A DNA stretch of 64,000 nt from positions 2,624,001 to 2,688,000 of the forward strand of contig OZ244744.1 in the NCBI GenBank assembly GCA_965219455.1, given 5' to 3'. Under the pieces are notes generated by a model. That model saw nothing but the letters and a program-made list of their open reading frames with translations, searched no databases and was not told the origin of the DNA. Below are positions 1 through 64,000 of this stretch, one piece after another. This DNA comes from Candidatus Latescibacterota bacterium. GTDB taxonomy: Bacteria; Latescibacterota; UBA2968; GCA-2709665. A program made the position numbers and the translations under genes. Numbering within the stretch: the stretch's first letter is position 1; each line of letters opens with the position of its first letter.

Positions 1-626
1 GTCAATTCCTGAGTCGGACGTTTATCCGACTCGTCCTCTTTGGTTTCAGATGATGGTAGGTTTAGTCCGAAGGAGATCATCCTCACACCGGATCCTCCGC
101 TTCCAAATTTCAATACCATCGGCTCGACATCCTGAACGGTAATCGACTTTCCGATCGGATCCTGTCCTGAGAAATATCTCTCAGCCATGGTTTCGGTAAT
201 CACCACATAGTCCGGAGCCTCCAGCGCGGTGGCGGGGTCTCCCTTGATCAGAGGAAAGGTGAAGACGTCCAGAATTGATGGATCTGCCTGAAGGATGTTT
301 ACCTTCGTGGTCTGACCTCGATCATGGACAATGCGCAGCCCGGAATGCATCCTCACGGAACGGACGTCCGGAAAGGCCCCCGACATTGCAGGCCCCAATA
401 CCAATGGCGTATTTTCTGAAGTTATGCGGCCTTCAAATTCCGCGTAGACCCGGAAAATTCGATCAGCATTTTCGTGAAACGCATCGTAGGTCCACTCGTA
501 TCGCACGAACAGGAACGCCAGCAGGCAAAATGATATCGCGATACCCAGACCCACCACGTTGATCGCGGCGTAAACCGGGTGCCGCAGCAGATTCCGATAA
601 GCCACCTTAAGATAATTCCAGAACAT
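1..626 (-). CDS. MacB/FtsX-like ABC transporter permease, 5' part (runs off window edge; absent from ORF track)
   Basis: Manual translation from ATG at 626: MFWNYLKVAYRNLLRHPVYAAINVVGLGIAISFCLLAFLFVRYEWTYDAFHENADRIFRV...FTFPLIKGDPATALEAPDYVVITETMAERYFSGQDPIGKSI, a typical MacB-like permease N-terminus; GAGGAG RBS upstream. Confidence 0.88.
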   Translation of the reverse strand, partial: MFWNYLKVAYRNLLRHPVYAAINVVGLGIAISFCLLAFLFVRYEWTYDAFHENADRIFRVYAEFEGRITSENTPLVLGPAMSGAFPDVRSVRMHSGLRIVHDRGQTTKVNILQADPSILDVFTFPLIKGDPATALEAPDYVVITETMAERYFSGQDPIGKSITVQDVEPMVLKFGSGGSGVRMISFGLNLPSSETKEDESDKRPTQEL

Positions 627-656
627 CAATCGACTCCTCGCGAATCGGATTAATAG

Positions 657-1390
657 ATGATGTGTCCGCGCATATGGGCTGGTGAAGGCTTCCGCTGCCC
701 GTCAACCCGAGAAGACGGGAGATTCTTCGCTCCGCTCAGAATGACATGCGTTACAATAGCAATTTGCGAGATGTTTCGGTCTTACGTTTGCCAGTACTGT
801 CATCCTGAGGAGGCCGCACTGCCTGCCAGAGAATCACCGGCAGGCTGGCCGACGAAGGATCTACTGCAGCATGGCTTGATCCCCGAGCTTATGGCACTGA
901 GCCCGACTTGGCAGGCGGCACGTTTGCGCCTACACAGTCAGGGTGAGGCGGCGCGAGTGTTGATGCGTCCTCCCAAACTGTCATCCTGAGGAAGCCGGTG
1001 TGAGGGTGGGGCGGACATTCCTGTCTGCCCACGTCATTGGCGTTCTGTCGGCATGGATACAGATTGACGACGCCGCCAGGCGACGATGTGTCCGCGCATA
1101 TGGTTTTGCCCGCGTGTCGGACGTATGGACAGTTCAGAAGACGGGAGATTCTTCGACTCCGCTCAGAATGACACGACGGTCGATCACCATCCTCGAAAGG
1201 CATCCGGCACACCCTCGCCCAACATGTCATCCTGAGGAGGCCGCTAGGCCGACGAAGGATCTACTGCAGCATCGCTCGATACCTGACCGACAGTCATTCT
1301 CACGGACCCAACAGGCGGCACGTCCGCGCCGCTTCAGGGGGCTCAGGAAGACAGGGCAGCGAGCAACAGACTCCGGATGTCCCGCTACGA
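657..1390. repeat. Degenerate ~426-bp direct duplication built from REP-like palindromes
   Basis: ATGTGTCCGCGCATATGG at 660 and 1086; GAGATTCTTCG(A)CTCCGCTCAGAATGACA at ~719 and ~1145; TGTCATCCTGAGGA at 798, 979 and 1225; GGCCGACGAAGGATCTACTGCAGCAT at 847 and 1247. Confidence 0.85.
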
Positions 1391-1433
1391 CTGCATCCAG
1401 CATATGACGTACATCGATCCAATAATACCCTGA

Positions 1434-1448
1434 GCAACGGGCGTGCCA
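1434..1448 (-). promoter_or_regulatory. sigma54 (-24/-12) promoter facing the ABC permease
   Basis: Minus strand reads TGGCACGCCCGTTGC, an exact match to TGGCACG-N4-TTGC; adjacent to an NtrC-type activator gene. Confidence 0.8.
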
Positions 1449-1511
1449 AGTGTTTTCGGCTCGATTTTACAGGTACTTAGTGATGCGACGGCGCAAGGGT
1501 CGGCTTTCGGA

Positions 1512-1548
1512 TGTCCGAAAACGATACAGTCATGTCCGAAAATGAACA
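1512..1548. promoter_or_regulatory. Tandem candidate enhancer (UAS) sites for the NtrC-type activator
   Basis: TGTCCGAAAACGATACA (1512) and TGTCCGAAAATGAACA (1533), 21 bp apart, between two sigma54 motifs. Confidence 0.6.
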
Positions 1549-1636
1549 CATGGGGGGCGCCGGTCCTCGAACCGCTTGACACGATAAGTCTCTGTGATCA
1601 TTATGGTTGTGCGCAAATTCGATTCAAGAGGCCTAT

Positions 1637-1651
1637 TGGCACGAAAAATGC
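1637..1651 (+). promoter_or_regulatory. sigma54-like promoter upstream of the response regulator
   Basis: TGGCACGAAAAATGC, with GG/GC at correct spacing, 43 bp before the ATG at 1694. Confidence 0.6.
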
Positions 1652-1693
1652 GTCTCTTGATGTGGACTGAGACATTTCCAGCATGAGGCTTCA

Positions 1694-3070
1694 ATGAAAT
1701 CTTTTGATAAGATCCTTATCGTCGATGACGACTGCGACGTGCTGTTGGCCGCACAGCTCTTTCTCAAGCAGCACGCCGGGCGGGTGGATACCGAAACCGA
1801 TCCCAACCGCATTCCCGAACTGCTGCAGAACGACGCCTACGACGTGATCCTCCTGGATATGAACTTTGCCCGGGACGCCACCTCGGGCAGGGAAGGATTT
1901 CACTGGCTGCGGCGGATTCTGGAGATGGATCCCTCCGCCGTGGTCGTCCTCATCACGGCGTTCGGCGACGTCAAGACGGCCGTGCAGGCCATCAAGGAAG
2001 GCGCGACAGACTTCGTCCTCAAGCCCTGGCAGAACGAGAAACTGCTGGCCACGCTGTCCGCGGCGGCCAGGCTACGCCGGTCGCGCCTCGACGTCGTTCG
2101 GCTTCGCTCTCGGCAGAAGCAACTCCACGCCGACCTGGACAGGCAGTTTCCCGGCATCGTGGCCGTCTCTCCGGTCATGCGCGACGTCTTCGAAACCATC
2201 CGGAAGGTCGGCGCCACCGACGCAAACGTGCTCATCCTGGGCGACAACGGAACGGGCAAAGACGCGGTTGCGCGCGCCCTTCACCGGAGATCCGGCCGCG
2301 CGGACCAGGTCTTCATCCACGTCGACCTCGGCGCCGTCCCCGAAACCCTTTTCGAGAGCGAACTTTTCGGGCACAAAAAAGGCGCCTTTACAGACGCCAA
2401 AGAAGACAGGGCGGGGCGGTTTGAAACCGCGTCGGGCGGAACGTTCTTCCTGGATGAAATCGGCAACCTCTCACTGCCGCTTCAGGCCAAGCTGCTCACC
2501 GTACTCGAAAAACGCACCGTTTTTCGCCTGGGCGCCAACAAACCCGTCCCGATCGATATCCGGCTCGTATGCGCCACCAATACGCCCATCCACGAACTGG
2601 CCACCCGCAACGAATTCCGCCAGGACCTGCTCTACCGCATCAACACCGTTGAAATCCGTCTGCCGCCTCTCCGGGACCGCGGCGAAGATCTGCCGCTCCT
2701 CGTCGGCAATTTCCTGGACAGGTATTGCAGGAAATACAAGAAGCCCCGCATCGGCCTGCACCCCCGCACCCTGGGAAAACTCAAAGCCTATTCCTGGCCC
2801 GGAAACGTCCGCGAACTCCAGCATGCCATCGAGCGCGCCGTCATCATGAACGAAAACGGAACCCTGCAACCGGCGGACTTTCCGCTCAGCACGTCAGAAA
2901 CGACCGCGGGCGACCACATTCACTGCGAAGACTTCAACCTCGAACGCATCGAAAAAACCGCGATTCGCAAAGCCATCGAGAAACATCAAGGCAACATCAG
3001 CCACACGGCCGGGGAACTGGGCATCACACGCAGCGCTCTATACCGCAGGCTGGATAAATATGGTCTATAG
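1694..3070 (+). CDS. sigma54-dependent NtrC-family response regulator (REC-AAA+-Fis HTH)
   Basis: Receiver (IVDDD, LLDMN), GDNGTGKD Walker A, ESELFGHKKGAFTDA, WPGNVREL, C-terminal HTH. Confidence 0.95.
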   Translation: MKSFDKILIVDDDCDVLLAAQLFLKQHAGRVDTETDPNRIPELLQNDAYDVILLDMNFARDATSGREGFHWLRRILEMDPSAVVVLITAFGDVKTAVQAIKEGATDFVLKPWQNEKLLATLSAAARLRRSRLDVVRLRSRQKQLHADLDRQFPGIVAVSPVMRDVFETIRKVGATDANVLILGDNGTGKDAVARALHRRSGRADQVFIHVDLGAVPETLFESELFGHKKGAFTDAKEDRAGRFETASGGTFFLDEIGNLSLPLQAKLLTVLEKRTVFRLGANKPVPIDIRLVCATNTPIHELATRNEFRQDLLYRINTVEIRLPPLRDRGEDLPLLVGNFLDRYCRKYKKPRIGLHPRTLGKLKAYSWPGNVRELQHAIERAVIMNENGTLQPADFPLSTSETTAGDHIHCEDFNLERIEKTAIRKAIEKHQGNISHTAGELGITRSALYRRLDKYGL

Positions 3071-4403
3071 ACACTTTCGAACGCTCTGCATCCTGAGGGT
3101 GGCCTTTCTGTGCGCCACGATCTGCGCCCTTGTGTTCGTCCTCTTTCAGACGTCGTACTACACCACCGTCTTCATCCTCGCCGGCATTGCGGTCTACCAG
3201 GCCTATGCCCTCATCCACTACGTGGAGCGCACGAACCGGGATCTCACCCGCTTTCTGCAGGCCGTCCGGTACGAAGACTTCTCCCAATCCTTCAGCGGCC
3301 GTGGACTCGGGTCCGCTTTCGACGACCTCAAGGAGGCGTTCAACGACGTGTTGAACGCTTTCCGGAGGACACGGGCGGAAAAAGAGGAAAACTTCCAGTA
3401 CCTCCAGACCGTGGTCCAACACGTGGGCGTGGGACTGGTCTGTTACGAACCCGACGGACGCATCGAACTGATGAACACCGCGGCCCAGCGCCTGCTTCGC
3501 AGACCCCATATCCACAATGTACACGAACTTGAACCGGTAAGTAAAACCCTCTCTGAAACATTGCTCGGCCTTCGCCCGGGCGACAGAACCCTGGTCAAAG
3601 TTCAGGACGAGGACGAACTTCTGCAGATCATCATCCACGGCACCGAGATTCGAATGCGGGGCGATACGTATATTCTGGCCTCCGTACAGGATATACAAAG
3701 CGAACTCGAGGAACAGGAAATAGAGGCGTGGCAGAAACTCATCCGCGTGCTGATCCACGAAATCATGAACTCGATCACTCCCATTTCGTCCCTCGCCTCA
3801 ACCGTGCGCGGCCATTTCCCCGAACCCGGACACCCCTCGTCGCTCGATCCCCAAACCCTGACAGACGTGCATACCGCCCTGCAGACCATCCAATCCCGCA
3901 GCGAAGGCCTGCAGCACTTTGTGGACACCTACCGCCAGCTGACGCGGATACCCCGTCCCGACTTCAAGATCTGTCCGGTCGCGAATCTCTTTAACCGCGT
4001 TGTGTCCCTCATGCAACCGGAATGCGACGGTAATCGCATCGCACTGCGCACTGAAGTCGATCCCGAGTCTCTCGAGGTCACCGCCGACCCCGACCTCATC
4101 GAGCAGGTGCTCATCAATCTTCTGCGCAACGCCATGCACGCGCTGGCCGGACGCGACGGGGCCCGCATCGACCTGGTTGCCCTTCTCGACCGGCGAGGGC
4201 GGGTACTCATCCGCGTGCGGGACAACGGACCGGGCATCCTCGAAGACGTGCAGGAGCGCATCTTCATACCGTTTTTCACGACCAGGCACGAAGGATCGGG
4301 TATCGGTCTGTCGCTGTGCCGCCAGATTATGCGCCAGCACCGCGGCGCCATCAGCGTTCAATCCACACCCGAAGAAGAAACCGTATTTACCCTCCGATTC
4401 TGA
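3060..4403 (+). CDS. Membrane sensor histidine kinase (NtrY-like, PAS + HATPase)
   Basis: Two N-terminal TM segments, HEIMNSITPI H-box, NLLRNA N-box, DNGPG, FIPFFTT, GSGIGL; overlaps regulator stop. Confidence 0.93.
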   Translation: MVYRHFRTLCILRVAFLCATICALVFVLFQTSYYTTVFILAGIAVYQAYALIHYVERTNRDLTRFLQAVRYEDFSQSFSGRGLGSAFDDLKEAFNDVLNAFRRTRAEKEENFQYLQTVVQHVGVGLVCYEPDGRIELMNTAAQRLLRRPHIHNVHELEPVSKTLSETLLGLRPGDRTLVKVQDEDELLQIIIHGTEIRMRGDTYILASVQDIQSELEEQEIEAWQKLIRVLIHEIMNSITPISSLASTVRGHFPEPGHPSSLDPQTLTDVHTALQTIQSRSEGLQHFVDTYRQLTRIPRPDFKICPVANLFNRVVSLMQPECDGNRIALRTEVDPESLEVTADPDLIEQVLINLLRNAMHALAGRDGARIDLVALLDRRGRVLIRVRDNGPGILEDVQERIFIPFFTTRHEGSGIGLSLCRQIMRQHRGAISVQSTPEEETVFTLRF

Positions 4404-4476
4404 TCTCCAGCCTGCCGGGTGGGAGAATTTTGTTGCATCTGAGTCAAGCTTCATGCTGAGAGCACTCAAGTGGCCT

Positions 4477-6015
4477 CTATCCCCAATCCTCCAGTATGGC
4501 CTTCGCGGCGTTGTGCCCCGGCGCCCCGGTCACCTCGCCGCCTGGATGGGTGCCCGCGCCGCAGAGATAGAGGTTTTCGATGGGCGTCGCGTAATGCGCC
4601 CATCCGCCAAGTGGCCGTTGCGCGAGGAACTGGTCCGGCACGATGTCCAGATGCCTGATATTGCCGTCGGTAAGGCCCACCCGGTCCTCCAGGTCATGCG
4701 GTGTGAATAGCGACCAGTCCACAAGAATGTCCCGGAGGTTCGGCGCATACACCGAGAGCGTATCGATCAGACGTTCTCCCACCTCCTCCCGTCGTTCGTC
4801 CCAGGTGCCGTCGCGCGGGCTCACGGGCGCATACAGGACCCAGACGGACATCACATGGTGGCCTTCCGGCGCCATCGTGTGGTCGTAGACCGATGGGATC
4901 TGCACTTCCATCACAGGTTCCATGGCGGGATCTCCACGCCGGGCGTCGTCCCAGGCGCGGGCGAAGTAGTCAATGGACGGGCAGATTTTAATCTCGGCCA
5001 TCCATCGCGGATCAACGTCCGATTCGCCCCTCGCGAAGTCCGGCAGACCCGCGAGCGCCGCGTGGAATTTCAGATAGGCCGTCCTGGTCTTCAGACGGCC
5101 CGCCCTGGCCAGGAATCGCGCATCCAGCGCCTCGGCCGGCAGCAGCTTCAGAAACGTGCGTTTCGGATCCGCGTTGGAGACCACGATCCGGCTGCGAATC
5201 TCCGTGCCGTCGGCAAGCGCCACACCACACGCGCTTCCGTTTCTGACCAGGATTCTTGACACCTCGGCGCCTGTCTGCAACACCGCTCCACGCGCCCTCG
5301 CCGCCCTCGCGAGGGCGTTGGCGATTCCGCCCATTCCCCCCTTCACAATGCCAATGTTCTCCGGCCGGCCGAACACGTTGCATTTGATATACGCATAACA
5401 CCACGCGCTGCCGGTCGCCGCGGGATCCCCCACGTCCTGGGCCTGGATGAACGCGCCCTGAGCCTCGTCGGACTCGAAGAAGTCGGTCACGATATCGGTC
5501 ATACTGGTCGTCAGCAGGCGGTCCAGAAGCGCCTCATCCGGCGTACCCCTCACCCGCGAGGCGATCTCGCTGACCGTCGGCGGCGGCGTCAGGAAATAGG
5601 GATAGATGATCCCGGCGGCGCGTTCCCAGAAGGAAAGCCATTCCGGATAGGCCTCCGCGTCCCTTTGCGAGAATCGGGCGAGTTCCGCCTGGCTGCGTTC
5701 CAGGTCGTCCCAGAGCCGGAGGGCGGAGCCGTCGGGGAAGGGCTGATACCGGGAGGGGTCCAGGTGATAGACGTCGAACCCGTGCTCTCGCAGGCCCAAC
5801 TCGTCGATCACCCGGTCCTGCAAAAGGTGGCAAATGTAGGAGCAGGACGAAAACCGGTAACCGGGAAAGAGTTCCTCGGTCGCACAGGCGCCCCCAAGGA
5901 GGTCCCGCCGTTCCAGTAACAACACATCCATTCCGGCATCCGCAAGGTAGGACGCCGCAACCAGCCCGTTATGCCCGCCTCCCAGGATCACCGCATCGCA
6001 ATCTACCATGGCCAT
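4477..6015 (-). CDS. Phytoene dehydrogenase-like FAD-dependent oxidoreductase
   Basis: ILGGGHNGLVAA dinucleotide motif, LGGAC, LYLCGAGTHPGGEVTGAPGHNAA; start placed at ATG 6015. Confidence 0.88.
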   Translation of the reverse strand: MAMVDCDAVILGGGHNGLVAASYLADAGMDVLLLERRDLLGGACATEELFPGYRFSSCSYICHLLQDRVIDELGLREHGFDVYHLDPSRYQPFPDGSALRLWDDLERSQAELARFSQRDAEAYPEWLSFWERAAGIIYPYFLTPPPTVSEIASRVRGTPDEALLDRLLTTSMTDIVTDFFESDEAQGAFIQAQDVGDPAATGSAWCYAYIKCNVFGRPENIGIVKGGMGGIANALARAARARGAVLQTGAEVSRILVRNGSACGVALADGTEIRSRIVVSNADPKRTFLKLLPAEALDARFLARAGRLKTRTAYLKFHAALAGLPDFARGESDVDPRWMAEIKICPSIDYFARAWDDARRGDPAMEPVMEVQIPSVYDHTMAPEGHHVMSVWVLYAPVSPRDGTWDERREEVGERLIDTLSVYAPNLRDILVDWSLFTPHDLEDRVGLTDGNIRHLDIVPDQFLAQRPLGGWAHYATPIENLYLCGAGTHPGGEVTGAPGHNAAKAILEDWG

Positions 6016-6227
6016 GGTTAAGTTCTCCGCTATAGGTGTGGCGCTGTCATCAGTCAGTGATCGGCTCACTGATCGGTTAATTCATGCCGGGAGAGGTGAG
6101 ACGGGAGACGTAAGAGGGCCGCACCACCCGACCATGGATTCGCGGTGTCGTATTTGCAAGGATTGTGGTGTTTGGTTTTTCGGTTCAAGCTGAACGCTGA
6201 TGGCTGACAGCTGACATTCTTGTTCTA

Positions 6228-6548
6228 TTATCGAACACCCCAACCATTCTCCAGAAGCCACGCCCTGACCTGCCGCCGGCAATCTCCCTGCAATTCAATC
6301 GTATCCCCGCGCATCGTCCCGCCCGTACCACACGCTCCCCGCAATGCCCGCGCCAAGTCCTTCATATCTCCCTTCGCCAGCACCAGACCTCCGGCCAGCG
6401 TTACCACCTTGCCCCGCTTCCGTTTCTCCAGCGAAATCCGAATCCGCTGCTCCTCCGGCGCGCGGGAGACCAGCACTTCTACGTCAATGTCAGGCACATC
6501 GTCGGAAACAAACGCCCATCCCTCTCCATAAGTTCGCTTAACCGCCAT
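6228..6548 (-). CDS. SUI1/YciH-like translation initiation factor
   Basis: EKRKRGKVVT, CGTGGT, IELQGD motifs. Confidence 0.85.
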   Translation of the reverse strand: MAVKRTYGEGWAFVSDDVPDIDVEVLVSRAPEEQRIRISLEKRKRGKVVTLAGGLVLAKGDMKDLARALRGACGTGGTMRGDTIELQGDCRRQVRAWLLENGWGVR

Positions 6549-6599
6549 ATTTCTCCCCTAAAGACAGCCTGAAAGAACAACCATGCGTCTCTTTAATGT

Positions 6600-7796
6600 T
6601 CACTTTCTCTTTGTGCCATCGCCAAAATCGGGCACTGCCGTTAACGCGCCTCCATTCATCGCGGACTCGTGCGCCACCAGCCCCGGAAGCAGGTACCGCG
6701 CCGCCTGCCACACATTATTCGGCGGCGTTTCGCCCGTCGCACACGCCGTCACGAAATCGTGTACCAGGAACTGATGGGCCCCTTTGTGCCCGTTTCCCAG
6801 GCCGATAAACTCCCTCGGCAGCAGGTGTACCGGATGGACCCGCGACACCCCCTGGTGCGTGCCGTCATCTCCCGTGACCGCGCCCATCGGGTCGTCGGCC
6901 GGACCGGCCGGCACGCCTTCACAAGACAATTCCGCAGTCAAATCCACGCACGTTTTCCGGTCCCTGGTGATCCAGATCTGTCCGCCCACCTGCTCCTCGT
7001 ATCCGGCATCGGTTCCATAAAGACTCATTCCCACCGTACCGGGATGCCCGATCCGCCGGAACTCGTTGAAGCGCGCCATACTACCGTCCGACATTCTGCA
7101 CATCATCGTCTGGTTGCTGAACGGGTTCTTCCAGACATTGTCTTCACGCGCATATAGATTATCTTCATGGCGATCCACGAACCCCATTCCGCTCACGTGC
7201 GTGGCATGCGCCCCGGTGACCGACACGATCATACTCGTGGAATGGGTGGGATAATAGAGCGGCGGCGCCCCGTAATACCGCTTCCATTTCTCACCGTGCC
7301 GCCACTGCGACACCGCATACAGTCCGTGAGAATAATCGTGGTAATACTCCGCCTCCCCGTAAACGACATGTCCGAAATCTCCCTTCTGAAAACGGTCCCG
7401 GCAGTAGATCGTACACGGGTAATAGTAACTCGTCTCGCCAATCATATAGATCAAACCGGTCTCCTCCACGGCCTGTACAAGCTCGGAGACCTCATCCGGG
7501 CTCACCGCCGACGGGACCGCCGAATACACGTGTTTGCCGCTGCGCAACGCCTGGACGGCCTGCGGCCCGTGCAGATGATGCTGGGTGATAATCGCAATCG
7601 CGTCAACCTCGGATCCGCACAGTGCATCCAATGACGGATATGTATCCGAAACGTCGAAACGCGTCGATTTCTCCCGCAGTTTCTCCGCGTCCAGATCGCA
7701 CAAAACCAGGTGGTCGACATCCGGATGCGCTTTGAACAACGGGATGAACGAATTCGCGAACGCTCCGGTGCCGCAAATTCCTATACGGATACCCAT
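6600..7796 (-). CDS. Gfo/Idh/MocA family oxidoreductase
   Basis: IGICGTG Rossmann motif, ALRSGKHVYSAVP, GEAEYYHD. Confidence 0.88.
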   Translation of the reverse strand: MGIRIGICGTGAFANSFIPLFKAHPDVDHLVLCDLDAEKLREKSTRFDVSDTYPSLDALCGSEVDAIAIITQHHLHGPQAVQALRSGKHVYSAVPSAVSPDEVSELVQAVEETGLIYMIGETSYYYPCTIYCRDRFQKGDFGHVVYGEAEYYHDYSHGLYAVSQWRHGEKWKRYYGAPPLYYPTHSTSMIVSVTGAHATHVSGMGFVDRHEDNLYAREDNVWKNPFSNQTMMCRMSDGSMARFNEFRRIGHPGTVGMSLYGTDAGYEEQVGGQIWITRDRKTCVDLTAELSCEGVPAGPADDPMGAVTGDDGTHQGVSRVHPVHLLPREFIGLGNGHKGAHQFLVHDFVTACATGETPPNNVWQAARYLLPGLVAHESAMNGGALTAVPDFGDGTKRK

Positions 7797-7809
7797 GAAA
7801 ACCCCATAA

Positions 7810-8360
7810 GTAGCGGTCAGCTATCAGCCATTAGCTATCAGCTTGAAGCAAAACCGAAAGACAAACAGCAATCAGCGGTCAGCGGTCAGCGGTCAGCCAA
7901 AAGAAATAGGCGAGAACCAGATTCAAAATCCACTTCTCCCCAAATTCCCTGCCTTCGGCGGGACAGAGAATCCTCACACGAAGACACAAAGGGAAAACCG
8001 GAAATCGCGACAAGGCGGGCAACCACAAGGGTTGCCCCTACAAATTCAACAACGTCGCAAAGCATCCAGCGATAGGCGGTACGATTGCAAATCCACGCGG
8101 CGGTCCATGGGGGTATACCTCACGTCCGACCGGTGGCGTGGGGGGTTTTTCCACGCTAATCCGTCCGGCATTGAAGCACGTGGGTATCTAATCGCACGAA
8201 GGGCACAATCGCTCGTCTACGCCACTAAAGAGATTCGTGGAAAAACCGGCCCCGCGCCGAGCGGCGCCGTTCTTTTTGGTCCTTTCTCTTGGCGTACAAG
8301 AAAAAGGACAAAGAAAAATAAGAATTGGAGGGAAGTGGTGAAGATTCTGATTTTCCCCAA
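7810..8360. repeat. Composite repeat cluster: 7-mer (TCAGCGG)n, GTAG-type REP and a long structured element related to 52860-53203
   Basis: TCAGCGG x3 at 7872; GGGCAACCACAAGGGTTGCCCCTACA at ~8017-8042; 7812-7962 is an inverted homolog of ~53090-53186; ~8200-8355 is a direct homolog of ~52985-53143. Confidence 0.75.
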
Positions 8361-8572
8361 ATCGCCTTTGGTTTCCCAATGAATACTAAACCCATTACGA
8401 TAAGAAATACGCGAGACACCTAAAGCGCAAGCCCTAAACCTGACCTCTACGTGAGCCCGTCGACCAGCACGGTCGGCGGCAAATAAGGAAAGCGGCTCTT
8501 TTCAGCATACGCGATGGATCTTGAATACCGACATCACATTTCGTAAATTGACACCATCGAAAGGAGACCCCC

Positions 8573-10897
8573 ATGGACCTATCCATGTTCAAGGACGACG
8601 CCATTGAGTCCGAATGGACCCTGTCCGATGCCGAACAGGGTGAACAGATCAATCTCCCAATGGAAGCCGGCGACTGGATCCGGGCGAACGAGATCCGCGC
8701 CGAGATCTACCTGCCTGAAGGGGTAGACGACCAGATCTACTGCACCCTCACGTCAGGACATCGCACCGAAGGCATGAGCCAGGACGACGGCTATTGGTTC
8801 AACGCCATCGTCTCCCCCCGCGGCGGCAACGTCTGGCGGGGCTGGCGCGAGTTCCGTTTCCCCGCAGAGTGTTTCTATACCGCCGGAATCCCGACCGCGG
8901 GGTGGGGCGATATGTCCTCGGGAGAGGTCCGTCTACCGCCCGGAAGCCGGATCCGAAACGTCCGCCTGGTCCGGCGCCGGATCGTCCAGGGTCCGCGCAT
9001 GACCGATGAGGCCCTCATCGCCGCGGTCGATCTGAGCCATCCGGGACTCGAAACCGCGGCTCGGGCAACCGGCAGCGAAGCCCGGCTGTCGGCAATCGCG
9101 GCGCACTTCCGCTCCAGCGCCTTCGACCGGCGGCACACGACACCCGATCCCTCGCCCGATGCCGACCTTGAAGAGGCGGACCGTATCCTGGCCGGTTACA
9201 TCATGGACCACCACTGGCCCGACGGCGTGGACTGGGACGCCAATCCCTACGGATATATCGAGTGGTCCATCATCATCCACGCTTTCTACTATTTCAAATC
9301 ACTTGAACTCGCCTGGGAAAAGACCCGGGACCCGAAATACGTGAAAGGTATCGAAGCCATCCTGTGCGACTGGATGCGCAAAACTCCCTTGCCCGTCGGC
9401 GTACGTGCCGGCGGCCTGGCCTGGGGGCACTCTCTGATTGTGAGCATGCGGGGGTTCAACACGCTCGTGGACGCATTCACCGTGCTTTGCGACTGTCCGG
9501 AAACCGAAGACCGGACGATCCTGGACCTGCTCAAATCCGTCTACGAGCACGCCGTCTACCTCCTGAAATTCGAGTCCTTCCCACCCTCCAACAAAACCAT
9601 ATCGGAAGGCAGGTCTCTGCTCGCCACGGCCTGCTCCTTCCCCGAATTTCAAGAGGCCGAAGCCTGGTACGACGCAGCCAGCCGGCGTCTTATGGACGAC
9701 ATGAACATCCAGGTGATGCCGGACGGGGCCTCGTACGAACTCACCCCGGGCTATCAGATCTCAATCGCCTCGTGGTTCCTCGATGCCTATAAAGTGGCCG
9801 GGAAGTTCGGCCGGTCACTGGATCCGGAACTGGAAGCCGGCATCCGGCGCATGTACGACTGGTGCGTCTCCATCAACCGGCCCGACTTCTCCTGCCCCTC
9901 CATTTCCGACGCCGGCAGCCTGGACGGAAAATACGGAGGCGCGCTCTCCGGCCCGGGCGCCATTCTCAACGACGAAGAAGCCACCTGGATTGCCAGCGAT
10001 GGTGAAAAAGGCAGCGCGCCGGCCTACACCTCGATCGCCCGCCGGGACTCCGGTTACTTCGTCATGCGCAGCGGCTGGGATCGAGACGCCCGCTACCTCC
10101 TGTTCGAAGGAGGCCCGTTCGGTCGTTTTCACCAGCACGAAGACATGCTCTCCTTCGATCTCTACGCCCACGGCCTGCCCTTCATCGTGGACCCCGGTAT
10201 TACGTCGTACTACCCGAATGCGTGGACCTCGTTCTACAGGACAACCGAAGCGCACAACACGGTACTGGTGGACGGCTGCGGCCAGAACCGCCGGGCCCGT
10301 ACCATCCCGGAATGGGTTGAGTCCGCCCGGGACAAGACCGTGTGGCGCTCGGATGACCGCTCCGACGTCGCCATCGCCACATACGATGCCGGGTATGCCG
10401 GGTTGGACGCGTCCGTCGCCCACCGCCGGATTGTCATGTTCGTCAAGCCCGATTACTTCCTGATTTTCGATGAACTCACGGGCGAAGGCCGCCGCACCTA
10501 TGAAGCCCTCTTCCACTTCATGCCCTACCGGGTGCTGATCGACCCGGACACCCGCGCCGTCCGTACGGGCCGGATGAATCCGCCCAATCTGGAAATCCTT
10601 CCCCTCGTCAAAATGACGCCCCACGTCGTCTGCGGCCAGAACGATCCTGTACAGGGTTGGCTCGCGATCGGCGGGCAGGATGTTCCGGCGCCGGTCGTCG
10701 TCTACAAGAAACGCACGGCGCTGCCCTTCCGGACCGGCTACGCCCTCGTGCCTTTCACGGACGGCGTCAGCGCAGGCGTCACTCCGCGGATCACCCGCCG
10801 GGGCGAGGCCTGGAACGTACGCCTCGCCCATCCCGACGGCAAAGTGGATCGGATCCGGATGGACTGGTCCGACAGCAACGGACCGGTACTGATCTAG
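8573..10897 (+). CDS. Heparinase II/III-family polysaccharide lyase-like protein
   Basis: QVMPDGASYELTPGYQ, DSGYFVMRSGW, HQHEDMLSF, VDPG, FYRTTEAHNTVLVDG; AAGGAG RBS. Confidence 0.85.
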   Translation: MDLSMFKDDAIESEWTLSDAEQGEQINLPMEAGDWIRANEIRAEIYLPEGVDDQIYCTLTSGHRTEGMSQDDGYWFNAIVSPRGGNVWRGWREFRFPAECFYTAGIPTAGWGDMSSGEVRLPPGSRIRNVRLVRRRIVQGPRMTDEALIAAVDLSHPGLETAARATGSEARLSAIAAHFRSSAFDRRHTTPDPSPDADLEEADRILAGYIMDHHWPDGVDWDANPYGYIEWSIIIHAFYYFKSLELAWEKTRDPKYVKGIEAILCDWMRKTPLPVGVRAGGLAWGHSLIVSMRGFNTLVDAFTVLCDCPETEDRTILDLLKSVYEHAVYLLKFESFPPSNKTISEGRSLLATACSFPEFQEAEAWYDAASRRLMDDMNIQVMPDGASYELTPGYQISIASWFLDAYKVAGKFGRSLDPELEAGIRRMYDWCVSINRPDFSCPSISDAGSLDGKYGGALSGPGAILNDEEATWIASDGEKGSAPAYTSIARRDSGYFVMRSGWDRDARYLLFEGGPFGRFHQHEDMLSFDLYAHGLPFIVDPGITSYYPNAWTSFYRTTEAHNTVLVDGCGQNRRARTIPEWVESARDKTVWRSDDRSDVAIATYDAGYAGLDASVAHRRIVMFVKPDYFLIFDELTGEGRRTYEALFHFMPYRVLIDPDTRAVRTGRMNPPNLEILPLVKMTPHVVCGQNDPVQGWLAIGGQDVPAPVVVYKKRTALPFRTGYALVPFTDGVSAGVTPRITRRGEAWNVRLAHPDGKVDRIRMDWSDSNGPVLI

Positions 10898-10950
10898 TCG
10901 TTCTATTGCGCCACGTGAAAAAACTCGATACCCGACAAAGGAGGAAGAGA

Positions 10951-11142
10951 ATGAAAATGCAAAAGTACATTTACTGGCAAGACGACCCTATGTTTCTGGG
11001 ATATCTTGAAGCGTATCCCGACTATTGGACGCAAGGCGAATCCATTGATGAGTTGAAGGCGAATCTGATCGACATTTACAACGAACTCACGGGCGGCGCC
11101 ATTTCCTGTGTGCGCCGGGTTGCTGAGCTACAGGTATCATGA
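10951..11142 (+). CDS. hicB: HicB-family antitoxin (short form)
   Basis: MKMQKYIYWQDDPMFLGYLEAYPDYWTQGESIDELKANL (TQGESxxE motif); AGGAGG RBS. Confidence 0.8.
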   Translation: MKMQKYIYWQDDPMFLGYLEAYPDYWTQGESIDELKANLIDIYNELTGGAISCVRRVAELQVS

Positions 11143-11228
11143 AAAGACGAGACTTGATAAACGAACTAAAGGATCCGGGCTGTGTGTTTTTTCGACATGG
11201 GCGTAGATTAATAGATCCATTGGAATAA
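11139..11228 (+). pseudogene. hicA: Truncated HicA-family toxin
   Basis: ATGA overlap with hicB; MKRRDLINELKDPGCVFFRHG matches a HicA N-terminus, then unrelated sequence and a stop after 29 aa. Confidence 0.7.
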
Positions 11229-11248
11229 AATGCATTGGAGAGTCCGAC

Positions 11249-12559
11249 ATGCTGAGGCGAATACAGATCCGAGGATATAAGTCTCTTGACGACGTCGAAG
11301 TGTCTCTATCGCAGCTGGTCGTGCTATTCGGACCAAATGCCGCCGGTAAGAGCAACTTGCTCGACGCCTTGCAGTTACTGTCGAAGCTGGGGACAAGTCG
11401 GACGGTCAAAGAAGCGTTTGATCCTCCCTATCGAGGGAAACCGCTAGAGTCCTTTACCATCGGAAAAAACGGCATCAAGGGTCTACTCGAACAGGAAAGA
11501 CTGTCGTTCTCCATTGAAGCGGACCTTAGCTTGTCCGCCGCGGTTGTCGAGACTGTGAATCGCCAGATTCTGGAAATGCGTCGTCCAAGCGTCGAGGCCG
11601 AGTTCAAATCCGGGGGGAAAATCCCTGCCCGGGTGCGTGAAACATATCTCCGATACCGCATTGAGATAGAGATGCTGCCAAAATCTGGTGTTCTGCGCGT
11701 AGCTGATGAATACTTGGCTGCATTGAATGCCGATGGGCAACCCACCGGAAAACGCAGGCCATTTATCGAACGCCAGGATCAGAAGATACACCTGCGCTTG
11801 GAGGGACAGGCGCATCCCACCTATTACGATCGTTTCCTTGACCACAGCGTTCTCTCGATGCCACATTATCCGCCTCACTATCCGCACCTGGCGGCGGCTC
11901 GGCGTGAGTTGGAGAGTTGGCTGTTCTTTTACTTCGAACCTCGCGAACGTATGAGGGCCGCGAATCCAGTAAAAGAGGTACGACACATCGGTTTGATGGG
12001 CGAAGAACTCGCCGCCTTTCTGAATACAATGAAAGCAACCGATGCCAAGCAATTCAAGGGCGTCGAAAAAGCTCTACGCGCATTGATGCCCAACATCGAA
12101 GGAATCGAGGTAGAAGTGAGCGGTCTCGGAGAGGTGGAACTGAGACTTAAGGAAGGGGGTGTTGCAATTCCGGCTCGAGTGCTCTCAGAAGGAACCTTGA
12201 GGATGCTTGGACTTCTGGCCCTCTCTGGCGTTGCCGACACCCCTGCATTGGTCGGATTTGAAGAGCCGGAGAATGGCATTCACCCGCGCCGCATCCAGTT
12301 GATCGCGGAATTGCTCAAGACTCAGGAGGTCCTGAACCAGACTCAACATATCATTACCACCCACTCACCGATCCTGCCCGACCTGATTGATGACGACTCC
12401 CTGTTTGCGGTCCGGCGCCTTAACAGGCAAACTCGCATTGATCCGTTCTCTTCGTGGGGGTCACTGGCGAGACGCAATGATATCAGCCAGGCGCTATCCG
12501 ACGATGAAGACGGACTCCCGGTTTCAGCACGCATTCTGAGAGGGGATTTCGATGCGTGA
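11249..12559 (+). CDS. ABC-type ATPase (AAA_15/AAA_21-like)
   Basis: GYKSL, GPNAAGKSN Walker A, LSEGT signature, GFEEPENGIHP Walker B, TTHSP H-loop. Confidence 0.9.
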   Translation: MLRRIQIRGYKSLDDVEVSLSQLVVLFGPNAAGKSNLLDALQLLSKLGTSRTVKEAFDPPYRGKPLESFTIGKNGIKGLLEQERLSFSIEADLSLSAAVVETVNRQILEMRRPSVEAEFKSGGKIPARVRETYLRYRIEIEMLPKSGVLRVADEYLAALNADGQPTGKRRPFIERQDQKIHLRLEGQAHPTYYDRFLDHSVLSMPHYPPHYPHLAAARRELESWLFFYFEPRERMRAANPVKEVRHIGLMGEELAAFLNTMKATDAKQFKGVEKALRALMPNIEGIEVEVSGLGEVELRLKEGGVAIPARVLSEGTLRMLGLLALSGVADTPALVGFEEPENGIHPRRIQLIAELLKTQEVLNQTQHIITTHSPILPDLIDDDSLFAVRRLNRQTRIDPFSSWGSLARRNDISQALSDDEDGLPVSARILRGDFDA

Positions 12560-13154
12560 AATCGCGCTTTTTGCCGAGGACTACGCACATCAGCTTGTCA
12601 TAGGCGCCCTCGTCAGCAGGGTCGCCGGCGAATACAACATCGATGTGCGTCTGGACTGGCGGAGCGCAGTAGGCGGCTATGGGAGAGTCATTACCGAATA
12701 CAACAACTATATACGTGACCTTATACGGCAAGGGAACCCACGACCCGATGTGATCGTCGTCGCTACAGACGCCAACTGCAAAGGACTTAACGAGCGAACG
12801 CGGGAGATTATCGACCGAGGAGAACTCGCAACAATGATCCATGCCATTCCCGATCCGCATATCGAGCGTTGGCTTCTACTCGATGGATCGGCATTCAAGG
12901 CCGTGTTTGGAATGGGGTGCGATGCACCCGATCAGAAATGTGATCGCAGACGATATAAGCGACGTTTGATTGAGGCCATTCGTGACACGGGAACGATTCC
13001 CAGACTTGGGGGCATCGAATACGCGGAAGACATCGTACAGCACATGAACATCAAGCGGGTAGCACGATCGGACCGATCTTTTCGGCGTTTCGTCGAGGCT
13101 CTGCGCAACACATTTCAGGAATGGAGACTCCAAACCCGAACATCCAGCATATAG
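12552..13154 (+). CDS. DUF4276/RloB-like TOPRIM-fold partner of the ATPase
   Basis: LFAED, VVATDAN, IERWLL and C-terminal SFRRFVEAL motifs; overlaps the ATPase stop. Confidence 0.65.
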   Translation: MREIALFAEDYAHQLVIGALVSRVAGEYNIDVRLDWRSAVGGYGRVITEYNNYIRDLIRQGNPRPDVIVVATDANCKGLNERTREIIDRGELATMIHAIPDPHIERWLLLDGSAFKAVFGMGCDAPDQKCDRRRYKRRLIEAIRDTGTIPRLGGIEYAEDIVQHMNIKRVARSDRSFRRFVEALRNTFQEWRLQTRTSSI

Positions 13155-13250
13155 TTGAAATCGCTTTTCCCTGGGTGGGCGTATGTTGAAATTGGAGTCG
13201 CAACACTCAGGGGACTGTTAACCGGTAATATCTGGCCTGGAGGGAAATCA

Positions 13251-14927
13251 ATGCTGCCCAACTACGATGTTGACATGCGGCTGGACGTAAAGGTCCCGAT
13301 GCGCGACGGGGTGAATCTTTCGGCCGACATATACCTGCCTCGTGCGCACGGGAGATTTCCAACGGTACTCATGCGCACGCCCTACAGCAATAATGCCGAC
13401 GGGATGGTCGATAAGGCCCGGCGGCTGGCCAATAACGGATACGCCTGCGTCCTCCAGGACTGCCGCGGGCGCTGGGACTCCGAAGGCACCTATTATGCCT
13501 TTCGGGAAGGTGAAGACGGATTCGACACCCAGGAGTGGATCGGAACACAGGAATGGTGCAGCGGCAATATCGGGATGGCCGGCAGTTCCTATGGCGGCGC
13601 CGTACAGTGGCGCAGCGCGCCGTACGGGAATCGTTATCTCAAATGCATGACGCCCCGGGTCATCTGCACCGACTACTACACCGGCCTCGTCCACCCCGGC
13701 GGCGCCTTCCAGCTCAACGTGATGCTTACCTGGGGCATGCGCACCAACGCACGCACCGGCCAGAACATCGAGTTTCACAACTGGACCGAAGCCTTCCGCG
13801 CGTTACCCCTCAACAAAATGGACGAACATGCAGGCCGCGACGTCGATTTCTGGAAAGACTGGGTCGAACACGCCGCTTACGACGACTACTGGGAAGAATT
13901 CAACGATGAAACCAGGTGGGGCGAAATTGCCGCCCCCGCGTTCAATATGGGCGGGTGGTACGACCTCTATGCCGCCCAGACCTTCAGCAACTACAACGGT
14001 CTTCGTCTGAATGGAGGCACGGAAGAGGCAAGGAAGAGCAAACTCATCGTGGGGCCCTGGCCGCATGCCCTCAGCACGTCGCCAAAAACCGGCGACGTCG
14101 ACTTCGGAGCGCCTTCCATGGTCGACCTCGAAAGCCTCGAACAGCGCTGGTTCGATTACTGGCTCAAGGGCATCGACAACGGCATCGTGGACGAACCGCC
14201 GCTGAGGCTGTTCATCATGGGTGTCAACCAGTGGCGAGATGAATGCGAATGGCCCCTGGCGCGAACCCAGTGGCAAAAATGGCAACTGCATTCCGCCGGC
14301 CACGCCAACACGCTGCTTGGCGACGGCTGCCTCTCGACCGATCCACCGGGCCAGGAGCGCCCCGATCATTACACCTATGATCCGCGCTACCCCGCGCCGA
14401 CGATGGGCGGTAACAACTGCTGCTCGCCACATATCGTCCCCTGGGGGCCGCAGGACCAGCGCCCGGCCGAAATGCGGAGCGACGTGCTCTGTTATACCAG
14501 CGACCCTGTGGAAACAGACCTGGAAGTCACGGGACCCGTCAAGGCCGTACTCTACGCCGCCACCGATTGCACGGACACGGACTGGACCGCCAAACTGGTG
14601 GACGTATCCCCCTCCGGGTACGCCATGAACCTCTGCGACGGCATCCTGAGAGCCCGTTTTCGTGAAGGCTTTGCCAGCCCATCCCTGCTCGAACCCGGCA
14701 GCGTCTACGCCTATGAAATCGACCTGGGCGTCACGGGAAACGTCTTCAAAAAAGGTCACCGCATCCGCCTCGAGATCTCGTCTTCCAACTTTCCGCGGTT
14801 CGACCGCAATCTCAACACGGGCCGCAGCCTGGGAAGCGAGACCGAAATGCGCCAGGCCCATCAGACCGTCCATCACTCAAAAGCATATCCGTCCCACATC
14901 GTCCTGCCGGTTATTCCGGCCACGTAA
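13251..14927 (+). CDS. CocE/NonD-family hydrolase (peptidase S15-like)
   Basis: VPMRDGVNLSADIY, RTPY, GSSYGG nucleophile elbow, GGWYD, GPWPH, SSSNFPRFDRN; GGAGG RBS before ATG 13251. Confidence 0.93.
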   Translation: MLPNYDVDMRLDVKVPMRDGVNLSADIYLPRAHGRFPTVLMRTPYSNNADGMVDKARRLANNGYACVLQDCRGRWDSEGTYYAFREGEDGFDTQEWIGTQEWCSGNIGMAGSSYGGAVQWRSAPYGNRYLKCMTPRVICTDYYTGLVHPGGAFQLNVMLTWGMRTNARTGQNIEFHNWTEAFRALPLNKMDEHAGRDVDFWKDWVEHAAYDDYWEEFNDETRWGEIAAPAFNMGGWYDLYAAQTFSNYNGLRLNGGTEEARKSKLIVGPWPHALSTSPKTGDVDFGAPSMVDLESLEQRWFDYWLKGIDNGIVDEPPLRLFIMGVNQWRDECEWPLARTQWQKWQLHSAGHANTLLGDGCLSTDPPGQERPDHYTYDPRYPAPTMGGNNCCSPHIVPWGPQDQRPAEMRSDVLCYTSDPVETDLEVTGPVKAVLYAATDCTDTDWTAKLVDVSPSGYAMNLCDGILRARFREGFASPSLLEPGSVYAYEIDLGVTGNVFKKGHRIRLEISSSNFPRFDRNLNTGRSLGSETEMRQAHQTVHHSKAYPSHIVLPVIPAT

Positions 14928-15011
14928 CTGTCAAGACCCTTCAAGGCGCCCGGCTGGGGCGTGGCTGGCGATGCCGTCCCGACCCGGCGCGCATGAACAG
15001 GATTTCCAGAC

Positions 15012-16400
15012 ATGCCCGAACCCCATCTCGTCATTGCCATCCCCAAAAAGAGCTTCGGCTTCGTTCCCGGCCAGCGGATTTCCATAGACATTCATGTCAA
15101 CGGGCTGGACAAACAGACGGTCCGCGTCCGGTTCGCTGTCAACGATCCTCTCGGCGCCACGCGGCTCTCATTCCGCGATGTAGACCGGGACCTGGACGGC
15201 GAGCACTCTGTCCTCCCGTTCCACTGCGACCTGGAACCCGATTTTCCGCCTGGCGCATATCTCATCACCGCGCAGGTCCTCTCGGAATTGCAGAATACCA
15301 GGGCAATCGCCACCGAATCCTTTGAGGTGGTCGTGCCCGGGCGCCGCCTGTCCGACGGCTTCCCGGTTGCGCCCCGGGACTGCATCGTCGACGCTTCGTG
15401 TGCCTTTGAACCCGTTGACCCGGAGACGCTCGCGGCGGCGTTTCATACGGCCCATACAGCCTGCCAACGCTGCCGCAACGCGGACGGGGGCTGGGGCAAG
15501 GACCCGAACCTCGCAAAACCCGCGTACCGCTGGCCCGCGAATGTCACCCTGGGTTATCTGTACGGGTACGAAGCGCTCGGTGACGTGCAATACAAAAGGC
15601 TGGCTCTCGGCGGCCTGGACTATCTCCTTGCCGAACAGGATAGGAACGGCGCCTTCCGCTGGTGGTACAAAGGCGTTTCGGGCGGCGTGATGAACCAACG
15701 CGATAACTTCTATGACACGGGCTGGGCCGGGCTGGCCCTTGCAGAGGGCTTTCGCGTTACGGGCGAGGAGAAATACCTCGATGCCGTTCGAAGGGCCGCC
15801 GACTGGACGATGACCTGCCCCTTTACCGGGAACAACAATTACGATGCATTCGCCCTCTGGTTTCTCTCCCTGCTGTATACTTTCACCGGCGAAGACAAAT
15901 ACCTGGAGACGGCCATCTGGCGTACCCGAGGCGGCGTCTTCTTTGCGCAGCTTCCCCGGGGCGGTTGGCCGGGTCACAATTTCCATATCGGCTATCAATC
16001 CATTACCGCCAATGGCCTCGCCTCCCTGTACGACGTCCTCCCCCGGGACCATTCCTTTTCCAAGCCGCTCAGGGACCGACTCTGTGCAGCCCTCAATTTC
16101 GCGACCTTCCTTCAGGCGCCAACGGGGGATTATTACGTTGGCTGGGAATATGACCGGGACTTCCGTCTCGACAGCGACGGCAACCCCGTGGGCAACGCAG
16201 GCCCCGCCCGGGCCGAACTCATCCGCGCCTTCTACAAGACCCGCAACCGCGTGCCCGTGCCGCCCAATATCTTCAACGGTCTCTGCCGTTCCACCACGGC
16301 CAGGATCGAGTCCCTGGAGAATCTCACCGGAAGTGAAGAATCAGACCACACCTATCTGATGGATATTGGCACGCTGCTCAAATGGCGCCATAACAGATAA
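15012..16400 (+). CDS. Hypothetical protein: beta-rich N-terminus plus alpha/alpha-toroid domain
   Basis: Repeated helical hairpin motifs (TGEEKYLDAVRRAADW, TGEDKYLETA, QDRNGAF, QLPRGGW). Confidence 0.6.
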   Translation: MPEPHLVIAIPKKSFGFVPGQRISIDIHVNGLDKQTVRVRFAVNDPLGATRLSFRDVDRDLDGEHSVLPFHCDLEPDFPPGAYLITAQVLSELQNTRAIATESFEVVVPGRRLSDGFPVAPRDCIVDASCAFEPVDPETLAAAFHTAHTACQRCRNADGGWGKDPNLAKPAYRWPANVTLGYLYGYEALGDVQYKRLALGGLDYLLAEQDRNGAFRWWYKGVSGGVMNQRDNFYDTGWAGLALAEGFRVTGEEKYLDAVRRAADWTMTCPFTGNNNYDAFALWFLSLLYTFTGEDKYLETAIWRTRGGVFFAQLPRGGWPGHNFHIGYQSITANGLASLYDVLPRDHSFSKPLRDRLCAALNFATFLQAPTGDYYVGWEYDRDFRLDSDGNPVGNAGPARAELIRAFYKTRNRVPVPPNIFNGLCRSTTARIESLENLTGSEESDHTYLMDIGTLLKWRHNR

Positions 16401-16421
16401 GGCACGGCTTTCACCGTGCCT
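16400..16421. terminator. Hairpin between convergent genes
   Basis: AGGCACGG-CTTTCA-CCGTGCCT inverted repeat right after the stop; no strong U tract. Confidence 0.45.
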
Positions 16422-16474
16422 CTGACATCTCCCACCGGGCCTGGGGGCCCACGTCCCGAACGACCGTTCCGTCT

Positions 16475-17371
16475 TTACCTGGGCACCGCTTCAATCTCGA
16501 ACAGCTTGGGCCATCGTTTCCCGGTCACGAACAGGCGCTTCCCCTTTGCATCGTAAGCAATCCCGTTCAACGTGGCATCCGCGGCGAGTCGTTCCCGCCC
16601 CGCCAGCAAGCCAGTCAGGTCGATCCAGCCCACCACCCTGCCGGACTCCGGGTCGATCCTGGCGATCAGGTCCGTTTCCCAGACATTGGCGTAGACTTCG
16701 CCTTCAACGTATTCCAGTTCATTCAGCCGGGTCACCGGCCCCATATCGTCCCGGACCTCAACCCGCCCGACCTCCTCAAACGTTTCGGGATCTTTAAAAT
16801 ACAGCGTCGGCGTCCCATCGCTGACGATCAACCGCCGGCCGTCGTGTGTAATCCCCCACCCCTCGGTGGAATAGGTGAACGACCGCAAGCGTTCGAACCG
16901 TTCCTTATCGTAGACGAATCCGGTCCGCCCCACCCAAGTTAACTGAATGATGTGATTTCCGAATATTGTTATTCCTTCTCCGAAAAACCGGGATTCCAGC
17001 GGATGCATCCGTGTAACCTTGCCTGTTTCCAGTACGATCTTGCGCAACGACGACCGCCCGTACAGCCCCGTTCCCTCGAAAAGAAATCCGCCTTCATACA
17101 CAAGCCCCTGTGTAAATGCGGTGGCGTCGTGCGGATAGGTGCGTATTACGCGGTACGTGTACCACCGCGGCTTCCCTGCGGAGGTCGAGTCCGCCTGTGT
17201 TGAAACCGTACCGTTATTCCGTGCGGACCGGACCTCGCCCACATCCGACGCCGATACACCCACTGCACCCGCCACGCCGAGAACAAACAGCGTAATTCCC
17301 GGCAGACGGCAAAGGCACCGGAAAATTCGGAAAGGCAAATGATCGGTTGTGCTCCGGGACTGTAAGGTCAT
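16475..17371 (-). CDS. Glutaminyl-peptide cyclotransferase
   Basis: YPHDATAFTQGL, EGTGLYGRS, FGEGIT, EGWGIT, LNELEY, LNGIAYD, TGKRWP; start placed at ATG 17371 because the upstream part of the ORF is REP DNA. Confidence 0.92.
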   Translation of the reverse strand: MTLQSRSTTDHLPFRIFRCLCRLPGITLFVLGVAGAVGVSASDVGEVRSARNNGTVSTQADSTSAGKPRWYTYRVIRTYPHDATAFTQGLVYEGGFLFEGTGLYGRSSLRKIVLETGKVTRMHPLESRFFGEGITIFGNHIIQLTWVGRTGFVYDKERFERLRSFTYSTEGWGITHDGRRLIVSDGTPTLYFKDPETFEEVGRVEVRDDMGPVTRLNELEYVEGEVYANVWETDLIARIDPESGRVVGWIDLTGLLAGRERLAADATLNGIAYDAKGKRLFVTGKRWPKLFEIEAVPR

Positions 17372-17404
17372 TTGATAGACCGGGCAGAACCGCTGCGCGG
17401 TATC

Positions 17405-17612
17405 TGTAGGGGCGACCGGCCGGTCGCCCCTACAAAACGGAAACACCTTTGAATTAACATCGACTGTCCGCATCGCTGACGGCTGTCTGTTGGACGCTAA
17501 AGACAGGGCGGTTCGCGAACCGCCCCTACAAAAACCAGACATCCGTAAATTGCCATCGCTGGGCCGTATTGCCGACCGCTGTAAGCTGATTGCTGACCGC
17601 CGACAGCTATCT
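17405..17612. repeat. Two GTAG-type REP palindromes plus GCTGAYN heptamer repeat
   Basis: TGTAGGGGCGACCGGCCGGTCGCCCCTACA (~17406), AGGGCGGTTCGCGAACCGCCCCTACA (~17504), heptamers 17571-17610. Confidence 0.8.
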
Positions 17613-18059
17613 GCTGCCCGCTATCCCTTGAGGCGCAGAAGGATCGCCTTCAATCCATTCTTCTCCGTCCGTCCAGACTTCTTTTTTCCAGATGGGCACC
17701 GTTTCCTTCAGTCGGTCAATCGCGTAGTGACAGGCCGCCAGGGCCGCTTTCCGGTGCGGCGCGGAAATCGCAATCAACACACTCGTCTCGCCGATTTCCA
17801 ATCGACCCATCCGATGCAGCATGCCCACCCGGTCCACGTCCCACTTCTCCTTCACCTCCCGGCCAATCTCCTCCATCTTCTTCTCGGCCATGTCTTTATA
17901 GGCATCGTACACCAGATACCTGGTCGGGCGGCCCATCGCATGGTCTCGCACCACCCCGGCGAACGTCGCCACCGCGCCATCCGAATCTCTCAGCACAGCG
18001 TCGTGCAGCGCGTCGGCCGGTATGGGGTCTTCCAGGATACGGTACAGATCACCGGACAT
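17607..18059 (-). CDS. moaE: Molybdopterin synthase catalytic subunit
   Basis: GAVATFAGVVRD, HRMGRLEIGE, HRKAA, LKETVPIWKKE. Confidence 0.93.
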   Translation of the reverse strand: MSGDLYRILEDPIPADALHDAVLRDSDGAVATFAGVVRDHAMGRPTRYLVYDAYKDMAEKKMEEIGREVKEKWDVDRVGMLHRMGRLEIGETSVLIAISAPHRKAALAACHYAIDRLKETVPIWKKEVWTDGEEWIEGDPSAPQGIAGSR

Positions 18060-18097
18060 GCGATCGTCCCTTCTGCGATTGACCTTTTTCAACGCCA

Positions 18098-18352
18098 TCA
18101 GCCAGCGCTTCCCCCGCTTACCGGCGGTATAAACGCCACCTCGTCCCCATCATTAAGCCGCTGGGACCTATCCACGTACGCCTGGTTGACCGACACCATC
18201 AGGCTGGCTTCCATTTCCCTCAACCGGGGTCGATCCTCCGCCAACCGCGCCAGCAGGTCGGCCACGCAGGCGCGTTCGGGAAGCGATACCGACGCCTCCC
18301 GTGTTCCAACAAGATCCCTGCACGTCGCGAAAAAAAGAACTTTGACCTCCAT
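18098..18352 (-). CDS. moaD: Molybdopterin synthase sulfur carrier
   Basis: VKVLFFA, VSVNQAYV, GDEVAFIPPVSGG followed by an SAG tail. Confidence 0.9.
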   Translation of the reverse strand: MEVKVLFFATCRDLVGTREASVSLPERACVADLLARLAEDRPRLREMEASLMVSVNQAYVDRSQRLNDGDEVAFIPPVSGGSAG

Positions 18353-18406
18353 CTCCCTGCTCTGCTCCCTGTCTGTGGAATTTCCGGTGGCGGCGAAACC
18401 GTCCCG

Positions 18407-19387
18407 TCAACACACTTTACTCAGCCTGGCATTCTCTGTTACCCCCGGCCTCCGCCCCCGCTTGGCCACGGACCGCGTTCCGATTGCTTTGATATCGGCC
18501 GTAAAGTCAATCGGTGGCGCTCCGCTGATTGCGCTGCCTACGCCGAACCCGTCCACCGCGGAACCGGCCTCTACGAATTCCCGGATCCGTTCCGACGTCA
18601 TCCCGCCGCTCACGTAGATCTTCACCTCTCGATGCCCGGAGCGATCCAGCCGGTTTCGAACCCGACCCACGAGATCGGGCGTCACGCCACCCAGTTCAGA
18701 GGGTGTGTCCAGGCGCACGCCCAGCAGCCGTCCTCCCATTGCCCTGGCCAACCGAACGCTCTCCTCCTCTTCATCCATAAATGTATCCACCAGCACGATC
18801 CGCCGGATCGATTCCGGCATGTGCCGTTCGAAGGCCTGCGCCGCCGTCAACGTATCTCCCATGATCAACATCAGTGCATGCGGCATGGTGCCCGTCGCAT
18901 CCTGCCCCGCCAACCGGGCCCCCGCGGGCGTGGCGCAGCCGGAGCATCCGCCAACCAGGGCCGAATATTCCATGAGATCCGAGACCGCGGGATGGACATG
19001 GCGCGCACCAAAGCTGATTACCGAAATGCCCGCGGCGGCCACGACGCATGCCCCCGCCGCCGTTGCCCAGCCGCTTTTCTGGGCAAGCGTGCCGAGAAAA
19101 GCGGTCTCGAAGATACCAAAACTGCTGTAACAGGCCCGAATCCGAAGCACCACCTCTTTACGAGACATCGGCATGCCTTCGCCGAGCGCCCACACGGACG
19201 CATCCTCCGGCCACACCTCAGCCAGGTTCTCAAGCACCTCGGCGATTCCGCAAAGGATGCCGTTCCCGTTCGGAAACACCTCCATCGTGACAACAGGATC
19301 GATCTCCTCCCGCGCCAACACCTCGCGGGTATTCACAAAATAGAGATCGGCCCGGTCCTCGTCGAAAAAAGCCCTTCCCGACCGCAT
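18407..19387 (-). CDS. pncB: Nicotinate phosphoribosyltransferase (short type)
   Basis: ADLYF, SFGARHVHP, GTMPHAL, LVDTF, GVRLDTPS, DGFGVGS. Confidence 0.85.
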   Translation of the reverse strand: MRSGRAFFDEDRADLYFVNTREVLAREEIDPVVTMEVFPNGNGILCGIAEVLENLAEVWPEDASVWALGEGMPMSRKEVVLRIRACYSSFGIFETAFLGTLAQKSGWATAAGACVVAAAGISVISFGARHVHPAVSDLMEYSALVGGCSGCATPAGARLAGQDATGTMPHALMLIMGDTLTAAQAFERHMPESIRRIVLVDTFMDEEEESVRLARAMGGRLLGVRLDTPSELGGVTPDLVGRVRNRLDRSGHREVKIYVSGGMTSERIREFVEAGSAVDGFGVGSAISGAPPIDFTADIKAIGTRSVAKRGRRPGVTENARLSKVC

Positions 19388-19442
19388 CGGTTCGCCCTAT
19401 CCAGACTCACGAAACGATAAGCCCGCGATCCTGCATGGCGAA

Positions 19443-20276
19443 CTATTCGTTTTCTCTGGTTTTCAACCGTTCCCGCATCGCCTCAAAATAGGATATCGGT
19501 ACATCCACGCTCCCGATTACCGGATCCCCCCTGCCGTCGCCGTGGCAGTCCGAGCCCCCCGTGCACAGAAGGTTGTGCTGCCTCGCAATCTTCGAATACC
19601 GGGCGACGTGCGAGGCGTTGTGCTTGGTGTGCCGCACCTCGATGCCATCCAGCCCTTCTGAGACCATTCCCGAAATCAGATCGTCCCTTCGGCACAGCCC
19701 CGGATGCGCAAGACAGGCCAGCCCGCCCGCGGCCCGGATCACCTGAATGGCCTGGGACGGGGACAACGAATATTTGCTTTGATAAGCCGGTTTCGAATAC
19801 CCCAGGTACTTATGAAACGCTTCGTCGACCGAAAAAACCAGGCCTTCTTCCACCATCACATCGGCGATGTGAGGACGTCCGATCGCACCGGAACCCGCCC
19901 GCGCAAGGACCTGCTCCATGGACACCCGTAACCCCAGACGATTCAGCTTTATCACCACTCGTTGCGCCCGCTGCAACCTTGCCTGTCGATAGGTGTCAAG
20001 ACATGCGATCAAATCCGGATTATGGGGTTCGATGAAGTATCCCAGAATATGCACGTCGGTGCCGTCGCACTGGGCGCTCAACTCCGTCCCTGGCACCACC
20101 TCGACACCCAGCCGTTCGCCCTCCGCCTGCGCGGCGGATATTCCTTCGGTCGAATCGTGATCCGTCAAACTGATCACGCTGAGTCCGGCATCTGCGGCCC
20201 GGCGCACCATTTCCCGGGGCGTGGACGTTCCGTCGGAGCATGTCGAGTGCAGATGAAGGTCGATACGCGGATTCAT
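19443..20276 (-). CDS. PHP-domain metal-dependent phosphoesterase
   Basis: DLHLHSTCSDG, LTDHDS, HILGY, GRPHIA, LAHPG, GGSDCHG. Confidence 0.92.
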   Translation of the reverse strand: MNPRIDLHLHSTCSDGTSTPREMVRRAADAGLSVISLTDHDSTEGISAAQAEGERLGVEVVPGTELSAQCDGTDVHILGYFIEPHNPDLIACLDTYRQARLQRAQRVVIKLNRLGLRVSMEQVLARAGSGAIGRPHIADVMVEEGLVFSVDEAFHKYLGYSKPAYQSKYSLSPSQAIQVIRAAGGLACLAHPGLCRRDDLISGMVSEGLDGIEVRHTKHNASHVARYSKIARQHNLLCTGGSDCHGDGRGDPVIGSVDVPISYFEAMRERLKTRENE

Positions 20277-20872
20277 GGCCCGGCCTTCGCCTCACCCGGG
20301 CGGCCGCCTTCCGCGCTTGCCGTGCGGATTGCTTCCAGGTACGTCGACCCTCGCTTCTGGCGGATGCCTTCCCGTTTCAAGGTGACGAGTTGGCTGCGAA
20401 TGAGATTCCGTTTGATTGCACTGAAATGGTCCGTCACCAGAACGCCGTTCAGATGATCAACCTCGTGCTGTACCGCTCGGGCGGCAATATCCGTTATCAC
20501 CCCGCTGACAACGTTGCCGTCCCGATCCAGGGCGTTTACATGAACCTGCGCCCAGCGCTTTACATCTCCGACAACCCCCGGCAGGCTCAGGCATCCCTCT
20601 TCTCCCACGACTTCACCCTCTCCCCCGACTAATTCCGGGTTAATCAATACCATTGCCGCCCCCCCTTCCGAATCGCCGGGACTCACGTCCAGAACGACGA
20701 CGCGCCGGCTTACGCCTACCTGGGGCGCCGCCAGCCCGATCCCCTCTGCCGCATACATCGTCTCAAACATATCGTCCACAAGCGTTCGCACCTCTTCCGT
20801 TACCGACTCAACGGGCTGCGCCTTCCTCCTGAGTGTGAGACACCCGAATTTTTTTATCTCAAGCAAAGCCAT
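20273..20872 (-). CDS. def: Peptide deformylase
   Basis: GIGLAAPQVG, EGCLS, QHEVDHLNG. Confidence 0.96.
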   Translation of the reverse strand: MALLEIKKFGCLTLRRKAQPVESVTEEVRTLVDDMFETMYAAEGIGLAAPQVGVSRRVVVLDVSPGDSEGGAAMVLINPELVGGEGEVVGEEGCLSLPGVVGDVKRWAQVHVNALDRDGNVVSGVITDIAARAVQHEVDHLNGVLVTDHFSAIKRNLIRSQLVTLKREGIRQKRGSTYLEAIRTASAEGGRPGEAKAGP

Positions 20873-20914
20873 TGTTCAGGTTCCGTGTAATCTGTCAATC
20901 TTCTGCGATGGCGA

Positions 20915-21793
20915 CTACTTACCCCGAATGGTCAGTAACGTCTCGTTCAAACTCCCGCTTCGGTACCCCTGCATATCCACCGTGACGTACCTATATCCGA
21001 TTTCCTTCAAGCGCGCCACAACCCGGTCGACGAGTCCTTCCAGGAAAAATCGGGCGACCTCCCCGGGAGGAACTTCAATGCGGGCGATATCGTCATGGTG
21101 CCTCACCCGGACCAGGCTGAATCCCAGCGTCTTGAGAAAAGCCTCGGCCCGGTCAACCATCGACAGCGCTTCCACGGTCACAGGCGTACCATAGGAAATG
21201 CGGGATGACAGACACGCCGACGCGGGCTGATCCCAGGTGGGCAATCCCCAGGTTCTGGATAACAGCCGAATGTCCTCTTTTGTCAAGCCCACCTCGACCA
21301 TCGGCGCCCGCACGCCCCGGTCCCGGGCCGCCTTCATGCCTGGCCTGAAGTCACCCACGTCGTCCGCGATGGCCCCGTAAATCAGAAATCGATGCCGTCC
21401 CCCGTACTCTTCGAGGACTTCATCCAGCTTGTCCGCCAGCGCCGTCTTGCAATGATAGCATCGGTCGGGCTCGTTTTTTACGTAGTCCGGATTCTCCATT
21501 TCCCGCGTGTGGACCACTTCCATCGAAATACCGATCCGTGCCGCGAGAGCCTGCGCGTTCTCGAGTTCTCCGGTAGCGTAGCTGGCCGAAACCGCCGTCA
21601 CCGCCAGCGCCTTCGTTCCCAGCACGCCGTGCGCCGCCGCGGCCAGAAACGTGCTGTCCACGCCCCCTGAGAACGCCACCACGACGCTCCCCATCCGCTC
21701 GAGGAGGTTCTCGAGCCGCCGCAGTTTTTCTTCAGCCGACAAGAGCCCGGTTCGCGTATCTTCACTCATATGGCGTTCCACTGGAGACTTCAC
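20915..21793 (-). CDS. larE: LarE-like ATP-dependent sulfur insertase (PP-loop)
   Basis: AFSGGVDS PP-loop, RCYHCK, DFRPG, ACLSSR, VRVRHH, GYRSGSLN. Confidence 0.88.
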   Translation of the reverse strand: MKSPVERHMSEDTRTGLLSAEEKLRRLENLLERMGSVVVAFSGGVDSTFLAAAAHGVLGTKALAVTAVSASYATGELENAQALAARIGISMEVVHTREMENPDYVKNEPDRCYHCKTALADKLDEVLEEYGGRHRFLIYGAIADDVGDFRPGMKAARDRGVRAPMVEVGLTKEDIRLLSRTWGLPTWDQPASACLSSRISYGTPVTVEALSMVDRAEAFLKTLGFSLVRVRHHDDIARIEVPPGEVARFFLEGLVDRVVARLKEIGYRYVTVDMQGYRSGSLNETLLTIRGK

Positions 21794-23238
21794 TTGCGAT
21801 TCTCCACTCCGCCCGGCATCACCACCGCATCGACCATCCCGTGCAATACTTTCTTATCCGGCGGACAAACCGTGGCCTGCACGCCCGACAACACGGGCTG
21901 ACCATCCACAACGAAATAGTAAGGCTGGATACGCACCCGACCCTTGAGGCGCACCATGCGATCCGTCTCGAAATCATAGTACGCCACCGAAAACCGGGAA
22001 CCCGTGTGGAATTCCTGCAGAATGTGGGGCGACTTGTGATAATCGGCAAGCGCGGACTCGATGGTAGCCTGCCAGTCCGTCTCGGACATGTCGTGGCCGA
22101 CCGCGACGCCCCGGCTTCCCCAGGCCTGGTCCGAGAACCCGGACGGCTTAATGACAAAATGGCGCTGTTTCTGTCGCAAGGAGCCGAGGTCCTTCCAGTT
22201 ACCGAAAATCCGGCCGTCCACGCTCAATCCTGGAATAACGCCGTGCGGCGGCAGGAGACGCGGGTCCAGAATCCAGGTCTTCGGAAAGGTCTGCATCAGG
22301 AATTCCACCCCTTCTTCTCCAAGTTCGCGAATCCAGAACGAACGCAACAGGGGGTGGTGGAACAGGGCCATTAGCATTTTCTCTTCCATGTGGGCCTTCA
22401 GCGGCGGCGTTGCTTTTACCGTTCCCTTTCGAATGGCATATAGAATCAGATCCATCTTCGCTATGTTTTTCAGGTCGAACAATTCAAAAAACCGGTAAAG
22501 CACATCGATCTGCCGCCTTCCACCCGCGCCATTCACGAACAGTCCGGCTTCGCTGAAAATCACCTCTTCCGGGCGCACAACATAGGTTTCCAGTCCCGCC
22601 CGGTTCAAGGCCTCGCCCAACCAGGTCATTTCGGGACGGTACCCTGAAGATTCCTCCGAAACCACAATACCCAGCACCGGCTCTCCCATCCCGGCGACCG
22701 ACCGCACCATCCCAATGAATCCGTTCACCATTCCGTCGACGCCACCCACGATTTCAAACCCGAATCGGCCATACCGCTCCGCCAGGCTGGTGGTAAACCC
22801 GATGCCTCCCGGCACCGAATCCAACTCCGAAGCGATGGTTCCCGTACGGGTCGGAATCAGGTCCGGACGGATCACCAGGGGCAGATGCTGCTTGAAACGG
22901 TTCATCCGGCCGTATCCGATCACGGTCTCCGGCTTCCCCTGGTCCAGGTAAGCCGCTACCCACGCGGGCTGAATATTCCGGACGCTCTGAGAATACAGAA
23001 CGTTGCAGGCTTTATAGAAATTGTACAAATAGCTGCCCAGGCGTTCCAGATGGTCGATAACCCGAGGTGGCATCCAGAACGGTTCGGGCGACACCCGCCA
23101 CGGGCTGTTCGAATTGGGATGCACCGTGCGCTGCACATCCGTATACAGGCCGCCAGAGGGCGTCATCCTGTCAATACAGAGGCTGCGCTCCTTCGCGTCG
23201 GTCTCTTGAATCGATTTTTCCTGTGCACAGATTCCCAT
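21790..23238 (-). CDS. Hypothetical circularly permuted ATP-grasp / glutathionylspermidine synthase-like ligase
   Basis: IRPDL, SELDSVPGG, LYRFFELFD, VIKPSG, WGSRGV, ILQEF; stop overlaps the larE start. Confidence 0.6.
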   Translation of the reverse strand: MGICAQEKSIQETDAKERSLCIDRMTPSGGLYTDVQRTVHPNSNSPWRVSPEPFWMPPRVIDHLERLGSYLYNFYKACNVLYSQSVRNIQPAWVAAYLDQGKPETVIGYGRMNRFKQHLPLVIRPDLIPTRTGTIASELDSVPGGIGFTTSLAERYGRFGFEIVGGVDGMVNGFIGMVRSVAGMGEPVLGIVVSEESSGYRPEMTWLGEALNRAGLETYVVRPEEVIFSEAGLFVNGAGGRRQIDVLYRFFELFDLKNIAKMDLILYAIRKGTVKATPPLKAHMEEKMLMALFHHPLLRSFWIRELGEEGVEFLMQTFPKTWILDPRLLPPHGVIPGLSVDGRIFGNWKDLGSLRQKQRHFVIKPSGFSDQAWGSRGVAVGHDMSETDWQATIESALADYHKSPHILQEFHTGSRFSVAYYDFETDRMVRLKGRVRIQPYYFVVDGQPVLSGVQATVCPPDKKVLHGMVDAVVMPGGVENRK

Positions 23239-23452
23239 ACATGCTCACCTGAAGGGGTGGCGTCCAATAACGAATCATCGACGTCGGGTGCGGATACTCG
23301 TTACGATTTTTCTCTATAAAAATGGGACCGGATGGTGTCGAAGCCATACCCATCGCGTTGGTAAGATAGCAAAAAACAGGGCCTGCCGTCCTTCTATCTC
23401 CGCGAGCGAGCCCTGTATACGGCGTTATGGCCCCTCTTCCAACCGCGAAAGC

Positions 23453-23899
23453 TCAGGATGCCCGGCCCCCGCGCCGGCCCTGACGCCGTTTCGGCTTCTT
23501 TACTTTTTTCCATACCACGGTGGACCCGCCAATCTGCAGCCGCCGCCATGGCTCACGCGCGTCGTCGGTCTCGCCGCTCTGTCTCCCGGTCTCCGCCCCG
23601 GCTTCCAGCGGGTTTCGGGCGGGAGGCCGCGGCACCGCGGGTTCGTTAACAGCCAGAAGCGCCTGAACGGATGACAGTGTTTCCGAAACGGAAAGACCCT
23701 GGCCATCCGATTCATCTTCCAGATTCAGGCGCGCGGCAGCAGCTTCGTAAACGGCCTTCGCCGCCTCAACGCGCGCTTCGAGAAGGCCGAGCGTGCGTCT
23801 CAGTTCCTCAACCTGAGATGCTGAGGCATCTATTTCGCGACGGGCGTGCTCCAGCACCTGTTCGTAGAGATTGTCTCGTTCGCCGTTTGGTCCATCCAT
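23453..23899 (-). CDS. Hypothetical coiled-coil protein with basic C-terminus
   Basis: Heptad-like N-half, KKVKKPKRR tail, GGAG RBS, upstream promoter. Confidence 0.55.
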   Translation of the reverse strand: MDGPNGERDNLYEQVLEHARREIDASASQVEELRRTLGLLEARVEAAKAVYEAAAARLNLEDESDGQGLSVSETLSSVQALLAVNEPAVPRPPARNPLEAGAETGRQSGETDDAREPWRRLQIGGSTVVWKKVKKPKRRQGRRGGRAS

Positions 23900-24069
23900 C
23901 GTCTCCACCCACGCATTGACGGTACCGATTGGCACACGCTTCGCGGGAAACCCGCACATACTGCGCGTGTTCACCTGTCTGAGTCGCAGCAATTCGACGG
24001 CCGACGCGGTGAGGTTATAACTATATTAGATGGTGTTTATTAAAGTATTTGATTCTATCCAGCGCTCTA

Positions 24070-24098
24070 ATTATATAACACGCGTTGAAAAACGACAA
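24070..24098 (-). promoter_or_regulatory. sigma70-type promoter
   Basis: TTGTCG-N17-TATAAT on the minus strand in an AT-rich gap. Confidence 0.55.
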
Positions 24099-24203
24099 GC
24101 CAGAACTTCGCGCCGGATCCCGCATTCCGTGACAGAAACGGCTCGTTTTTTGTTGTAACGCACTTTCTCTATACACATATGGATCGCGCCAGGGGTTCCA
24201 CGT

Positions 24204-26141
24204 TCAGCGCCCGTTCTCGTCGGCAAGCGCCAACTTCATACTCTTTCTGTATCTTTCGGGGTCGTTGAGAATGCGAACGGCCTCCTGATACTGCTCATCT
24301 CCCCTCAGCCGCGCCAGAATACGCCCCCTCTTGCCCCAGACCCGGTTTCCCAGTTCCCTTCCGATTTCCAGCCTGATAAACGGTTCCGCCTTTTCAAACT
24401 CCGCCTTCCGCTCCGAATCAACAACGTTCCGCAGGACATCCAACGCCTCGCCGGCTTTCGCCTCGAGGCCTGCGGCCGCCAGCGCCCGGGTCAGATTCTC
24501 CAGTTCGTTTCCGGCCGGCGTGCGGTATCGGCGGAAATTCCCGAGATTCGACGAGTCTGCGAGAAATGCCCGGAACGCGGCGGTCTCCATATCCCCCACC
24601 TCATACCCCTCCGGACTCGTCGGAAACGTGTTCCGCGCGGCGTATTCAACGGCAAAATCGAAAAAGAGACCGGCTCGGTACATTTCGAGTATCAGCCGCG
24701 GCCTGCGCTTCGGCTTCACCACCACGTCGGGTGTGATACCGCCTCCGCCGTAAACCGTGCGGCCGCCAGCGGTCTTGAAAGCCCTGGTCGAGTCCGAAAC
24801 TTCCGTATCGACACCATCCTCTCTCATCGCCATTCCCAACATCTGCCCCAGTTCGATCTCTAGAAGCTGCTCCGCCTGCTTCGTGGATTCCAGATCGAAC
24901 TGTTCGAAAAGCCGTGTGATCGCGTCCTCCCGGCTCTCTTCCCCGGCAATCGTCGCAACCGTCTGATACAGAGGCACCCGAGTGTCACCGACATTCAACG
25001 CCAGGTTGCCCAGCCGTCCAAACCGTCTGTTTTTGTGGATACTTCGCCCGCTGGGGGTATAGTAAAGGGCCGTTGTCCACTTCAGCGCTTTGTCCTGGCT
25101 AACGTGCTGGAAGGATTGCACGGATCCCTTTCCAAAAGTCGGCACCCCCAGGATCAAACCACGGTCTGAATCCTGAATTGCACCCGCGACGATCTCCGAG
25201 GCGCTGGCGCTGTGTGCGTTGACCAGAACCACCAGTGGAATATCTTTAACCCGAGACCTTTCTGCGGTACGGTACTCCTTGTTTTGCGAGTCCACACGAC
25301 CCCGGGTGGTGACGACCAGACGACCGGGTTCCAGAAACACGTCGGCGACGGCGACGGCCTGCGCCAGCAGCCCGCCGGGATTCCCCCGCAAGTCCAGTAT
25401 AATGCCCCGCACATTCTTCGCTTTCAGCTCATCGACTGCCCCCTTCAGCTCATCGGGCGTGGATTCCGAAAACCTGCTGCTAATCAGGCCGGACATGGCA
25501 ATGTAACCGATGCCGTCTTCAATCCCGGCAATGCTCGCCACGCTTTTTACGCGAATGCGCGCCCGGATAATCTCCTGGTCGAACGGCTCGGACTGACCCA
25601 CTCGGTCGATCGTAATCACGACCCGATTGCCCGGCGTCCCACGCAGCACATCCACAACTTCCTCCAATTTCTTGTTGGGGGTGGGGTCGCCATCCACCGC
25701 GACGATCCGATCGCCGACCACAAGCCCGGATGTGTCCGCGGGCGTACCCTCGATCACACTCAGAACGACGGGCACCTCGATTCCATTCCGCTTCATGGTG
25801 CTGATCGTGATACCCAACCCACCGAATTTACCCCTGGTATCGATCATAAGATCTTCGAAGCCGCGCCGATTGAGGATTTGCGTATACGGGTCCAGTTCGT
25901 CCAGCATGCCTTCAATGGCTGAAGTCGTGAGCGAGTCGGATGCCAGTGGCTTATAGTAGCTCGTGGTCAGCAGTTTCAGCGTTTCGATGTATTCGTTTAT
26001 GCCACTTTCGACGGTGGCGTACCCGTCTTGCCCTTTGACAAGCCGCGAGTCCAGAACCAGGCAGGTTCCCAAAAGGCCGAAAAGTGCCACTCCAACCCAT
26101 ATTCGTCTGCGTTTCCGCCCGCTCATATTCCGCCTCCGCAT
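24204..26141 (-). CDS. ctpA: S41 C-terminal processing protease (PDZ)
   Basis: LDPYT, FGGLG, LDLRGNPGG, SASASEIVAGAIQD, TFGKGSVQ, YYTPSGRSI, GGGITPD. Confidence 0.93.
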   Translation of the reverse strand: MRRRNMSGRKRRRIWVGVALFGLLGTCLVLDSRLVKGQDGYATVESGINEYIETLKLLTTSYYKPLASDSLTTSAIEGMLDELDPYTQILNRRGFEDLMIDTRGKFGGLGITISTMKRNGIEVPVVLSVIEGTPADTSGLVVGDRIVAVDGDPTPNKKLEEVVDVLRGTPGNRVVITIDRVGQSEPFDQEIIRARIRVKSVASIAGIEDGIGYIAMSGLISSRFSESTPDELKGAVDELKAKNVRGIILDLRGNPGGLLAQAVAVADVFLEPGRLVVTTRGRVDSQNKEYRTAERSRVKDIPLVVLVNAHSASASEIVAGAIQDSDRGLILGVPTFGKGSVQSFQHVSQDKALKWTTALYYTPSGRSIHKNRRFGRLGNLALNVGDTRVPLYQTVATIAGEESREDAITRLFEQFDLESTKQAEQLLEIELGQMLGMAMREDGVDTEVSDSTRAFKTAGGRTVYGGGGITPDVVVKPKRRPRLILEMYRAGLFFDFAVEYAARNTFPTSPEGYEVGDMETAAFRAFLADSSNLGNFRRYRTPAGNELENLTRALAAAGLEAKAGEALDVLRNVVDSERKAEFEKAEPFIRLEIGRELGNRVWGKRGRILARLRGDEQYQEAVRILNDPERYRKSMKLALADENGR

Positions 26142-26153
26142 TGTTTCGTCCCG

Positions 26154-26777
26154 CTACTCCTCGCCGGCCAGCCGTTTATGTGTCTCGTTGTAGATCCTGC
26201 ACGCCAGATCCTCGACAGAAAGCCGGCCGTCAACCCGAAAAATACGCTCCGGTTCCGCCCGCCACATCCTTCGATACCCTTTCCCTACCTTATCGAAAAA
26301 CGCATCGCCGGCCGCTTCGAGCCTGTCGGCATCTCCAGATATCCATCGCTTTTTGGCGGTTTCGAGATCCATGTCGATCCAAACGGTCAGGTCCGGCCCG
26401 AGCCCCCCGGTGGCCACCGCCTGAACCGCCTGAATACGATTCAGTTCCAGCCCGCGCCCATAGCCCTGATAAACGACGGTGGAATCGACATACCGGTCTG
26501 AAACCACCACTTTCCCCTGCATCAATGCAGGCCGGATCACCGTGTTGACATGCTGAGCCCGATCTGCCGCGAATAACAGCATCTCGGCGGCGGGGTCCAC
26601 CTCCGATCGACGCGCCAGAACAAGACTGCGGACCCTCCGGCCCAACCCGGTGCCCCCCGGCTCCATGGTGAACACCACGGCTCGACCCTCCGCGCGCAGC
26701 CGCTCGACCAGCCGCTCGGCCTGCGTGGTTTTCCCGCTCCTGTCGATGCCTTCAAACGTAATAAACAGTCCGGCCAC
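26154..26777 (-). CDS. tmk: Thymidylate kinase
   Basis: FITFEGIDRSGKTT, EPGGT, SDRY, YQGYGRG; GTG start at 26777. Confidence 0.94.
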   Translation of the reverse strand: MAGLFITFEGIDRSGKTTQAERLVERLRAEGRAVVFTMEPGGTGLGRRVRSLVLARRSEVDPAAEMLLFAADRAQHVNTVIRPALMQGKVVVSDRYVDSTVVYQGYGRGLELNRIQAVQAVATGGLGPDLTVWIDMDLETAKKRWISGDADRLEAAGDAFFDKVGKGYRRMWRAEPERIFRVDGRLSVEDLACRIYNETHKRLAGEE

Positions 26778-26815
26778 GCCGATCCATACTCCCGTGCCGC
26801 GTGTGGGTGGCGCCG

Positions 26816-27724
26816 TTATCCGAGCAATTGCGTCAGGATCGCCTTTTGAACATGCATCCTGTTTTCCGCCTGATCCACCGCCACGCATCTCGGGCTTGCC
26901 ATCACTTCCGCCGTCAACTCGTACCCCTTGTGTGCGGGCAGGCAATGCATTACCAGCGCTCGGGTCTTGTCCATCAGGTCCGTATTTATCTGATACGGAG
27001 CAAACGCCTCAACGCGCCGCTTCCTCTCCGCTTCATACGCAGGATCTTGGAAAAACTCCATGTCGATCCAGGTGTCCGTATAGAGAAAATCCGCCTCCGC
27101 CACCGCCGCCTCCAGGTCCAGGGTCTCCTCAAACAGCCCGGTCGTCCGTGCCTGTTCGGTGAGATCCTCGTCCTCGGAAGGTCTGTTCACCTCCGGCGTC
27201 ACTGACGTGATTCGCACACCGGCTTTGGTACATCCTGCGATCAACGAATTGCACACGTTGTTCCGAATGCCCACGTAAACCAGATGAGCGCCCTCCAGTT
27301 TCCCCCGGATCTCCCGGATGGTCATCAGATCGCCAAGCGCCTGGCACGGATGGTACCGGTTGCAGCACCCGTTAATCACAGGCACCTCAGCCCCGTCGGC
27401 AAGTTTCCGCAGGTCGCAGTGATTCAACATCCGGGCCATAATGACGTCCGAATACCGGGAAAGCACCTGGGCTTCGTCTTTAAGATCCGCCAACTGGAAA
27501 TTGGTAGCGCGCCAATCCAGATTCATGGCGTACCCGCCCAGTTGGTGCATCCCCGTTTCAAACGAACATCGGGTCCGCGTCGATGGCTTCTGAAACAGCA
27601 TCGCCAGCGTTCGGCCCTTTAATGCTCCCGAAAACCGTTTCGGGTCTGCCTTCATCAACAGACCCGCCTCAACCGTATCCAGGATATCCTCAGCCGACCA
27701 TGTCTTGAGCGTAATCAAATCCAT
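26816..27724 (-). CDS. argF: Ornithine carbamoyltransferase
   Basis: STRTRCSF, HPCQALGD, YTDTW, MHCLP, QAENR. Confidence 0.93.
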   Translation of the reverse strand: MDLITLKTWSAEDILDTVEAGLLMKADPKRFSGALKGRTLAMLFQKPSTRTRCSFETGMHQLGGYAMNLDWRATNFQLADLKDEAQVLSRYSDVIMARMLNHCDLRKLADGAEVPVINGCCNRYHPCQALGDLMTIREIRGKLEGAHLVYVGIRNNVCNSLIAGCTKAGVRITSVTPEVNRPSEDEDLTEQARTTGLFEETLDLEAAVAEADFLYTDTWIDMEFFQDPAYEAERKRRVEAFAPYQINTDLMDKTRALVMHCLPAHKGYELTAEVMASPRCVAVDQAENRMHVQKAILTQLLG

Positions 27725-27809
27725 GGGCGAATGACCTTCCTCCTCACCAGGGCGCGTGATCGTTTGCCGGCCGCAGGTCGTTTCAACGCAAATGGATCGA
27801 CCCGGTTCA

Positions 27810-28766
27810 TCACAGTTGCCGCTTTACTTCGGCCAACAATAACCGTTTCGCTTCTTCAATCGGCTTTTCGATTTTGCACCCTGACGCCCGCGTGTGCCCG
27901 CCGCCGCCAAACGCCACGGCGATGCGGTTCACATCCACTGCTCCACGGGAACGCAGGCTGACGCGGAACCGTCCCGGCGTCTCTTCCTTGAAAAACAACG
28001 CCACCTGAATCCCGTCGATTGCCATGGCGTGGTCCACCACAGGATCCAGATTACCGCCCTTTCGGTAAGTCGCGTGGTCCACCAACAGGGTATTCACCCG
28101 ACCGTCGAAATGAAGTTCCAGGGTACCTAAAGCGGCCGCCAACGTCATCATGGTTTCATGGCTTTCCCGGGCGAACAGCGCATCGGCGATCGCCTCCGGA
28201 TTCGCGCCGAAATCCACCAGTTCGCTGCAGACTTTTAGCGCTCGTTCCGGCTGGGAGAACCTGAAAAGCTTGGTATCGAACGCGATTCCCGCGTAAATCT
28301 GGGTGGCAATCGCCGGATTGATCGCCGCACCCGCCGCCAGAAGCAGCCCGTAAACCAGTTCACTGGCGGCACTGGCCGCCCGGTCGATGATACGGACGTC
28401 GCCCTCCGGCTTCCGGCCCGCATGATGATCGATAATCATCGTGCGCGCGTTCTCACCGAGCAGGCAACCCACGTTGCCCACTCGCCCAGGATCGAGCGTG
28501 GGCGTGTCCACGAATACCGCCCGGCAAAAAGCCGGTCGATCCGCGAGAGACCTGTACAACTCAATATGCTCAAATCCCGGAAGAAAAGCAAATTTCGGAT
28601 TTAAGGTCTCGTCGCCCACCACAAGCCGGCACACCCGCTCCTTCTGGACCAGCATTTCCCTCAATGCCAGAAGGCTTCCAATCCCATCGCCGTCTGCATT
28701 GACGTGGGTTGAAAGCAGATACGGTTCATCCGGCTCGAAAAAAGATATCGCCTCGGTAAAATCCAT
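27810..28766 (-). CDS. nrnA: DHH-family oligoribonuclease/pAp phosphatase (NrnA-like)
   Basis: HVNADGDG, IDHH, SLRS, GGGH. Confidence 0.88.
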   Translation of the reverse strand: MDFTEAISFFEPDEPYLLSTHVNADGDGIGSLLALREMLVQKERVCRLVVGDETLNPKFAFLPGFEHIELYRSLADRPAFCRAVFVDTPTLDPGRVGNVGCLLGENARTMIIDHHAGRKPEGDVRIIDRAASAASELVYGLLLAAGAAINPAIATQIYAGIAFDTKLFRFSQPERALKVCSELVDFGANPEAIADALFARESHETMMTLAAALGTLELHFDGRVNTLLVDHATYRKGGNLDPVVDHAMAIDGIQVALFFKEETPGRFRVSLRSRGAVDVNRIAVAFGGGGHTRASGCKIEKPIEEAKRLLLAEVKRQL

Positions 28767-28775
28767 AGCCTGGTT

Positions 28776-29096
28776 TCAGGACCGTCCCAATAGTTCCCGA
28801 TTATTGACTCTTCGCAAGCCACAGCGCCGGATTGATCGGCTCCTCGCCCCGCATAATCTCAAAAGGGCGAGCGTGCGCCGCTTTACAACCGAGCGCGGCG
28901 TCCCCGTTACTTCCATGGCGAATGCCACGTTCTCGTAGACTGTCCGGTCCTGCAACAGACGGTGATTCTGAAAAACCATACTTACGCTTCGCCGCAAAGC
29001 CGGGATATCCCGGTGCCGAAACGCAATCACAAGACCTCCTGCCGCGGGAACCCCTTTGAAGTCAAATATGGCAGGTTTTGATGCATCAAGCCGCAC
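28776..29096 (-). pseudogene. FtsE-like ABC ATPase internal fragment
   Basis: IPALRRSVSMVFQNHRLLQDRTVYENVAFAMEV resembles the FtsE Q-loop region; no Walker A, signature or Walker B. Confidence 0.65.
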
Positions 29097-29100
29097 GCCT

Positions 29101-29892
29101 TCAGCTCACGTGGTCGATTCCGCTATCCTCACCGACTTTCCGCAATACGAAATGCACCCGGTCCGACCCTTCGTCGGGCTCGCAAAAGCCGAATCCGTCG
29201 TAGGCCCCTTCCAGCGAAAACGGAGACCGCTCCAGCGCAGTCTGTATATCCGCCAGTGCATATATTCGCTGGCGATGCACCTCTTCCACGGCTTCGTCCG
29301 TCTGTTTGAACCGGATGTCAAATCGATTGAACTGGATCCCGTTCCTGTAAAAGCTCTCGCGGACGTAAGTAAATCCATCCCCGCTGTCATTATCCGTCAG
29401 CCTGCGAAAATATCGCAGCGAATTCGTTTCGGTACAAACGTCGAATACAAAAACGCCGTGTGGCAGCAAAATCGCGTGGACTTCGTTCAATGCACGGGAG
29501 ACGTCCTCAATCGTCATCAGGTAATTTATGCTGTCGTACAGACAAAGCGCTGCTTCGAACCGGGGCAGGCCTGACAGATCCAGCAGGTTTCTGTGGAAAA
29601 ATTCCATGTCGTAACCCGCTTTCCGTGCCTTTTCCTCCGCCACGTCCAGCATCTCCCGGCAACCGTCCGTCCCTGAAGCACAATAGGCCCGCTTTCGCAA
29701 TTCCAGCGCCATACTGCCCGTACCACACGCGAGATCGAGCACCCGCGACGGCGCCACGTTATGTCGAGCGAAGACGGCCTCCATGTAATCCGCCCACTGC
29801 GCATAGTCCACATGCCGCATCACAAAGTCATAAATTTCCGCAAGCCGGGTGTAGGGTTGCGCCTTGCGTTTGTCTTTTTTTCGTCCGAACAT
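29101..29892 (-). CDS. Class I SAM-dependent methyltransferase
   Basis: VLDLACGTG, DSINYL, GVFVFD. Confidence 0.9.
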   Translation of the reverse strand: MFGRKKDKRKAQPYTRLAEIYDFVMRHVDYAQWADYMEAVFARHNVAPSRVLDLACGTGSMALELRKRAYCASGTDGCREMLDVAEEKARKAGYDMEFFHRNLLDLSGLPRFEAALCLYDSINYLMTIEDVSRALNEVHAILLPHGVFVFDVCTETNSLRYFRRLTDNDSGDGFTYVRESFYRNGIQFNRFDIRFKQTDEAVEEVHRQRIYALADIQTALERSPFSLEGAYDGFGFCEPDEGSDRVHFVLRKVGEDSGIDHVS

Positions 29893-29963
29893 AAATTCAA
29901 TATAAACAGGTCACAGGGAAAGGGCAAACGACTAGCCCGCGCACCTTCGACGCCGGGTATGAG

Positions 29964-29990
29964 AAAAAAAAACAGCCCCTGTGGGGCTGG
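29964..29990 (-). terminator. Rho-independent terminator
   Basis: Minus strand CAGCCCC-ACA-GGGGCTG followed by T9, downstream of the S4 gene. Confidence 0.8.
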
Positions 29991-30024
29991 ACTCGCCGGC
30001 TTGACGTCCTGGCTTCGGATGCCG

Positions 30025-30297
30025 TTAGAAGTCGGTGACTTCACACGCCTCGTCCCGAAGCACTTCGTAACATGATCTGGCGGCCGCCCGGGAGACGTTT
30101 CCGGCAGGCAGCTTGAGAATTTCCAGTTCCAGGTATCGATCCAGAAAGGAGATGCTCACCCGCTTACCCGGCGCAACGGCCTGTCCCGGCTTCGCCCGCC
30201 GCCCGTCGAGCATCACGATCCCGTTCTCGCAGGCACGTTTTGCCTCGGACCGTCGACGCGTCAAACAACATCGTTTTAAGAATAAATCCAGCCGCAT
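30025..30297 (-). CDS. S4-domain RNA-binding protein (Hsp15/RqcP-like)
   Basis: MRLDLFL, RRSEAKRAC, AKPG. Confidence 0.85.
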   Translation of the reverse strand: MRLDLFLKRCCLTRRRSEAKRACENGIVMLDGRRAKPGQAVAPGKRVSISFLDRYLELEILKLPAGNVSRAAARSCYEVLRDEACEVTDF

Positions 30298-30405
30298 ATC
30301 GAATTAGACGTTCGTTGTGGATACCGAATTCAGGAACTTCCCGTTGCCCGATCCGGAGGCGCAGGCCACGGACCGTCAACCATGAAACCGCGGCCGCGGG
30401 GCGCG

Positions 30406-31710
30406 TCATTTTTGCAACTGGCCTCCGTACCCCAGATCGTACGGCCGAACTTCCACGTAAAGACGTGCTCGTGTTTCCGCGAGCACCTCTTCAAACCGCT
30501 CTTGCAGGCGCTCCTGTTGTATGATATTCCTAACGGCGCCCTGGTCGTCATTCACCTTTACCACATGCCATCCGTACTCCGTCTGTATCGGCGCGCTCAC
30601 TTCGCCCATGTGCATCGTTTTCAGTACATCCGAGAATTCGGCTGGCAAATTTTCCAGCGTGTTCGGCCCCGGAATCCGCCCGCCCTTTTTGGCCGTCTCC
30701 TCATGCGTGGAGTGTTTTCGAGCCAACTCCGCGAAATCCTCTCCCGCCTGAGACTTTTTCGCGAGTTCAAGCGCCTTGTCGTAGGCCGTCTTCACGTCCC
30801 GTGGCGAGGGCTGCAGCGGAATGAGAATGTGCCGTGCCCTTACCTGGTCGCCGGACGCCGCTTCCACCTTGATGACGTGGTAACCGAACTTTGTCTTTAC
30901 CGGCGCACTGATCTCCCCGGGCCGCAGCGCGAAGGCCGCTTCCTCAAACGCCGGGACCATTCGTCCGCGCGGGAAATAACCCAGGTTACCGCCATCTTCC
31001 CTGCTTCCCATGTCGCTCGAATACTGCTTCGCCAATGCCGCGAAATCTTCGCCTTTGCGCAAACGTTCAATGATCGCGTTCGCCTGGGCCTTGACCTCCG
31101 CATCGCGATCGTCGGAGGCTTCAATTGCCAACAGAATATGACTGATACTCACCAACGGCGGAAGCCTGTCCTGATACAGCGCGATATAATCCTGAACGTC
31201 CTTGAACGACACTTCGACCTGTTCGCTCAGGCGTATGTACATCCTCTCCCGCAAAAAATCCTTTCGAAACTCCTGGCGATATTGTTCGCGAAGATCCCGT
31301 TCCGTTACACCGCCTTCGGCAAGTTGGCCGGCAAACGCCTCTTCGCCATGTTCCGCCTTAAGTTCCCGGACGCGGGACCGGACCGCACGTTCGATGACTT
31401 CCTCGTCCACCTCGATGCTGTCCTCTTCCGCCCTGGCCAGCAGGAGTTTTTCCTGGATCATGTTCCCCAGAATAAGCTCGAACATCTCACTGACCCTATC
31501 CGGCGTGAGATCCTCCCTGCTCAGCCCCTGCTGCATGGAAACCAACGCCATGTTCGACATCACGTCAGAACGCAATACGATCTGATCGTCCACCACCGCC
31601 ACGATCTGATCGAGGAGCTGTGGCTTCGCCGCGGCGCTGGCCGCGCACATCAACACCAGAGCCGCCACAAGGGCGCCACACACACCTTTTGGAAAGCTTG
31701 TAACCATCAT
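30406..31710 (-). CDS. surA: SurA-like parvulin peptidyl-prolyl isomerase
   Basis: Signal peptide, DQIVAVVDDQIVLRSDV, two parvulin domains (HIL, FAALAKQYS, GGNLG, FGYHVIK). Confidence 0.88.
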   Translation of the reverse strand: MMVTSFPKGVCGALVAALVLMCAASAAAKPQLLDQIVAVVDDQIVLRSDVMSNMALVSMQQGLSREDLTPDRVSEMFELILGNMIQEKLLLARAEEDSIEVDEEVIERAVRSRVRELKAEHGEEAFAGQLAEGGVTERDLREQYRQEFRKDFLRERMYIRLSEQVEVSFKDVQDYIALYQDRLPPLVSISHILLAIEASDDRDAEVKAQANAIIERLRKGEDFAALAKQYSSDMGSREDGGNLGYFPRGRMVPAFEEAAFALRPGEISAPVKTKFGYHVIKVEAASGDQVRARHILIPLQPSPRDVKTAYDKALELAKKSQAGEDFAELARKHSTHEETAKKGGRIPGPNTLENLPAEFSDVLKTMHMGEVSAPIQTEYGWHVVKVNDDQGAVRNIIQQERLQERFEEVLAETRARLYVEVRPYDLGYGGQLQK

Positions 31711-31982
31711 GTCCAGTCTCCGAATGCCAGAATCGTCCCCCATGGCCCTCACGGCGATGCCCTAAACCTAATGTCCCGTCCCAGAAATAAGTCACCCTTC
31801 TTCCGCCTGTCTGCGTGCAGGTCTTCCGCACAGGCAGGCCGATTCATCCCGTCTGGCTTCGTTGCCATCGCTCGACGGCCGAATTTGCGCAATTTATTTC
31901 CGGGACAGAACACTAACCCGCCGTCCTATATGTGACTGCCCGGGCATCGTATGGTTCCGAGTAAGGACGAGAATATATGCGC

Positions 31983-34900
31983 TCAAACGAGGCTCTGCAA
32001 CACCTTTTTGGCATTTGCAAGGCGTTCGCCAGGGCCGTTGCCCTCCAACTCCGCCTCAATCAGCACCCGGTCACCCAGGGAAAATTGCAGTGGGACGGGC
32101 GCAGCCGCCACCCAGTCCTCCACCTGCTTTCGCGTCAACATTCGATCCGGTGGAAACGTGATCGCCAGCGTTCGGCCCGTCCGTACCGTGTGCGCGCGAA
32201 GCTGCCGGGCCAGTATCCGCATGGCTATTGTATCCAGCAGCGCCGTAGCGGGCGCCGGTAAAGGTCCGAACCGATCCGCCATCTCCTCTTCCAATGCAAG
32301 GGTCTCCACCGTCTGCCGGCACTCACCCAGCCGCTGGTAAAATTGCATCTTCAGATCTTCATCTGATATATAGGTTTCCGGAATATAGGCGGATACGGCC
32401 ACCTGTACCTCCGGCTCGGCCGCAGGTTCCGCCTCGTTGCCGTGTATCTGACCGATCGCCTCATTCAGTAACCGGCAATAGAGTTCGAAACCTACCGCCG
32501 TAATGTGCCCATGTTGCTGCGCGCCCAGAAGATTGCCCGTCCCCCGGATCTCCATGTCTCGCATCGAAATATTGAAGCCGGAGCCCAGATCCGCGAATTC
32601 CTCGATGGCGCGCAGACGACGGACGGACGGCTTTTTCAGTGATTTCCACGAAGGAATCAGAAGATACGCATACGCCTGCCGCGTGGACCGGCCCACGCGG
32701 CCGCGAAGCTGGTAGAGTTGCGCGAGTCCCATCCTGTCGGCACGGTTCACAATCAGCGTATTCACACTGGGGATATCCAACCCCGACTCGATTATCATCG
32801 TGGAAACCAGGCAGTCGTACCTGCCTTCCAGGAAATCCATCATCGCCTTTTCGAGTTGTCTTTCCGGCATTTGACCATGGGCCACCCCAAACCGCACCTG
32901 TGGGACAAGCTGCTCCAGAAAATTCACGATGGCCGACATCGACTGCACCCTGTTGTGGACAAAATACACCTGCCCCCCTCGGTCGACCTCCCGCAGAATG
33001 GCCTCCGCGACCCTTTCTTCGTCAAACGGCAGGACTTCGGTCGTAATCGGCAGCCGGTCTTTGGGAGGCGTTCGGATAATCGACATATCCCGGGCCCCCA
33101 TCAGGGACATATGAAGTGTCCTGGGAATCGGCGTCGCCGTCAGCGTCAGTACATCCACCTGCCGCCGTACCTGCTTGAGCCGCTCCTTATGGCGTACGCC
33201 GAACCGGTGTTCTTCATCGATCACAAGCAACCCGAGATTCCGAAACCGAACGTCCTGCGACAGCAGGCGGTGTGTACCGACCGCAACATCCACCCGTCCG
33301 GCCGCCAGGCCGGCGAGTGCCGTCCGTTGCTCCCTGGGTGTGCGGAACCGGCTCAATACATCGACGGTAACCGGCAGGCCGTCCATTCGCTCCTTGAACG
33401 TCCGGAAGTGCTGCTGCGCGAGAATGGTGGTTGGCGCCAGAACCGCAACCTGCTTTCCGTCGGCCACGGCCTTGAACGCAGCACGCACCGCGATTTCGGT
33501 CTTCCCGTATCCCACGTCGCCGCAAACCAGTCGATCCATCGGCGCCGAAGTTTCCATGTCCTTTTTGACTTCCTGAATCGTCTGAAGCTGATCCCTCGTT
33601 TCCTGAAACGGAAACGAGGCTTCAAGCGCCCTCTGGAGCGCTGTGTCAACCGAAAACTCCATACCGGGAGTCGCCTTCCGCTCCGCGTAAAGAGACAGCA
33701 ACTCCGCCGCCATCTTGAAGACCTCCTTTTTGGCCTTTTCCTTTACGCGTTCCCATGTTGCCGTACCCAGTTTGCTCAATGCCGGGGCGATACTGTCCTG
33801 TCCTGCATACTTCTGTACACGGTCCATCTGATCCACCGGAACGAACACCCGGTCGCCGCCCCGATAGAACATGGCCAGACAGTCCTGCCGGATTCCGTCC
33901 ACCGTGAGATGCTCGATCCCTTCGTAGCGCCCGATGCCGTGGTCCACGTGTACCACGAAATCGCCGGCTCGCAGGCTCGAAATGCTTCGGATGGGCGTGG
34001 CGTCCTTGAACCGCCTGTAACGGCGGCGGCGGCGCGCAAGGGTGTAAATCTCGTGGTCGTTCAGTACCACCACCCGCGCCGTTGGGGACGTGAACGTAAA
34101 GCCGCTGTGCAGGGTGCCCACGTATATCGTTAACAGGTTCTCCTCTTCTTCCAGCAGTTCTTCAAACCGCGCTTTCTGGCCCTGGCTCTCGCACAACAGC
34201 ACCACCTCGTAGTCCGCTTGCCAGTGTCTCCTCATATCTTCCTTCAATGTTTCCAGATGGCCCTCATATCGCCGGCCACCGATGCCCGAAAAGTGGACGC
34301 CGTCTTCCGAACGTCCGCCCAGCGGCCAGTTCAGAACCCGGCGCATACCGGCCAGCCGTTTCAGAATCGCCTCCGGATGCCGGGCTACGGCATTCGCCGG
34401 AAGCGGTTCCGGCTCTCCACGCCTCTTCTTCTGGCGCCGGGCCGCCACCTCCACCCGCGCCCACGCGTCGGTCGCTGCCGTTTCGACGGCGCCGGGGTCG
34501 TCCACAACGACATAACCGTCCGAAACGTGGTCCAACAGGCAGGTTTTCTCCCTGTATAGAACGCCCAGGTACTGCTCCAGCCCGTCGAACGCGCCCTGGC
34601 TGTCCATCATTTCACGCAGCCCCTCCAGGCCCATTCCAAGCCGACGTTCCGCTTCGGCCAGGTGCGTCGCATACACGTCCGACAGTGTCTCGACCAGGAC
34701 TGCCTCGCGGCACGGCAGCACCCTCACGGTCTCGTGCCTGGCAACCGACCGCTGCGTTCCCAGATCAAACGCGCGAATCGATTCCACCTCATCGCCAAAA
34801 AACTCGATTCGGATCGGATGCGTGCCGCCAAACGAGCAGACGTCCAGGATTCCCCCCCGTACGCTGAACTGACCCACCCCGCCCACCAGCGTCACTCGCT

Positions 34901-35393
34901 CATATCCAATATCCACCAGATGTTCAGCCAGTGTATCGGGCGCAACCTCCTCCCCGACCCGTATCTCCCGGACAGCCAGATCGTACAGGTCCGGCGAAAG
35001 GGTATGGCTCATCAGGGAATCCACCGGCGTAACCACAACCCCGCAACCTGCCCCCTGTAACTGATCCAACGCCTCGAGCCGAAGCCCCATCACGTCGAGA
35101 TGGGGCGACCGACGGTCGTACGGCGACCCGCCCCACGCGGGAAAAATCCCGACTCGGCTCGAACCCATCACACGCTCCAGATCGTCGCGCACTTTTTCCG
35201 TCCGGTCCTCCGAATCGCACACCACCAATACAGGCCCTGGCGCCGTCTCCTCCACCCACGCAATGCCGAACGCAGTGAGCGAGCCCGGCAACCCGCGCAC
35301 CGGAATCGCAGGCGTACGGGCTTCGATCAGACGCGCCAGTTCCTCAAACGGCTGCGACTTCACCATCCTGTCGTACATCCGTTTGATCGACAT
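31983..35393 (-). CDS. mfd: Transcription-repair coupling factor
   Basis: GQFSVRGGILD, VHVDHGIG, CGDVGYGKTE, DEEHRFG, TATPIPRTL, QLRGRVGRS. Confidence 0.97.
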   Translation of the reverse strand: MSIKRMYDRMVKSQPFEELARLIEARTPAIPVRGLPGSLTAFGIAWVEETAPGPVLVVCDSEDRTEKVRDDLERVMGSSRVGIFPAWGGSPYDRRSPHLDVMGLRLEALDQLQGAGCGVVVTPVDSLMSHTLSPDLYDLAVREIRVGEEVAPDTLAEHLVDIGYERVTLVGGVGQFSVRGGILDVCSFGGTHPIRIEFFGDEVESIRAFDLGTQRSVARHETVRVLPCREAVLVETLSDVYATHLAEAERRLGMGLEGLREMMDSQGAFDGLEQYLGVLYREKTCLLDHVSDGYVVVDDPGAVETAATDAWARVEVAARRQKKRRGEPEPLPANAVARHPEAILKRLAGMRRVLNWPLGGRSEDGVHFSGIGGRRYEGHLETLKEDMRRHWQADYEVVLLCESQGQKARFEELLEEEENLLTIYVGTLHSGFTFTSPTARVVVLNDHEIYTLARRRRRYRRFKDATPIRSISSLRAGDFVVHVDHGIGRYEGIEHLTVDGIRQDCLAMFYRGGDRVFVPVDQMDRVQKYAGQDSIAPALSKLGTATWERVKEKAKKEVFKMAAELLSLYAERKATPGMEFSVDTALQRALEASFPFQETRDQLQTIQEVKKDMETSAPMDRLVCGDVGYGKTEIAVRAAFKAVADGKQVAVLAPTTILAQQHFRTFKERMDGLPVTVDVLSRFRTPREQRTALAGLAAGRVDVAVGTHRLLSQDVRFRNLGLLVIDEEHRFGVRHKERLKQVRRQVDVLTLTATPIPRTLHMSLMGARDMSIIRTPPKDRLPITTEVLPFDEERVAEAILREVDRGGQVYFVHNRVQSMSAIVNFLEQLVPQVRFGVAHGQMPERQLEKAMMDFLEGRYDCLVSTMIIESGLDIPSVNTLIVNRADRMGLAQLYQLRGRVGRSTRQAYAYLLIPSWKSLKKPSVRRLRAIEEFADLGSGFNISMRDMEIRGTGNLLGAQQHGHITAVGFELYCRLLNEAIGQIHGNEAEPAAEPEVQVAVSAYIPETYISDEDLKMQFYQRLGECRQTVETLALEEEMADRFGPLPAPATALLDTIAMRILARQLRAHTVRTGRTLAITFPPDRMLTRKQVEDWVAAAPVPLQFSLGDRVLIEAELEGNGPGERLANAKKVLQSLV

Positions 35394-35595
35394 TCAAATT
35401 CCCCCGGATCCCGTCGGCCGCCGCACTCCCGCACGTGAAGAAGCCGTCTGCGAAAAACGTCAACCACGGGATCACATTCGCAAGGGTCTACCGTCCATTG
35501 AACCGGAGCAGGGTCGTCCGCAACACCAAAACGCCCGACCCAGCTTTGAGTCGGGCATCGTCAACACAAACACAAAAAACCACCCATCCCGATTA

Positions 35596-35756
35596 GAAGC
35601 TGTTTTAAAATTCCTGGTGAGTCCCGAGCGCGAGCGAAAAAGTGACGGTCAAGGCGGGAGAATCCGCCCATATCTAAAGATACGGGTGGATTTGACCAAC
35701 GCCGACCGTCGCTTTTGCAGCCGCGCGAAGACCGCTGGGGATTTTAAAACAGCTTC
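35596..35756. mobile_element. 161-bp MITE with perfect terminal inverted repeats and TTA target duplication
   Basis: GAAGCTGTTTTAAAAT (35596-35611) / ATTTTAAAACAGCTTC (35741-35756), flanked by TTA on both sides; no ORF. Confidence 0.85.
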
Positions 35757-35840
35757 TTAGGGAAGTGGTGGGAGTCCGTGATCCTCCCCAACTGCGGAGG
35801 GCGGTACGGAGAGGCCTTCCGTGGCCATCCTTCGGTTATA

Positions 35841-35919
35841 TGGCGGGGTAGACGGGGCTCGAACCCGCGACCTCAGGCGTGACAGGCCTGCACTCTAACC
35901 AATGCTGAGCTACTACCCC
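35841..35919 (-). tRNA. tRNA-Asp(GTC)
   Basis: GGGGTAG/CTACCCC acceptor stem, CAGGC-CTGTCAC-GCCTG anticodon arm, GGTTCGAGCC T-arm, encoded CCA. Confidence 0.96.
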
Positions 35920-35967
35920 GCTCCATATGAACAAATGCTCAAATCGACCACATTTTGAGCGGGCGTA

Positions 35968-35996
35968 AAGATAACACAGCCCCCTGAAGCTGTCAA
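35968..35996 (-). promoter_or_regulatory. sigma70 promoter of tRNA-Asp
   Basis: TTGACA-N17-TATCTT. Confidence 0.7.
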
Positions 35997-36205
35997 GCCT
36001 TTTCAGGTATATTCCAATCCGTCGACGGGAGGTCGGAACCATCGCCAGACGACAACGCCGACGCGCGTTTCCCGGCGTGTCCCTCCTTGCCTCCGGTTAC
36101 CCTTTGTCTTATATTGATCCGTCGCTTCAATTCTGTCCCCGGTCGAAGATCGTTTGCGGGGCGGAGGCGATCTTCGACAATACGCGGTCAACCCTTATCC
36201 AGACC

Positions 36206-37525
36206 ATGGATTCCAGCATGCCCAACCACCGATCCCTCGGTATCGGCCTTATCGGCATGGGCGTCGTCGGCGCCGGCGTCGTTCGCATTCTCAAACAGCG
36301 CGCCGACCACTTCAGGTCCATACGTGGCGTGGCGTTCGATCTAAGGCGCATCGCCGTGCGGGATATCGCCAAGTCGCGCGACAGTGATCTGCCCGATGAT
36401 ATCCTCACCGCCAGCGCCAGCGAGGTCATTGAAGATCCCGATATTCAGATTGTCGTTGAAGTGATGGGGGGGCTCGACCCCGCAAGGGAACTCTGCCTGA
36501 ACGCGCTCGAGAATGGAAAAGACCTGGCCACCGCCAACAAGGCCCTGCTCGCTGAACACGGCGACGACCTTTTCAGCGCCGCCGCACGCAATGGCGCAAA
36601 CATCGGCTTTGAAGCCAGCGTCTGCGGCGGCATACCCATCATCCGGTCACTGACGGATGGCCTGGCAGCCAACCGAATTCAGTCCATCTACGGGATTCTC
36701 AATGGTACCACCAACTACATTCTTACGAGGATGACCGATGATGGCGGAGACTTTCAGGCCATGCTCCGGCGGGCTCAGGAAAAGGGGTTTGCCGAAGCGG
36801 ATCCTACCATGGACATCGACGGTACGGACGTCGCCCAGAAACTCGCCCTTCTGTGCCGCATCGCCTTCCGTGTTAGCCTGAATCCATCGCACATCCTCAA
36901 AGAGGGTATCTCGCACGTCTCTCCGCTGGACGTCGACTTCGCCAGGGAACTCGGATATACCATCAAACTCCTGGCCATTGCGAAAGCAATTCAAAACCGA
37001 ATTGAAGCCCGCGTCCACCCCGTCCTGGTGCCCTCCGGCGCACTGCTGGCAAATATCAAGGACGAATTCAACGCCGTGGAGATCGTGGGCAATGCCGCTG
37101 GCCCGCAAGTCTTTTACGGCCGCGGCGCCGGACAGATGCCCACGGCCAGCGCCGTGGTTTCCGACCTGCTCGACCTGGCCGAACGCCGTGTGACGAACCG
37201 ATCCACAGGCCACGCGCCCCTCGCCGATCTGCCATCCGCCGACGCTATTCCGCCCGAAGAGGTCGAAACCAGCTTTTACTGCCGCTTTACCGTATATGAT
37301 CAGCCCGGCGTACTCGCACGGATCGCCCGCATTTTTTCAGAACAGCAAATCAGCATCGCGACCGTTATCCAGCACGGTCGGTCTGAAACCGAACAGGGCA
37401 CGGTGCCGCTAATCATGACAACCCACGAGGCCCGCGAAGCCAGTATGCGTACGGCCGTTCAGCAAATCGATCGACTGTCCATAATCACCGAACCGTCTCA
37501 GATCCTCCGCATTGAAGCGCTGTAG
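36206..37525 (+). CDS. hom: Homoserine dehydrogenase with ACT domain
   Basis: IGMGVVG, TANKA, FEASVCGGIP, NGTTNYIL, FAEADPT, GRGAG, DQPGVLA; alternative start 36218. Confidence 0.95.
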   Translation: MDSSMPNHRSLGIGLIGMGVVGAGVVRILKQRADHFRSIRGVAFDLRRIAVRDIAKSRDSDLPDDILTASASEVIEDPDIQIVVEVMGGLDPARELCLNALENGKDLATANKALLAEHGDDLFSAAARNGANIGFEASVCGGIPIIRSLTDGLAANRIQSIYGILNGTTNYILTRMTDDGGDFQAMLRRAQEKGFAEADPTMDIDGTDVAQKLALLCRIAFRVSLNPSHILKEGISHVSPLDVDFARELGYTIKLLAIAKAIQNRIEARVHPVLVPSGALLANIKDEFNAVEIVGNAAGPQVFYGRGAGQMPTASAVVSDLLDLAERRVTNRSTGHAPLADLPSADAIPPEEVETSFYCRFTVYDQPGVLARIARIFSEQQISIATVIQHGRSETEQGTVPLIMTTHEAREASMRTAVQQIDRLSIITEPSQILRIEAL

Positions 37526-37556
37526 ACAAAACCGGCGGCGGATCGGGGATCAATTC

Positions 37557-40043
37557 CTATTGCACGTCTCCGTTGGGTCCGGTCTCCGGCGGAAGGCCTT
37601 CTGACCCCTCCCCGTTACTCTGGGAAATCACGCGCGCAACGTCGATCACCTCGTCGTCGTCGTCAAGATTTATGAGCCGCACGCCCTGCGTATTCCTTCC
37701 TATCGAACTGATTTCCCCGATCGGTTGCCGGATCAGGATTCCGTTCAGGGACACAATCATCAGTTCATCCTCGTCCACCACACCTTTCACCGCCACCACC
37801 TTGCCGTTTCGTTCGGTGGTCCTGATGTTGATCACGCCCTTGCCGCCCCGGCGGGTCAGCCGGTAGTCCGACACCTCCGTCCGTTTACCGAATCCCTTTG
37901 CCGAGACCGTAACCAGGGTGCTGCCGGCGTCCTGCACCACCACCATGCACACGACCTCGTCGTCTCCCTCCAGGGAAATCCCCCTCACGCCCTGGGCCCC
38001 GCGCCCCATATCGCGCACATCCTGCTCCTGAAACCGGATGGCCTGGCCGTTTCTGGTTGCCAGCACAATCTCCTGTGACCCGTTCGTGACTTCGGCTCCG
38101 ATCAGCCGGTCGTCGTCCAGAATATGCATCGCAATTATTCCTCCCCGCCGTGGCCGGCTGTACGCGGGCAAGACCGTCTTTTTGACCTGACCGTTGCGTG
38201 TTACCTTCATCAGATAGTGTCCGTCGTCAAATGCCCTGACCGGCACGATGGCGGCCACCTTGTGACCCTCGTCGATCTCGATCAGGTTGACCACCGGACG
38301 CCCGCGGGAAACACGCCCGCCTTCGGGAATCTCGTGTACCTTCAGCCAGTGACAGTGACCCCGATCCGTCAGAAACAGAATGTAGCTGTGCGTGGAAGCG
38401 ATGAAGAGATGTTCCACGAAATCTTCTTCTTTGGTCCGCATCCCCGTCACGCCGCGCCCGCCCCTGCGCTGCTGGCGGTAGGTGTCCACCGGAATTCGTT
38501 TGATATATCCCTGATGGGAAATGGTGATGACCATGTCCTCGTCGGCGATCAGGTCTTCGATATTGAACTCCGAAGCGGAAAATACGACGTCGGTTCGTCG
38601 TTCATCCCCGTACTTCGCTTCAACCTCCAGTAATTCCGACCTCACAAGGCCCATTCGCTCCGGCCTGCTGTTCAGAATCGACCTCAGCCGCGCGATTTCA
38701 TTAACCAGTGCCACGTATTCCTCTTCAATTTTCCGGTGTTCAAGTCCCGTCAGCCGCTGTATCGTCATCGTCAGAACCGCTTGCGCCTGCCTTTCGGACA
38801 GGGTCAACCGTTCCATCAGGATCGAACGGGCAGCATCCGGATCGGCCGCCCCCCGGACGATTTTAATCACCTCTTCAATCGCATCCAGCGCAATTCTCAA
38901 TCCTTCCAGGATATGCGCGCGATCTTCCGCCACCTTAAGCTCGTACCTGGTGCGTCGCTCCACCACGTCGTGCCGGTGATCGATATAGTGCTGAAGCAGT
39001 TGTTTCAGGTTCAACTGCCTGGGCTGCCTGTCCACCAGCGCAATCATATTGGCGCCGAACGTGCTTTCAAGTTGGGTATGTTTGTAAAGCTGGTTCAGGA
39101 CCACTTCGCTGTAGGCATCCTGTTTCAGTTCCACCACAACCCGCATACCCTTGCGGTCGGACTCGTCCCGAATATTCGATATCCCTTCAACCCGCTTCTC
39201 CCGAACCAGATCGGCCATCTTCTCCAGAAGCGTGGCTTTGGCCACCATATAAGGGATTTCGGTAATGACGATGTTTTCGCGCCCGTTCTTCAAGGACTCC
39301 GCGTTGGCGGTCGCCCGCACCCTGATCAACCCCCTGCCGGTACGGTAGGCATCCAGCACGCCGCTCATCCCGTAAATCACCCCGCCCGTTGGAAAATCGG
39401 GCCCCTTGATGTATTCCATGAGATCCATGACTTCCAGGTTGGGATCGTCGATCAATGCCACCAGCCCGGCGACCACTTCGCGGAGGTTGTGGGGCGGCAT
39501 TGCCGTGGCCATGGTCACGGCAATGCCCACGGATCCGTTGCAGAGCATATTCGGAAAACGCGATGGCAGGACAGTGGGTTCCTCGAGCCGTTCGTCGTAA
39601 TTCGGGTTGAAATCCACCGTATCCTTGTCAAGGCCCTGCAACATCTCGCTGCCCGGGCCGGCCATCCTCGCCTCGGTATAACGCATGGCCGCTGGGGGAT
39701 ACCCGTCGATCGAGCCGAAATTACCCTGTCCGTCCACGAGCGGATAGCGCAGCTTGAAGTCCTGCGCCAGGTTGACCAGCGTCGGGTAGACGATTTCCTC
39801 GCCGTGAGGGTGGTAGTTCCCAGACGTATGCCCGGCAATGTTGGCGCACTTTCTGTGCTGGCGCGTGGGCCCCAGGCCCAGGTCGTTCATCGCAATGAGG
39901 ATGCGCCGTTGCGAGGGTTTGAGCCCATCACGCACATCCGGCAACGCACGATTCACCAGCGTACTCATGGAATAGTCCAGCATCGACTTCTTCAGTTCAT
40001 CGCCGATGTCCATCGGGACAATCCGCTGCCGCGCGCTCATCAT
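37557..40043 (-). CDS. gyrA: DNA gyrase subunit A
   Basis: ALPDVRDGLKP, YHPHG, AAMRYTE, GyrA-box QRRGGRG, beta-pinwheel CTD. Confidence 0.97.
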   Translation of the reverse strand: MMSARQRIVPMDIGDELKKSMLDYSMSTLVNRALPDVRDGLKPSQRRILIAMNDLGLGPTRQHRKCANIAGHTSGNYHPHGEEIVYPTLVNLAQDFKLRYPLVDGQGNFGSIDGYPPAAMRYTEARMAGPGSEMLQGLDKDTVDFNPNYDERLEEPTVLPSRFPNMLCNGSVGIAVTMATAMPPHNLREVVAGLVALIDDPNLEVMDLMEYIKGPDFPTGGVIYGMSGVLDAYRTGRGLIRVRATANAESLKNGRENIVITEIPYMVAKATLLEKMADLVREKRVEGISNIRDESDRKGMRVVVELKQDAYSEVVLNQLYKHTQLESTFGANMIALVDRQPRQLNLKQLLQHYIDHRHDVVERRTRYELKVAEDRAHILEGLRIALDAIEEVIKIVRGAADPDAARSILMERLTLSERQAQAVLTMTIQRLTGLEHRKIEEEYVALVNEIARLRSILNSRPERMGLVRSELLEVEAKYGDERRTDVVFSASEFNIEDLIADEDMVITISHQGYIKRIPVDTYRQQRRGGRGVTGMRTKEEDFVEHLFIASTHSYILFLTDRGHCHWLKVHEIPEGGRVSRGRPVVNLIEIDEGHKVAAIVPVRAFDDGHYLMKVTRNGQVKKTVLPAYSRPRRGGIIAMHILDDDRLIGAEVTNGSQEIVLATRNGQAIRFQEQDVRDMGRGAQGVRGISLEGDDEVVCMVVVQDAGSTLVTVSAKGFGKRTEVSDYRLTRRGGKGVINIRTTERNGKVVAVKGVVDEDELMIVSLNGILIRQPIGEISSIGRNTQGVRLINLDDDDEVIDVARVISQSNGEGSEGLPPETGPNGDVQ

Positions 40044-40114
40044 GCTTCGTATCTCCCGTGTATGTCAGTTCAATGCCCACTCCTGCGGTGTGGCAGGACA
40101 GGCGCGATACGCCT

Positions 40115-42058
<1,944 letters not shown>

Positions 42059-42158
42059 TCAACTCCTTTCGGGGATCGTTGTGTATCCCGGCTATTTCTC
42101 GAATAGAGCCTTTATCGCGTGGGGTTCATAATGATGCCGCCACCGCGCCCGTCGTTTA

Positions 42159-42503
42159 TCACCCGAACCGAATCGACGTTACGACGTCCCGCCCCAAGGC
42201 CTCGTTCAACCTGGCCTGGATACGATGCCGCTCGAACAGCAGCCGGTGGCGCACGGCATGCTGCCTGATCCAGATCACAAGCTCGCCTCGACGAATTTCG
42301 GCCGATCGGGCCATCGCGTCCGGCACACCGCTGAATTCGCCTATGACCTCGGGCAACAACGCCAGCGCACGCTCCTCCAGGATCCGAACCTCGATGCCCA
42401 GGGCCCGTACGGCCTCTCGCAAGGCCTCTGCCAGAGCAACGGTACCTGCGCCGGTACGATCGGACCGTCGTGTCTTGCTTCTAATCTCCTCAGAGTACGC
42501 CAT
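42159..42503 (-). CDS. DUF721/DciA-like protein
   Basis: Position between recF and gyrB, size, and C-terminal LNEALG...SIRF pattern. Confidence 0.7.
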   Translation of the reverse strand: MAYSEEIRSKTRRSDRTGAGTVALAEALREAVRALGIEVRILEERALALLPEVIGEFSGVPDAMARSAEIRRGELVIWIRQHAVRHRLLFERHRIQARLNEALGRDVVTSIRFG

Positions 42504-42530
42504 TTTTTGATCCAGGCGGCGACATGGACG

Positions 42531-43613
42531 CTATAGCGTCAGCAATTGAAATCCCCGGTCCATTAAATTCAATTCGGGTTCGCGCGCGGACGTAATGAAC
42601 ACCTGCCCGAAGGAAGCGACAAGATCCATGGCCGCCTCTGCACGGTGTTGATCCAGTTCGGCGAAAATATCGTCCATCAGCAGCACTGGGGAACGGCCGG
42701 TGTGGGACTCCAGATAGGCTGCCTCGGAAAGCTTCCAGGCCAGGAGAATGCTCTTGAGTTGGCCCTTGGAGGCGAACTTTTGTGCGCTTCGACCATCTAA
42801 CGTGAAAATCAGATGGTCCCTGTGTGGGCCGACCAGCGTATAACCCAGATCCGCTTCGTCTGCCCGCCGTAGCCTGAGTTCGGCCTCCAGGATCTCCTGC
42901 CCACGGTCTCGTTCATCGGCTTTTACGGGGCTTCGGTATACGGACGCGATCTGTTCCCCGCTGTGCGAAATCTGACGATAATACGCATCGATCGTGGGCC
43001 GCATCGCATCCAGCGCGTCCAGCCTGTCGCGAATAATCCGCGCCCCCAGTTCCGCCAGTTGAACGTCCCAGGGAGCCAGTTGACGGACATCCAGGGCCCT
43101 CCCTTGGCCTTCTCTCAGCAGCCGGTTCCTCTGGGCCAGTACACGACGGTACTGATCCAGATCGGACAGATAAGAGGTCCGGCACTGAGAAACGAGGATG
43201 TCCAGGAGACGGCGACGCTGGGGGGGATCCCGCAAGACCAGATCTACATCTTCCGGGAAGAACAGAACGGCGTTAAAGGTGCCGATAAGGCCAGAAAGAC
43301 GAGGGAGTGGGGCCGCATCCAGAAGCGCTTTTTTTTTGCCCACGCGTCGATCGAATGCGATTCGGATCGACCTTGCGCGGTCTTCGTAGGCTACCGCCGC
43401 ATCGATGCTGAAGTATTCCGCCCCCCACCGAACGACGTCCCTGTCTCTTGAACCCCGACCGGACTTGGCTATGGCAAGAAAATATATCGCTTCCAGCAGG
43501 TTAGACTTGCCCGCGCCGTTTTCGGCGTAAACCACCGTCTTCCGGCCCGGAAACGCAAAGTCGACGGTATCGAAATTTCGATAGTTGACAAGCTTGAGGG
43601 CCGTAAGGTACAA
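42531..43613 (-). CDS. recF: DNA replication/repair protein RecF
   Basis: NYRN, NGAGKSNLLEA, GPHRD, SKGQ, LLMDDIFAELD. Confidence 0.95.
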   Translation of the reverse strand: MYLTALKLVNYRNFDTVDFAFPGRKTVVYAENGAGKSNLLEAIYFLAIAKSGRGSRDRDVVRWGAEYFSIDAAVAYEDRARSIRIAFDRRVGKKKALLDAAPLPRLSGLIGTFNAVLFFPEDVDLVLRDPPQRRRLLDILVSQCRTSYLSDLDQYRRVLAQRNRLLREGQGRALDVRQLAPWDVQLAELGARIIRDRLDALDAMRPTIDAYYRQISHSGEQIASVYRSPVKADERDRGQEILEAELRLRRADEADLGYTLVGPHRDHLIFTLDGRSAQKFASKGQLKSILLAWKLSEAAYLESHTGRSPVLLMDDIFAELDQHRAEAAMDLVASFGQVFITSAREPELNLMDRGFQLLTL

Positions 43614-43626
43614 AACGCATCGTCCA

Positions 43627-44826
43627 TCAGTCGTTTATCCGAAGCGGCATCAGCAGGCACAGGTAGTCTTCCCCTTCCGGCTGCTCCGCCGGCCGAATGA
43701 TGCCCGCCGCCGTCGGCCCGTCCAGCTCTAACAATACCTGCTCGGAGTCGATACGCCTGAGAATATCCAGGAGATAATTCGAATTGTAACCAACCGCCAT
43801 TTCATCGCCGCTATATTCCGCTTCGAGCACCTCGCGAGCCTCGCCGCCAATCTCCTGGCTCGAGGCCGAGAGTACGACTCGGTTGTCGTTCATTTCCAGG
43901 CGAACCTGGTGGGTCTGCGCGCTTGAAAGGATGGAGACCCGTCGAACAGCGGGCATAAACAGGCTGTTGGGCACCTTCATCCTTGTGCCATTGTCCTGGG
44001 GGATCACTTGCTCGTAGTCGACGTAGGGCCCTTCGACCAGGCGGGAAAACAGACGAATGGCGCCTTTGGTATTCGTTGCGGAGCCCTTGGAGGCCTGCAG
44101 ATCGAACATCAGGTGATTCTGACCGAACTGCACCCGGCCCAAGCTGCTGCCTGCCGAAGCCAGCTTGACCACATGGTTCAGCGCCCGGGTGGGCACGATT
44201 GCCTCCGTCGAGACCTCTCGCGCCTCCGAATCGGAGAGCGTTCTGGAGTACCTGACCAGCCTTGCCCCGTCCGTGGCAACCATGGTCATCCGGCCGCTGC
44301 CTACCTTCCAGAACACCCCGTTCAGGATCGGTCTGGTTTCGTCTCTGGATACGGCAAACGTCGTCTTTAAAATCATCTCGCGCAACAACTGGCTTTCCCC
44401 GCCGCCCTCAGGCGCTTCTTCTCCGGGCTCGAAGCCCATCTCGGGGCCCTCGACTTCCGTGGGCAATTCGGGAAAGTCTTCCGCGGGCGTCGCCATGAGG
44501 GAATACGTTCCTTCCAGCCCCGATTGGCACTGAAGCGTCACGCGCCCCGACGCTTCGGTCAGAACAATGGGACCCTCGGGCAACTCCCGCACGATCTCGG
44601 CGAATTTCCGGGCCGGAACCGTCGTTGAGCCCTCTGTTTCCACGGTACCCGCAAGCATACAGTGGATGGAAATATCCAGATCTGTCGCGCTCAGGCATAC
44701 TTCCCCGCTCTCGTTGGTTCCGACGAGAATATTCGACAGTACAGGGAGGGCTGTTTTGGACGGCACTATGTCCATTACCGAATTGATGCCCCAGATAAGC
44801 ATATCCTGCTCGATAACCACCTTCAT
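43627..44826 (-). CDS. dnaN: DNA polymerase III beta clamp
   Basis: LSATDLD, VPARKF, DETRPILNG, ATDG, YNSNYL, LLMPLR. Confidence 0.96.
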   Translation of the reverse strand: MKVVIEQDMLIWGINSVMDIVPSKTALPVLSNILVGTNESGEVCLSATDLDISIHCMLAGTVETEGSTTVPARKFAEIVRELPEGPIVLTEASGRVTLQCQSGLEGTYSLMATPAEDFPELPTEVEGPEMGFEPGEEAPEGGGESQLLREMILKTTFAVSRDETRPILNGVFWKVGSGRMTMVATDGARLVRYSRTLSDSEAREVSTEAIVPTRALNHVVKLASAGSSLGRVQFGQNHLMFDLQASKGSATNTKGAIRLFSRLVEGPYVDYEQVIPQDNGTRMKVPNSLFMPAVRRVSILSSAQTHQVRLEMNDNRVVLSASSQEIGGEAREVLEAEYSGDEMAVGYNSNYLLDILRRIDSEQVLLELDGPTAAGIIRPAEQPEGEDYLCLLMPLRIND

Positions 44827-44943
44827 TTTCTGTCTCCCGGGAACACGTCTGGCAATGACGCTGCCCCACCGAAATCCGGATTAAAATTCGGGTTTGTATC
44901 CGTCGAAAAAAACGGCTGGATCGGCCATTCGAAACAATGACGT

Positions 44944-44972
44944 AATATACTGATTTTTATCGAATTTGTCAA
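44944..44972 (-). promoter_or_regulatory. sigma70 promoter of dnaN
   Basis: TTGACA-N17-TATATT. Confidence 0.7.
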
Positions 44973-45239
44973 CGTTTTTCATCTTTTTGACAGTCCAACG
45001 CAAAGCCCCTTCCGAACGGCCCTTTGCGCCACCCCACAGACTGTCGTTTCAGCACTCTCAACCTCCCTCCGTCCCCCGTGGACCGGCGGCCGTTGCTTTC
45101 GATCCGAACCCGAGTGCTCTCTAACGGTCCGGCCATGGTTCAGCCGTGGCGCGAACAGCTCCTGCGAACGCACAGATCGCCGCCCGACGCACGTATCCCG
45201 GGACGAGCGCGCGACATCCATCATTCCACTCCGGCAGCG

Positions 45240-45660
45240 CGCGCTATCCACATTCGACATTGTGAACAACACTTGCGAAATTCTCTACGGCTCTCGTTCG
45301 AATCAGGAGTTACAAATATATATTTATATGTTATATAGAAGAATATTTTACCTTTCGATTGCCGAGTTCTGGTTTTGTGAATAACTTTCGGGAGAATCTG
45401 TGGAAAACGATCTACTGCGGCACGCAGGCGCCACCGGGGTGGATAACACCTCGAATATTCACATGTTATCCATAGCAATTCTACAAATCTGCCATTGGGT
45501 TTTGCTTTATTTGAACGGCCGATTTCGATGTTTTCCACTTTTCCGCCCGCCATGTTATTGTTGTATTTTAGAAGTCATTTAATTCTATCAATCCATAAAC
45601 CATAACAACATGAAGCCTTATCTTCTGTTGATATGTCCGGGTATCAATAAAAAAATGACC
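45240..45660. other. Probable oriC (DnaA boxes plus AT-rich unwinding element) between dnaA and dnaN
   Basis: DnaA-box-like 9-mers at 45244, 45261, 45376 (TTATTCACA rc), 45399 (TTTTCCACA rc), 45438, 45455, 45466, 45531; AT-rich tract ~45310-45350. Confidence 0.8.
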
Positions 45661-45762
45661 GATTCAAGACTGAAATCGGCCGTTCTGCGAAAACACGGTA
45701 TGATACAATGCTGCCACGCGCCGTCGACAGCGAGGACAATGGAAACAACCGGCGAAGGGGGT

Positions 45763-47190
45763 TCAGGCCGTCGCGAATTGCTGAACTCTGTTCTGGATGC
45801 GGCTGACAAGCGCCTGGAAACCCGGGTCGGTTGAAAGCCTGGTGGCGATGTTTTTGCACGCGTGAATGACCGTCGTATGATCCCGATTCCCGAATTCGGT
45901 GCCGATTGACTTGAGGGGCGCCTCCGTAAGCCTTCGGCAAAGGTACATGCAGATATGTCGGGCTGTGGCGATTTCCTGTTTTCGGGTGGACCCGGTCAAC
46001 ATTTCCACGGAGATGTTGAAGAAACCCGCCGTACCTTTCTGGATCTCGTCGATGCTGATTTCGGGTGAGGTGATGGCCTTCACGCGTCCCAGACTCTTTA
46101 TGGTATCCCTGGCGATTTGGAGGGAAACGGGTGCGCGTTTATATATCGAAAAAGTAATTAGGTGGGTCAGGGCGCCTTCCAGTTCCCGGATGTTGGAATT
46201 GACCTGTTCGGCCATGAAACGAGCCACATCCGGGGGGATCCGGACACCGTGATCGGCGGCCTTCCGATTTACAATTGCCATCCGGGTTTCCAGGTCTGGC
46301 CGGTCAATATCCGAAACGAGGCCCCACTGAAACCTTGAAATAAGCCTGTCTTCGAATCCTTTAAGGGTTGACGGCGGGCGGTCTGAACTCAGAACGATCT
46401 GTTTGTTCCGTTGATGCAATGAGTTGAAGGTGTGAATGAGTTCCCGCTGGCACGCTTCAGTTTTTACGTAAAACTGAATATCGTCAATCAAAAGAATGTC
46501 CGCGTTCCGATAAATTTCGATATACGCGGATGTATCCTGCTTCTGGATGGCTTTCAGATAGTCCGTAAAGAACCGCTCGGCAGTCGCATACACCACACGC
46601 CGGGCCGTGTTGTTACGTACACAATAGTCGCCAATCGCCTGCAGCAAGTGCGTTTTCCCCAAGCCCACGCCGCTATAGATGACCAGGGGATTGTAGGATA
46701 TCTGCCCGGGCGACTCCGCGACGGCTTTCGCCGCCGTAAACGAGAATTGATTGCTCTCACCGACGACGAAGTCTTCAAAGCGATATCGGGGATTCAGCGG
46801 AAAGACGGCTTCGGAGACAGGTGCGGGAGCGACCCCTTTTTGTTCGGGTTCGGGCTTCCCCGGGGGAGCGGAATCGTCAGTAATAGAGAAATCGAGTGGC
46901 GCCCCTGAGGTAGACCGGACATTTTTCTCGACATCGAATCTGACTTCCGGCGTCCAGGAAGTAATCTCTTTTATTGTAGCCTGGATTAAATCAAGCCAAT
47001 GTTCTTCAAGCCAGTCCGCAAAAAAGGAGGTTGGCACCTCGATGACAGCGAACTCGGCGCCCAGCCGCGGTGAGGACGTCTGGGCGAACCATGTGCGGTA
47101 GGCATCCGCCTCGACTTTCCCCTCTATTTTTCGCAGACACTGGCCCCAGAGGTCGGAAGGATTTTCAACCATAGAGACAAAACCACCCAT
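45763..47190 (-). CDS. dnaA: Chromosomal replication initiator
   Basis: LNPRYRFEDFVVG, YNPL, GLGKTHLL, LIDDIQF, RLISRF, NIRELEG, RDHTTV. Confidence 0.97.
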   Translation of the reverse strand: MGGFVSMVENPSDLWGQCLRKIEGKVEADAYRTWFAQTSSPRLGAEFAVIEVPTSFFADWLEEHWLDLIQATIKEITSWTPEVRFDVEKNVRSTSGAPLDFSITDDSAPPGKPEPEQKGVAPAPVSEAVFPLNPRYRFEDFVVGESNQFSFTAAKAVAESPGQISYNPLVIYSGVGLGKTHLLQAIGDYCVRNNTARRVVYATAERFFTDYLKAIQKQDTSAYIEIYRNADILLIDDIQFYVKTEACQRELIHTFNSLHQRNKQIVLSSDRPPSTLKGFEDRLISRFQWGLVSDIDRPDLETRMAIVNRKAADHGVRIPPDVARFMAEQVNSNIRELEGALTHLITFSIYKRAPVSLQIARDTIKSLGRVKAITSPEISIDEIQKGTAGFFNISVEMLTGSTRKQEIATARHICMYLCRRLTEAPLKSIGTEFGNRDHTTVIHACKNIATRLSTDPGFQALVSRIQNRVQQFATA

Positions 47191-47655
47191 ACGTCAGCGA
47201 GGGACATGAGCCGTCGCTAAACCGGATTTACAATATAAAGAGAGAGTTGGCCGGGAATTACGCCGAGCCCCGCCAGAAGCCAGAAAATCATCTATTGGAG
47301 GGAGTGTTGCAGAAGATGTTCTGGGGGGATACAATTAACGGCAAAGGAAGGGATGCATTCCTTAAAATCGGACAATAATGCGGCCTGCCGGTGGCCGTCC
47401 GGTCACACGAATAATAGAGATAAAGCAATGATGAACAAGTAAAGCGGGGGAGTCGCCGAATGAACTATCCTCGGCATTTGGAGGGCCCAAGCTAAAGAAT
47501 AGATTCGGAAAAGTCAAGCCCTTTTTGCCAGAAAATACAGCGTATTATACACCTAGGGTTCGATAGAGTGGAGGCCCTATATAATGGGTATTAAATGAAA
47601 TAAATACAATATGTAGGGGAATTTTGTGTGATCGTATGGATACCGGCGAAATCAC

Positions 47656-47684
47656 TTGACAAAGATTCCGTCCCCCTCTATATT
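47656..47684 (+). promoter_or_regulatory. sigma70 promoter of the rpmH operon
   Basis: TTGACA-N17-TATATT. Confidence 0.75.
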
Positions 47685-47750
47685 CATAACTTCCTACAAT
47701 TCATTCAGATACGTGAACGGCCGTTCTTTGCGTAACGCTCGGACAATGTA

Positions 47751-47885
47751 ATGAAGCGGACATTTCAGCCCAGCAACCGGAAACGAAAAAACAAACACGG
47801 CTTTCGCCATCGCATGCGGACCCCCGGTGGGCGTAAGATCTTCGGCAGGCGCCGCCGAAAGGGCCGCGAACGGGTCTCCCTCTAG
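47751..47885 (+). CDS. rpmH: 50S ribosomal protein L34 (below ORF-track cutoff)
   Basis: [44 protein letters not shown]. Confidence 0.96.
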
Positions 47886-47887
47886 GA

Positions 47888-48277
47888 ATGAGCAGGTCGA
47901 AAGCCCGGCTGCGCCGTGAGGTTCAGAATCTTCGACGGACCGGATCGTTGTTCCGGGGCCGCTGGTTGCACGTCCGTGCGTGTAAATCCGCAGAAGATCG
48001 TATCTTTATCTCCGTACGGAAGCGGTTTGGAAAGGCAGTTGCACGAAATCTCGCGCGGCGGCGAATTCGTGCTATCTGCCGGGAAATGGCGCCGCACCAC
48101 CGCACGGGTCATATGGCGCCGCACCACCGCACGGGTCATTTGGTCATTATTTCCGTTGGCGACCGGTCAGACTCTGCGGGGTTCGGGGATCTCCGTACGG
48201 ATTTGATATCTGCGTTCGTAAATCTGGGTCTTCTCCGCAGGTCGGCCATCCCGCCGGTCGGGTTGCTTCCTCGTTGA
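47888..48277 (+). CDS. rnpA: RNase P protein component
   Basis: ISVRKRFGKAVARNLARRRIR RNR-like motif; follows rpmH. Confidence 0.85.
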   Translation: MSRSKARLRREVQNLRRTGSLFRGRWLHVRACKSAEDRIFISVRKRFGKAVARNLARRRIRAICREMAPHHRTGHMAPHHRTGHLVIISVGDRSDSAGFGDLRTDLISAFVNLGLLRRSAIPPVGLLPR

Positions 48278-48394
48278 ATCGTTCTCCGCATTGTCTTCGC
48301 ATGTGTGTCGCCCTCCTCCTCACGCTCACCGCTACTGTTCCAGGCCCGGAAATAGATTGCCGAAATTCGGTCGATGAGTCGCCCGGCTCGCATC

Positions 48395-48556
48395 CATCGA
48401 CAGGCTCAGGAACCGGCGCCTGAACGAGGGCGGTCTGTTCAAGCATTGGCGAGCGAGGACACTTCGACAAGCTTGCTTCGACAGGCTCAGCACAGGCAGC
48501 GCAAGCAACTCAGCGAGACCTGCCTGCCGCGCGTTGCTTGGCGCAGGCAGGCGGGA
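48395..48556. repeat. REP-like palindromes (CTTCGACAGGCTCAG family; CCTGCC...GGCAGG)
   Basis: TCGACAGGCTCAG at ~48397 and ~48478, CTTCGACAAGCT at 48462, CCTGCCTGC...GCAGGCAGG at ~48519-48551. Confidence 0.65.
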
Positions 48557-48702
48557 TGAATCGTCGGAAAAAGGATGACGTATTTCCGGGACAGGACACT
48601 TGCCCCTACCTCTTTATTTGCGGGATTCGATTTCCTGCATACGACCCGGATCCGCTCTTGTTCCTGTCTTCTCTTTGCATATCCTCAATACAGGTCTGAC
48701 GA

Positions 48703-50385
48703 ATGGATAAGCGTACAATCTCCGCCTTTATTTTAATCGGCCTGATCATCATCCTCTATCCCCATTATATGGAATGGATAACCGGGGGACCGACTCCGAT
48801 CTCTCCACCTGAGCCGGTCCCCGCCGAAAGCCTGCGAACGCCGCGGGCGGCGCCGCCGGAACCGCCCATCCGTCAGCCCGAGATTGAGCGGGAGGCGTCC
48901 CCGGGCGTATCTACAGATCTGCAGGTCAGCCGGACCGCATCACGCGAATTCACCCCGCAGGACGTCACCGTCGAAACCGACCTCTTTACGGCCACGTTCA
49001 GCACCCGCGGCGGGGTATTGAACCGCCTTCGGCTGAAGGCCTATGAACACCCGGACGGCGGGCAACTCGATTTGATCGCGTTCGGGAGCACCGCGCTGGG
49101 TCTATCGTTAGCCGGTGAATCGCTGGATGCGTATGAATTCGCTACGGACACACCGAGGCTCACGCTGATCGGTGCCGAACAGGCCGAACTCATCTTCAGG
49201 GCGCAACTGGGACAGCGGGTGGTTGAAAAGCGGCTTCGCTTTCAGGGCAACCGGTACCGGCTGGACATGGCGCTGGCCGTATCCGGACTGCAGCCGGACG
49301 AGAAGCTGGGCGTAGATTGGTCGGGCAGTCTTGCCGATACCGAGAACAGCCCGGACGAGAACGCAGCCTATATGGCGGTTGTCACACGTTCGGGCGGCGA
49401 GGTGGAAACCTGGAATGTTGCGGATCTGGGACCCGATGCGGATCCTCCGCCTGGTGGCCAGATCTCCTGGTTTGGGATTCGGAACAAGTACTTTCTGGTT
49501 GCCCTCATCCCCCCTGATGGCAGTTATAGCATGGCATTGAGCGGCGCCATGCGCGACGTGGCCGAATGGTACGACGTCGAAATCCTGGCCAAAGGCACCG
49601 ATCCCGGTCAGCGGTACGGCGTTTATTTCGGTCCGATCTCCTACGATCGGCTCAGGGAGCAGAATTGGGACCTGTCGGGCAACTACCGTGAACTGGAAAT
49701 GGAGGAGTTCATGGAGTATGGCTTCGCCATGTTCCGGCCAATCATTAAACCCATCACCAATCTGAATCTCTGGGCCTTTCTCGCGCTTCATCCGCTGATC
49801 CCGAACTATGGCCTTGTCATTATCGTCTTTTCCGTGCTCATTAAAATCGTGGTGTTTCCGCTAACGCACAAGAGTCTCGAAGCAGCTGCCAAGATGCAGC
49901 AGCTTCAGCCCAAGATCGCCGCGATGCGGAAAAAATACCCGGACGACCAACAGAAGGTCAGCCGGGAGATGATGAAGCTCTACAAGGTGGAGGGCGTGAA
50001 TCCCCTGGGGGGCTGCCTGCCGATGGTCATCCAGATGCCCATCCTCTTTTCGCTGTTCAACGTGTTTCGGGGCGCGATCGAACTCCGGCAGTCCGAGTTC
50101 ATGTTCTGGATTACGGACCTGTCGCAGCCGGACCGGTTTTTCATCGGCGGGTATGAAATCCACCTGTTGCCGCTGCTTATGGCCGTCTCTACATTTTTCC
50201 AGTCAAAAATGACCATGAAAGATCCCAAGCAGGCGATCATGGTCTACATGATGCCCGTTTTCATGACCTGGATATTCTGGAGCATGTCCTCCGGTCTGGT
50301 GCTCTACTGGACCATGTTCAACGGTCTCACTATTTTGCAGCAGCAAGTTATGGAACGCGTGAAACGCGTGCTCGACAGCCACTGA
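48703..50385 (+). CDS. yidC: Membrane protein insertase
   Basis: N-terminal TM, FSTRGG, NYGLVII, NPLGGCLP, WITDLSQPD, SGLVLYW. Confidence 0.95.
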   Translation: MDKRTISAFILIGLIIILYPHYMEWITGGPTPISPPEPVPAESLRTPRAAPPEPPIRQPEIEREASPGVSTDLQVSRTASREFTPQDVTVETDLFTATFSTRGGVLNRLRLKAYEHPDGGQLDLIAFGSTALGLSLAGESLDAYEFATDTPRLTLIGAEQAELIFRAQLGQRVVEKRLRFQGNRYRLDMALAVSGLQPDEKLGVDWSGSLADTENSPDENAAYMAVVTRSGGEVETWNVADLGPDADPPPGGQISWFGIRNKYFLVALIPPDGSYSMALSGAMRDVAEWYDVEILAKGTDPGQRYGVYFGPISYDRLREQNWDLSGNYRELEMEEFMEYGFAMFRPIIKPITNLNLWAFLALHPLIPNYGLVIIVFSVLIKIVVFPLTHKSLEAAAKMQQLQPKIAAMRKKYPDDQQKVSREMMKLYKVEGVNPLGGCLPMVIQMPILFSLFNVFRGAIELRQSEFMFWITDLSQPDRFFIGGYEIHLLPLLMAVSTFFQSKMTMKDPKQAIMVYMMPVFMTWIFWSMSSGLVLYWTMFNGLTILQQQVMERVKRVLDSH

Positions 50386-50397
50386 GGGTAAGTCACA

Positions 50398-51753
50398 ATG
50401 CGACCTTCGGATCGCGATACCATTGTCGCAATCGCCACCGGCCCCGGCGAGGCAGCGATAGGCATCGTGCGTCTTACAGGTCCGGAGGCAGTAGGAATTG
50501 CCTCCGGTTTTTTTTGTGGATCACTCGAATTGAGCCGCATTGAGGACCGCCGCCTGACGTACGGCCGGTTTGTCGTCGAAGACCAGGACCTGGATGAGGT
50601 CCTGGTCTCCGTCATGCGGGCATCCCGGTCGTTTACGGGCGAAGATACGGTCGAGTTCAACTGCCACGGGGGCCCTCTCCTTCTGCAACGAGCGATGGAG
50701 GGCCTCGTGTCGGCGGGTGCCCGGCCAGCTGAACCCGGTGAATTCACCCGGCGGGCATTTCTCAATGGCCGGATCGATCTCACCCAGGCGGAGGCGATCG
50801 CGGATATGATCGCCGCCCGGGCGGACCGGGGTCTTCGGTCCGCCTACTTCCGGTTGCGCGGTGGTTTGAGGTCAAGGTTCGAGGATCTGGCGGAAGTCCT
50901 GCGGGATTCGCTGACGTTGATCGAGGCCGGATTGGATTTTTACGAAGACGCGGGCGTCGAACAGGACGCCATCCGTCCGTCGCTCACGCGGGCGGCGGAA
51001 GAAATCGAGCGCCTGATCGCCTCCTATCGGCACGGGAAAGTCATACGCGAGGGCGTCCTCGTTGCGCTGGCGGGCCCTCCGAACGCGGGCAAATCGAGCC
51101 TCCTTAACGGACTGCTGGAAGAAGACCGCGCGATCGTGTCGCCGGTGTCCGGAACCACACGTGATACGATTGAAGAGTCCATTACCCTTGATGGGATTCG
51201 CGTAACGCTGGTCGACACGGCCGGTATCGTGGAGCCGCGTGACGCCATTGAGCGCGAGGGCGCCCGGAGGTCACGGGAAGTGATTACCCGGGCCGCGCTT
51301 GTGCTGTTGATCGTCGACGCGTCCGTCCCCGCTGCCGCGGGTTTGTATGACATGGTCGCGGGCGTGGATCCTGTCAACGTGCTTCTCGTGATGAACAAGA
51401 AGGATCTCGGCCTTCATGGCGATTGGCTGGGTGACCACGCGTTCCGGGGACTCTCCATCTCTGCCCTCACGGGGGAAGGTCTTGAGAGTCTCAGGAAGCA
51501 CATCCGCGGGCGAGTCGTGTCGGTCTCGGATCCCGAACCCGGTGTGGTAACGCACGCGCGCCACGTGGAGGCGTTGCGGCGGTCGGGGGACGCCCTTGGG
51601 AGGGCGACGGGTGCGCTGGACGTCGGCCTTCCGCGAGAAGTCGTCGCGTTGGAATTGGGGGAAGCAGCCGACGCGCTGGCCGAAATTGTCGGCGAAACGA
51701 CGTCGGAGGAGATCCTGGACCGGATTTTCAGTACTTTCTGTATCGGCAAATAA
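50398..51753 (+). CDS. mnmE: tRNA modification GTPase
   Basis: DTIVAIAT, SFTGED, GEFTRRAFLNG, GPPNAGKSS, GTTRD, DTAG, FCIGK. Confidence 0.96.
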   Translation: MRPSDRDTIVAIATGPGEAAIGIVRLTGPEAVGIASGFFCGSLELSRIEDRRLTYGRFVVEDQDLDEVLVSVMRASRSFTGEDTVEFNCHGGPLLLQRAMEGLVSAGARPAEPGEFTRRAFLNGRIDLTQAEAIADMIAARADRGLRSAYFRLRGGLRSRFEDLAEVLRDSLTLIEAGLDFYEDAGVEQDAIRPSLTRAAEEIERLIASYRHGKVIREGVLVALAGPPNAGKSSLLNGLLEEDRAIVSPVSGTTRDTIEESITLDGIRVTLVDTAGIVEPRDAIEREGARRSREVITRAALVLLIVDASVPAAAGLYDMVAGVDPVNVLLVMNKKDLGLHGDWLGDHAFRGLSISALTGEGLESLRKHIRGRVVSVSDPEPGVVTHARHVEALRRSGDALGRATGALDVGLPREVVALELGEAADALAEIVGETTSEEILDRIFSTFCIGK

Positions 51754-52126
51754 CCGAAAGACGGTTGAGGGGAGAAGGGAAACGGAAGACGTGAAAGGGA
51801 AGGGTGGGTTGTGCTCGGGGCCGGTTTTCCGCGAACTACTCTTACAACGGAAACCAGGGATTGAGCCCTGCCAAGTTTTCAGCACTCCCCATGCGAAGGC
51901 GCTGGACGGAATAACGCGGAAAAGACCCTTCGCCACCGCCGGACGGGCGAGAGGAAGACCCCGAAGGGCCGCCGCCTTGATTGGCGGTTATACCGCCTTT
52001 GGCTGTATGATTGCGCCGTTTTTGCATTTGTAGGGGCGACTTCAAAGTTGCCCACATCATGGCGTTGACAACGGCCATTGACAGCGCTGGGCCATATCGC
52101 CAACCGCTTCAAGCTGTCTGCTGATC

Positions 52127-52856
52127 GTGCGCCGTGAAAAGGCGCGGATCTTCAGTGGGTGAAAGTCCCACCCGACAAGGGTTGCTTCAGTCGGTAGCAA
52201 CCGGAGCGGGGACGTAGGTAACGAAATCTCCGAAGCCTCCGGTGTAAAGGGTCGCAAGGCGACTCCGCGAGTATGCAGGCCGTAACGCGCAGTGAACGCT
52301 GAGCAAGCCTCGAAAACTGCAATGCGGGAGCCGACCCGATGGTTAGCCGGGGAAGGCCGCCGCCGTTGGAAAAAAAAAGACAGCAACGCGTGCACCCAAC
52401 GGTCCCGCCGGGGTACTGGCGACGGCATGTATATAAAGGGAGGTCCGACGCAACACGGGAAGCCCCAGCGGTGGTGGTGAGACACCAACCGGAAACCCGC
52501 GAGGGACAGGCCGGGCCGAATGGGGTGGCGGACAGGCTCGTAGTACCGGTGATGCCGGGTAACGCCGGCGGAGGAAAGGGGCCTGACTTCGGACACGCTT
52601 GGGAAGGGAACAACGGATTGGAGAGTGGCGCAAGCCTATTACCTCCAAAGAAAGACCAGGCGATCCGGGAACAAGCTTGGCCTTCAGGTGAAGTTGCCTG
52701 GACATAGGAGGTGGCGTGTGCCTGAAGGCGACGTTCGTCGGAGAGCCGGATGCGGGAAATCCGCATGTCCGGTTCGACGAGCGGGATGTGGAAACGGGGC
52801 ACGGAGAGGCTATTAATAGGCCGCTCCTAAACTACCGCGCCACATCCCGACTCTAC
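52127..52856 (+). mobile_element. ORF-less group II intron (IIB-like)
   Basis: 5' GTGCG; domain V GAGCCGGATGCGGGAAATCCGCATGTCCGGTTC (52743-52775) with AGC triad; domain VI ending CTCTAC; domain III GTAGTACCGGTGATGCCGGGTAACGCCGGCGGAGGAAAGG; no RT ORF. Confidence 0.92.
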
Positions 52857-52859
52857 GCC

Positions 52860-53203
52860 GACCACTATTCGCTCCTCGTTCACAGGAAACCACGCCGGTA
52901 TCTGACGCGATACCATTCGAGAGGATCTCCAGAGCAGAGCGCGCGGTTCCGTCCCGCACCGAACACGGATATCCACTGTGGCCGGTAGGGCAGCAGATCC
53001 GGTGCATGCCGTAAGGAAATTCGCGCTGTGCATATGGCAGGCCCCGCGCCTAGCGGCGACTTTTGGTTCCTTTTGGTCGCTTCAAAAGGAACCCGCCTGA
53101 GGCAGGAAATTTGGGGAGATGTGGAATTGGAATCTGGTTTTCGCCTTTTGCTTCAAGCTAACGGCTGATGGCTGACCGCTAACAGCCAATCGCCAATCGC
53201 TGA
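52860..53203. repeat. Structured dispersed element plus heptamer repeats, homologous to 7810-8360
   Basis: GGCCCCGCGCC(T/G)AGCGGCG...TTTTGGT, hairpin TTCCTTTTG/CAAAAGGAA, TTTTGCTTCAAGCT followed by GCTGAYN repeats. Confidence 0.7.
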
Positions 53204-53219
53204 TGTTCCACGTGAAACA
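53204..53219. promoter_or_regulatory. parS centromere site
   Basis: TGTTCCACGTGAAACA vs consensus TGTTNCACGTGAAACA, ~8 kb from oriC. Confidence 0.9.
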
Positions 53220-53275
53220 TCGGATGCCGGCCGTGAAATCGAAGCGCCCCTTTTCCGGGCGCGCATGGAGGAGCG

Positions 53276-53932
53276 TTGACCGATCAGGAATTTCTGGCCG
53301 CCGCGAAAGCGTTGTCGGTCGATCTGTCGGAAGTGCAGGCCGCGCAGTTTTTTCGCTATGAGGCGCTGCTCAGGTCATGGTCAGAAAGGGTGCGACTGGT
53401 TTCCCGAGGGGACCGGGACAAAATCAGAGAGCACCACTTTATTGACAGTTTGCGGGTGGTGCCCTTTCTGCCCAGGGGGCCCATTTCGCTTTTGGACCTG
53501 GGATCGGGTGCGGGTTTTCCGGGCGTACCGGTCAAGATCGCCCGCCCGGAAGTGAATGTCGTGCTTCTTGAGTCGGCCCGAATGAAGGGTCTTTTCCTGA
53601 ACCACCTGGCGGGGGAACTCGAACTGGACGGGCTGTGCGTTGTAACCGAGCGGGCGGAGGCCGCCCGCGAGCGTGTCGAGCAACGGGGAGGGTACGATAT
53701 TGTAACGGCGCGCGCGGTCGGCTCCCTGCCGATGCTCTGGCGCCTGTCGTCAGGATTGCTAAAACGAGAGGGTGAGTTGTTCGCACTGAAGGGTCCCGGC
53801 GCCGTCCGGGAAGCAGAGGAATTCGGACCGGATGGCCCCGCCGTGTCCATGGAAACCATAGCGCCCGGATCCCGGCACAGGAACACAATTCTTGTCAGGG
53901 TCAGCGCCCGGCGAAATTCCGGGCCGCCCTGA
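53276..53932 (+). CDS. rsmG: 16S rRNA m7G527 methyltransferase
   Basis: HFIDSL, LDLGSGAGFPG, RAE, TARAV, LKG; GGAGG RBS with TTG start. Confidence 0.93.
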   Translation: MTDQEFLAAAKALSVDLSEVQAAQFFRYEALLRSWSERVRLVSRGDRDKIREHHFIDSLRVVPFLPRGPISLLDLGSGAGFPGVPVKIARPEVNVVLLESARMKGLFLNHLAGELELDGLCVVTERAEAARERVEQRGGYDIVTARAVGSLPMLWRLSSGLLKREGELFALKGPGAVREAEEFGPDGPAVSMETIAPGSRHRNTILVRVSARRNSGPP

Positions 53933-54331
53933 TCAAGCGGCGTGGACGAGCTCGATCAGTACGCCACCTGCGCTCTTGGGATGCAGGAAAGCCACCTGCC
54001 GGCCAAGCGCGTCTTTCCGGATTTTCCCGGCGATCGTGAGCCCCTCGTCTTCGAAGGATGAAACGGCCGCTTCGATATCCCTTACACGGATCGCGACGTG
54101 GTGCAGACCCTGGCCCCGTCTCGAAAGGAATCGCGCCAGAGAACTCCGATCGTCGAGGGGTTCGAGGAGTTCGATCGTGGTGAGGCCGGCGCCGGCGAGA
54201 AATACGGCCCGGACACCTTCGGCCTCCACGGTTTCTTCTTCCCGTTTTTTGAACCCGAGCATGGAATAGACGGCCAGGGCCTGGTCAATCCCTTCCACCG
54301 CAATGCCCACATGATCCACGCATCCGTCCAC
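53933..54331 (-). CDS. mce: Methylmalonyl-CoA epimerase
   Basis: DHVGIAV, IELLEP, GLHHVAI, FLHPK, GVLIELV. Confidence 0.92.
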   Translation of the reverse strand: MDGCVDHVGIAVEGIDQALAVYSMLGFKKREEETVEAEGVRAVFLAGAGLTTIELLEPLDDRSSLARFLSRRGQGLHHVAIRVRDIEAAVSSFEDEGLTIAGKIRKDALGRQVAFLHPKSAGGVLIELVHAA

Positions 54332-54333
54332 GT

Positions 54334-56175
54334 CTACCCCCCGGGTCTGTAGGTTCCAAAGACCGCACGCAGCCTGTCCGATATCTCGCCCACCGTTGCG
54401 CCGGCCAACCCCGCCGCCACGACCGCTTCCGTAATCGACCCCGTGCCCAGCGCCCGCTGTGCGACATTGTCCAGCGCGGAATTCGTCTCGTCGGAATCTC
54501 GCCTGTTCCGGGCCCGCGCCAGCCCACCCTTCTGTACGTGTTCGGTTTCCTGTGGGGGCTGGAACGCGGAAACCTGCGGGTCCGGGTCCCCCTGATACCT
54601 GTTCACCCCCACCACCACGGTCTCGCCGGATTCGATCTTCTTCTGCGCATCATATGCGGAGTCTGCGATACAGGCCGCTGTGAAGCCGTTTCCGGCAGCC
54701 TGTATGGCCCCACCCTCCCCGTCGACCGATTTCAGAACGGCGATGGCTTCCTCCTCGAGGGCATCGGTCATTTTCTCAACCGCAAACGATCCGCCCATGG
54801 GATCAACAGTGTCGGGGATGCCGCTTTCATAGGCCAGGATCTGTTGGGTGCGGACGGCCAGTTGCGCGCCGTTATCCGACGGCAGGCCAAGCGCTTCATC
54901 GAAGGCGTTAACGTGCAGGGATTGGGCGCCCCCGAAAACGGCGGCCAGCGCCTGCAGCGTGGTCCGCGCACAGTTGTTCAACGGCTGCTGGGCCGTCAGG
55001 GTCGAGCCTGCGGTCTGGGCGTGAAATCTCAATCGGCGGCAGTGTGGATCTCCGACGCCCAGGCGTTCCGCGACAAGGCGGCTCCAGAGTCGCCTGGCCG
55101 CCCGGAATTTGGCTATTTCCTCCAGGAAATGGTTGTGGACGCCAAAAAAGAAGGAGAATTTCGGAAGGATTCGCTCCAGTTCGAGGCCGGCCTCACTGGC
55201 GGCATCGGCATACGACAGGGCGTGGGCGAGCGTGAAACCAAGCTCCTGGGCGGCGGTTGCGCCCGCTTCTCTCATGTGGTAGCCGCTGACGCTGATGGGA
55301 TTCCACTTTGGCGCCTCCATGATACAATAACCCATCAGATCCACGACCATACGCATCGAGTCGGCAATGGGAAAGATATAGGTTCCACGTGAAACATATT
55401 CCTTGAGAATGTCGTTCTGAACCGTACCGGTGAGTACCGACGTAGGCAGCCCGCGTTTGTTTCCGAGACCTGCATAGAGCGCGAACAGGATGCACGCCGT
55501 CGCATTGATTGTCATGGATGTGCTGATACGGTCAAGCGGAATTCCATCAAAAAGGGCTTCCAGGTCCCCCAGGCCGTCCACCGCCACGCCCACCCTGCCG
55601 ACTTCACCCTCTGCGTTCGGATGGTCCGAGTCGTAGCCCATCTGGGTTGGCAGGTCAAATGCCACGCTCAGCCCGGTCTGACCCCGGGCGAGCAGCTCGC
55701 GAAACCGGGTGTTTGTCTCCGTTGGAGTGGAAAAACCCGCGTACTGGCGGAGGGTCCAGAGGCGTCCGCGATACATCGAGGGGTAGGCGCCGCGGGTGAA
55801 GGGCGGTTCGCCCGCGCGGCCGATCCGTTCCGGATGGATACCTCCCTGCTTAACCCCGGCAGGTTGGTGGTCCTTGCCGGCGATGCCGTCCGCCGTCCGC
55901 CGGCTCTCGGCCGGACCGGCAAGCAACCCCGCCATCCGGTCAAAAAGGCGTCTGGCCTCTTTTGTGCGGGCGCGCTGCCTGTATGCATGTATCAGAAGGG
56001 CCCTGGGGTCCAGTTCAAGGACGGCCGCAAGGTCCAGGCAACGCTCATCCGAAGGAATTCGCTTTCCCTTCTCGATCTGTCCAATATAGGTGCCCCAGAC
56101 ACCGATCTTTTCGCCCAGACCCTGCTGGCTGAACCTGCCCCGGCGCGCCCTCTCGATCATGTCGCCTAAATTCAT
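54334..56175 (-). CDS. Methylmalonyl-CoA mutase substrate-binding subunit with N-terminal XRE HTH fusion
   Basis: PFTRG, WTLRQYAGF, GLSVAFDLPTQMGYDSD, TVQNDILKEY, SGYHMREAG, GGAQSLH; N-terminal SQQGLGEKIGVWGTYIGQIEKGKRIPS; GGAGG RBS before ATG 56175; no B12-binding domain. Confidence 0.9.
   Translation of the reverse strand: MNLGDMIERARRGRFSQQGLGEKIGVWGTYIGQIEKGKRIPSDERCLDLAAVLELDPRALLIHAYRQRARTKEARRLFDRMAGLLAGPAESRRTADGIAGKDHQPAGVKQGGIHPERIGRAGEPPFTRGAYPSMYRGRLWTLRQYAGFSTPTETNTRFRELLARGQTGLSVAFDLPTQMGYDSDHPNAEGEVGRVGVAVDGLGDLEALFDGIPLDRISTSMTINATACILFALYAGLGNKRGLPTSVLTGTVQNDILKEYVSRGTYIFPIADSMRMVVDLMGYCIMEAPKWNPISVSGYHMREAGATAAQELGFTLAHALSYADAASEAGLELERILPKFSFFFGVHNHFLEEIAKFRAARRLWSRLVAERLGVGDPHCRRLRFHAQTAGSTLTAQQPLNNCARTTLQALAAVFGGAQSLHVNAFDEALGLPSDNGAQLAVRTQQILAYESGIPDTVDPMGGSFAVEKMTDALEEEAIAVLKSVDGEGGAIQAAGNGFTAACIADSAYDAQKKIESGETVVVGVNRYQGDPDPQVSAFQPPQETEHVQKGGLARARNRRDSDETNSALDNVAQRALGTGSITEAVVAAGLAGATVGEISDRLRAVFGTYRPGG
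55381..55396. promoter_or_regulatory. parS-like site inside the mutase CDS
   Basis: GGTTCCACGTGAAACA, 15/16 identical to the site at 53204. Confidence 0.7.
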
Positions 56176-56271
56176 CTGCGAAACCTCCGTCGCGGGAAAT
56201 GCGGGACTGAGAGTACGATTGCAAAACCGCGACTCAATCCACACACACTCGCATGTGTGGATTACGGACAT

Positions 56272-56300
56272 AATTTATTGTTAATACAGGACGTTGTGAA
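56272..56300 (-). promoter_or_regulatory. Candidate sigma70 promoter of the HTH-mutase operon
   Basis: TTCACA-N17-TAAATT in an AT-rich gap. Confidence 0.5.
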
Positions 56301-56428
56301 ATTCTATACCGTTTCTAAATGTGGGAGCGATCGGATCTCGATAACTGCAGGGACGACGAGATCTGACGTGATTCCAGAGGTTTTCGGGTCCGCCGTAAGG
56401 ATCCCGGTTTCCGACCTCGAATCCGTCG

Positions 56429-57286
56429 TCAGCCGGAGACGACCGGATTTTCAAGCCTGCCGATCCCGTCGACTTCACAGACGACGGTGTCCCCCGCTTG
56501 CAGCCAGAGTTGCGGCGCCCTGGCCATGCCGACTCCCGATGGCGTTCCCGTGAAAATCAGGTCGCCGGGTTGGAGGGTGACAACGCGGGACAGGTAGGCG
56601 ATGAGCTGGTCGATCTTGAAAATCAGCTGTTTCGTATTCGAGTCCTGTACGGTTTCGCCGTTCAGGATACAACGTATACCCAGATTGTGCGGATCGTCGA
56701 CCTCGTCGGGCGTGACAATATCCGGTCCCAGCGGAGCGAACGTGTCGAAGGTCTTGCCCAGCAGCCATTGTCCGCCGGGTTTTTCGAGCTGGAAGTCCCG
56801 CGCGCTCACGTCGTGGCCCACGGTATAGCCCGCGACATGGTCCATCGCGTCGGATTCAGATATATCTTTTCCTGCCGTCCCGATGACAACCACCAGTTCG
56901 ACCTCATAGTCGATAGACCGTGTCACCGACGGCAGGCGGATCGCATCGCCGGGACCGATAATCGTTGAAGAGAACTTGGAAAAGACCACCGGTTCGGGCG
57001 GAATGGGCATGTTGCTTTCGGCCGCGTGGTCTGCGTAGTTGAGGCCGATGCAGAGGATCTTTTCCGGATTCTGGATGGGCGCCGCGACACGGACGACATT
57101 GACGTCGATGCCTTCGCCCCGCTCTGCCGCTACTCGCGCCGCAGCCAGCGCAGCCGGCCCCGCCTTCAGCAGGCTTTCGAGATCCCGGGGAATGTCGGGA
57201 TCGACGCGGCTCACGTCCACGATCGTATCTCCCGACCGGACGCCCACGCGTCGCGTTCCCTGGTGGTCAAAAGTGAGCAATCGCAT
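56429..57286 (-). CDS. Fumarylacetoacetate hydrolase-family protein
   Basis: KILCIGLNYADH, DYEVEL, DVSARD, GKTFDTF, TGTPSGVG; start ATG 57286. Confidence 0.93.
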   Translation of the reverse strand: MRLLTFDHQGTRRVGVRSGDTIVDVSRVDPDIPRDLESLLKAGPAALAAARVAAERGEGIDVNVVRVAAPIQNPEKILCIGLNYADHAAESNMPIPPEPVVFSKFSSTIIGPGDAIRLPSVTRSIDYEVELVVVIGTAGKDISESDAMDHVAGYTVGHDVSARDFQLEKPGGQWLLGKTFDTFAPLGPDIVTPDEVDDPHNLGIRCILNGETVQDSNTKQLIFKIDQLIAYLSRVVTLQPGDLIFTGTPSGVGMARAPQLWLQAGDTVVCEVDGIGRLENPVVSG

Positions 57287-57341
57287 AAGAAAGGCGACCT
57301 TTCCTTTTAGGGATGACGTTGTCCTGCCGAACAGGGCGCGA

Positions 57342-57370
57342 AGAATAACATGCCGGCCGTCTTCTGTCAA
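57342..57370 (-). promoter_or_regulatory. sigma70 promoter of the FAH-family gene
   Basis: TTGACA-N17-TATTCT. Confidence 0.65.
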
Positions 57371-57940
57371 GGGATAAGGACGACTAAACGGGCGGCGGCA
57401 TACCCCCGAACGGGAGCAACCCGTCCGGGGGTATGCGGTATCGGAACACGAGGTATTCCACATTGCTGAATAACTGTACAAAGTCAGATGTTTATTATTA
57501 AATATCTGTTTTTATTCATTTAATGAAGCCATCTTATAAGTTTCCCCCAAGTTATAATACCAGCCTGTGGAAAAAACGTGGATAAATCCGGCGGCTCCAC
57601 CAACCCCCCGCAGCCGACGACGCAATCCTGTGTCCCGCGAATCCGATGCCCGCGACAACCATGACCGGATCGCGCACGAAACCACGGCGGTTGCGATCGT
57701 TTCGCGTGAGGCGCTCCGGGGCGGTGACGAAGGAAGATCAACCTGGAAAAACGACCGATTCCGGGGGCCTCCGGTCAGTGCCCACCCCCTGTCGACCCGC
57801 GGAAATCGGTCAAGCGGCGCCGCGTCCGGGACCGAAGATTTCCCTTGCTACCCCCCTGCGATTATTCTATATTTTGGAAAAAATTGCGGCAGTGTAGTGT
57901 CCGGAAATGCGATATCCCGGCCAATGGGGAATGCTGGCTC

Positions 57941-58522
57941 GTGATTGAGAAGGTTAAAGACGACGTCGCGGAACTGCTCGAACCCTCCACGCAGTTTCTT
58001 GTGAAGAAACGGTTCCGGCCGGATGTACTGACCCTGGTCGGGTTCATCCTGAACCTGGTTGCGGCGGTGCTTTTCGGATTCGATTACATGCGGTGGGCAG
58101 GCCTGATTGTGCTGCTTGCCGGCGTGTTCGATTTTCTGGATGGACAGGTGGCCCGCGTGGGCCAAAGCGAGACCACGTTCGGCGCGCTTCTGGACTCGAC
58201 TGTCGACCGGTATTCAGAGATTTTCATCTGGTTTGGCGTGGCGGTCAGCTTCATCCGTTCGGACTCCCTGTGGACCACGTCCGCCGTGTTTTTTGCGCTG
58301 GCCGGCTCTTTGATGGTGAGCTATATCCGGGCACGCGTAGAGGGTCTGGGCGAAGAATGCAAGGTCGGTTTCATGCAACGGCCGGAACGGGTCATTGCAA
58401 TCGGCGTGGGGGCGCTTGTGGGCCAAATCGGTCTTACGGTGGCGATCTGGGCGATTGCGTTTCTGGCCAACTATACCGCGCTGCACCGGGTATTGTATTT
58501 TCGAAAGCGGTCCCGGAGTTGA
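57941..58522 (+). CDS. CDP-alcohol phosphatidyltransferase
   Basis: DFLDGQVAR...FGALLDSTVDRYSE motif, SYIRARVEGLG, RPER; start codon uncertain. Confidence 0.9.
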   Translation: MIEKVKDDVAELLEPSTQFLVKKRFRPDVLTLVGFILNLVAAVLFGFDYMRWAGLIVLLAGVFDFLDGQVARVGQSETTFGALLDSTVDRYSEIFIWFGVAVSFIRSDSLWTTSAVFFALAGSLMVSYIRARVEGLGEECKVGFMQRPERVIAIGVGALVGQIGLTVAIWAIAFLANYTALHRVLYFRKRSRS

Positions 58523-58624
58523 CCGGATGGCCGACAGGATTCGCGTGAACTGAAAACGACTCAAAGGAATCACCCGGGAGAAGGCGCACGACGGTGCGCC
58601 GTTTTTGTACGGACCCGCCAGCGG

Positions 58625-58668
58625 AAATCCGGAAGAGAATCGGTTATGTGTTTTCTTCCGGATTTTTT
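58625..58668 (+). terminator. Terminator-like hairpin
   Basis: AAATCCGGAAGA...TCTTCCGGATTT followed by a T run. Confidence 0.55.
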
Positions 58669-58732
58669 ATATTCCCGCTGACTGACCCCGCGAGGCGCAG
58701 GGGGTTCCTGGGACGAATTTCAGATCGACACG

Positions 58733-59677
58733 GTGATACCGCCGTTCCGCTTCCCGCGGAACGGATGTCCGGACAGGGATGGAGGCACGGGTTGCAGCAG
58801 CTGGACAACGCCGGTGTCGTTCTGCGTCGCACGACGAACGAACCTCGCTTTGTTTACGGATCTGGACGGAACGCTGTTGCAGAGCGATCGAAAGGCAAGC
58901 GCGCGAAGCCTTGAAATGCTGAAAACACTGGGGAGAAAGAACATCTGGAGGGCTGTGGTCACCGGTCGGTCCCTTATGTCGGCGCGGACCGTCTTGCCGG
59001 ACACCTTCCCGATTGATTTTCTTATTTCCTCGTCGGGGGTCGGTGTTTTCGATTTCCGGGATCAGACGATGGTGGAATCGCATTCTCTTTCCTCCGAAGT
59101 CGTGCGCCGTGTTACCCACTATCTGATCGAAATGGGGTTCGACTTTATGGTTCACGCGCCGGTTCCGGAGAACCATACGTTCGAATACTGGGAACAGAAC
59201 GAACACAATCCCGATTTTCTGCGCAGGCGCCAATACAACGCGGAATACTGCCGTCCGTTGAATCCAGGTTGTCCGAGGCATAACCGGGCTTCGCAATTCC
59301 TGGTGGTCTGTCCCAGCGAAGCGGATCCCTGGCGCACCCATGACGCGCTCTCGAACGCACTGACGGAACTTACGGTGATCCGGACCACGTCGCCCTCGGA
59401 CCACCAGTCCACGTGGTTTGAGATTTTTCCGAGGCAGGTTTCCAAGGCCCGGTCCGCGGCCAGGCTGTGCGAGCGCCTGGGCGTGGACGCCGGACGGTCC
59501 GCGGCCGTCGGCAACGACTACAACGACTCGGATATGTTGCAATGGTGCGGGTTTCCATTTGTCGTGCAGAACGCCCCCGAACCCTTGAGAGAACGGTTTC
59601 CGGTGGTGCCAGACCACAACGCGGACGGGTTTTCGGAGGCGGTTCAACGGTGGCTTGACGACGTGGAGCCCGGTTAG
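58733..59677 (+). CDS. Cof-type HAD hydrolase (start uncertain)
   Basis: TDLDGTLL, VTGRS, SKA, VGNDYNDSDML. Confidence 0.88.
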   Translation: MIPPFRFPRNGCPDRDGGTGCSSWTTPVSFCVARRTNLALFTDLDGTLLQSDRKASARSLEMLKTLGRKNIWRAVVTGRSLMSARTVLPDTFPIDFLISSSGVGVFDFRDQTMVESHSLSSEVVRRVTHYLIEMGFDFMVHAPVPENHTFEYWEQNEHNPDFLRRRQYNAEYCRPLNPGCPRHNRASQFLVVCPSEADPWRTHDALSNALTELTVIRTTSPSDHQSTWFEIFPRQVSKARSAARLCERLGVDAGRSAAVGNDYNDSDMLQWCGFPFVVQNAPEPLRERFPVVPDHNADGFSEAVQRWLDDVEPG

Positions 59678-59736
59678 AAGTCAATACCAATGCAATCCGC
59701 GGTTCATTGAGGGACGTCCATAAGCGAGGGAAATTC

Positions 59737-62070
59737 ATGGGTGTAGAACTTACTGACGCCGACCTGGCCGCCGCGCTGCCGGATATGACATCCACGTTGC
59801 GCCTGACCGGTTTGATCGACGCCGCGACGATCTGTCGCGACCGGTGGGGCATTCCGCACATTAAGGCGGAGAACGAACACGACCTCTTCTTTGCGCAGGG
59901 TTTCGCCACGGCCCAGGACCGGCTCTGGCACATGGATTACGACCGGTACCGGGCGCTGGGGCGATGGGCGGAACTTGCCGGCCCGAACGGCGTGGCCCAG
60001 GACCGGCTGTTGCGAACCGCGGGGATGGGACGCACGGCCAGGCTGGACTACGAAGCGGCCGGTGCGGACGCGAGGGCGATGGTGGATGCCTATACCGCGG
60101 GCGTGAACGCGTTTATGGAAACGACGTCGGCGTACCCGGTCGAATACAAACTTCTGGAGCGGTCGCCCGAACCCTGGGAGAACTGGCACTGTATTGCCGT
60201 CTACAAGATGCGCAATACGCTGTTGGGGACATTCGAGCCAAAACTCTACCGTACGCGCCTTGCTCTCACAATTGGCCCCGAAAAGGCAGCGCGCATTGTC
60301 AAAGGGTATCCCGGAGGCCATCTGATCACCGTACCCCCGGGGGAGGTGTATACGGGACCCGGCGTAGACGGCCTGGAGGAACTCGGCAGGGCGCTCGAAG
60401 ACGTGAACTGGCTCAAGGAGGCGGATGCCGGTTCCAATGCGTGGTCGATTTCAGGGGAACTGACCCAATCCGGGCTGCCGCTGATGGGTGGAGACTCCCA
60501 CCGGGCCCTGGATACGCCCAGCGTCTACTATCAGGTCCATCTTTCCTGTCCGGAGTTTTCGATTATCGGCTCCTCGGTACCCGGGATGCCCGGAATCCTG
60601 CATTTCTGCCACAACGCGCACGTGGGCTGGGGGATGACCTACGGAAATGCCGACACGCAGGACCTTTTCGTGGAGCGATTCCGGGAAAGGGCCGGTCGGC
60701 GGGAGTATGCATTCAGGGAGACGTGGAAACAGGCCGACGTTCTGCAGGAAACGATCGCGGTCCGGAACGCCGAGCCGGTCGAGATCGAAGTGACCATTAC
60801 GCATCACGGCCCCGTGATCGGGGGCAATCCCGAGTCGGGGTACGGAATTGCGATCAGCGATCCCGGTCTTATTCAGGGCTCACCCTGGCTGGATGCCGCC
60901 CGCGACGCGATGCGCGCGACGACGGTGCAGGAACTGCACGACGCATTTGAGAACTGGACCGATCGGGTGAACAACTACGCCGTCGTGGACGTCCACGGCA
61001 ATTTCGGCTATCTGCACGAGGGAAAGATCCCCATTCGCACGGAGGCCAACGGATGGCGGGCCGTGCCGGGGTGGACCGGGGAATACGAGTGGCAGGGGTA
61101 TATACCCCACGATGATCTGCCCAGGGCGATCCGTCCGCGGGCCGGGTACGCGGTGACGTGCAACCAGCGCGTGGCCGGACACGACTATCCGCACTACGTG
61201 GGACTGTACTTCAGTCCGGAGTATCGGGCAAGACGGCTTCAAAAGGACATTTTGGGCCTGAAACCGGGGGCGGCGACCGTGGACGATATGGCGCGTATGC
61301 ACGCCGACAGGACTTCCATTCCCGCGCGGATTTTCATAGAGGCGCTCCTGAAGATACAGGCTCCTGACGCGGATTCGGAGCGGGCCCTGACGCTTCTGCG
61401 CGAGTGGGACTTTCGCATGGACCGAAACCTGGCGCAGCCGACCATTTATTCGCAGACCCGTTTGTACGCAACCCGGATACTGGCGGAGCATCTGCTCGGC
61501 GAAATGGCGGCCCCGGCGCTTGAGGGGGCTTCGGGAGCGGAAGCGCATATCCGTTTGATCGTCCTGGAGATGATCCTGGGTATCGAGCGCGGAGATGGGT
61601 CGATGTTGCCGGAGGGGCGCAGGTGGGGAGACCTGATGGCCGAGAGTCTCCAGCGCGCCGTCGCCGACCTCAAGGGGCGCCTGGGTGAAGAGATGCCGGA
61701 ATGGCGGTGGGGTCGCGTCCACCACACTCGGCCGAGGCATCCGCTCTCGCTGGTTTTTCCGGAATGCGCGCGGCTTCTGGATCCGCCCTGCATGCCCACG
61801 CACGGGGACGGGGACGTGCCACTGGCCGGCGGGTATGACGTGAGCGATCCCTTTATTGCGACGGGGATGTCGGTGAACCGATATATCCACGATCCGTCGA
61901 ACTGGAGCAATTCCCGGTGGATTGTGCCGCTGGGGGCCTCGGGGCATCCCGGAAGCGCTCACTATTCGGATCAGGCCCGACTCTGGGCCGACGTGGCGTA
62001 TATACCCCAGCTGTGGGAATGGGAGACCATTGTTTCCGAGGCGGAAACACGGCAGGTACTGGAGCCGTAG
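59737..62070 (+). CDS. Penicillin acylase-family Ntn hydrolase
   Basis: RDRWGIPHI, AQDRLWHMD, GSNAW (catalytic Ser), THHGP, GASGHPGSAHYSDQ. Confidence 0.93.
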   Translation: MGVELTDADLAAALPDMTSTLRLTGLIDAATICRDRWGIPHIKAENEHDLFFAQGFATAQDRLWHMDYDRYRALGRWAELAGPNGVAQDRLLRTAGMGRTARLDYEAAGADARAMVDAYTAGVNAFMETTSAYPVEYKLLERSPEPWENWHCIAVYKMRNTLLGTFEPKLYRTRLALTIGPEKAARIVKGYPGGHLITVPPGEVYTGPGVDGLEELGRALEDVNWLKEADAGSNAWSISGELTQSGLPLMGGDSHRALDTPSVYYQVHLSCPEFSIIGSSVPGMPGILHFCHNAHVGWGMTYGNADTQDLFVERFRERAGRREYAFRETWKQADVLQETIAVRNAEPVEIEVTITHHGPVIGGNPESGYGIAISDPGLIQGSPWLDAARDAMRATTVQELHDAFENWTDRVNNYAVVDVHGNFGYLHEGKIPIRTEANGWRAVPGWTGEYEWQGYIPHDDLPRAIRPRAGYAVTCNQRVAGHDYPHYVGLYFSPEYRARRLQKDILGLKPGAATVDDMARMHADRTSIPARIFIEALLKIQAPDADSERALTLLREWDFRMDRNLAQPTIYSQTRLYATRILAEHLLGEMAAPALEGASGAEAHIRLIVLEMILGIERGDGSMLPEGRRWGDLMAESLQRAVADLKGRLGEEMPEWRWGRVHHTRPRHPLSLVFPECARLLDPPCMPTHGDGDVPLAGGYDVSDPFIATGMSVNRYIHDPSNWSNSRWIVPLGASGHPGSAHYSDQARLWADVAYIPQLWEWETIVSEAETRQVLEP

Positions 62071-62093
62071 GCCATGCCGAAAGGAGAGTCGTA

Positions 62094-62429
62094 ATGGTAC
62101 AGATTGTCAAACCGGATCAGCGGGACATGAAGCTGTACGATGCCCCCGGCGCCAGGGTACAGGTGTCCGACCCCATTCTGGGGAAGGATGACTGCCTCGC
62201 TGCAGGATTCACGGAATATCTCGAAACCAGCCGGCTGGAATGGACCTTCGAATACAACGAGGTCTTTTTCATGTTGAAGGGTGCGCTGGAAGTTCACGCG
62301 CAGGGTCAGGAGCCGGTACGTTTCGAAGTCGGGGATCTGGGCTATATCGAAAAGGGAACGTCAACCGTGATAACGGTCCCGGAGGGTGCGTTGCTGCTGC
62401 ACGTTACGCAGCCGGCGTGGCGGGAATAA
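62094..62429 (+). CDS. Cupin-domain protein (EutQ-like)
   Basis: WTFEYNEVFFMLKG, GDLGYIEKG; AAGGAG RBS. Confidence 0.8.
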   Translation: MVQIVKPDQRDMKLYDAPGARVQVSDPILGKDDCLAAGFTEYLETSRLEWTFEYNEVFFMLKGALEVHAQGQEPVRFEVGDLGYIEKGTSTVITVPEGALLLHVTQPAWRE

Positions 62430-62462
62430 ACGCGCGAGCGGAGTCGTTGCACTGTGGAAGGT

Positions 62463-63524
62463 TCAATCAAACCCAGGCGCGACGTGTTCGGAGAACATCC
62501 GAAGGGATTTGCAGACAAGATCGGGGTGCAGGTCTCCGATACGGGTCCACCCCATAAAGTTCTGCAATCCCGTATGTTTCCGGATCCAGCCGATTTTGTC
62601 GGCGACAAAGTCGGGATCGCCTACGATGGCATGTTCCGCGAGGATCTCGTCGAAGGTAATGTTCGAGAATTTCTGTTTCAGTTCCTGGTAGAATTCCATC
62701 TGTCCGGGAGGTGCGATTTCCGGCGGGGGCGCGATAACCTCCGCAAGCACGGTGCGGAAGTACCACATGAGTTGGTCGTGGCATTCCTCGCGGGCTTTCT
62801 CCGTGTTTTCGGCAACGTAGAGAAACCTCGCCAGGGGGAAGTCCAGCTTGCCTGACAACCCACACGCGTCCGCCGTCTTGTGGTACGCCTCGTAGAGCTC
62901 GAATACCTGGTCGTACGGATGCAGGAACGAGGTCAGGACGTTGTAGCCGTTTTTGATGACCCATTCGTACGTGGAAGGACTCACCGCCGCAACGTAAACC
63001 GGCGGGTGCGGCTGTTGTACGGGCTTCGGGATAACGTTGACTTTCCGGACCTTGTGATACTTTCCGTCGTATTCTACTGGGCCCGTCCAGGCTTTCAGGA
63101 TAATCTCCAGTTCTTCCTGAAATCGTTCGCGGCTTTCCTCGAGATCAATTCCCCAGTTGTGAAATTCCTCAAGCTGGTAACCGCGCCCCACGCCGAAGAG
63201 AAGCCGCCCTTTGGACATGATATCCACGGTGGCGAAGTCTTCCGCGACAATGACCGGGTTGTGGAAAGGCAGCACGATGACCGCGGTGCCGATTTTTATG
63301 CGTTCGGTAATGGCCGAAGCGTATGCTGCCATGGTATGGATGGACGGGGTGATCGAATAGTAGTTGGCTCCCGGCGCCTTATGGTCGAAGTGGTGTTCCG
63401 CCAGCCAGATGGCGTCCCAGCCCGTTTCGTCCATGAGTTTGAACTGTTCGAATGCTTCGTGGTAAACCTGCGCGTGGTCTTTGCCGGGAGGGGTTTCCAG
63501 CAGATAGAATTGGCCGAATTGCAT
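62463..63524 (-). CDS. LLM-class flavin-dependent oxidoreductase
   Basis: WLAEHHF, IKIGTAV, GRLLFGVGRGY, PKPVQQPHPP. Confidence 0.92.
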   Translation of the reverse strand: MQFGQFYLLETPPGKDHAQVYHEAFEQFKLMDETGWDAIWLAEHHFDHKAPGANYYSITPSIHTMAAYASAITERIKIGTAVIVLPFHNPVIVAEDFATVDIMSKGRLLFGVGRGYQLEEFHNWGIDLEESRERFQEELEIILKAWTGPVEYDGKYHKVRKVNVIPKPVQQPHPPVYVAAVSPSTYEWVIKNGYNVLTSFLHPYDQVFELYEAYHKTADACGLSGKLDFPLARFLYVAENTEKAREECHDQLMWYFRTVLAEVIAPPPEIAPPGQMEFYQELKQKFSNITFDEILAEHAIVGDPDFVADKIGWIRKHTGLQNFMGWTRIGDLHPDLVCKSLRMFSEHVAPGFD

Positions 63525-63711
63525 GTTTATTCTCCTGAGAATTTGGAACAGGGCGCCGGTTTCCGGCGATTAAGGTATAGATAGAAGCGATGATGTCAAG
63601 CGCTTTTACGGGTCGGTATCGGGGGATGGGCCGCCACTGGCAGGGGCTCCGATGGCCCGGCGCGTGCCCCGTATGGCGGTGTTTCCACGATATACCATGG
63701 GGGAGTTGCAG

Positions 63712-64000
63712 ATGACGCCCATTCGGATTGGACGCGGCACACTGTTCCTTGTCGGCATGTTGTTGGCAGGCTGTGCTTCGCAGCGGAACGAGACGGAGAC
63801 GATCTCCTATTCGCGGGAGACGGCCAGGCTGGTCAGCCACGCGACCTCGGATCTCATCCGCTCGGAAGACGACATTCGCGTACGGTTCGTGTCGCCCGTC
63901 GTGTCCGGAAACCGGGTCGGCCAGAGCCCGGAGAACGCGGTGTTCACGTTCGTTCCGCGCATCGACGGCGCCGCCCGCTGGGCGGATCGGCGCACCCTTC
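63712..64000 (+). CDS. Lipoprotein, probable alpha-2-macroglobulin-family N-terminus (partial)
   Basis: Manual translation MTPIRIGRGTLFLVGMLLAGC (lipobox)...IRVRFVSPVV...FTFVPRIDGAARWADRRTL, open to the window end. Confidence 0.6.
   Translation, partial: MTPIRIGRGTLFLVGMLLAGCASQRNETETISYSRETARLVSHATSDLIRSEDDIRVRFVSPVVSGNRVGQSPENAVFTFVPRIDGAARWADRRTL

Follow-up and report, generated by a model that had tools for sequence, protein, structure and literature searches.

How does a group II intron without a reverse transcriptase gene come to lie exactly on the boundary of a tandem heptamer unit, and does the repeat itself provide the target? The question is raised by a 730-nt intron, here called copy W, found in a 64,000-nucleotide stretch of the genome of a Candidatus Latescibacterota bacterium (the window, to which all coordinates refer). 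A first-pass annotation had proposed that the EBS1 of this intron is tuned to GCTGAYC heptamer repeats and that the intron homes, tolerating wobble pairs, into abundant intergenic safe sites. Group II introns are a model both for site choice by RNA-DNA pairing in retroelements and for non-lethal intron multiplication. The passages on bacterial target specificity in Zimmerly and Semper (2015, PMC4424553) list only three kinds: homing sites, terminators and attC. Our literature search, made mainly in open-access main texts, returned no report of group II intron homing into tandem heptamer arrays.

Here we present an analysis of W and its relatives. The recognition loops of the family match tandem-repeat units, so that intergenic repeats appear to be landing sites, and we consider it probable that W is a non-autonomous member of a multi-copy family that homes by base pairing into host repeat arrays.

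Results

An ORF-less group II intron between mnmE and rsmG

All features of the locus lie on the + strand. W is flanked on its 5' side by an mnmE/trmE-type GTPase gene (50398-51753; Pfam MnmE_helical 1.3e-46, TrmE_N 4.5e-39) and on its 3' side by an rsmG/gidB gene (53276-53932; Pfam GidB 5.7e-38), and is the sole copy of the family whose gene context rests on Pfam. The array that it interrupts opens with the leader ATCGCCAACCGCTTCAA (52096-52112), a diverged version of a recurrent leader, ATCGCYAACCGGTT..., which also stands ahead of the arrays that carry copies I and N and locus L201 of another genome of the genus (G004), as well as ahead of many intron-free arrays. Two heptamers follow: GCTGTCT (52113-52119), whose first four nucleotides are the inferred IBS2 (-14 to -11), and GCTGATC (52120-52126), which is IBS1, the final 7 nt of the 5' exon. 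The junction is confirmed by the intron-less contig described below. Beyond the intron (52127-52856), the 3' exon continues with the degenerate heptamers GCCGACC, ACTATTC and GCTCCTC (52857-52877), and a further heptamer array, free of introns and headed by a leader of its own (ggttttcgccttttgcttcaa), occupies 53160-53205.

Rfam identifies W at both ends, with RF02003 (group-II-D1D4-4) matching domain 1 over the full model (1-138) at 52153-52290 (106.6 bits, cut-off 49) and RF00029 matching 52741-52856 (47.6 bits, cut-off 40). The termini, GTGCG at 52127-52131 and CTAC at 52853-52856, fit the GUGYG...AY rule and are like those of 14 sibling copies in the genome. The RF00029 alignment places domain 5, with its AGC triad, at 52742-52776 and domain 6 at 52779-52856, ending in CUAC; pairing of the domain 6 helix by hand leaves the branch A at 52850 bulged, 7 nt from the 3' end. 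W thus has the ends, the D1 architecture, the D5 triad, the D6 bulged A and the EBS/IBS pairing of a group II intron. It is not an autonomous mobile intron, as it has no RT/maturase ORF and its D4 is a 157-nt stub (52584-52740) unrelated to that ORF.

Class C (IIC) introns recognize a stem-loop motif and a short IBS1, and are not known to have an EBS2. The covariation of EBS2 speaks against placing W in this class, as does the lack of an adjoining terminator-like hairpin on the + strand, the nearest being at 51708-51729, about 400 nt upstream of the W site. The 5' exons of the copies are tandem heptamers, not hairpins.

Covariation places EBS1 and a probable EBS2

The EBS1 loop, AUGGUUAGC, occupies 52339-52347. 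It comprises 9 nt (ATGGTTAGC) closed by a stem of CCCG (52335-52338) and CGGG (52348-52351), and EBS1 itself is 52341-52347. In W, GCUGAUC and GGUUAGC form 7 of 7 pairs, two of them G-U, and GCUGACC would leave a single G-U, just as the first-pass annotation had stated. A 7-nt match with G-U allowed has a chance probability of about 0.375^7 = 1e-3; the decisive support for the assignment comes from covariation. In an alignment of 20 distinct copies from 9 genomes (A1), both partners vary in each of the seven IBS1-EBS1 pairs and 89.3% of cells are paired, against 27-48% when the partners are offset by 1-3 columns, and none of 500 shuffles matched the observed score. Over 27 distinct loop/IBS1 combinations the mean is 6.15 of 7 pairs, compared with 3.88 +/- 0.28 after shuffling (0 of 5000 shuffles as high). 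The EBS1 variants follow the own exon of each copy, with imperfect pairing in N (5/7) and J (6/7). Independently, an RNAalifold consensus puts the 9-nt stretch in a terminal hairpin loop. A structural check on the position of EBS1 had been set beforehand, and consensus fold and covariation agree on 52341-52347, the position proposed for GGTTAGC at the outset.

For EBS2, pairing with exon positions -14 to -11 is seen in 71% of cells of A1, and all four pairs vary on both sides. The inferred core in W, CUGC (52317-52320), lies in the single-stranded stretch CUCG-AAAACUGCAA-UGCGGG and forms 3 of 4 pairs with IBS2 in a register inferred from covariation in relatives. Throughout the branch formed by W, N, I and K this inferred CUGC mismatches the array sequence GCUG, the canonical register giving 3 of 4 pairs. 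An alternative pairing, of intron CUGCAA with the leader sequence UUGURG (-19 to -14), fits I and N but not W, which has UUCAAG.

Intron position 23 and exon position +1 are also correlated: A occurs with T in 28 copies and U with A (11) or G (5), with 6 exceptions, so that 44 of 50 junctions pair. As only two states and six exceptions are seen, this position remains a candidate, and the U at 52149 is the probable EBS3 of W. On inspection of A1, the base 5' of EBS1 showed no delta-delta' covariation with the internal-loop position that faces position 23.

Seven copies lie on heptamer boundaries

The genome has 15 copies of the intron family, W included. Seven of these (D, F, L, W, I, J and N) lie in GCTGAYN heptamer arrays, each exactly on a unit boundary; four have the sense orientation and three the antisense. 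Reconstructed empty sites were scored in phase against (GCTGANN)x6, with a maximum of 30 and a genome-wide p: F reached 24/30 (p 1.1e-5), I 24/30 (1.4e-5), N 22/30 (3e-5), W 21/30 (4e-5), L 21/30 (4e-5) and J 19/30 (8e-5). D, a 5' fragment, scored 15/15 on its 5' side, and K fails the test (12/30). In a crude six-frame ORF map, ORFs of 100 aa or more, possibly spurious, run across several of the reconstructed sites. Among the array-borne copies the flanks beyond the arrays differ, as do the preceding units, and both orientations are used. W, I, N and L201 of G004 share one leader type, and in each the intron follows precisely the second heptamer; the remaining array insertions follow the third or fourth unit behind other leaders, or are antisense. 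Some copies are old, since D, K and one fragment have the same flanks in genome G013 (L090, L087 and L092).

Another 7 of the 15 copies, differing from one another by 0-6 nt, are inserted in a different family of repeats, (ATCCTGTNN)n, which ends in ATCCATG; this nonamer lineage occupies 7 of 31 matching sites. Four further heptamer-array insertions were found in two other genomes of the genus, G004 (L201, L202, L203) and G005 (L211), each with the intron 5' end directly behind 2-4 in-phase heptamers. Genus-wide, an array test using the 5' exon only was passed by just 10 of 90 junctions, and the commonest target is another sequence. One common target in relatives, with the intron directly behind TAACCTTGATTCGNNN, lies on the margin of a repeated element that is 150 nt or longer. 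A further 80 related loci from other phyla were taken by identity only.

Copies are co-directional with replication in 8-9 of 15 cases, with no bias seen, the direction of replication being read from an irregular cumulative GC skew curve (minimum near 3.53 Mb, local maximum near 5.5 Mb).

Host arrays and the supply of target sites

A strict census of the genome gave 138 heptamer arrays with 565 units, covering 3,955 bp (0.068% of the genome); a 1-Mb Markov simulation gave none. The arrays to which the first-pass annotation had pointed are real: 7872-7897 is TCAGCGG x3.7 (GCTGACC, - strand), and GCTGACC is also found at about 17592 and about 53171. Arrays are enriched immediately upstream of co-oriented genes. 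Of their 138 midpoints, 45 fall within crude ORFs of 120 aa or more, whereas such ORFs cover 90% of the genome, and the arrays are thus mostly non-coding. The 4-unit array pattern recurs across the genus (14 of 14 other genomes) and extends to another family, in one genus of which 10 of 16 genomes carry it; a DNA search for the intron in these 16 found it in none. By this distribution the arrays are older and more numerous than the intron. As far as can be seen, heptamer and nonamer arrays alike are host tandem repeats and not mobile elements.

The EBS1 variants match the commonest units. That of I and K is the Watson-Crick complement of GCTGATA, the most frequent unit (rank 1, 70 of 565). The EBS1 letters of F and J are those of the rank-1 sense 7-mer TGATAGC (77), and those of D and L the rank-2 TGACGGC (60); being identical to sense 7-mers, they pair with the antisense strand. 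The EBS1 of W and N is wobble-compatible with 131 of the 565 units. A second check set beforehand asked whether other copies lie in unrelated sequence, and they do not: seven copies here, with four junctions in two other genomes, sit at heptamer boundaries, and their EBS1 variants complement the commonest units. The proposal of repeat targeting is thus supported. The family is not exclusive to heptamer arrays, given the copies in the nonamer repeat, the failure of K and the mostly different targets of relatives.

As for wobble-tolerant homing, EBS1 pairing is by itself too unspecific to account for the concentration in arrays. Sites compatible with EBS1 (Watson-Crick plus G-U, +1 purine) fall inside arrays in 147 of 8669, 95 of 3427, 142 of 4651 and 128 of 8819 cases, an array share of 1.5-3.1%. 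When EBS2 is also required, the predicted sites that fall in arrays number just 2 of 590 and 1 of 221 for the W/N/I/K branch, compared with 21 of 191 and 45 of 343 for the antisense branch. With more than 97% of EBS1-compatible sites outside arrays, EBS1 pairing alone is insufficient for the array pattern, and further recognition, or survival in tolerated sites, must contribute.

Could survival be the whole explanation, with introns inserting at any EBS-compatible site, genic insertions being purged and array insertions persisting unsought? Pairing alone cannot yield seven of eight copies in arrays, and the mostly non-coding nature of the arrays would suit such a process; Mohr et al. 2010 (PMC2882425) also raise purifying selection for intergenic locations. 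However, non-coding DNA makes up about 10% of the genome (crude map) and strict arrays 0.07%, so that purging would not place seven of eight copies in arrays, let alone in exact phase. Nor would it make the EBS1 variants coincide, on one strand or the other, with the units of rank 1, 2 and 3, or lead to the parallel occupancy of nonamer sites. We regard survival alone as unlikely.

The ORF-less lineage and its probable mobility

The D4 stub of W shows no similarity to the full-length copies. It is 73-99% identical to its counterpart in ORF-less copies from seven or more genomes, where copies with the homologous stub lie at many different sites. These ORF-less siblings include 8 near-identical copies in G001 and 8 in G003, again at different sites. 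Nine copies have an intact 441-aa RT/maturase ORF with a YADD motif (RVT_1 1.7e-36, GIIM 1.4e-13, TIGR04416 356.9 bits, cut-off 300). Pfam finds only RVT_1 and GIIM in this protein, and no DNA-binding/endonuclease domain. A ranking of PDB sequences places IIC reverse transcriptases first (6ar1 1.1e-53, 7uim 3.1e-50), followed by a 562-aa maturase/RT (6me0) and then LtrA. Mobilization of the ORF-less copies in trans by the sibling RT genes is plausible.

The W site exists in both occupied and exactly intron-less form in public runs. One contig from run X1 joins 52126 exactly to 52857 (shorter side 113 nt), which would be an empty site if the run is DNA and spliced exons if it is RNA, and a 3.6-kb contig from run X3 spans the occupied 5' junction of W. 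The two contigs suggest activity or recent mobility of W. A head-to-tail intron junction was found in two RNA runs of one study. At the W site, coverage by RNA runs X15 and X16 is confined to the intron and stops short of the flanks; for a multi-copy intron such coverage is uninformative on transcription of the W locus.

These observations bear on whether W is instead an immobile relic of one old insertion, the other array copies having arisen by array recombination or segmental duplication with no homing. W has no RT gene, D is a 5' fragment and shares its preservation in G013 with K and one fragment, and N and J pair imperfectly with their exons, all of which fit such a history. It would not explain why non-array flanks, preceding units and orientations differ among copies, why EBS1 differs among them and tracks the own exon, or why public runs contain the W site with the intron and also precisely without it. 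By Rfam, W retains an intact ribozyme core, and its near-identical ORF-less siblings in G001 and G003 lie at different sites. A history without homing thus seems decidedly improbable.

Discussion

The reading that we favor, homing of W and its relatives by base pairing into host arrays, would proceed as follows. The DNA target would be recognized by the 7-nt EBS1, an EBS2 core of about 4 nt and the probable EBS3. Within the genus the family has split into sublineages differing mainly in EBS nucleotides. In the heptamer sublineage EBS1, and in its antisense branch EBS2 too, is complementary to the (GCTGAYN)n unit on either strand, and insertion falls exactly on unit boundaries; a second sublineage is matched to the nonamer array ending in ATCCATG. 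With several near-identical sites per array and over a hundred arrays, the repeats would supply homing sites in large number outside coding sequence, and may be the safe sites first proposed. W itself would be spliced and mobilized by the En-less RT/maturase of its full-length siblings. By analogy with other En-less introns, cDNA synthesis may be primed by DNA of the replication fork, an idea that gains no support from the lack of replication strand bias.

Direction of insertion by the RT/maturase or an array-bound host factor, with pairing secondary, is the least probable account. Reading of a few positions in the flanks is known for some group II intron proteins, and W, I, N and L201 of G004 all follow the second heptamer and the ATCGCYAACCGGTT... 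leader type. This leader effect may be RNA pairing too, as UUGURG in I and N can pair with the intron sequence CUGCAA. The remaining array insertions come after the third or fourth unit behind other leaders, or are antisense, and Pfam detects no DNA-binding/endonuclease domain.

Known systems offer partial parallels. The protein of the Thermosynechococcus elongatus introns reportedly belongs to an endonuclease-bearing lineage, unlike the En-less family protein here. According to Mohr, Ghanem and Lambowitz (2010, PMC2882425), many close copies of T. elongatus introns derive from one intron, and changes in EBS have made their target specificities diverge. ORF-less derivatives are more numerous than ORF-bearing "drivers", or exist beside them, and are apparently mobilized in trans, and insertion is mostly outside genes, in repeated or non-essential DNA. 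There, however, other introns and insertion elements make up the repeated targets, and mobility was assayed; here the targets are 7- and 9-nt tandem units, used on both strands at unit boundaries, and the family is known from sequence alone.

Class C introns (PMC4424553) are also En-less and exploit a recurring multi-copy non-coding motif, and the closest solved proteins to the family RT are IIC reverse transcriptases; by contrast, the family uses a 7-nt EBS1 with EBS2 and no adjoining + strand terminator-like hairpin. RmInt1 and its relatives, which enter insertion sequences, and archaeal introns that enter introns are En-less as well, draw their sites from multi-copy mobile DNA and diverge in target among related introns, avoiding site saturation (PMC4424553, PMC4181065, PMC4615759). 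They use single sites inside mobile elements, and the TAACCTTGATTCGNNN target of relatives is of this kind. REP-associated mobile elements likewise use intergenic repeat families as landing sites; in the table of Tobes and Pareja (2006, PMC1525189) these include a group II intron of Pseudomonas putida, 2 of whose 9 copies are REP-associated. REPs differ in being palindromic and hit mainly by DNA transposases, and that table does not include complementarity of EBS to a repeat unit, or phase.

The family is a variation on known group II intron homing and proliferation. What it would add to homing sites, terminators and attC, the specificities listed in the passages cited (PMC4424553), is a 7-nt guide that fits the repeating unit of a host tandem array; as the guide matches the unit on either strand, each array offers several sites. 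Natural EBS1 and EBS2 variants with matching exons amount to a ready-made retargeting experiment, and the ORF-less lineage, together with many intact sibling RT genes, would be a second natural case of trans-mobilized, SINE-like group II introns.

The arrays themselves represent an undescribed order-wide repeat family beside gene starts that is worth study in its own right. More tentatively, the intron family and the host arrays, taken as 7- and 9-nt units just upstream of genes that are conserved in at least two families of the order, may possibly form a coupled system, with renewable, phase-defined sites, EBS sequences that track unit frequencies on both strands and a SINE-like ORF-less lineage. 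Should the arrays be transcribed 5'-leader elements, W and other sense insertions would share a transcript with the downstream gene and splicing would be required; intron gain, loss and splicing would then modulate the expression of array-linked genes.

Identity and setting of intron W

Copy W is a 730-nt group II intron that runs from 52127 (GTGCG) to 52856 (CTAC), between its 5' neighbour mnmE (50398-51753, + strand) and its 3' neighbour rsmG (53276-53932, + strand), in the part of the single-contig 5.84-Mb genome (G000) that spans 2,624,001-2,688,000. Rfam matched RF02003 (D1-D4 type 4) on 52153-52290 at 106.6 bits (cut-off 49) and RF00029 (D5/D6) on 52741-52856 at 47.6 bits (cut-off 40). 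D5 is canonical and the bulged A of D6 is 52850. At 730 nt, the intron is too short to carry a reverse transcriptase gene.

Public sequencing reads bear on both junctions. Run X1, which may be DNA or RNA, contains a 301-nt contig in which 52125 is followed by 52856, leaving 2 nt of ambiguity; the joint fits 52126/52857 exactly, and the shorter side measures 113 nt. Run X3 contains a 3.6-kb contig that spans the occupied 5' junction with zero differences. Two RNA or metatranscriptome runs of one study, X15 and X16, gave a contig joint of 52856/52127, a step back of 730 nt with 2 nt of ambiguity; for X1 and X3, no such joint is listed. The joint would fit a full-length intron circle. Head-to-tail DNA copies in some strain are also possible, and we keep this reading because in the related genome G004 an intron 5' end (locus L083, at the end of contig C52) immediately follows the final 55 nt (D6, CTAC) of another copy; either two copies stand head to tail there, or the repeat has affected the assembly.

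Between the intron and rsmG, summed contig depth in X1 and X3 rises to ~5100 at 53028-53121, compared with 20-40 in unique flanks, and another multi-copy element is therefore placed there; 52953-53019 is skipped by several public-run contigs. Elsewhere, a repeat with a 27-nt unit occupies 48086-48143 (2.1 units, 96% identity).

Heptamer arrays are host features

The tandem GCTGAYN arrays named in the first-pass annotation are present, and in all the window shows such arrays at 6188-6216, 7817-7897 (- strand), 17567-17621 and 53160-53205. Using a strict census (at least three consecutive units with at least 4/5 matches to GCTGA, at least two of them perfect), we counted 138 arrays in G000, comprising 565 units and 3,955 bp, or 0.068% of the genome; applied to 1 Mb of sequence simulated with a first-order Markov model, the same census found none. 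A run of four GCTGA units with 2-nt spacing occurs in 14/14 other genomes of the genus and in 10/16 genomes of one genus from another family of the order, where an intron DNA search of all 16 found nothing; a reversed control pattern matched in one genome only, 5 times in total. Array midpoints fall within ORFs of at least 120 aa in 45/138 cases, against a genome coverage of 90% by such ORFs. Moreover, a co-oriented ORF of this size starts no more than 100 nt downstream of 52/138 arrays, as compared with 10% of random positions, and a divergently oriented ORF lies near 13/138. The arrays are thus features of the host, possibly 5'-leader or promoter-proximal elements.

They consist of three to eight units behind recurrent T-rich leaders (e.g. 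ggttttcgccttttgcttcaa, atcgccaaccggtttt) and often end 15-100 nt ahead of a co-oriented start codon. A G-rich motif, gagggggccggggggagaggtc, recurs beside them, for example near 969059, 1814159 and 2394582 of contig C1.

Intron copies and their insertion sites

A BLAST search of the genome with W returned 15 intron copies, lettered A-N and W, and two short 5' fragments. Of the 15, W (730 nt), J (758 nt) and N (757 nt) are ORF-less, 11 have full length at 1948-1982 nt, and D is present only as a 5' fragment. The empty site of each copy was rebuilt and compared, in exact phase, with six heptamers of the sense (GCTGANN) or the antisense (GCNNTCA) form; p values are empirical and genome-wide. Sense scores were 24/30 for I (p 1.4e-5), 22/30 for N (p 3e-5), 21/30 for W (p 4e-5) and 19/30 for J (p 8e-5); antisense scores were 24/30 for F (p 1.1e-5), 21/30 for L (p 4e-5) and, on the 5' side only, 15/15 for D. 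Copy K, at 12/30, did not pass the array test. Thus 7/15 copies lie at heptamer boundaries within arrays.

The copies A, B, C, E, G, H and M, near-identical introns of 1979 nt with 0-6 mutual differences, all lie within a second repeat, two to three nonamers of ATCCTGTNN ending in ATCCATG, with the intron inserted before the following T. Sites matching ATCCTG...ATCCATG number 31, of which 7 hold an intron and 24 are empty. This repeat (e.g. 567241, 3368176 and 4837002 of C1; none in the window), which often continues as TAAGTTTGGG, has the same kind of T-rich leader in front and sometimes also a heptamer array.

Guide sequences covary with the exons

A 9-nt loop closed by CCCG/CGGG holds GGTTAGC at 52341-52347, which pairs 7/7, with two G-U, to the last 7 nt of the W 5' exon, GCTGATC (52120-52126). 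Among the copies of G000 no part of domain 1 varies more than this loop, which changes jointly with the last 7 nt of each 5' exon: CAUGGAU with ATCCATG, UGACGGC with GCCGTCA or GCTGTCA, UAUCAGC with GCTGATA or GTTGATA, UGAUAGC with GCTGTTA, and GGUUAGC with GCTGATC. We fetched 74 stretches of DNA from relatives. A set of 56 copies with a readable loop gave 27 distinct loop/IBS1 combinations, which average 6.15/7 pairs against 3.88 +/- 0.28 when shuffled, the observed value being reached in 0/5000 shuffles. When 20 sequences from 9 genomes were aligned, each of the 7 pairs showed two-sided changes and pairing was present in 89.3% of cells, compared with 27-48% for slid partners; the observed score was reached in 0/500 shuffles. 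RNAalifold, run without an EBS1 constraint, also folds the 9 nt as a terminal hairpin loop. Together, these results confirm the position at which EBS1 had been placed from the sequence alone.

Another variable part of the intron, AAAA[NNNN]AA (52313-52322), changes together with exon positions -14 to -11 (AGGU/ACCU, CGUU/AACG, CUGC/GCAG, AGCU/AGCU), with 71% of cells pairing and 4/4 pairs changed on both sides; we take it as the putative EBS2, and intron position 23 is a candidate EBS3.

The EBS1 of I and K is the exact complement of the commonest array unit, GCTGATA (70/565). The EBS1 letters of F/J and D/L equal the sense-strand 7-mers TGATAGC (77, rank 1) and TGACGGC (60, rank 2) in the +2 frame, so that they pair with the antisense strand, whose unit TCAGCn is also matched by their EBS2, AGCU. 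For the GGUUAGC of W and N, the Watson-Crick partner GCTAACC is rare (3 units), and 131/565 units can be paired through wobble, in line with the wobble tolerance proposed earlier. The closest ORF-less relative of W, L077 in genome G011, has EBS1 UGUCAGC and a 97% identical D4 stub, and GGUUAGC could equally be explained as drift from UGUCAGC. In genome G001, eight ORF-less copies have an EBS1 complementary to GCTGACA, which ranks third among the units of the G000 arrays.

Pairing alone does not account for the sites

Each EBS1 has 3,427-8,819 compatible sites in the genome, only 1.5-3.1% of them in arrays, which is 11-23 times the genome share of arrays extended by 14 nt (0.13%), yet far from the observed 7/8. 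When EBS2 is added, the array share rises to 11-13% in the antisense branch, with no such rise in the W/N/I/K branch (2/590 and 1/221 sites in arrays). Something must act in addition to EBS1: further recognition, selection against insertions in other places, or both. Copies W, I and N and locus L201 of G004 all lie after the second heptamer behind a ATCGCYAACCGGTT-type leader, and this common position points to further recognition. Exon UUGURG at -19 to -14 can pair with intron CUGCAA in I and N.

Reverse transcriptase siblings and an ORF-less lineage

Nine copies in G000 have intact 441-aa ORFs with YADD; that of I is broken, and that of K may start at GTG. The protein has only the RVT_1 and GIIM domains and scores 356.9 bits with TIGR04416; its closest matches of known structure are IIC reverse transcriptases, likewise En-less. 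The 157-nt D4 stub of W has no match in the full-length copies and is 73-99% identical among ORF-less copies of at least 7 genomes, showing that one old ORF-less lineage has spread and changed targets. ORF-less copies occupy different sites, with 8 (761 nt) in G001 and 8 (756 nt) in G003.

The eight G001 copies (L061-L068; seven of 761 nt and one of 1059 nt, EBS1 UGUCAGC) all lie in one conserved repeat, between TGAAAATAAAYGGAAGCTGACA and ACTGCTCTTCCTGACCACTGGCCACTG, with CCACTGN heptamers in its 3' part.

Comparison with known introns

The family is not class C, because an EBS2 is present and no terminator-like hairpin on the + strand was detected adjoining the W insertion site. In their review, Zimmerly and Semper (PMC4424553) name three target specificities of bacterial introns: homing sites, terminators and attC. 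Mohr et al. (PMC2882425) report introns with diverging targets, ORF-less copies mobilised in trans, and insertion into other mobile DNA; the present family works alike but, unlike the introns described there, uses the units of tandem arrays of the host as its sites, on both strands. A table in PMC1525189 places 2/9 copies of a P. putida group II intron at REPs. The literature searched held no report of group II intron homing into such arrays.

Target classes across the genus

The family occurs in 13/14 other genomes of the genus. In G004, intron 5' ends follow 2, 3 and 4 in-phase heptamers (L201, L202, L203), in G005 one follows 3 (L211), and the flank of L090 in G013 equals that of copy D. 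The commonest target class in relatives has the intron directly after TAACCTTGATTCGNNN (L093-L101, L108 and L109 in G003 and G009; L204-L210 in G004). Conservation there extends only ~17 nt upstream and at least 150 nt downstream, which places the intron at the edge of another repeated element, with a second target-like motif ~50 nt further on.

A 5' end was found for 90 of 91 sources (L104 gave none), and one or two of these 90 junctions (L114, L214) may be false. Classified on the 5' exon alone (at least 12/15, genome-wide frequency 5.7e-5), 10/90 lie in heptamer arrays, 15/90 in the nonamer repeat, 28/90 at TAACCT..ATTCG/ATTCA-type sites and 37/90 elsewhere, the last class taking in J and N, which passed the two-sided test only, and the eight G001 copies in their conserved repeat. 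Homing into arrays is therefore one of several specificities of a family that retargets often.

Follow-up and report, generated by a model that had tools for sequence, protein, structure and literature searches.

The window analyzed here, a stretch of 64,000 nucleotides from Candidatus Latescibacterota, contains a gene whose single product joins a helix-turn-helix (HTH) of the XRE type to the substrate barrel of a B12-dependent acyl-CoA mutase. This raises the question of whether a mutase subunit also acts as a transcription factor and how such a protein came about. PutA, BirA and NadR are trigger enzymes that carry a fused DNA-binding domain. Few enzymes also serve as transcription factors, and since most of those that do are old, the manner of their origin is usually obscure.

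The fused gene and its reality

The features of the locus are listed in Table 1. Translation of the fused gene gave a single stop-free frame of 613 amino acids. The open frame extends further upstream to an ATG at 56271, which would give a product of 645 amino acids. We took the ATG at 56173-56175 as the start, because a GGAGG conserved across the genus is located 8 nt upstream of it, and because the same Met opens 13 fused and 13 stand-alone homologues. Judged by its position, the epimerase gene probably belongs to the same operon.

Table 1. Features of the fusion locus (positions are those of the window).
Feature	Position	Strand	Remarks
rsmG (GidB)	53276..53932	(+)	conserved neighbor on the opposite side of the slot
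Methylmalonyl-CoA epimerase gene	53933..54331	(-)	GTG start 2 nt past the TAG of the fusion
Fused gene: XRE HTH, linker and predicted methylmalonyl-CoA mutase large (barrel) subunit	54334..56175	(-)	613 aa and TAG stop
Acyl-CoA mutase substrate barrel, residues 120-607	54355..55818	(-)	predicted methylmalonyl type; without the N-terminal arm of unfused relatives
Linker, residues 87-118	55822..55917	(-)	predicted disordered; sequence-variable; indels all in frame
N-terminal DNA-binding module, residues 1-85	55921..56175	(-)	five-helix XRE HTH and a sixth helix (72-85)
Shine-Dalgarno GGAGG	56184-56188	(-)	8 nt 5' of the ATG at 56175; block conserved across the genus
Candidate operator, inverted repeat AATCCACACA-N8-TGTGTGGATT	56236..56263	.	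28 bp
Promoter-like site TTCACA-17 nt-TAAATT	56272..56300	(-)	ends 9 nt before the palindrome
FAA-hydrolase-family gene	56429..57481	(-)	conserved upstream neighbor; defines the syntenic slot

A frame of the fused length (609-672 aa) was found in 15 of 15 genomes of the genus, each from a different species, and in 0 of 153 other genomes of the phylum; the 15 species make up one genus and hence are not independent samples. All 11 database proteins that match residues 1-125 carry both PF01381 and PF01642. The fusion is also an annotation trap, since one database record labels it merely as 'methylmalonyl-CoA mutase family protein'. A 3000-nt contig from a separate study matches 54300-56203 without gaps and with 4 differences, and its frame is continuous. 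Contigs near-identical to the locus were also found in two sponge metatranscriptome runs, where they cover only 54300-54659, 54776-54982 and 56306-56450 and may stem from DNA present in the RNA libraries; neither the HTH nor the junction at 55800-55960 is covered by any contig of these two runs.

The fused frame might be produced by mis-assembly or by a frameshift, or translation might begin internally and give an ordinary unfused mutase; in favor of this explanation is that none of the contigs from the RNA libraries crosses the junction. However, the continuity of the frame in the assemblies of all the species and in the contig of the other study argues against it, as do the linker indels, which in an alignment of 13 genes are all multiples of three and introduce no stops. 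As for an internal start, there is no conserved Met from residue 82 to the PFTRG motif, and Met81 has no Shine-Dalgarno sequence and is conserved in the stand-alone homologues too. Moreover, the barrel is without about 58 N-terminal residues that the unfused protein of the sister genus possesses. We thus regard this explanation as very improbable. We conclude that the two genes are truly fused and that the fusion is fixed throughout one genus of Candidatus Latescibacterota.

We found no HTH-mutase fusion outside the genus among the 120 best mutase relatives, where PF01381 is confined to the 11 close ones. The 80 best genome loci include 3 fused ones, each from Latescibacterota. In seven loci whose open frame extends far upstream, PF01642 was the only domain. 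From the side of the HTH, 10 of the long proteins (496-683 aa) among the best 150 matching representatives were scanned; each is of the multi-HTH, peptidase S24 or AAA kind, and no mutase is among them. Full-text searches of the literature found no HTH-acyl-CoA mutase fusion in print. The first-pass annotation, to which no such fusion was known, had named absence of the fusion from relatives, together with a lack of read support, as a point that would tell against it; the presence of the fusion throughout the genus and the separate-study contig spanning the gene answer this point.

Identity of the enzyme part

The MM_CoA_mutase profile (PF01642) matches residues 120-607 (E 1.6e-190) over profile positions 27-512 of 512. 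Since the match begins only at position 27, the usual N-terminal part of the mutase is missing. In the unfused mutase of the sister genus, the residues before the start of homology with the fusion are the roughly 58 mentioned above.

Among solved structures, the top match by score was HcmA (4r3u_A, E 4.1e-145), and human methylmalonyl-CoA mutase (MCM) gave E 1e-132; the alignment runs end to end. The fused protein reached 637.5 bits with TIGR00641 (NCBIfam; cut-off 303.8). Tyr145 (RQYAGF), Arg263 (SRGTY), Tyr299-His300 (SGYH) and Ala172 are identical in the aligned human MCM 8gju_J, and HcmA differs, with Ile, Gln, and Asp opposite Ala172. We take these positions to be the MCM/ICM/HCM specificity residues of the literature, by which a methylmalonyl-CoA mutase should have no Asp in the VAFD motif. 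Identity as a 2-hydroxyisobutyryl-CoA mutase was ruled out, as Tyr145 and Ala172 replace the Ile and Asp of HcmA. The single-chain MCM equivalog NF006944 gave 563.9 bits, which is below its cut-off of 876; this is expected of a barrel-only subunit, and we therefore filed the protein as a split-type large subunit. An IcmF-type fused mutase was also rejected (NF045497, 251 bits vs. a cut-off of 1500), and neither PF02310 nor PF03308 occurs in the protein.

The partners of the pathway are present. The epimerase gene passes the equivalog TIGR03081 (128.6 bits, cut-off 114.95), and genes for a B12-binding small subunit (TIGR00640, 160.7 bits, cut-off 57.45) and for MeaB (PF03308, E 4.7e-78) lie at G000:C1:3553060-3554384. 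In each genome of the genus, the single PF01642 match is the fusion, and there is no other mutase gene. By its specificity residues and its pathway partners, the enzyme is predicted to be of the methylmalonyl-CoA mutase type and would interconvert methylmalonyl-CoA and succinyl-CoA.

The DNA-binding part

HTH_3 (PF01381) was matched at residues 15-58 with E 9.1e-8 (32.5 bits vs. a cut-off of 23). The AlphaFold2 model of the fusion has helices at residues 3-11, 17-24, 28-35, 43-53, 57-68 and 72-85. Residues 1-70 have a pLDDT of 85-91, the linker (87-118) is below 50, and the barrel is modelled confidently. Helices 1-6 of a stand-alone HTH homologue correspond to those of the fusion in the structure predictions. 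The HTH of this homologue superposes on both SinR and P22 c2, with an rmsd of 1.1 A over 61 columns for the latter. The stand-alone homologue has six further confident helices (88-163), which are absent from the fusion. Its top whole-length Foldseek rows include chains of SinR and Stl, but nothing in the PDB matched at E 0.001 or better, meaning that the ancestral C-terminal domain is of no recognized type. A complex prediction with two copies of residues 1-95, based on a 43-row alignment, scored 0.33 (mark 0.42), which counts neither way.

The first-pass annotation had described one uninterrupted frame with a ribosome-binding site, in which an XRE HTH, a helical extension and a linker replace the N-terminal arm of a methylmalonyl-type mutase with the Tyr of QYAGF, and which is followed 2 bp past its stop by an epimerase gene. 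The translation, the Pfam matches, the AlphaFold2 model and the alignment with human MCM agree with this description in each of these respects.

The selection on the parts of the gene was compared over 78 pairs of 13 genes. The dN/dS value was 0.135 for the HTH (residues 1-66), 0.127 for the mutase and 0.49 for the linker (residues 93-125). Purifying selection thus acts on the HTH as strongly as on the enzyme. The invariants of the HTH subfamily (R11, S16, Q17, T29, Q33, E35 and P41) are all retained, including those of the recognition helix. No closer homologue of the HTH was found in the genome, where the next best matches have E ~1e-4 and 32-41% identity; the fused protein is the genome's only carrier of this HTH subfamily.

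These results bear on the idea that the HTH is a passenger, a harmless or structural appendage that no longer binds DNA, and that the palindromes described below are relics or are bound by some other factor. In one species (genome G054), a 7-nt deletion in codons 10-13 disrupts the frame at the start of the HTH; the canonical ATG is then no longer in frame, and helix 1 would be replaced there unless the deletion is an assembly error. This case would suit a passenger. In contrast, a dN/dS value equal to that of the enzyme, the kept invariants and the lack of a closer HTH homologue in the genome all speak against one.

Origin of the fusion

In other genera, a stand-alone XRE gene of 165-167 aa occupies the same slot between rsmG and the FAA-hydrolase gene; in genera g5 and g11, for example, it is a gene of 166-167 aa. 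In the sister genus g4, this slot contains an unfused 558-aa mutase and an epimerase. In a quick tree, the mutases of g1 and g4 and 8 unfused database proteins form one clade (SH-aLRT 100), which stands apart from the mutases of the phylum's other families. A tblastn search of the genome with the C-terminal domain of the stand-alone regulator found nothing at E up to 1. A divergent coiled-coil gene, which elsewhere shares the intergenic region of the stand-alone regulator, is gone from the fusion genus.

From this synteny, we infer that the fusion arose locally and that the mutase took the place of the C-terminal helical domain of the regulator. A mutase-epimerase cassette would have landed directly 3' of the conserved, autoregulated stand-alone XRE gene, and a deletion would then have fused residues 1 to about 92 of the regulator in frame with the mutase barrel. 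Such a deletion would have cost the regulator its C-terminal helical domain and the mutase its N-terminal arm. The fusion is evolutionarily young.

A candidate operator

The 5.84-Mb genome has no CACACA-N2-12-TGTGTG site other than the candidate operator in Table 1. The palindrome of this operator, ACACAC-N-GTGTGT, was found at 27 of 30 HTH-gene loci (12 of 15 fused and 15 of 15 stand-alone), where 0.013 per locus would be expected, and the 2 g4 loci from which the HTH gene has been lost do not have it. Of 10 loci from more distant families, 4 have the palindrome 50-150 bp before the HTH gene. All five further near-complete genomes (96-99% by marker genes) have one of their 1-4 genomic sites at the HTH locus. 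Among genomes without the HTH, G040 and G102 contain 0 sites, G070 contains 1 and G041 contains 2, none of them with an AAG/CTT-type core; these counts agree with reading the palindrome as an operator, in a sample too small to weigh.

At the fused loci, the position of the palindrome is less uniform. A start codon is nearby in only 6 of the 12 fused loci that have it. In 6 of the 15 species of the genus, about 570-1090 bp separate it from the fused gene downstream, and it still follows the stop of the FAA-hydrolase gene by about 170 bp; in these spacers of 0.6-1.1 kb between the palindrome and the fused gene, we found no convincing open reading frame in L009 and one short repeat in L012. Two loci, L013 and L014, have no palindrome in the interval upstream of the fused gene, and at L018 only 410 bp of upstream sequence could be searched.

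In 14 of 15 genomes of the genus, a second conserved copy precedes a DUF34/NIF3 gene by about 90-100 bp (expected 0.025 per 320 bp); in G000 this site is at G000:C1:1583644-1583663. We know of no link between DUF34/NIF3 and propionate metabolism. No palindrome was found near the genes for the small subunit and MeaB in genome G000.

In every copy the arms of the palindrome are invariant and do not co-vary, which is more in keeping with a site read by a protein than with an RNA hairpin. A transcription terminator was rejected, as 56100-56500 holds no terminator-like site and the palindrome of other genera lies in a divergent intergenic region. A relaxed match to the palindrome at window position 17098 was set aside as a chance occurrence inside a coding frame. 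For the promoter-like site next to the palindrome, 1 site was found vs. 0.2 expected in shuffles; the assignment is a consensus match only, and the consensus may not be the phylum's promoter type.

The two species without a palindrome before the fused gene, the six in which it is 0.6-1.1 kb away, and the loss of the divergent coiled-coil gene are what a passenger HTH might leave behind. However, the retention of the palindrome upstream of the DUF34 gene argues in the opposite direction. Taken with the selection on the HTH, this makes a passenger distinctly unlikely in our estimation. The factor that binds the palindrome could also be another protein.

Probable function of the fused protein

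We think it fairly probable that the product of this genus-fixed fusion is bifunctional, that is, a methylmalonyl-CoA mutase subunit and at the same time an autorepressor. The fused protein would be the only methylmalonyl-CoA mutase large subunit of the organism, partnered by the separate B12-binding small subunit and by MeaB. Its mutase core, which we presume to be dimeric as in the split-type acyl-CoA mutases (alpha2beta2), would take the place of the C-terminal domain that the regulator lost, and two HTH modules would be tethered to it by flexible linkers of about 30 residues. These modules may bind ACACAC-N-GTGTGT just downstream of the promoter-like site and thereby repress the mutase-epimerase operon, and such repression would give autogenous control of the enzyme level. 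The palindrome upstream of the genus-specific DUF34/NIF3 gene may be bound likewise. The regulatory role that the first-pass annotation had proposed for the enzyme thus gains indirect in silico support from the selection on the HTH, the kept invariants and the palindrome at two genes.

The same evidence for DNA binding (selection, invariants and palindromes) counts equally for a true trigger enzyme, in which DNA binding would be switched by occupancy with methylmalonyl-CoA or succinyl-CoA, by docking of the AdoCbl-loaded small subunit, or by MeaB, so that propionate or B12 status would directly control transcription. Closure of the barrel on methylmalonyl-CoA or succinyl-CoA might change the presentation of the tethered HTH modules; alternatively, the AdoCbl-loaded small subunit or MeaB might dock at the vacated site of the arm. 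The HTH is attached where the N-terminal arm was, and in other mutases this arm contributes to subunit contacts. Furthermore, the enzyme took over the position of the C-terminal domain, which is the usual place of signal input in two-domain XRE proteins. However, a tether that is about 30 residues long, disordered, variable in length and fast-evolving (see the dN/dS value above) is a poor transmitter of conformational change, chance adjacency accounts for the fusion, and the second target, DUF34/NIF3, has no known link to propionate metabolism. Ligand control of DNA binding by the fusion is possible, and on balance we consider a switched trigger enzyme to be rather unlikely. Because of the disordered, fast-evolving linker and the accidental adjacency, simple autogenous repression fits better than ligand control. 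Should the protein be a genuine trigger enzyme after all, for which we see a small chance, it would be the first of the B12-dependent acyl-CoA mutases to act as a transcription factor in its own right, and propionate flux or B12 would set the transcription of the operon and of the DUF34/NIF3 gene.

Comparison with known systems

Like PutA, BirA and NadR, the fusion has an enzyme and an N-terminal DNA-binding domain in one chain, and a candidate operator lies before its own operon. Unlike them, it combines the barrel of a B12-dependent acyl-CoA mutase with an XRE/Cro-C1 HTH and leaves the cofactor on a separate subunit; moreover, it is confined to one genus, it is young, and its control by a ligand is putative.

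The stand-alone ancestor has the same layout of an HTH and a helical C-terminal domain as the two-domain XRE repressors SinR, DdrO and Stl. Stl, the SaPI repressor, is an XRE-type repressor that is controlled by binding an enzyme, dUTPase. In the fusion, in contrast, a whole enzyme subunit replaces the C-terminal domain and is covalently joined to the HTH.

As an enzyme, the protein resembles the split-type acyl-CoA mutases (HcmAB, 4r3u) and MCM (1req, 2xij) over the barrel from end to end, and the small subunit, MeaB and the epimerase are present. It differs from both in having an HTH and a linker instead of the N-terminal arm, and its specificity residues are those of MCM and not those of HcmA. 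IcmF, in which an isobutyryl-CoA mutase is joined to its G-protein chaperone, is likewise a natural fusion in the acyl-CoA mutase family; whereas IcmF consists of a B12 domain, a GTPase and the barrel, the present fusion has neither of these two extra domains.

CarH and LitR are B12-dependent repressors, and CarH consists of a MerR HTH and a B12-binding domain and senses light. The fusion is similar to them in that the chemistry of coenzyme B12 is tied to an HTH transcription factor. In contrast to CarH, it carries an XRE HTH on the substrate barrel and leaves the B12 domain to a separate protein.

In the relatives of this organism, the stages of the process survive: the stand-alone regulator, the unfused mutase in the same slot, and the fusion in which the enzyme stands for the C-terminal domain. 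The key question is whether the enzyme part supplies dimerization only or relays metabolic information to the HTH as well. Because the cognate palindrome is still recognizable, this question can be tested directly with the recombinant protein and a 28-bp probe. If the DNA binding responds to a ligand, the B12-dependent acyl-CoA mutases would join PutA, BirA and NadR as trigger enzymes, and the fusion would provide a dated natural example in which the sensor or dimerization domain of a regulator was swapped for a whole enzyme.

Structure of the fused gene

Pfam profiles placed HTH_3 at residues 15-58 of the fused protein (32.5 bits against a cut-off of 23). Residues 120-607 matched MM_CoA_mutase (E 1.6e-190), from profile position 27 of 512 onwards. 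The mutase assignment agreed with that of TIGR00641 in NCBIfam (637.5 bits). The sequence GGAGG lies 8 nt upstream of the ATG. In the AlphaFold2 model, which was built with a 52-row alignment, residues 3-85 formed six helices with pLDDT of 85-91 up to residue 70, the pLDDT of the linker (residues 87-118) was below 50, and the mutase barrel was modelled with confidence. When compared with solved structures, the barrel aligned over its whole length with HcmA (4r3u_A, E 4e-145) and likewise with the human and Propionibacterium methylmalonyl-CoA mutases. In the alignment, the fusion possesses Tyr145, Ala172, Arg263 and Tyr299-His300, which are the residues of human MCM and differ from those of HcmA; we take these positions to be determinants of mutase substrate type. 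The first-pass annotation had read the gene as one uninterrupted frame joining an XRE helix-turn-helix (HTH), a linker and a barrel of the methylmalonyl type, and each detail that we checked (frame, RBS, Pfam and NCBIfam domains, AlphaFold2 helices and linker, substrate-type residues) proved right. The epimerase that it had placed 2 bp past the stop was also borne out, since the gene 2 nt downstream scored above the cut-off of the methylmalonyl-CoA epimerase equivalog.

In the window's own genome (G000, one contig of 5.84 Mb), PF01642 matched only once, in the fused gene. The genes of the B12-binding small subunit and MeaB adjoin each other about 875 kb away. At another locus, L002 (G000:C1:1343969-1347301), a PF02310 match marks a B12-binding domain in a 256-aa protein. 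The translation of the adjacent 340-aa protein reads like that of methyltransferases of the uroporphyrinogen-decarboxylase fold, and this pair suggests a corrinoid-dependent methyl-transfer system.

Coordinates of the fused gene, the palindromes and the intron matches
Feature	Position	Strand	Remarks
Fused gene	window 54334..56175	(-)	single open frame, 613 codons + TAG
Candidate operator, ACACAC/GTGTGT arms	window 56236-56263		60 nt upstream of fused gene's ATG
Second palindrome in G000	C1:1583644-1583663		outside window; upstream of DUF34/NIF3 gene
Group II intron domain match	window 52153-52290	(+)	RF02003, 106.6 bits
Group II intron domain match	window 52741-52856	(+)	RF00029, 47.6 bits

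Distribution and origin of the fusion

All 11 database proteins (601-692 aa) matching residues 1-125 possess both domains. Among the best 120 barrel relatives, the HTH was present only in these same 11, which are 85-98% identical; those ranking after them were unfused and at most 69% identical. Across 168 genomes representing species of the phylum, frames of fused length occurred in 15/15 genomes of the window's genus (g1) and in none elsewhere, and each g1 genome gave exactly one mutase match. In a run from a different study, a 3000-nt contig spans 54300-56203 with four differences and no gaps, and it is very unlikely that the fused gene is an artefact. An independent HTH-mutase fusion was found neither among the best 80 genome loci nor in the 10 long proteins scanned of the 150 best HTH representatives. 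We conclude that this is a genuine, young fusion that has become fixed in the genus.

Most genomes of the phylum lack a mutase (28/168 have one). In G040, G041, G042 and G039, which belong to other genera of the family and class, the open frames with mutase matches are 1085-1128 aa long. They may encode fused mutases of the IcmF kind, which would represent a different mutase lineage within the same phylum.

Homologues of residues 1 to about 92 were found in 93 further genomes of the phylum as small proteins with 45-66% identity. In the genera g5 and g11, a 166-167-aa XRE protein is encoded between rsmG and the FAA-hydrolase gene, that is, in the slot that the fusion occupies in the window. AlphaFold2 modelled this stand-alone protein (pLDDT 91) with the same six N-terminal helices and a helical C-terminal domain (residues 88-163), for which no fold match was recognised. 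In the sister genus g4, an unfused 558-aa mutase and an epimerase occupy this slot, which has no HTH gene, the only, diverged HTH copy lying elsewhere on the contig. A quick mutase tree (47 rows, midpoint root) grouped the mutases of g1 and g4 with eight unfused proteins from the database (SH-aLRT 100 for this clade), separate from the mutases of the phylum's other families. In the simplest history, a mutase-epimerase cassette would have been inserted beside the regulator gene, and a deletion in g1 would then have fused the regulator's N-terminal module to the barrel, the regulator losing its C-terminal domain and the mutase about 58 residues at its N-terminus. No match to that C-terminal domain was found anywhere in G000, and g1 also lacks the coiled-coil gene that is divergent to the regulator gene in other genera.

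The stretch upstream of this coiled-coil gene is unusually conserved between genera (L022:2078-2242, L029 and relatives), with 17/17 translated residues identical in several tblastn rows; it may be a non-coding element rather than coding sequence. Genus g4 lacks the body of the coiled-coil gene yet keeps a 26-codon remnant (L050:2373-2450). Between mnmE and rsmG in the window, Rfam matched group II intron domains about 700 nt apart with no plausible long ORF between them, and the interval looks like the site of an intergenic, ORF-less group II intron.

A palindrome at the HTH loci

The palindrome before the fused gene is the only CACACA-N2-12-TGTGTG site in G000, and a promoter-like -10 element (a bare consensus match) ends 9 nt before it. 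Against an expectation of 0.013 copies per locus, 12/15 fused loci and 15/15 stand-alone loci from other genera have this palindrome in one copy (two in L028); both g4 loci without the HTH gene also lack it. Five further genomes, near-complete at 96-99% by marker genes, have only 1-4 sites each, and in 5/5 one of these is at the HTH locus. Of 10 loci from distant families, 4 have a similar palindrome 50-150 bp before the HTH gene. Because the arms have the same sequence in every copy, with no co-variation, recognition by a protein fits better than an RNA hairpin.

In 14/15 g1 genomes (L147-L161), a DUF34/NIF3 gene is preceded, at a distance of about 90-100 bp, by a second conserved ACACAC/GTGTGT palindrome. 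This gene comes after an EamA-like transporter gene and, among the family's 22 genomes, is found only in g1. A third palindrome of the same type, flanked by a transglycosylase-like gene and a WD40-repeat gene, occupies orthologous places in two g1 species (L134:2044 in G052, L135:2059 in G053); an exact counterpart was not found in G000.

Selection on the HTH and proposed function

We calculated dN/dS from 78 pairs of 13 fused genes, leaving out L019, which runs off its locus, and L021, which carries a deletion. Residues 1-66 gave 0.135, the mutase 0.127 and the linker 0.49, and every linker indel was in frame. This pattern argues against separate translation of the HTH and the mutase. The fusion keeps unaltered both the GVWGTYIGQIE recognition region and the residues that do not vary within the HTH subfamily (R11, S16, Q17, T29, Q33, E35, P41). 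Selection, invariant residues and a cognate-looking DNA site are thus three indirect lines suggesting that the HTH is still in use.

That the HTH is a mere passenger seems improbable to us against a bifunctional protein. It would fit the six g1 species whose palindrome is 0.6-1.1 kb away from the fused gene on its upstream side and in each case about 170 bp past the FAA-hydrolase stop, and the two in which none was found (a further locus was too short to judge). It would also fit a 7-nt deletion in HTH codons 10-13 of one species (L021, genome G054, compared with its closest species G055), which is either genuine or an error of the assembly; the deletion throws the canonical ATG out of frame, and the frame is restored by an ATG further upstream that overlaps the Shine-Dalgarno sequence. 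We read the spacers of those six loci (L009-L012, L015, L021) as non-coding: no convincing ORF was found in them, and their repeats are short and TCTACCGTCT-like.

No closer homologue of the fusion's HTH was found in G000 (next best E about 1e-4), which makes the fusion the obvious candidate for binding the palindromes. Judging from these sequence comparisons, we lean towards a bifunctional protein, which would be both the sole mutase large subunit and an autorepressor acting on conserved palindromes, the enzyme replacing the regulator's lost C-terminal domain. Split mutases are alpha2beta2, from which we infer that the mutase core would supply the dimer. The bolder form of this bifunctional reading, a ligand-switched trigger enzyme as the first-pass annotation had suggested, is doubtful; a tether so long, disordered and fast-evolving would couple the barrel only weakly to the HTH. 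What sets this protein apart among enzyme-regulator fusions is that its enzyme family is new to them and that its origin can be traced.
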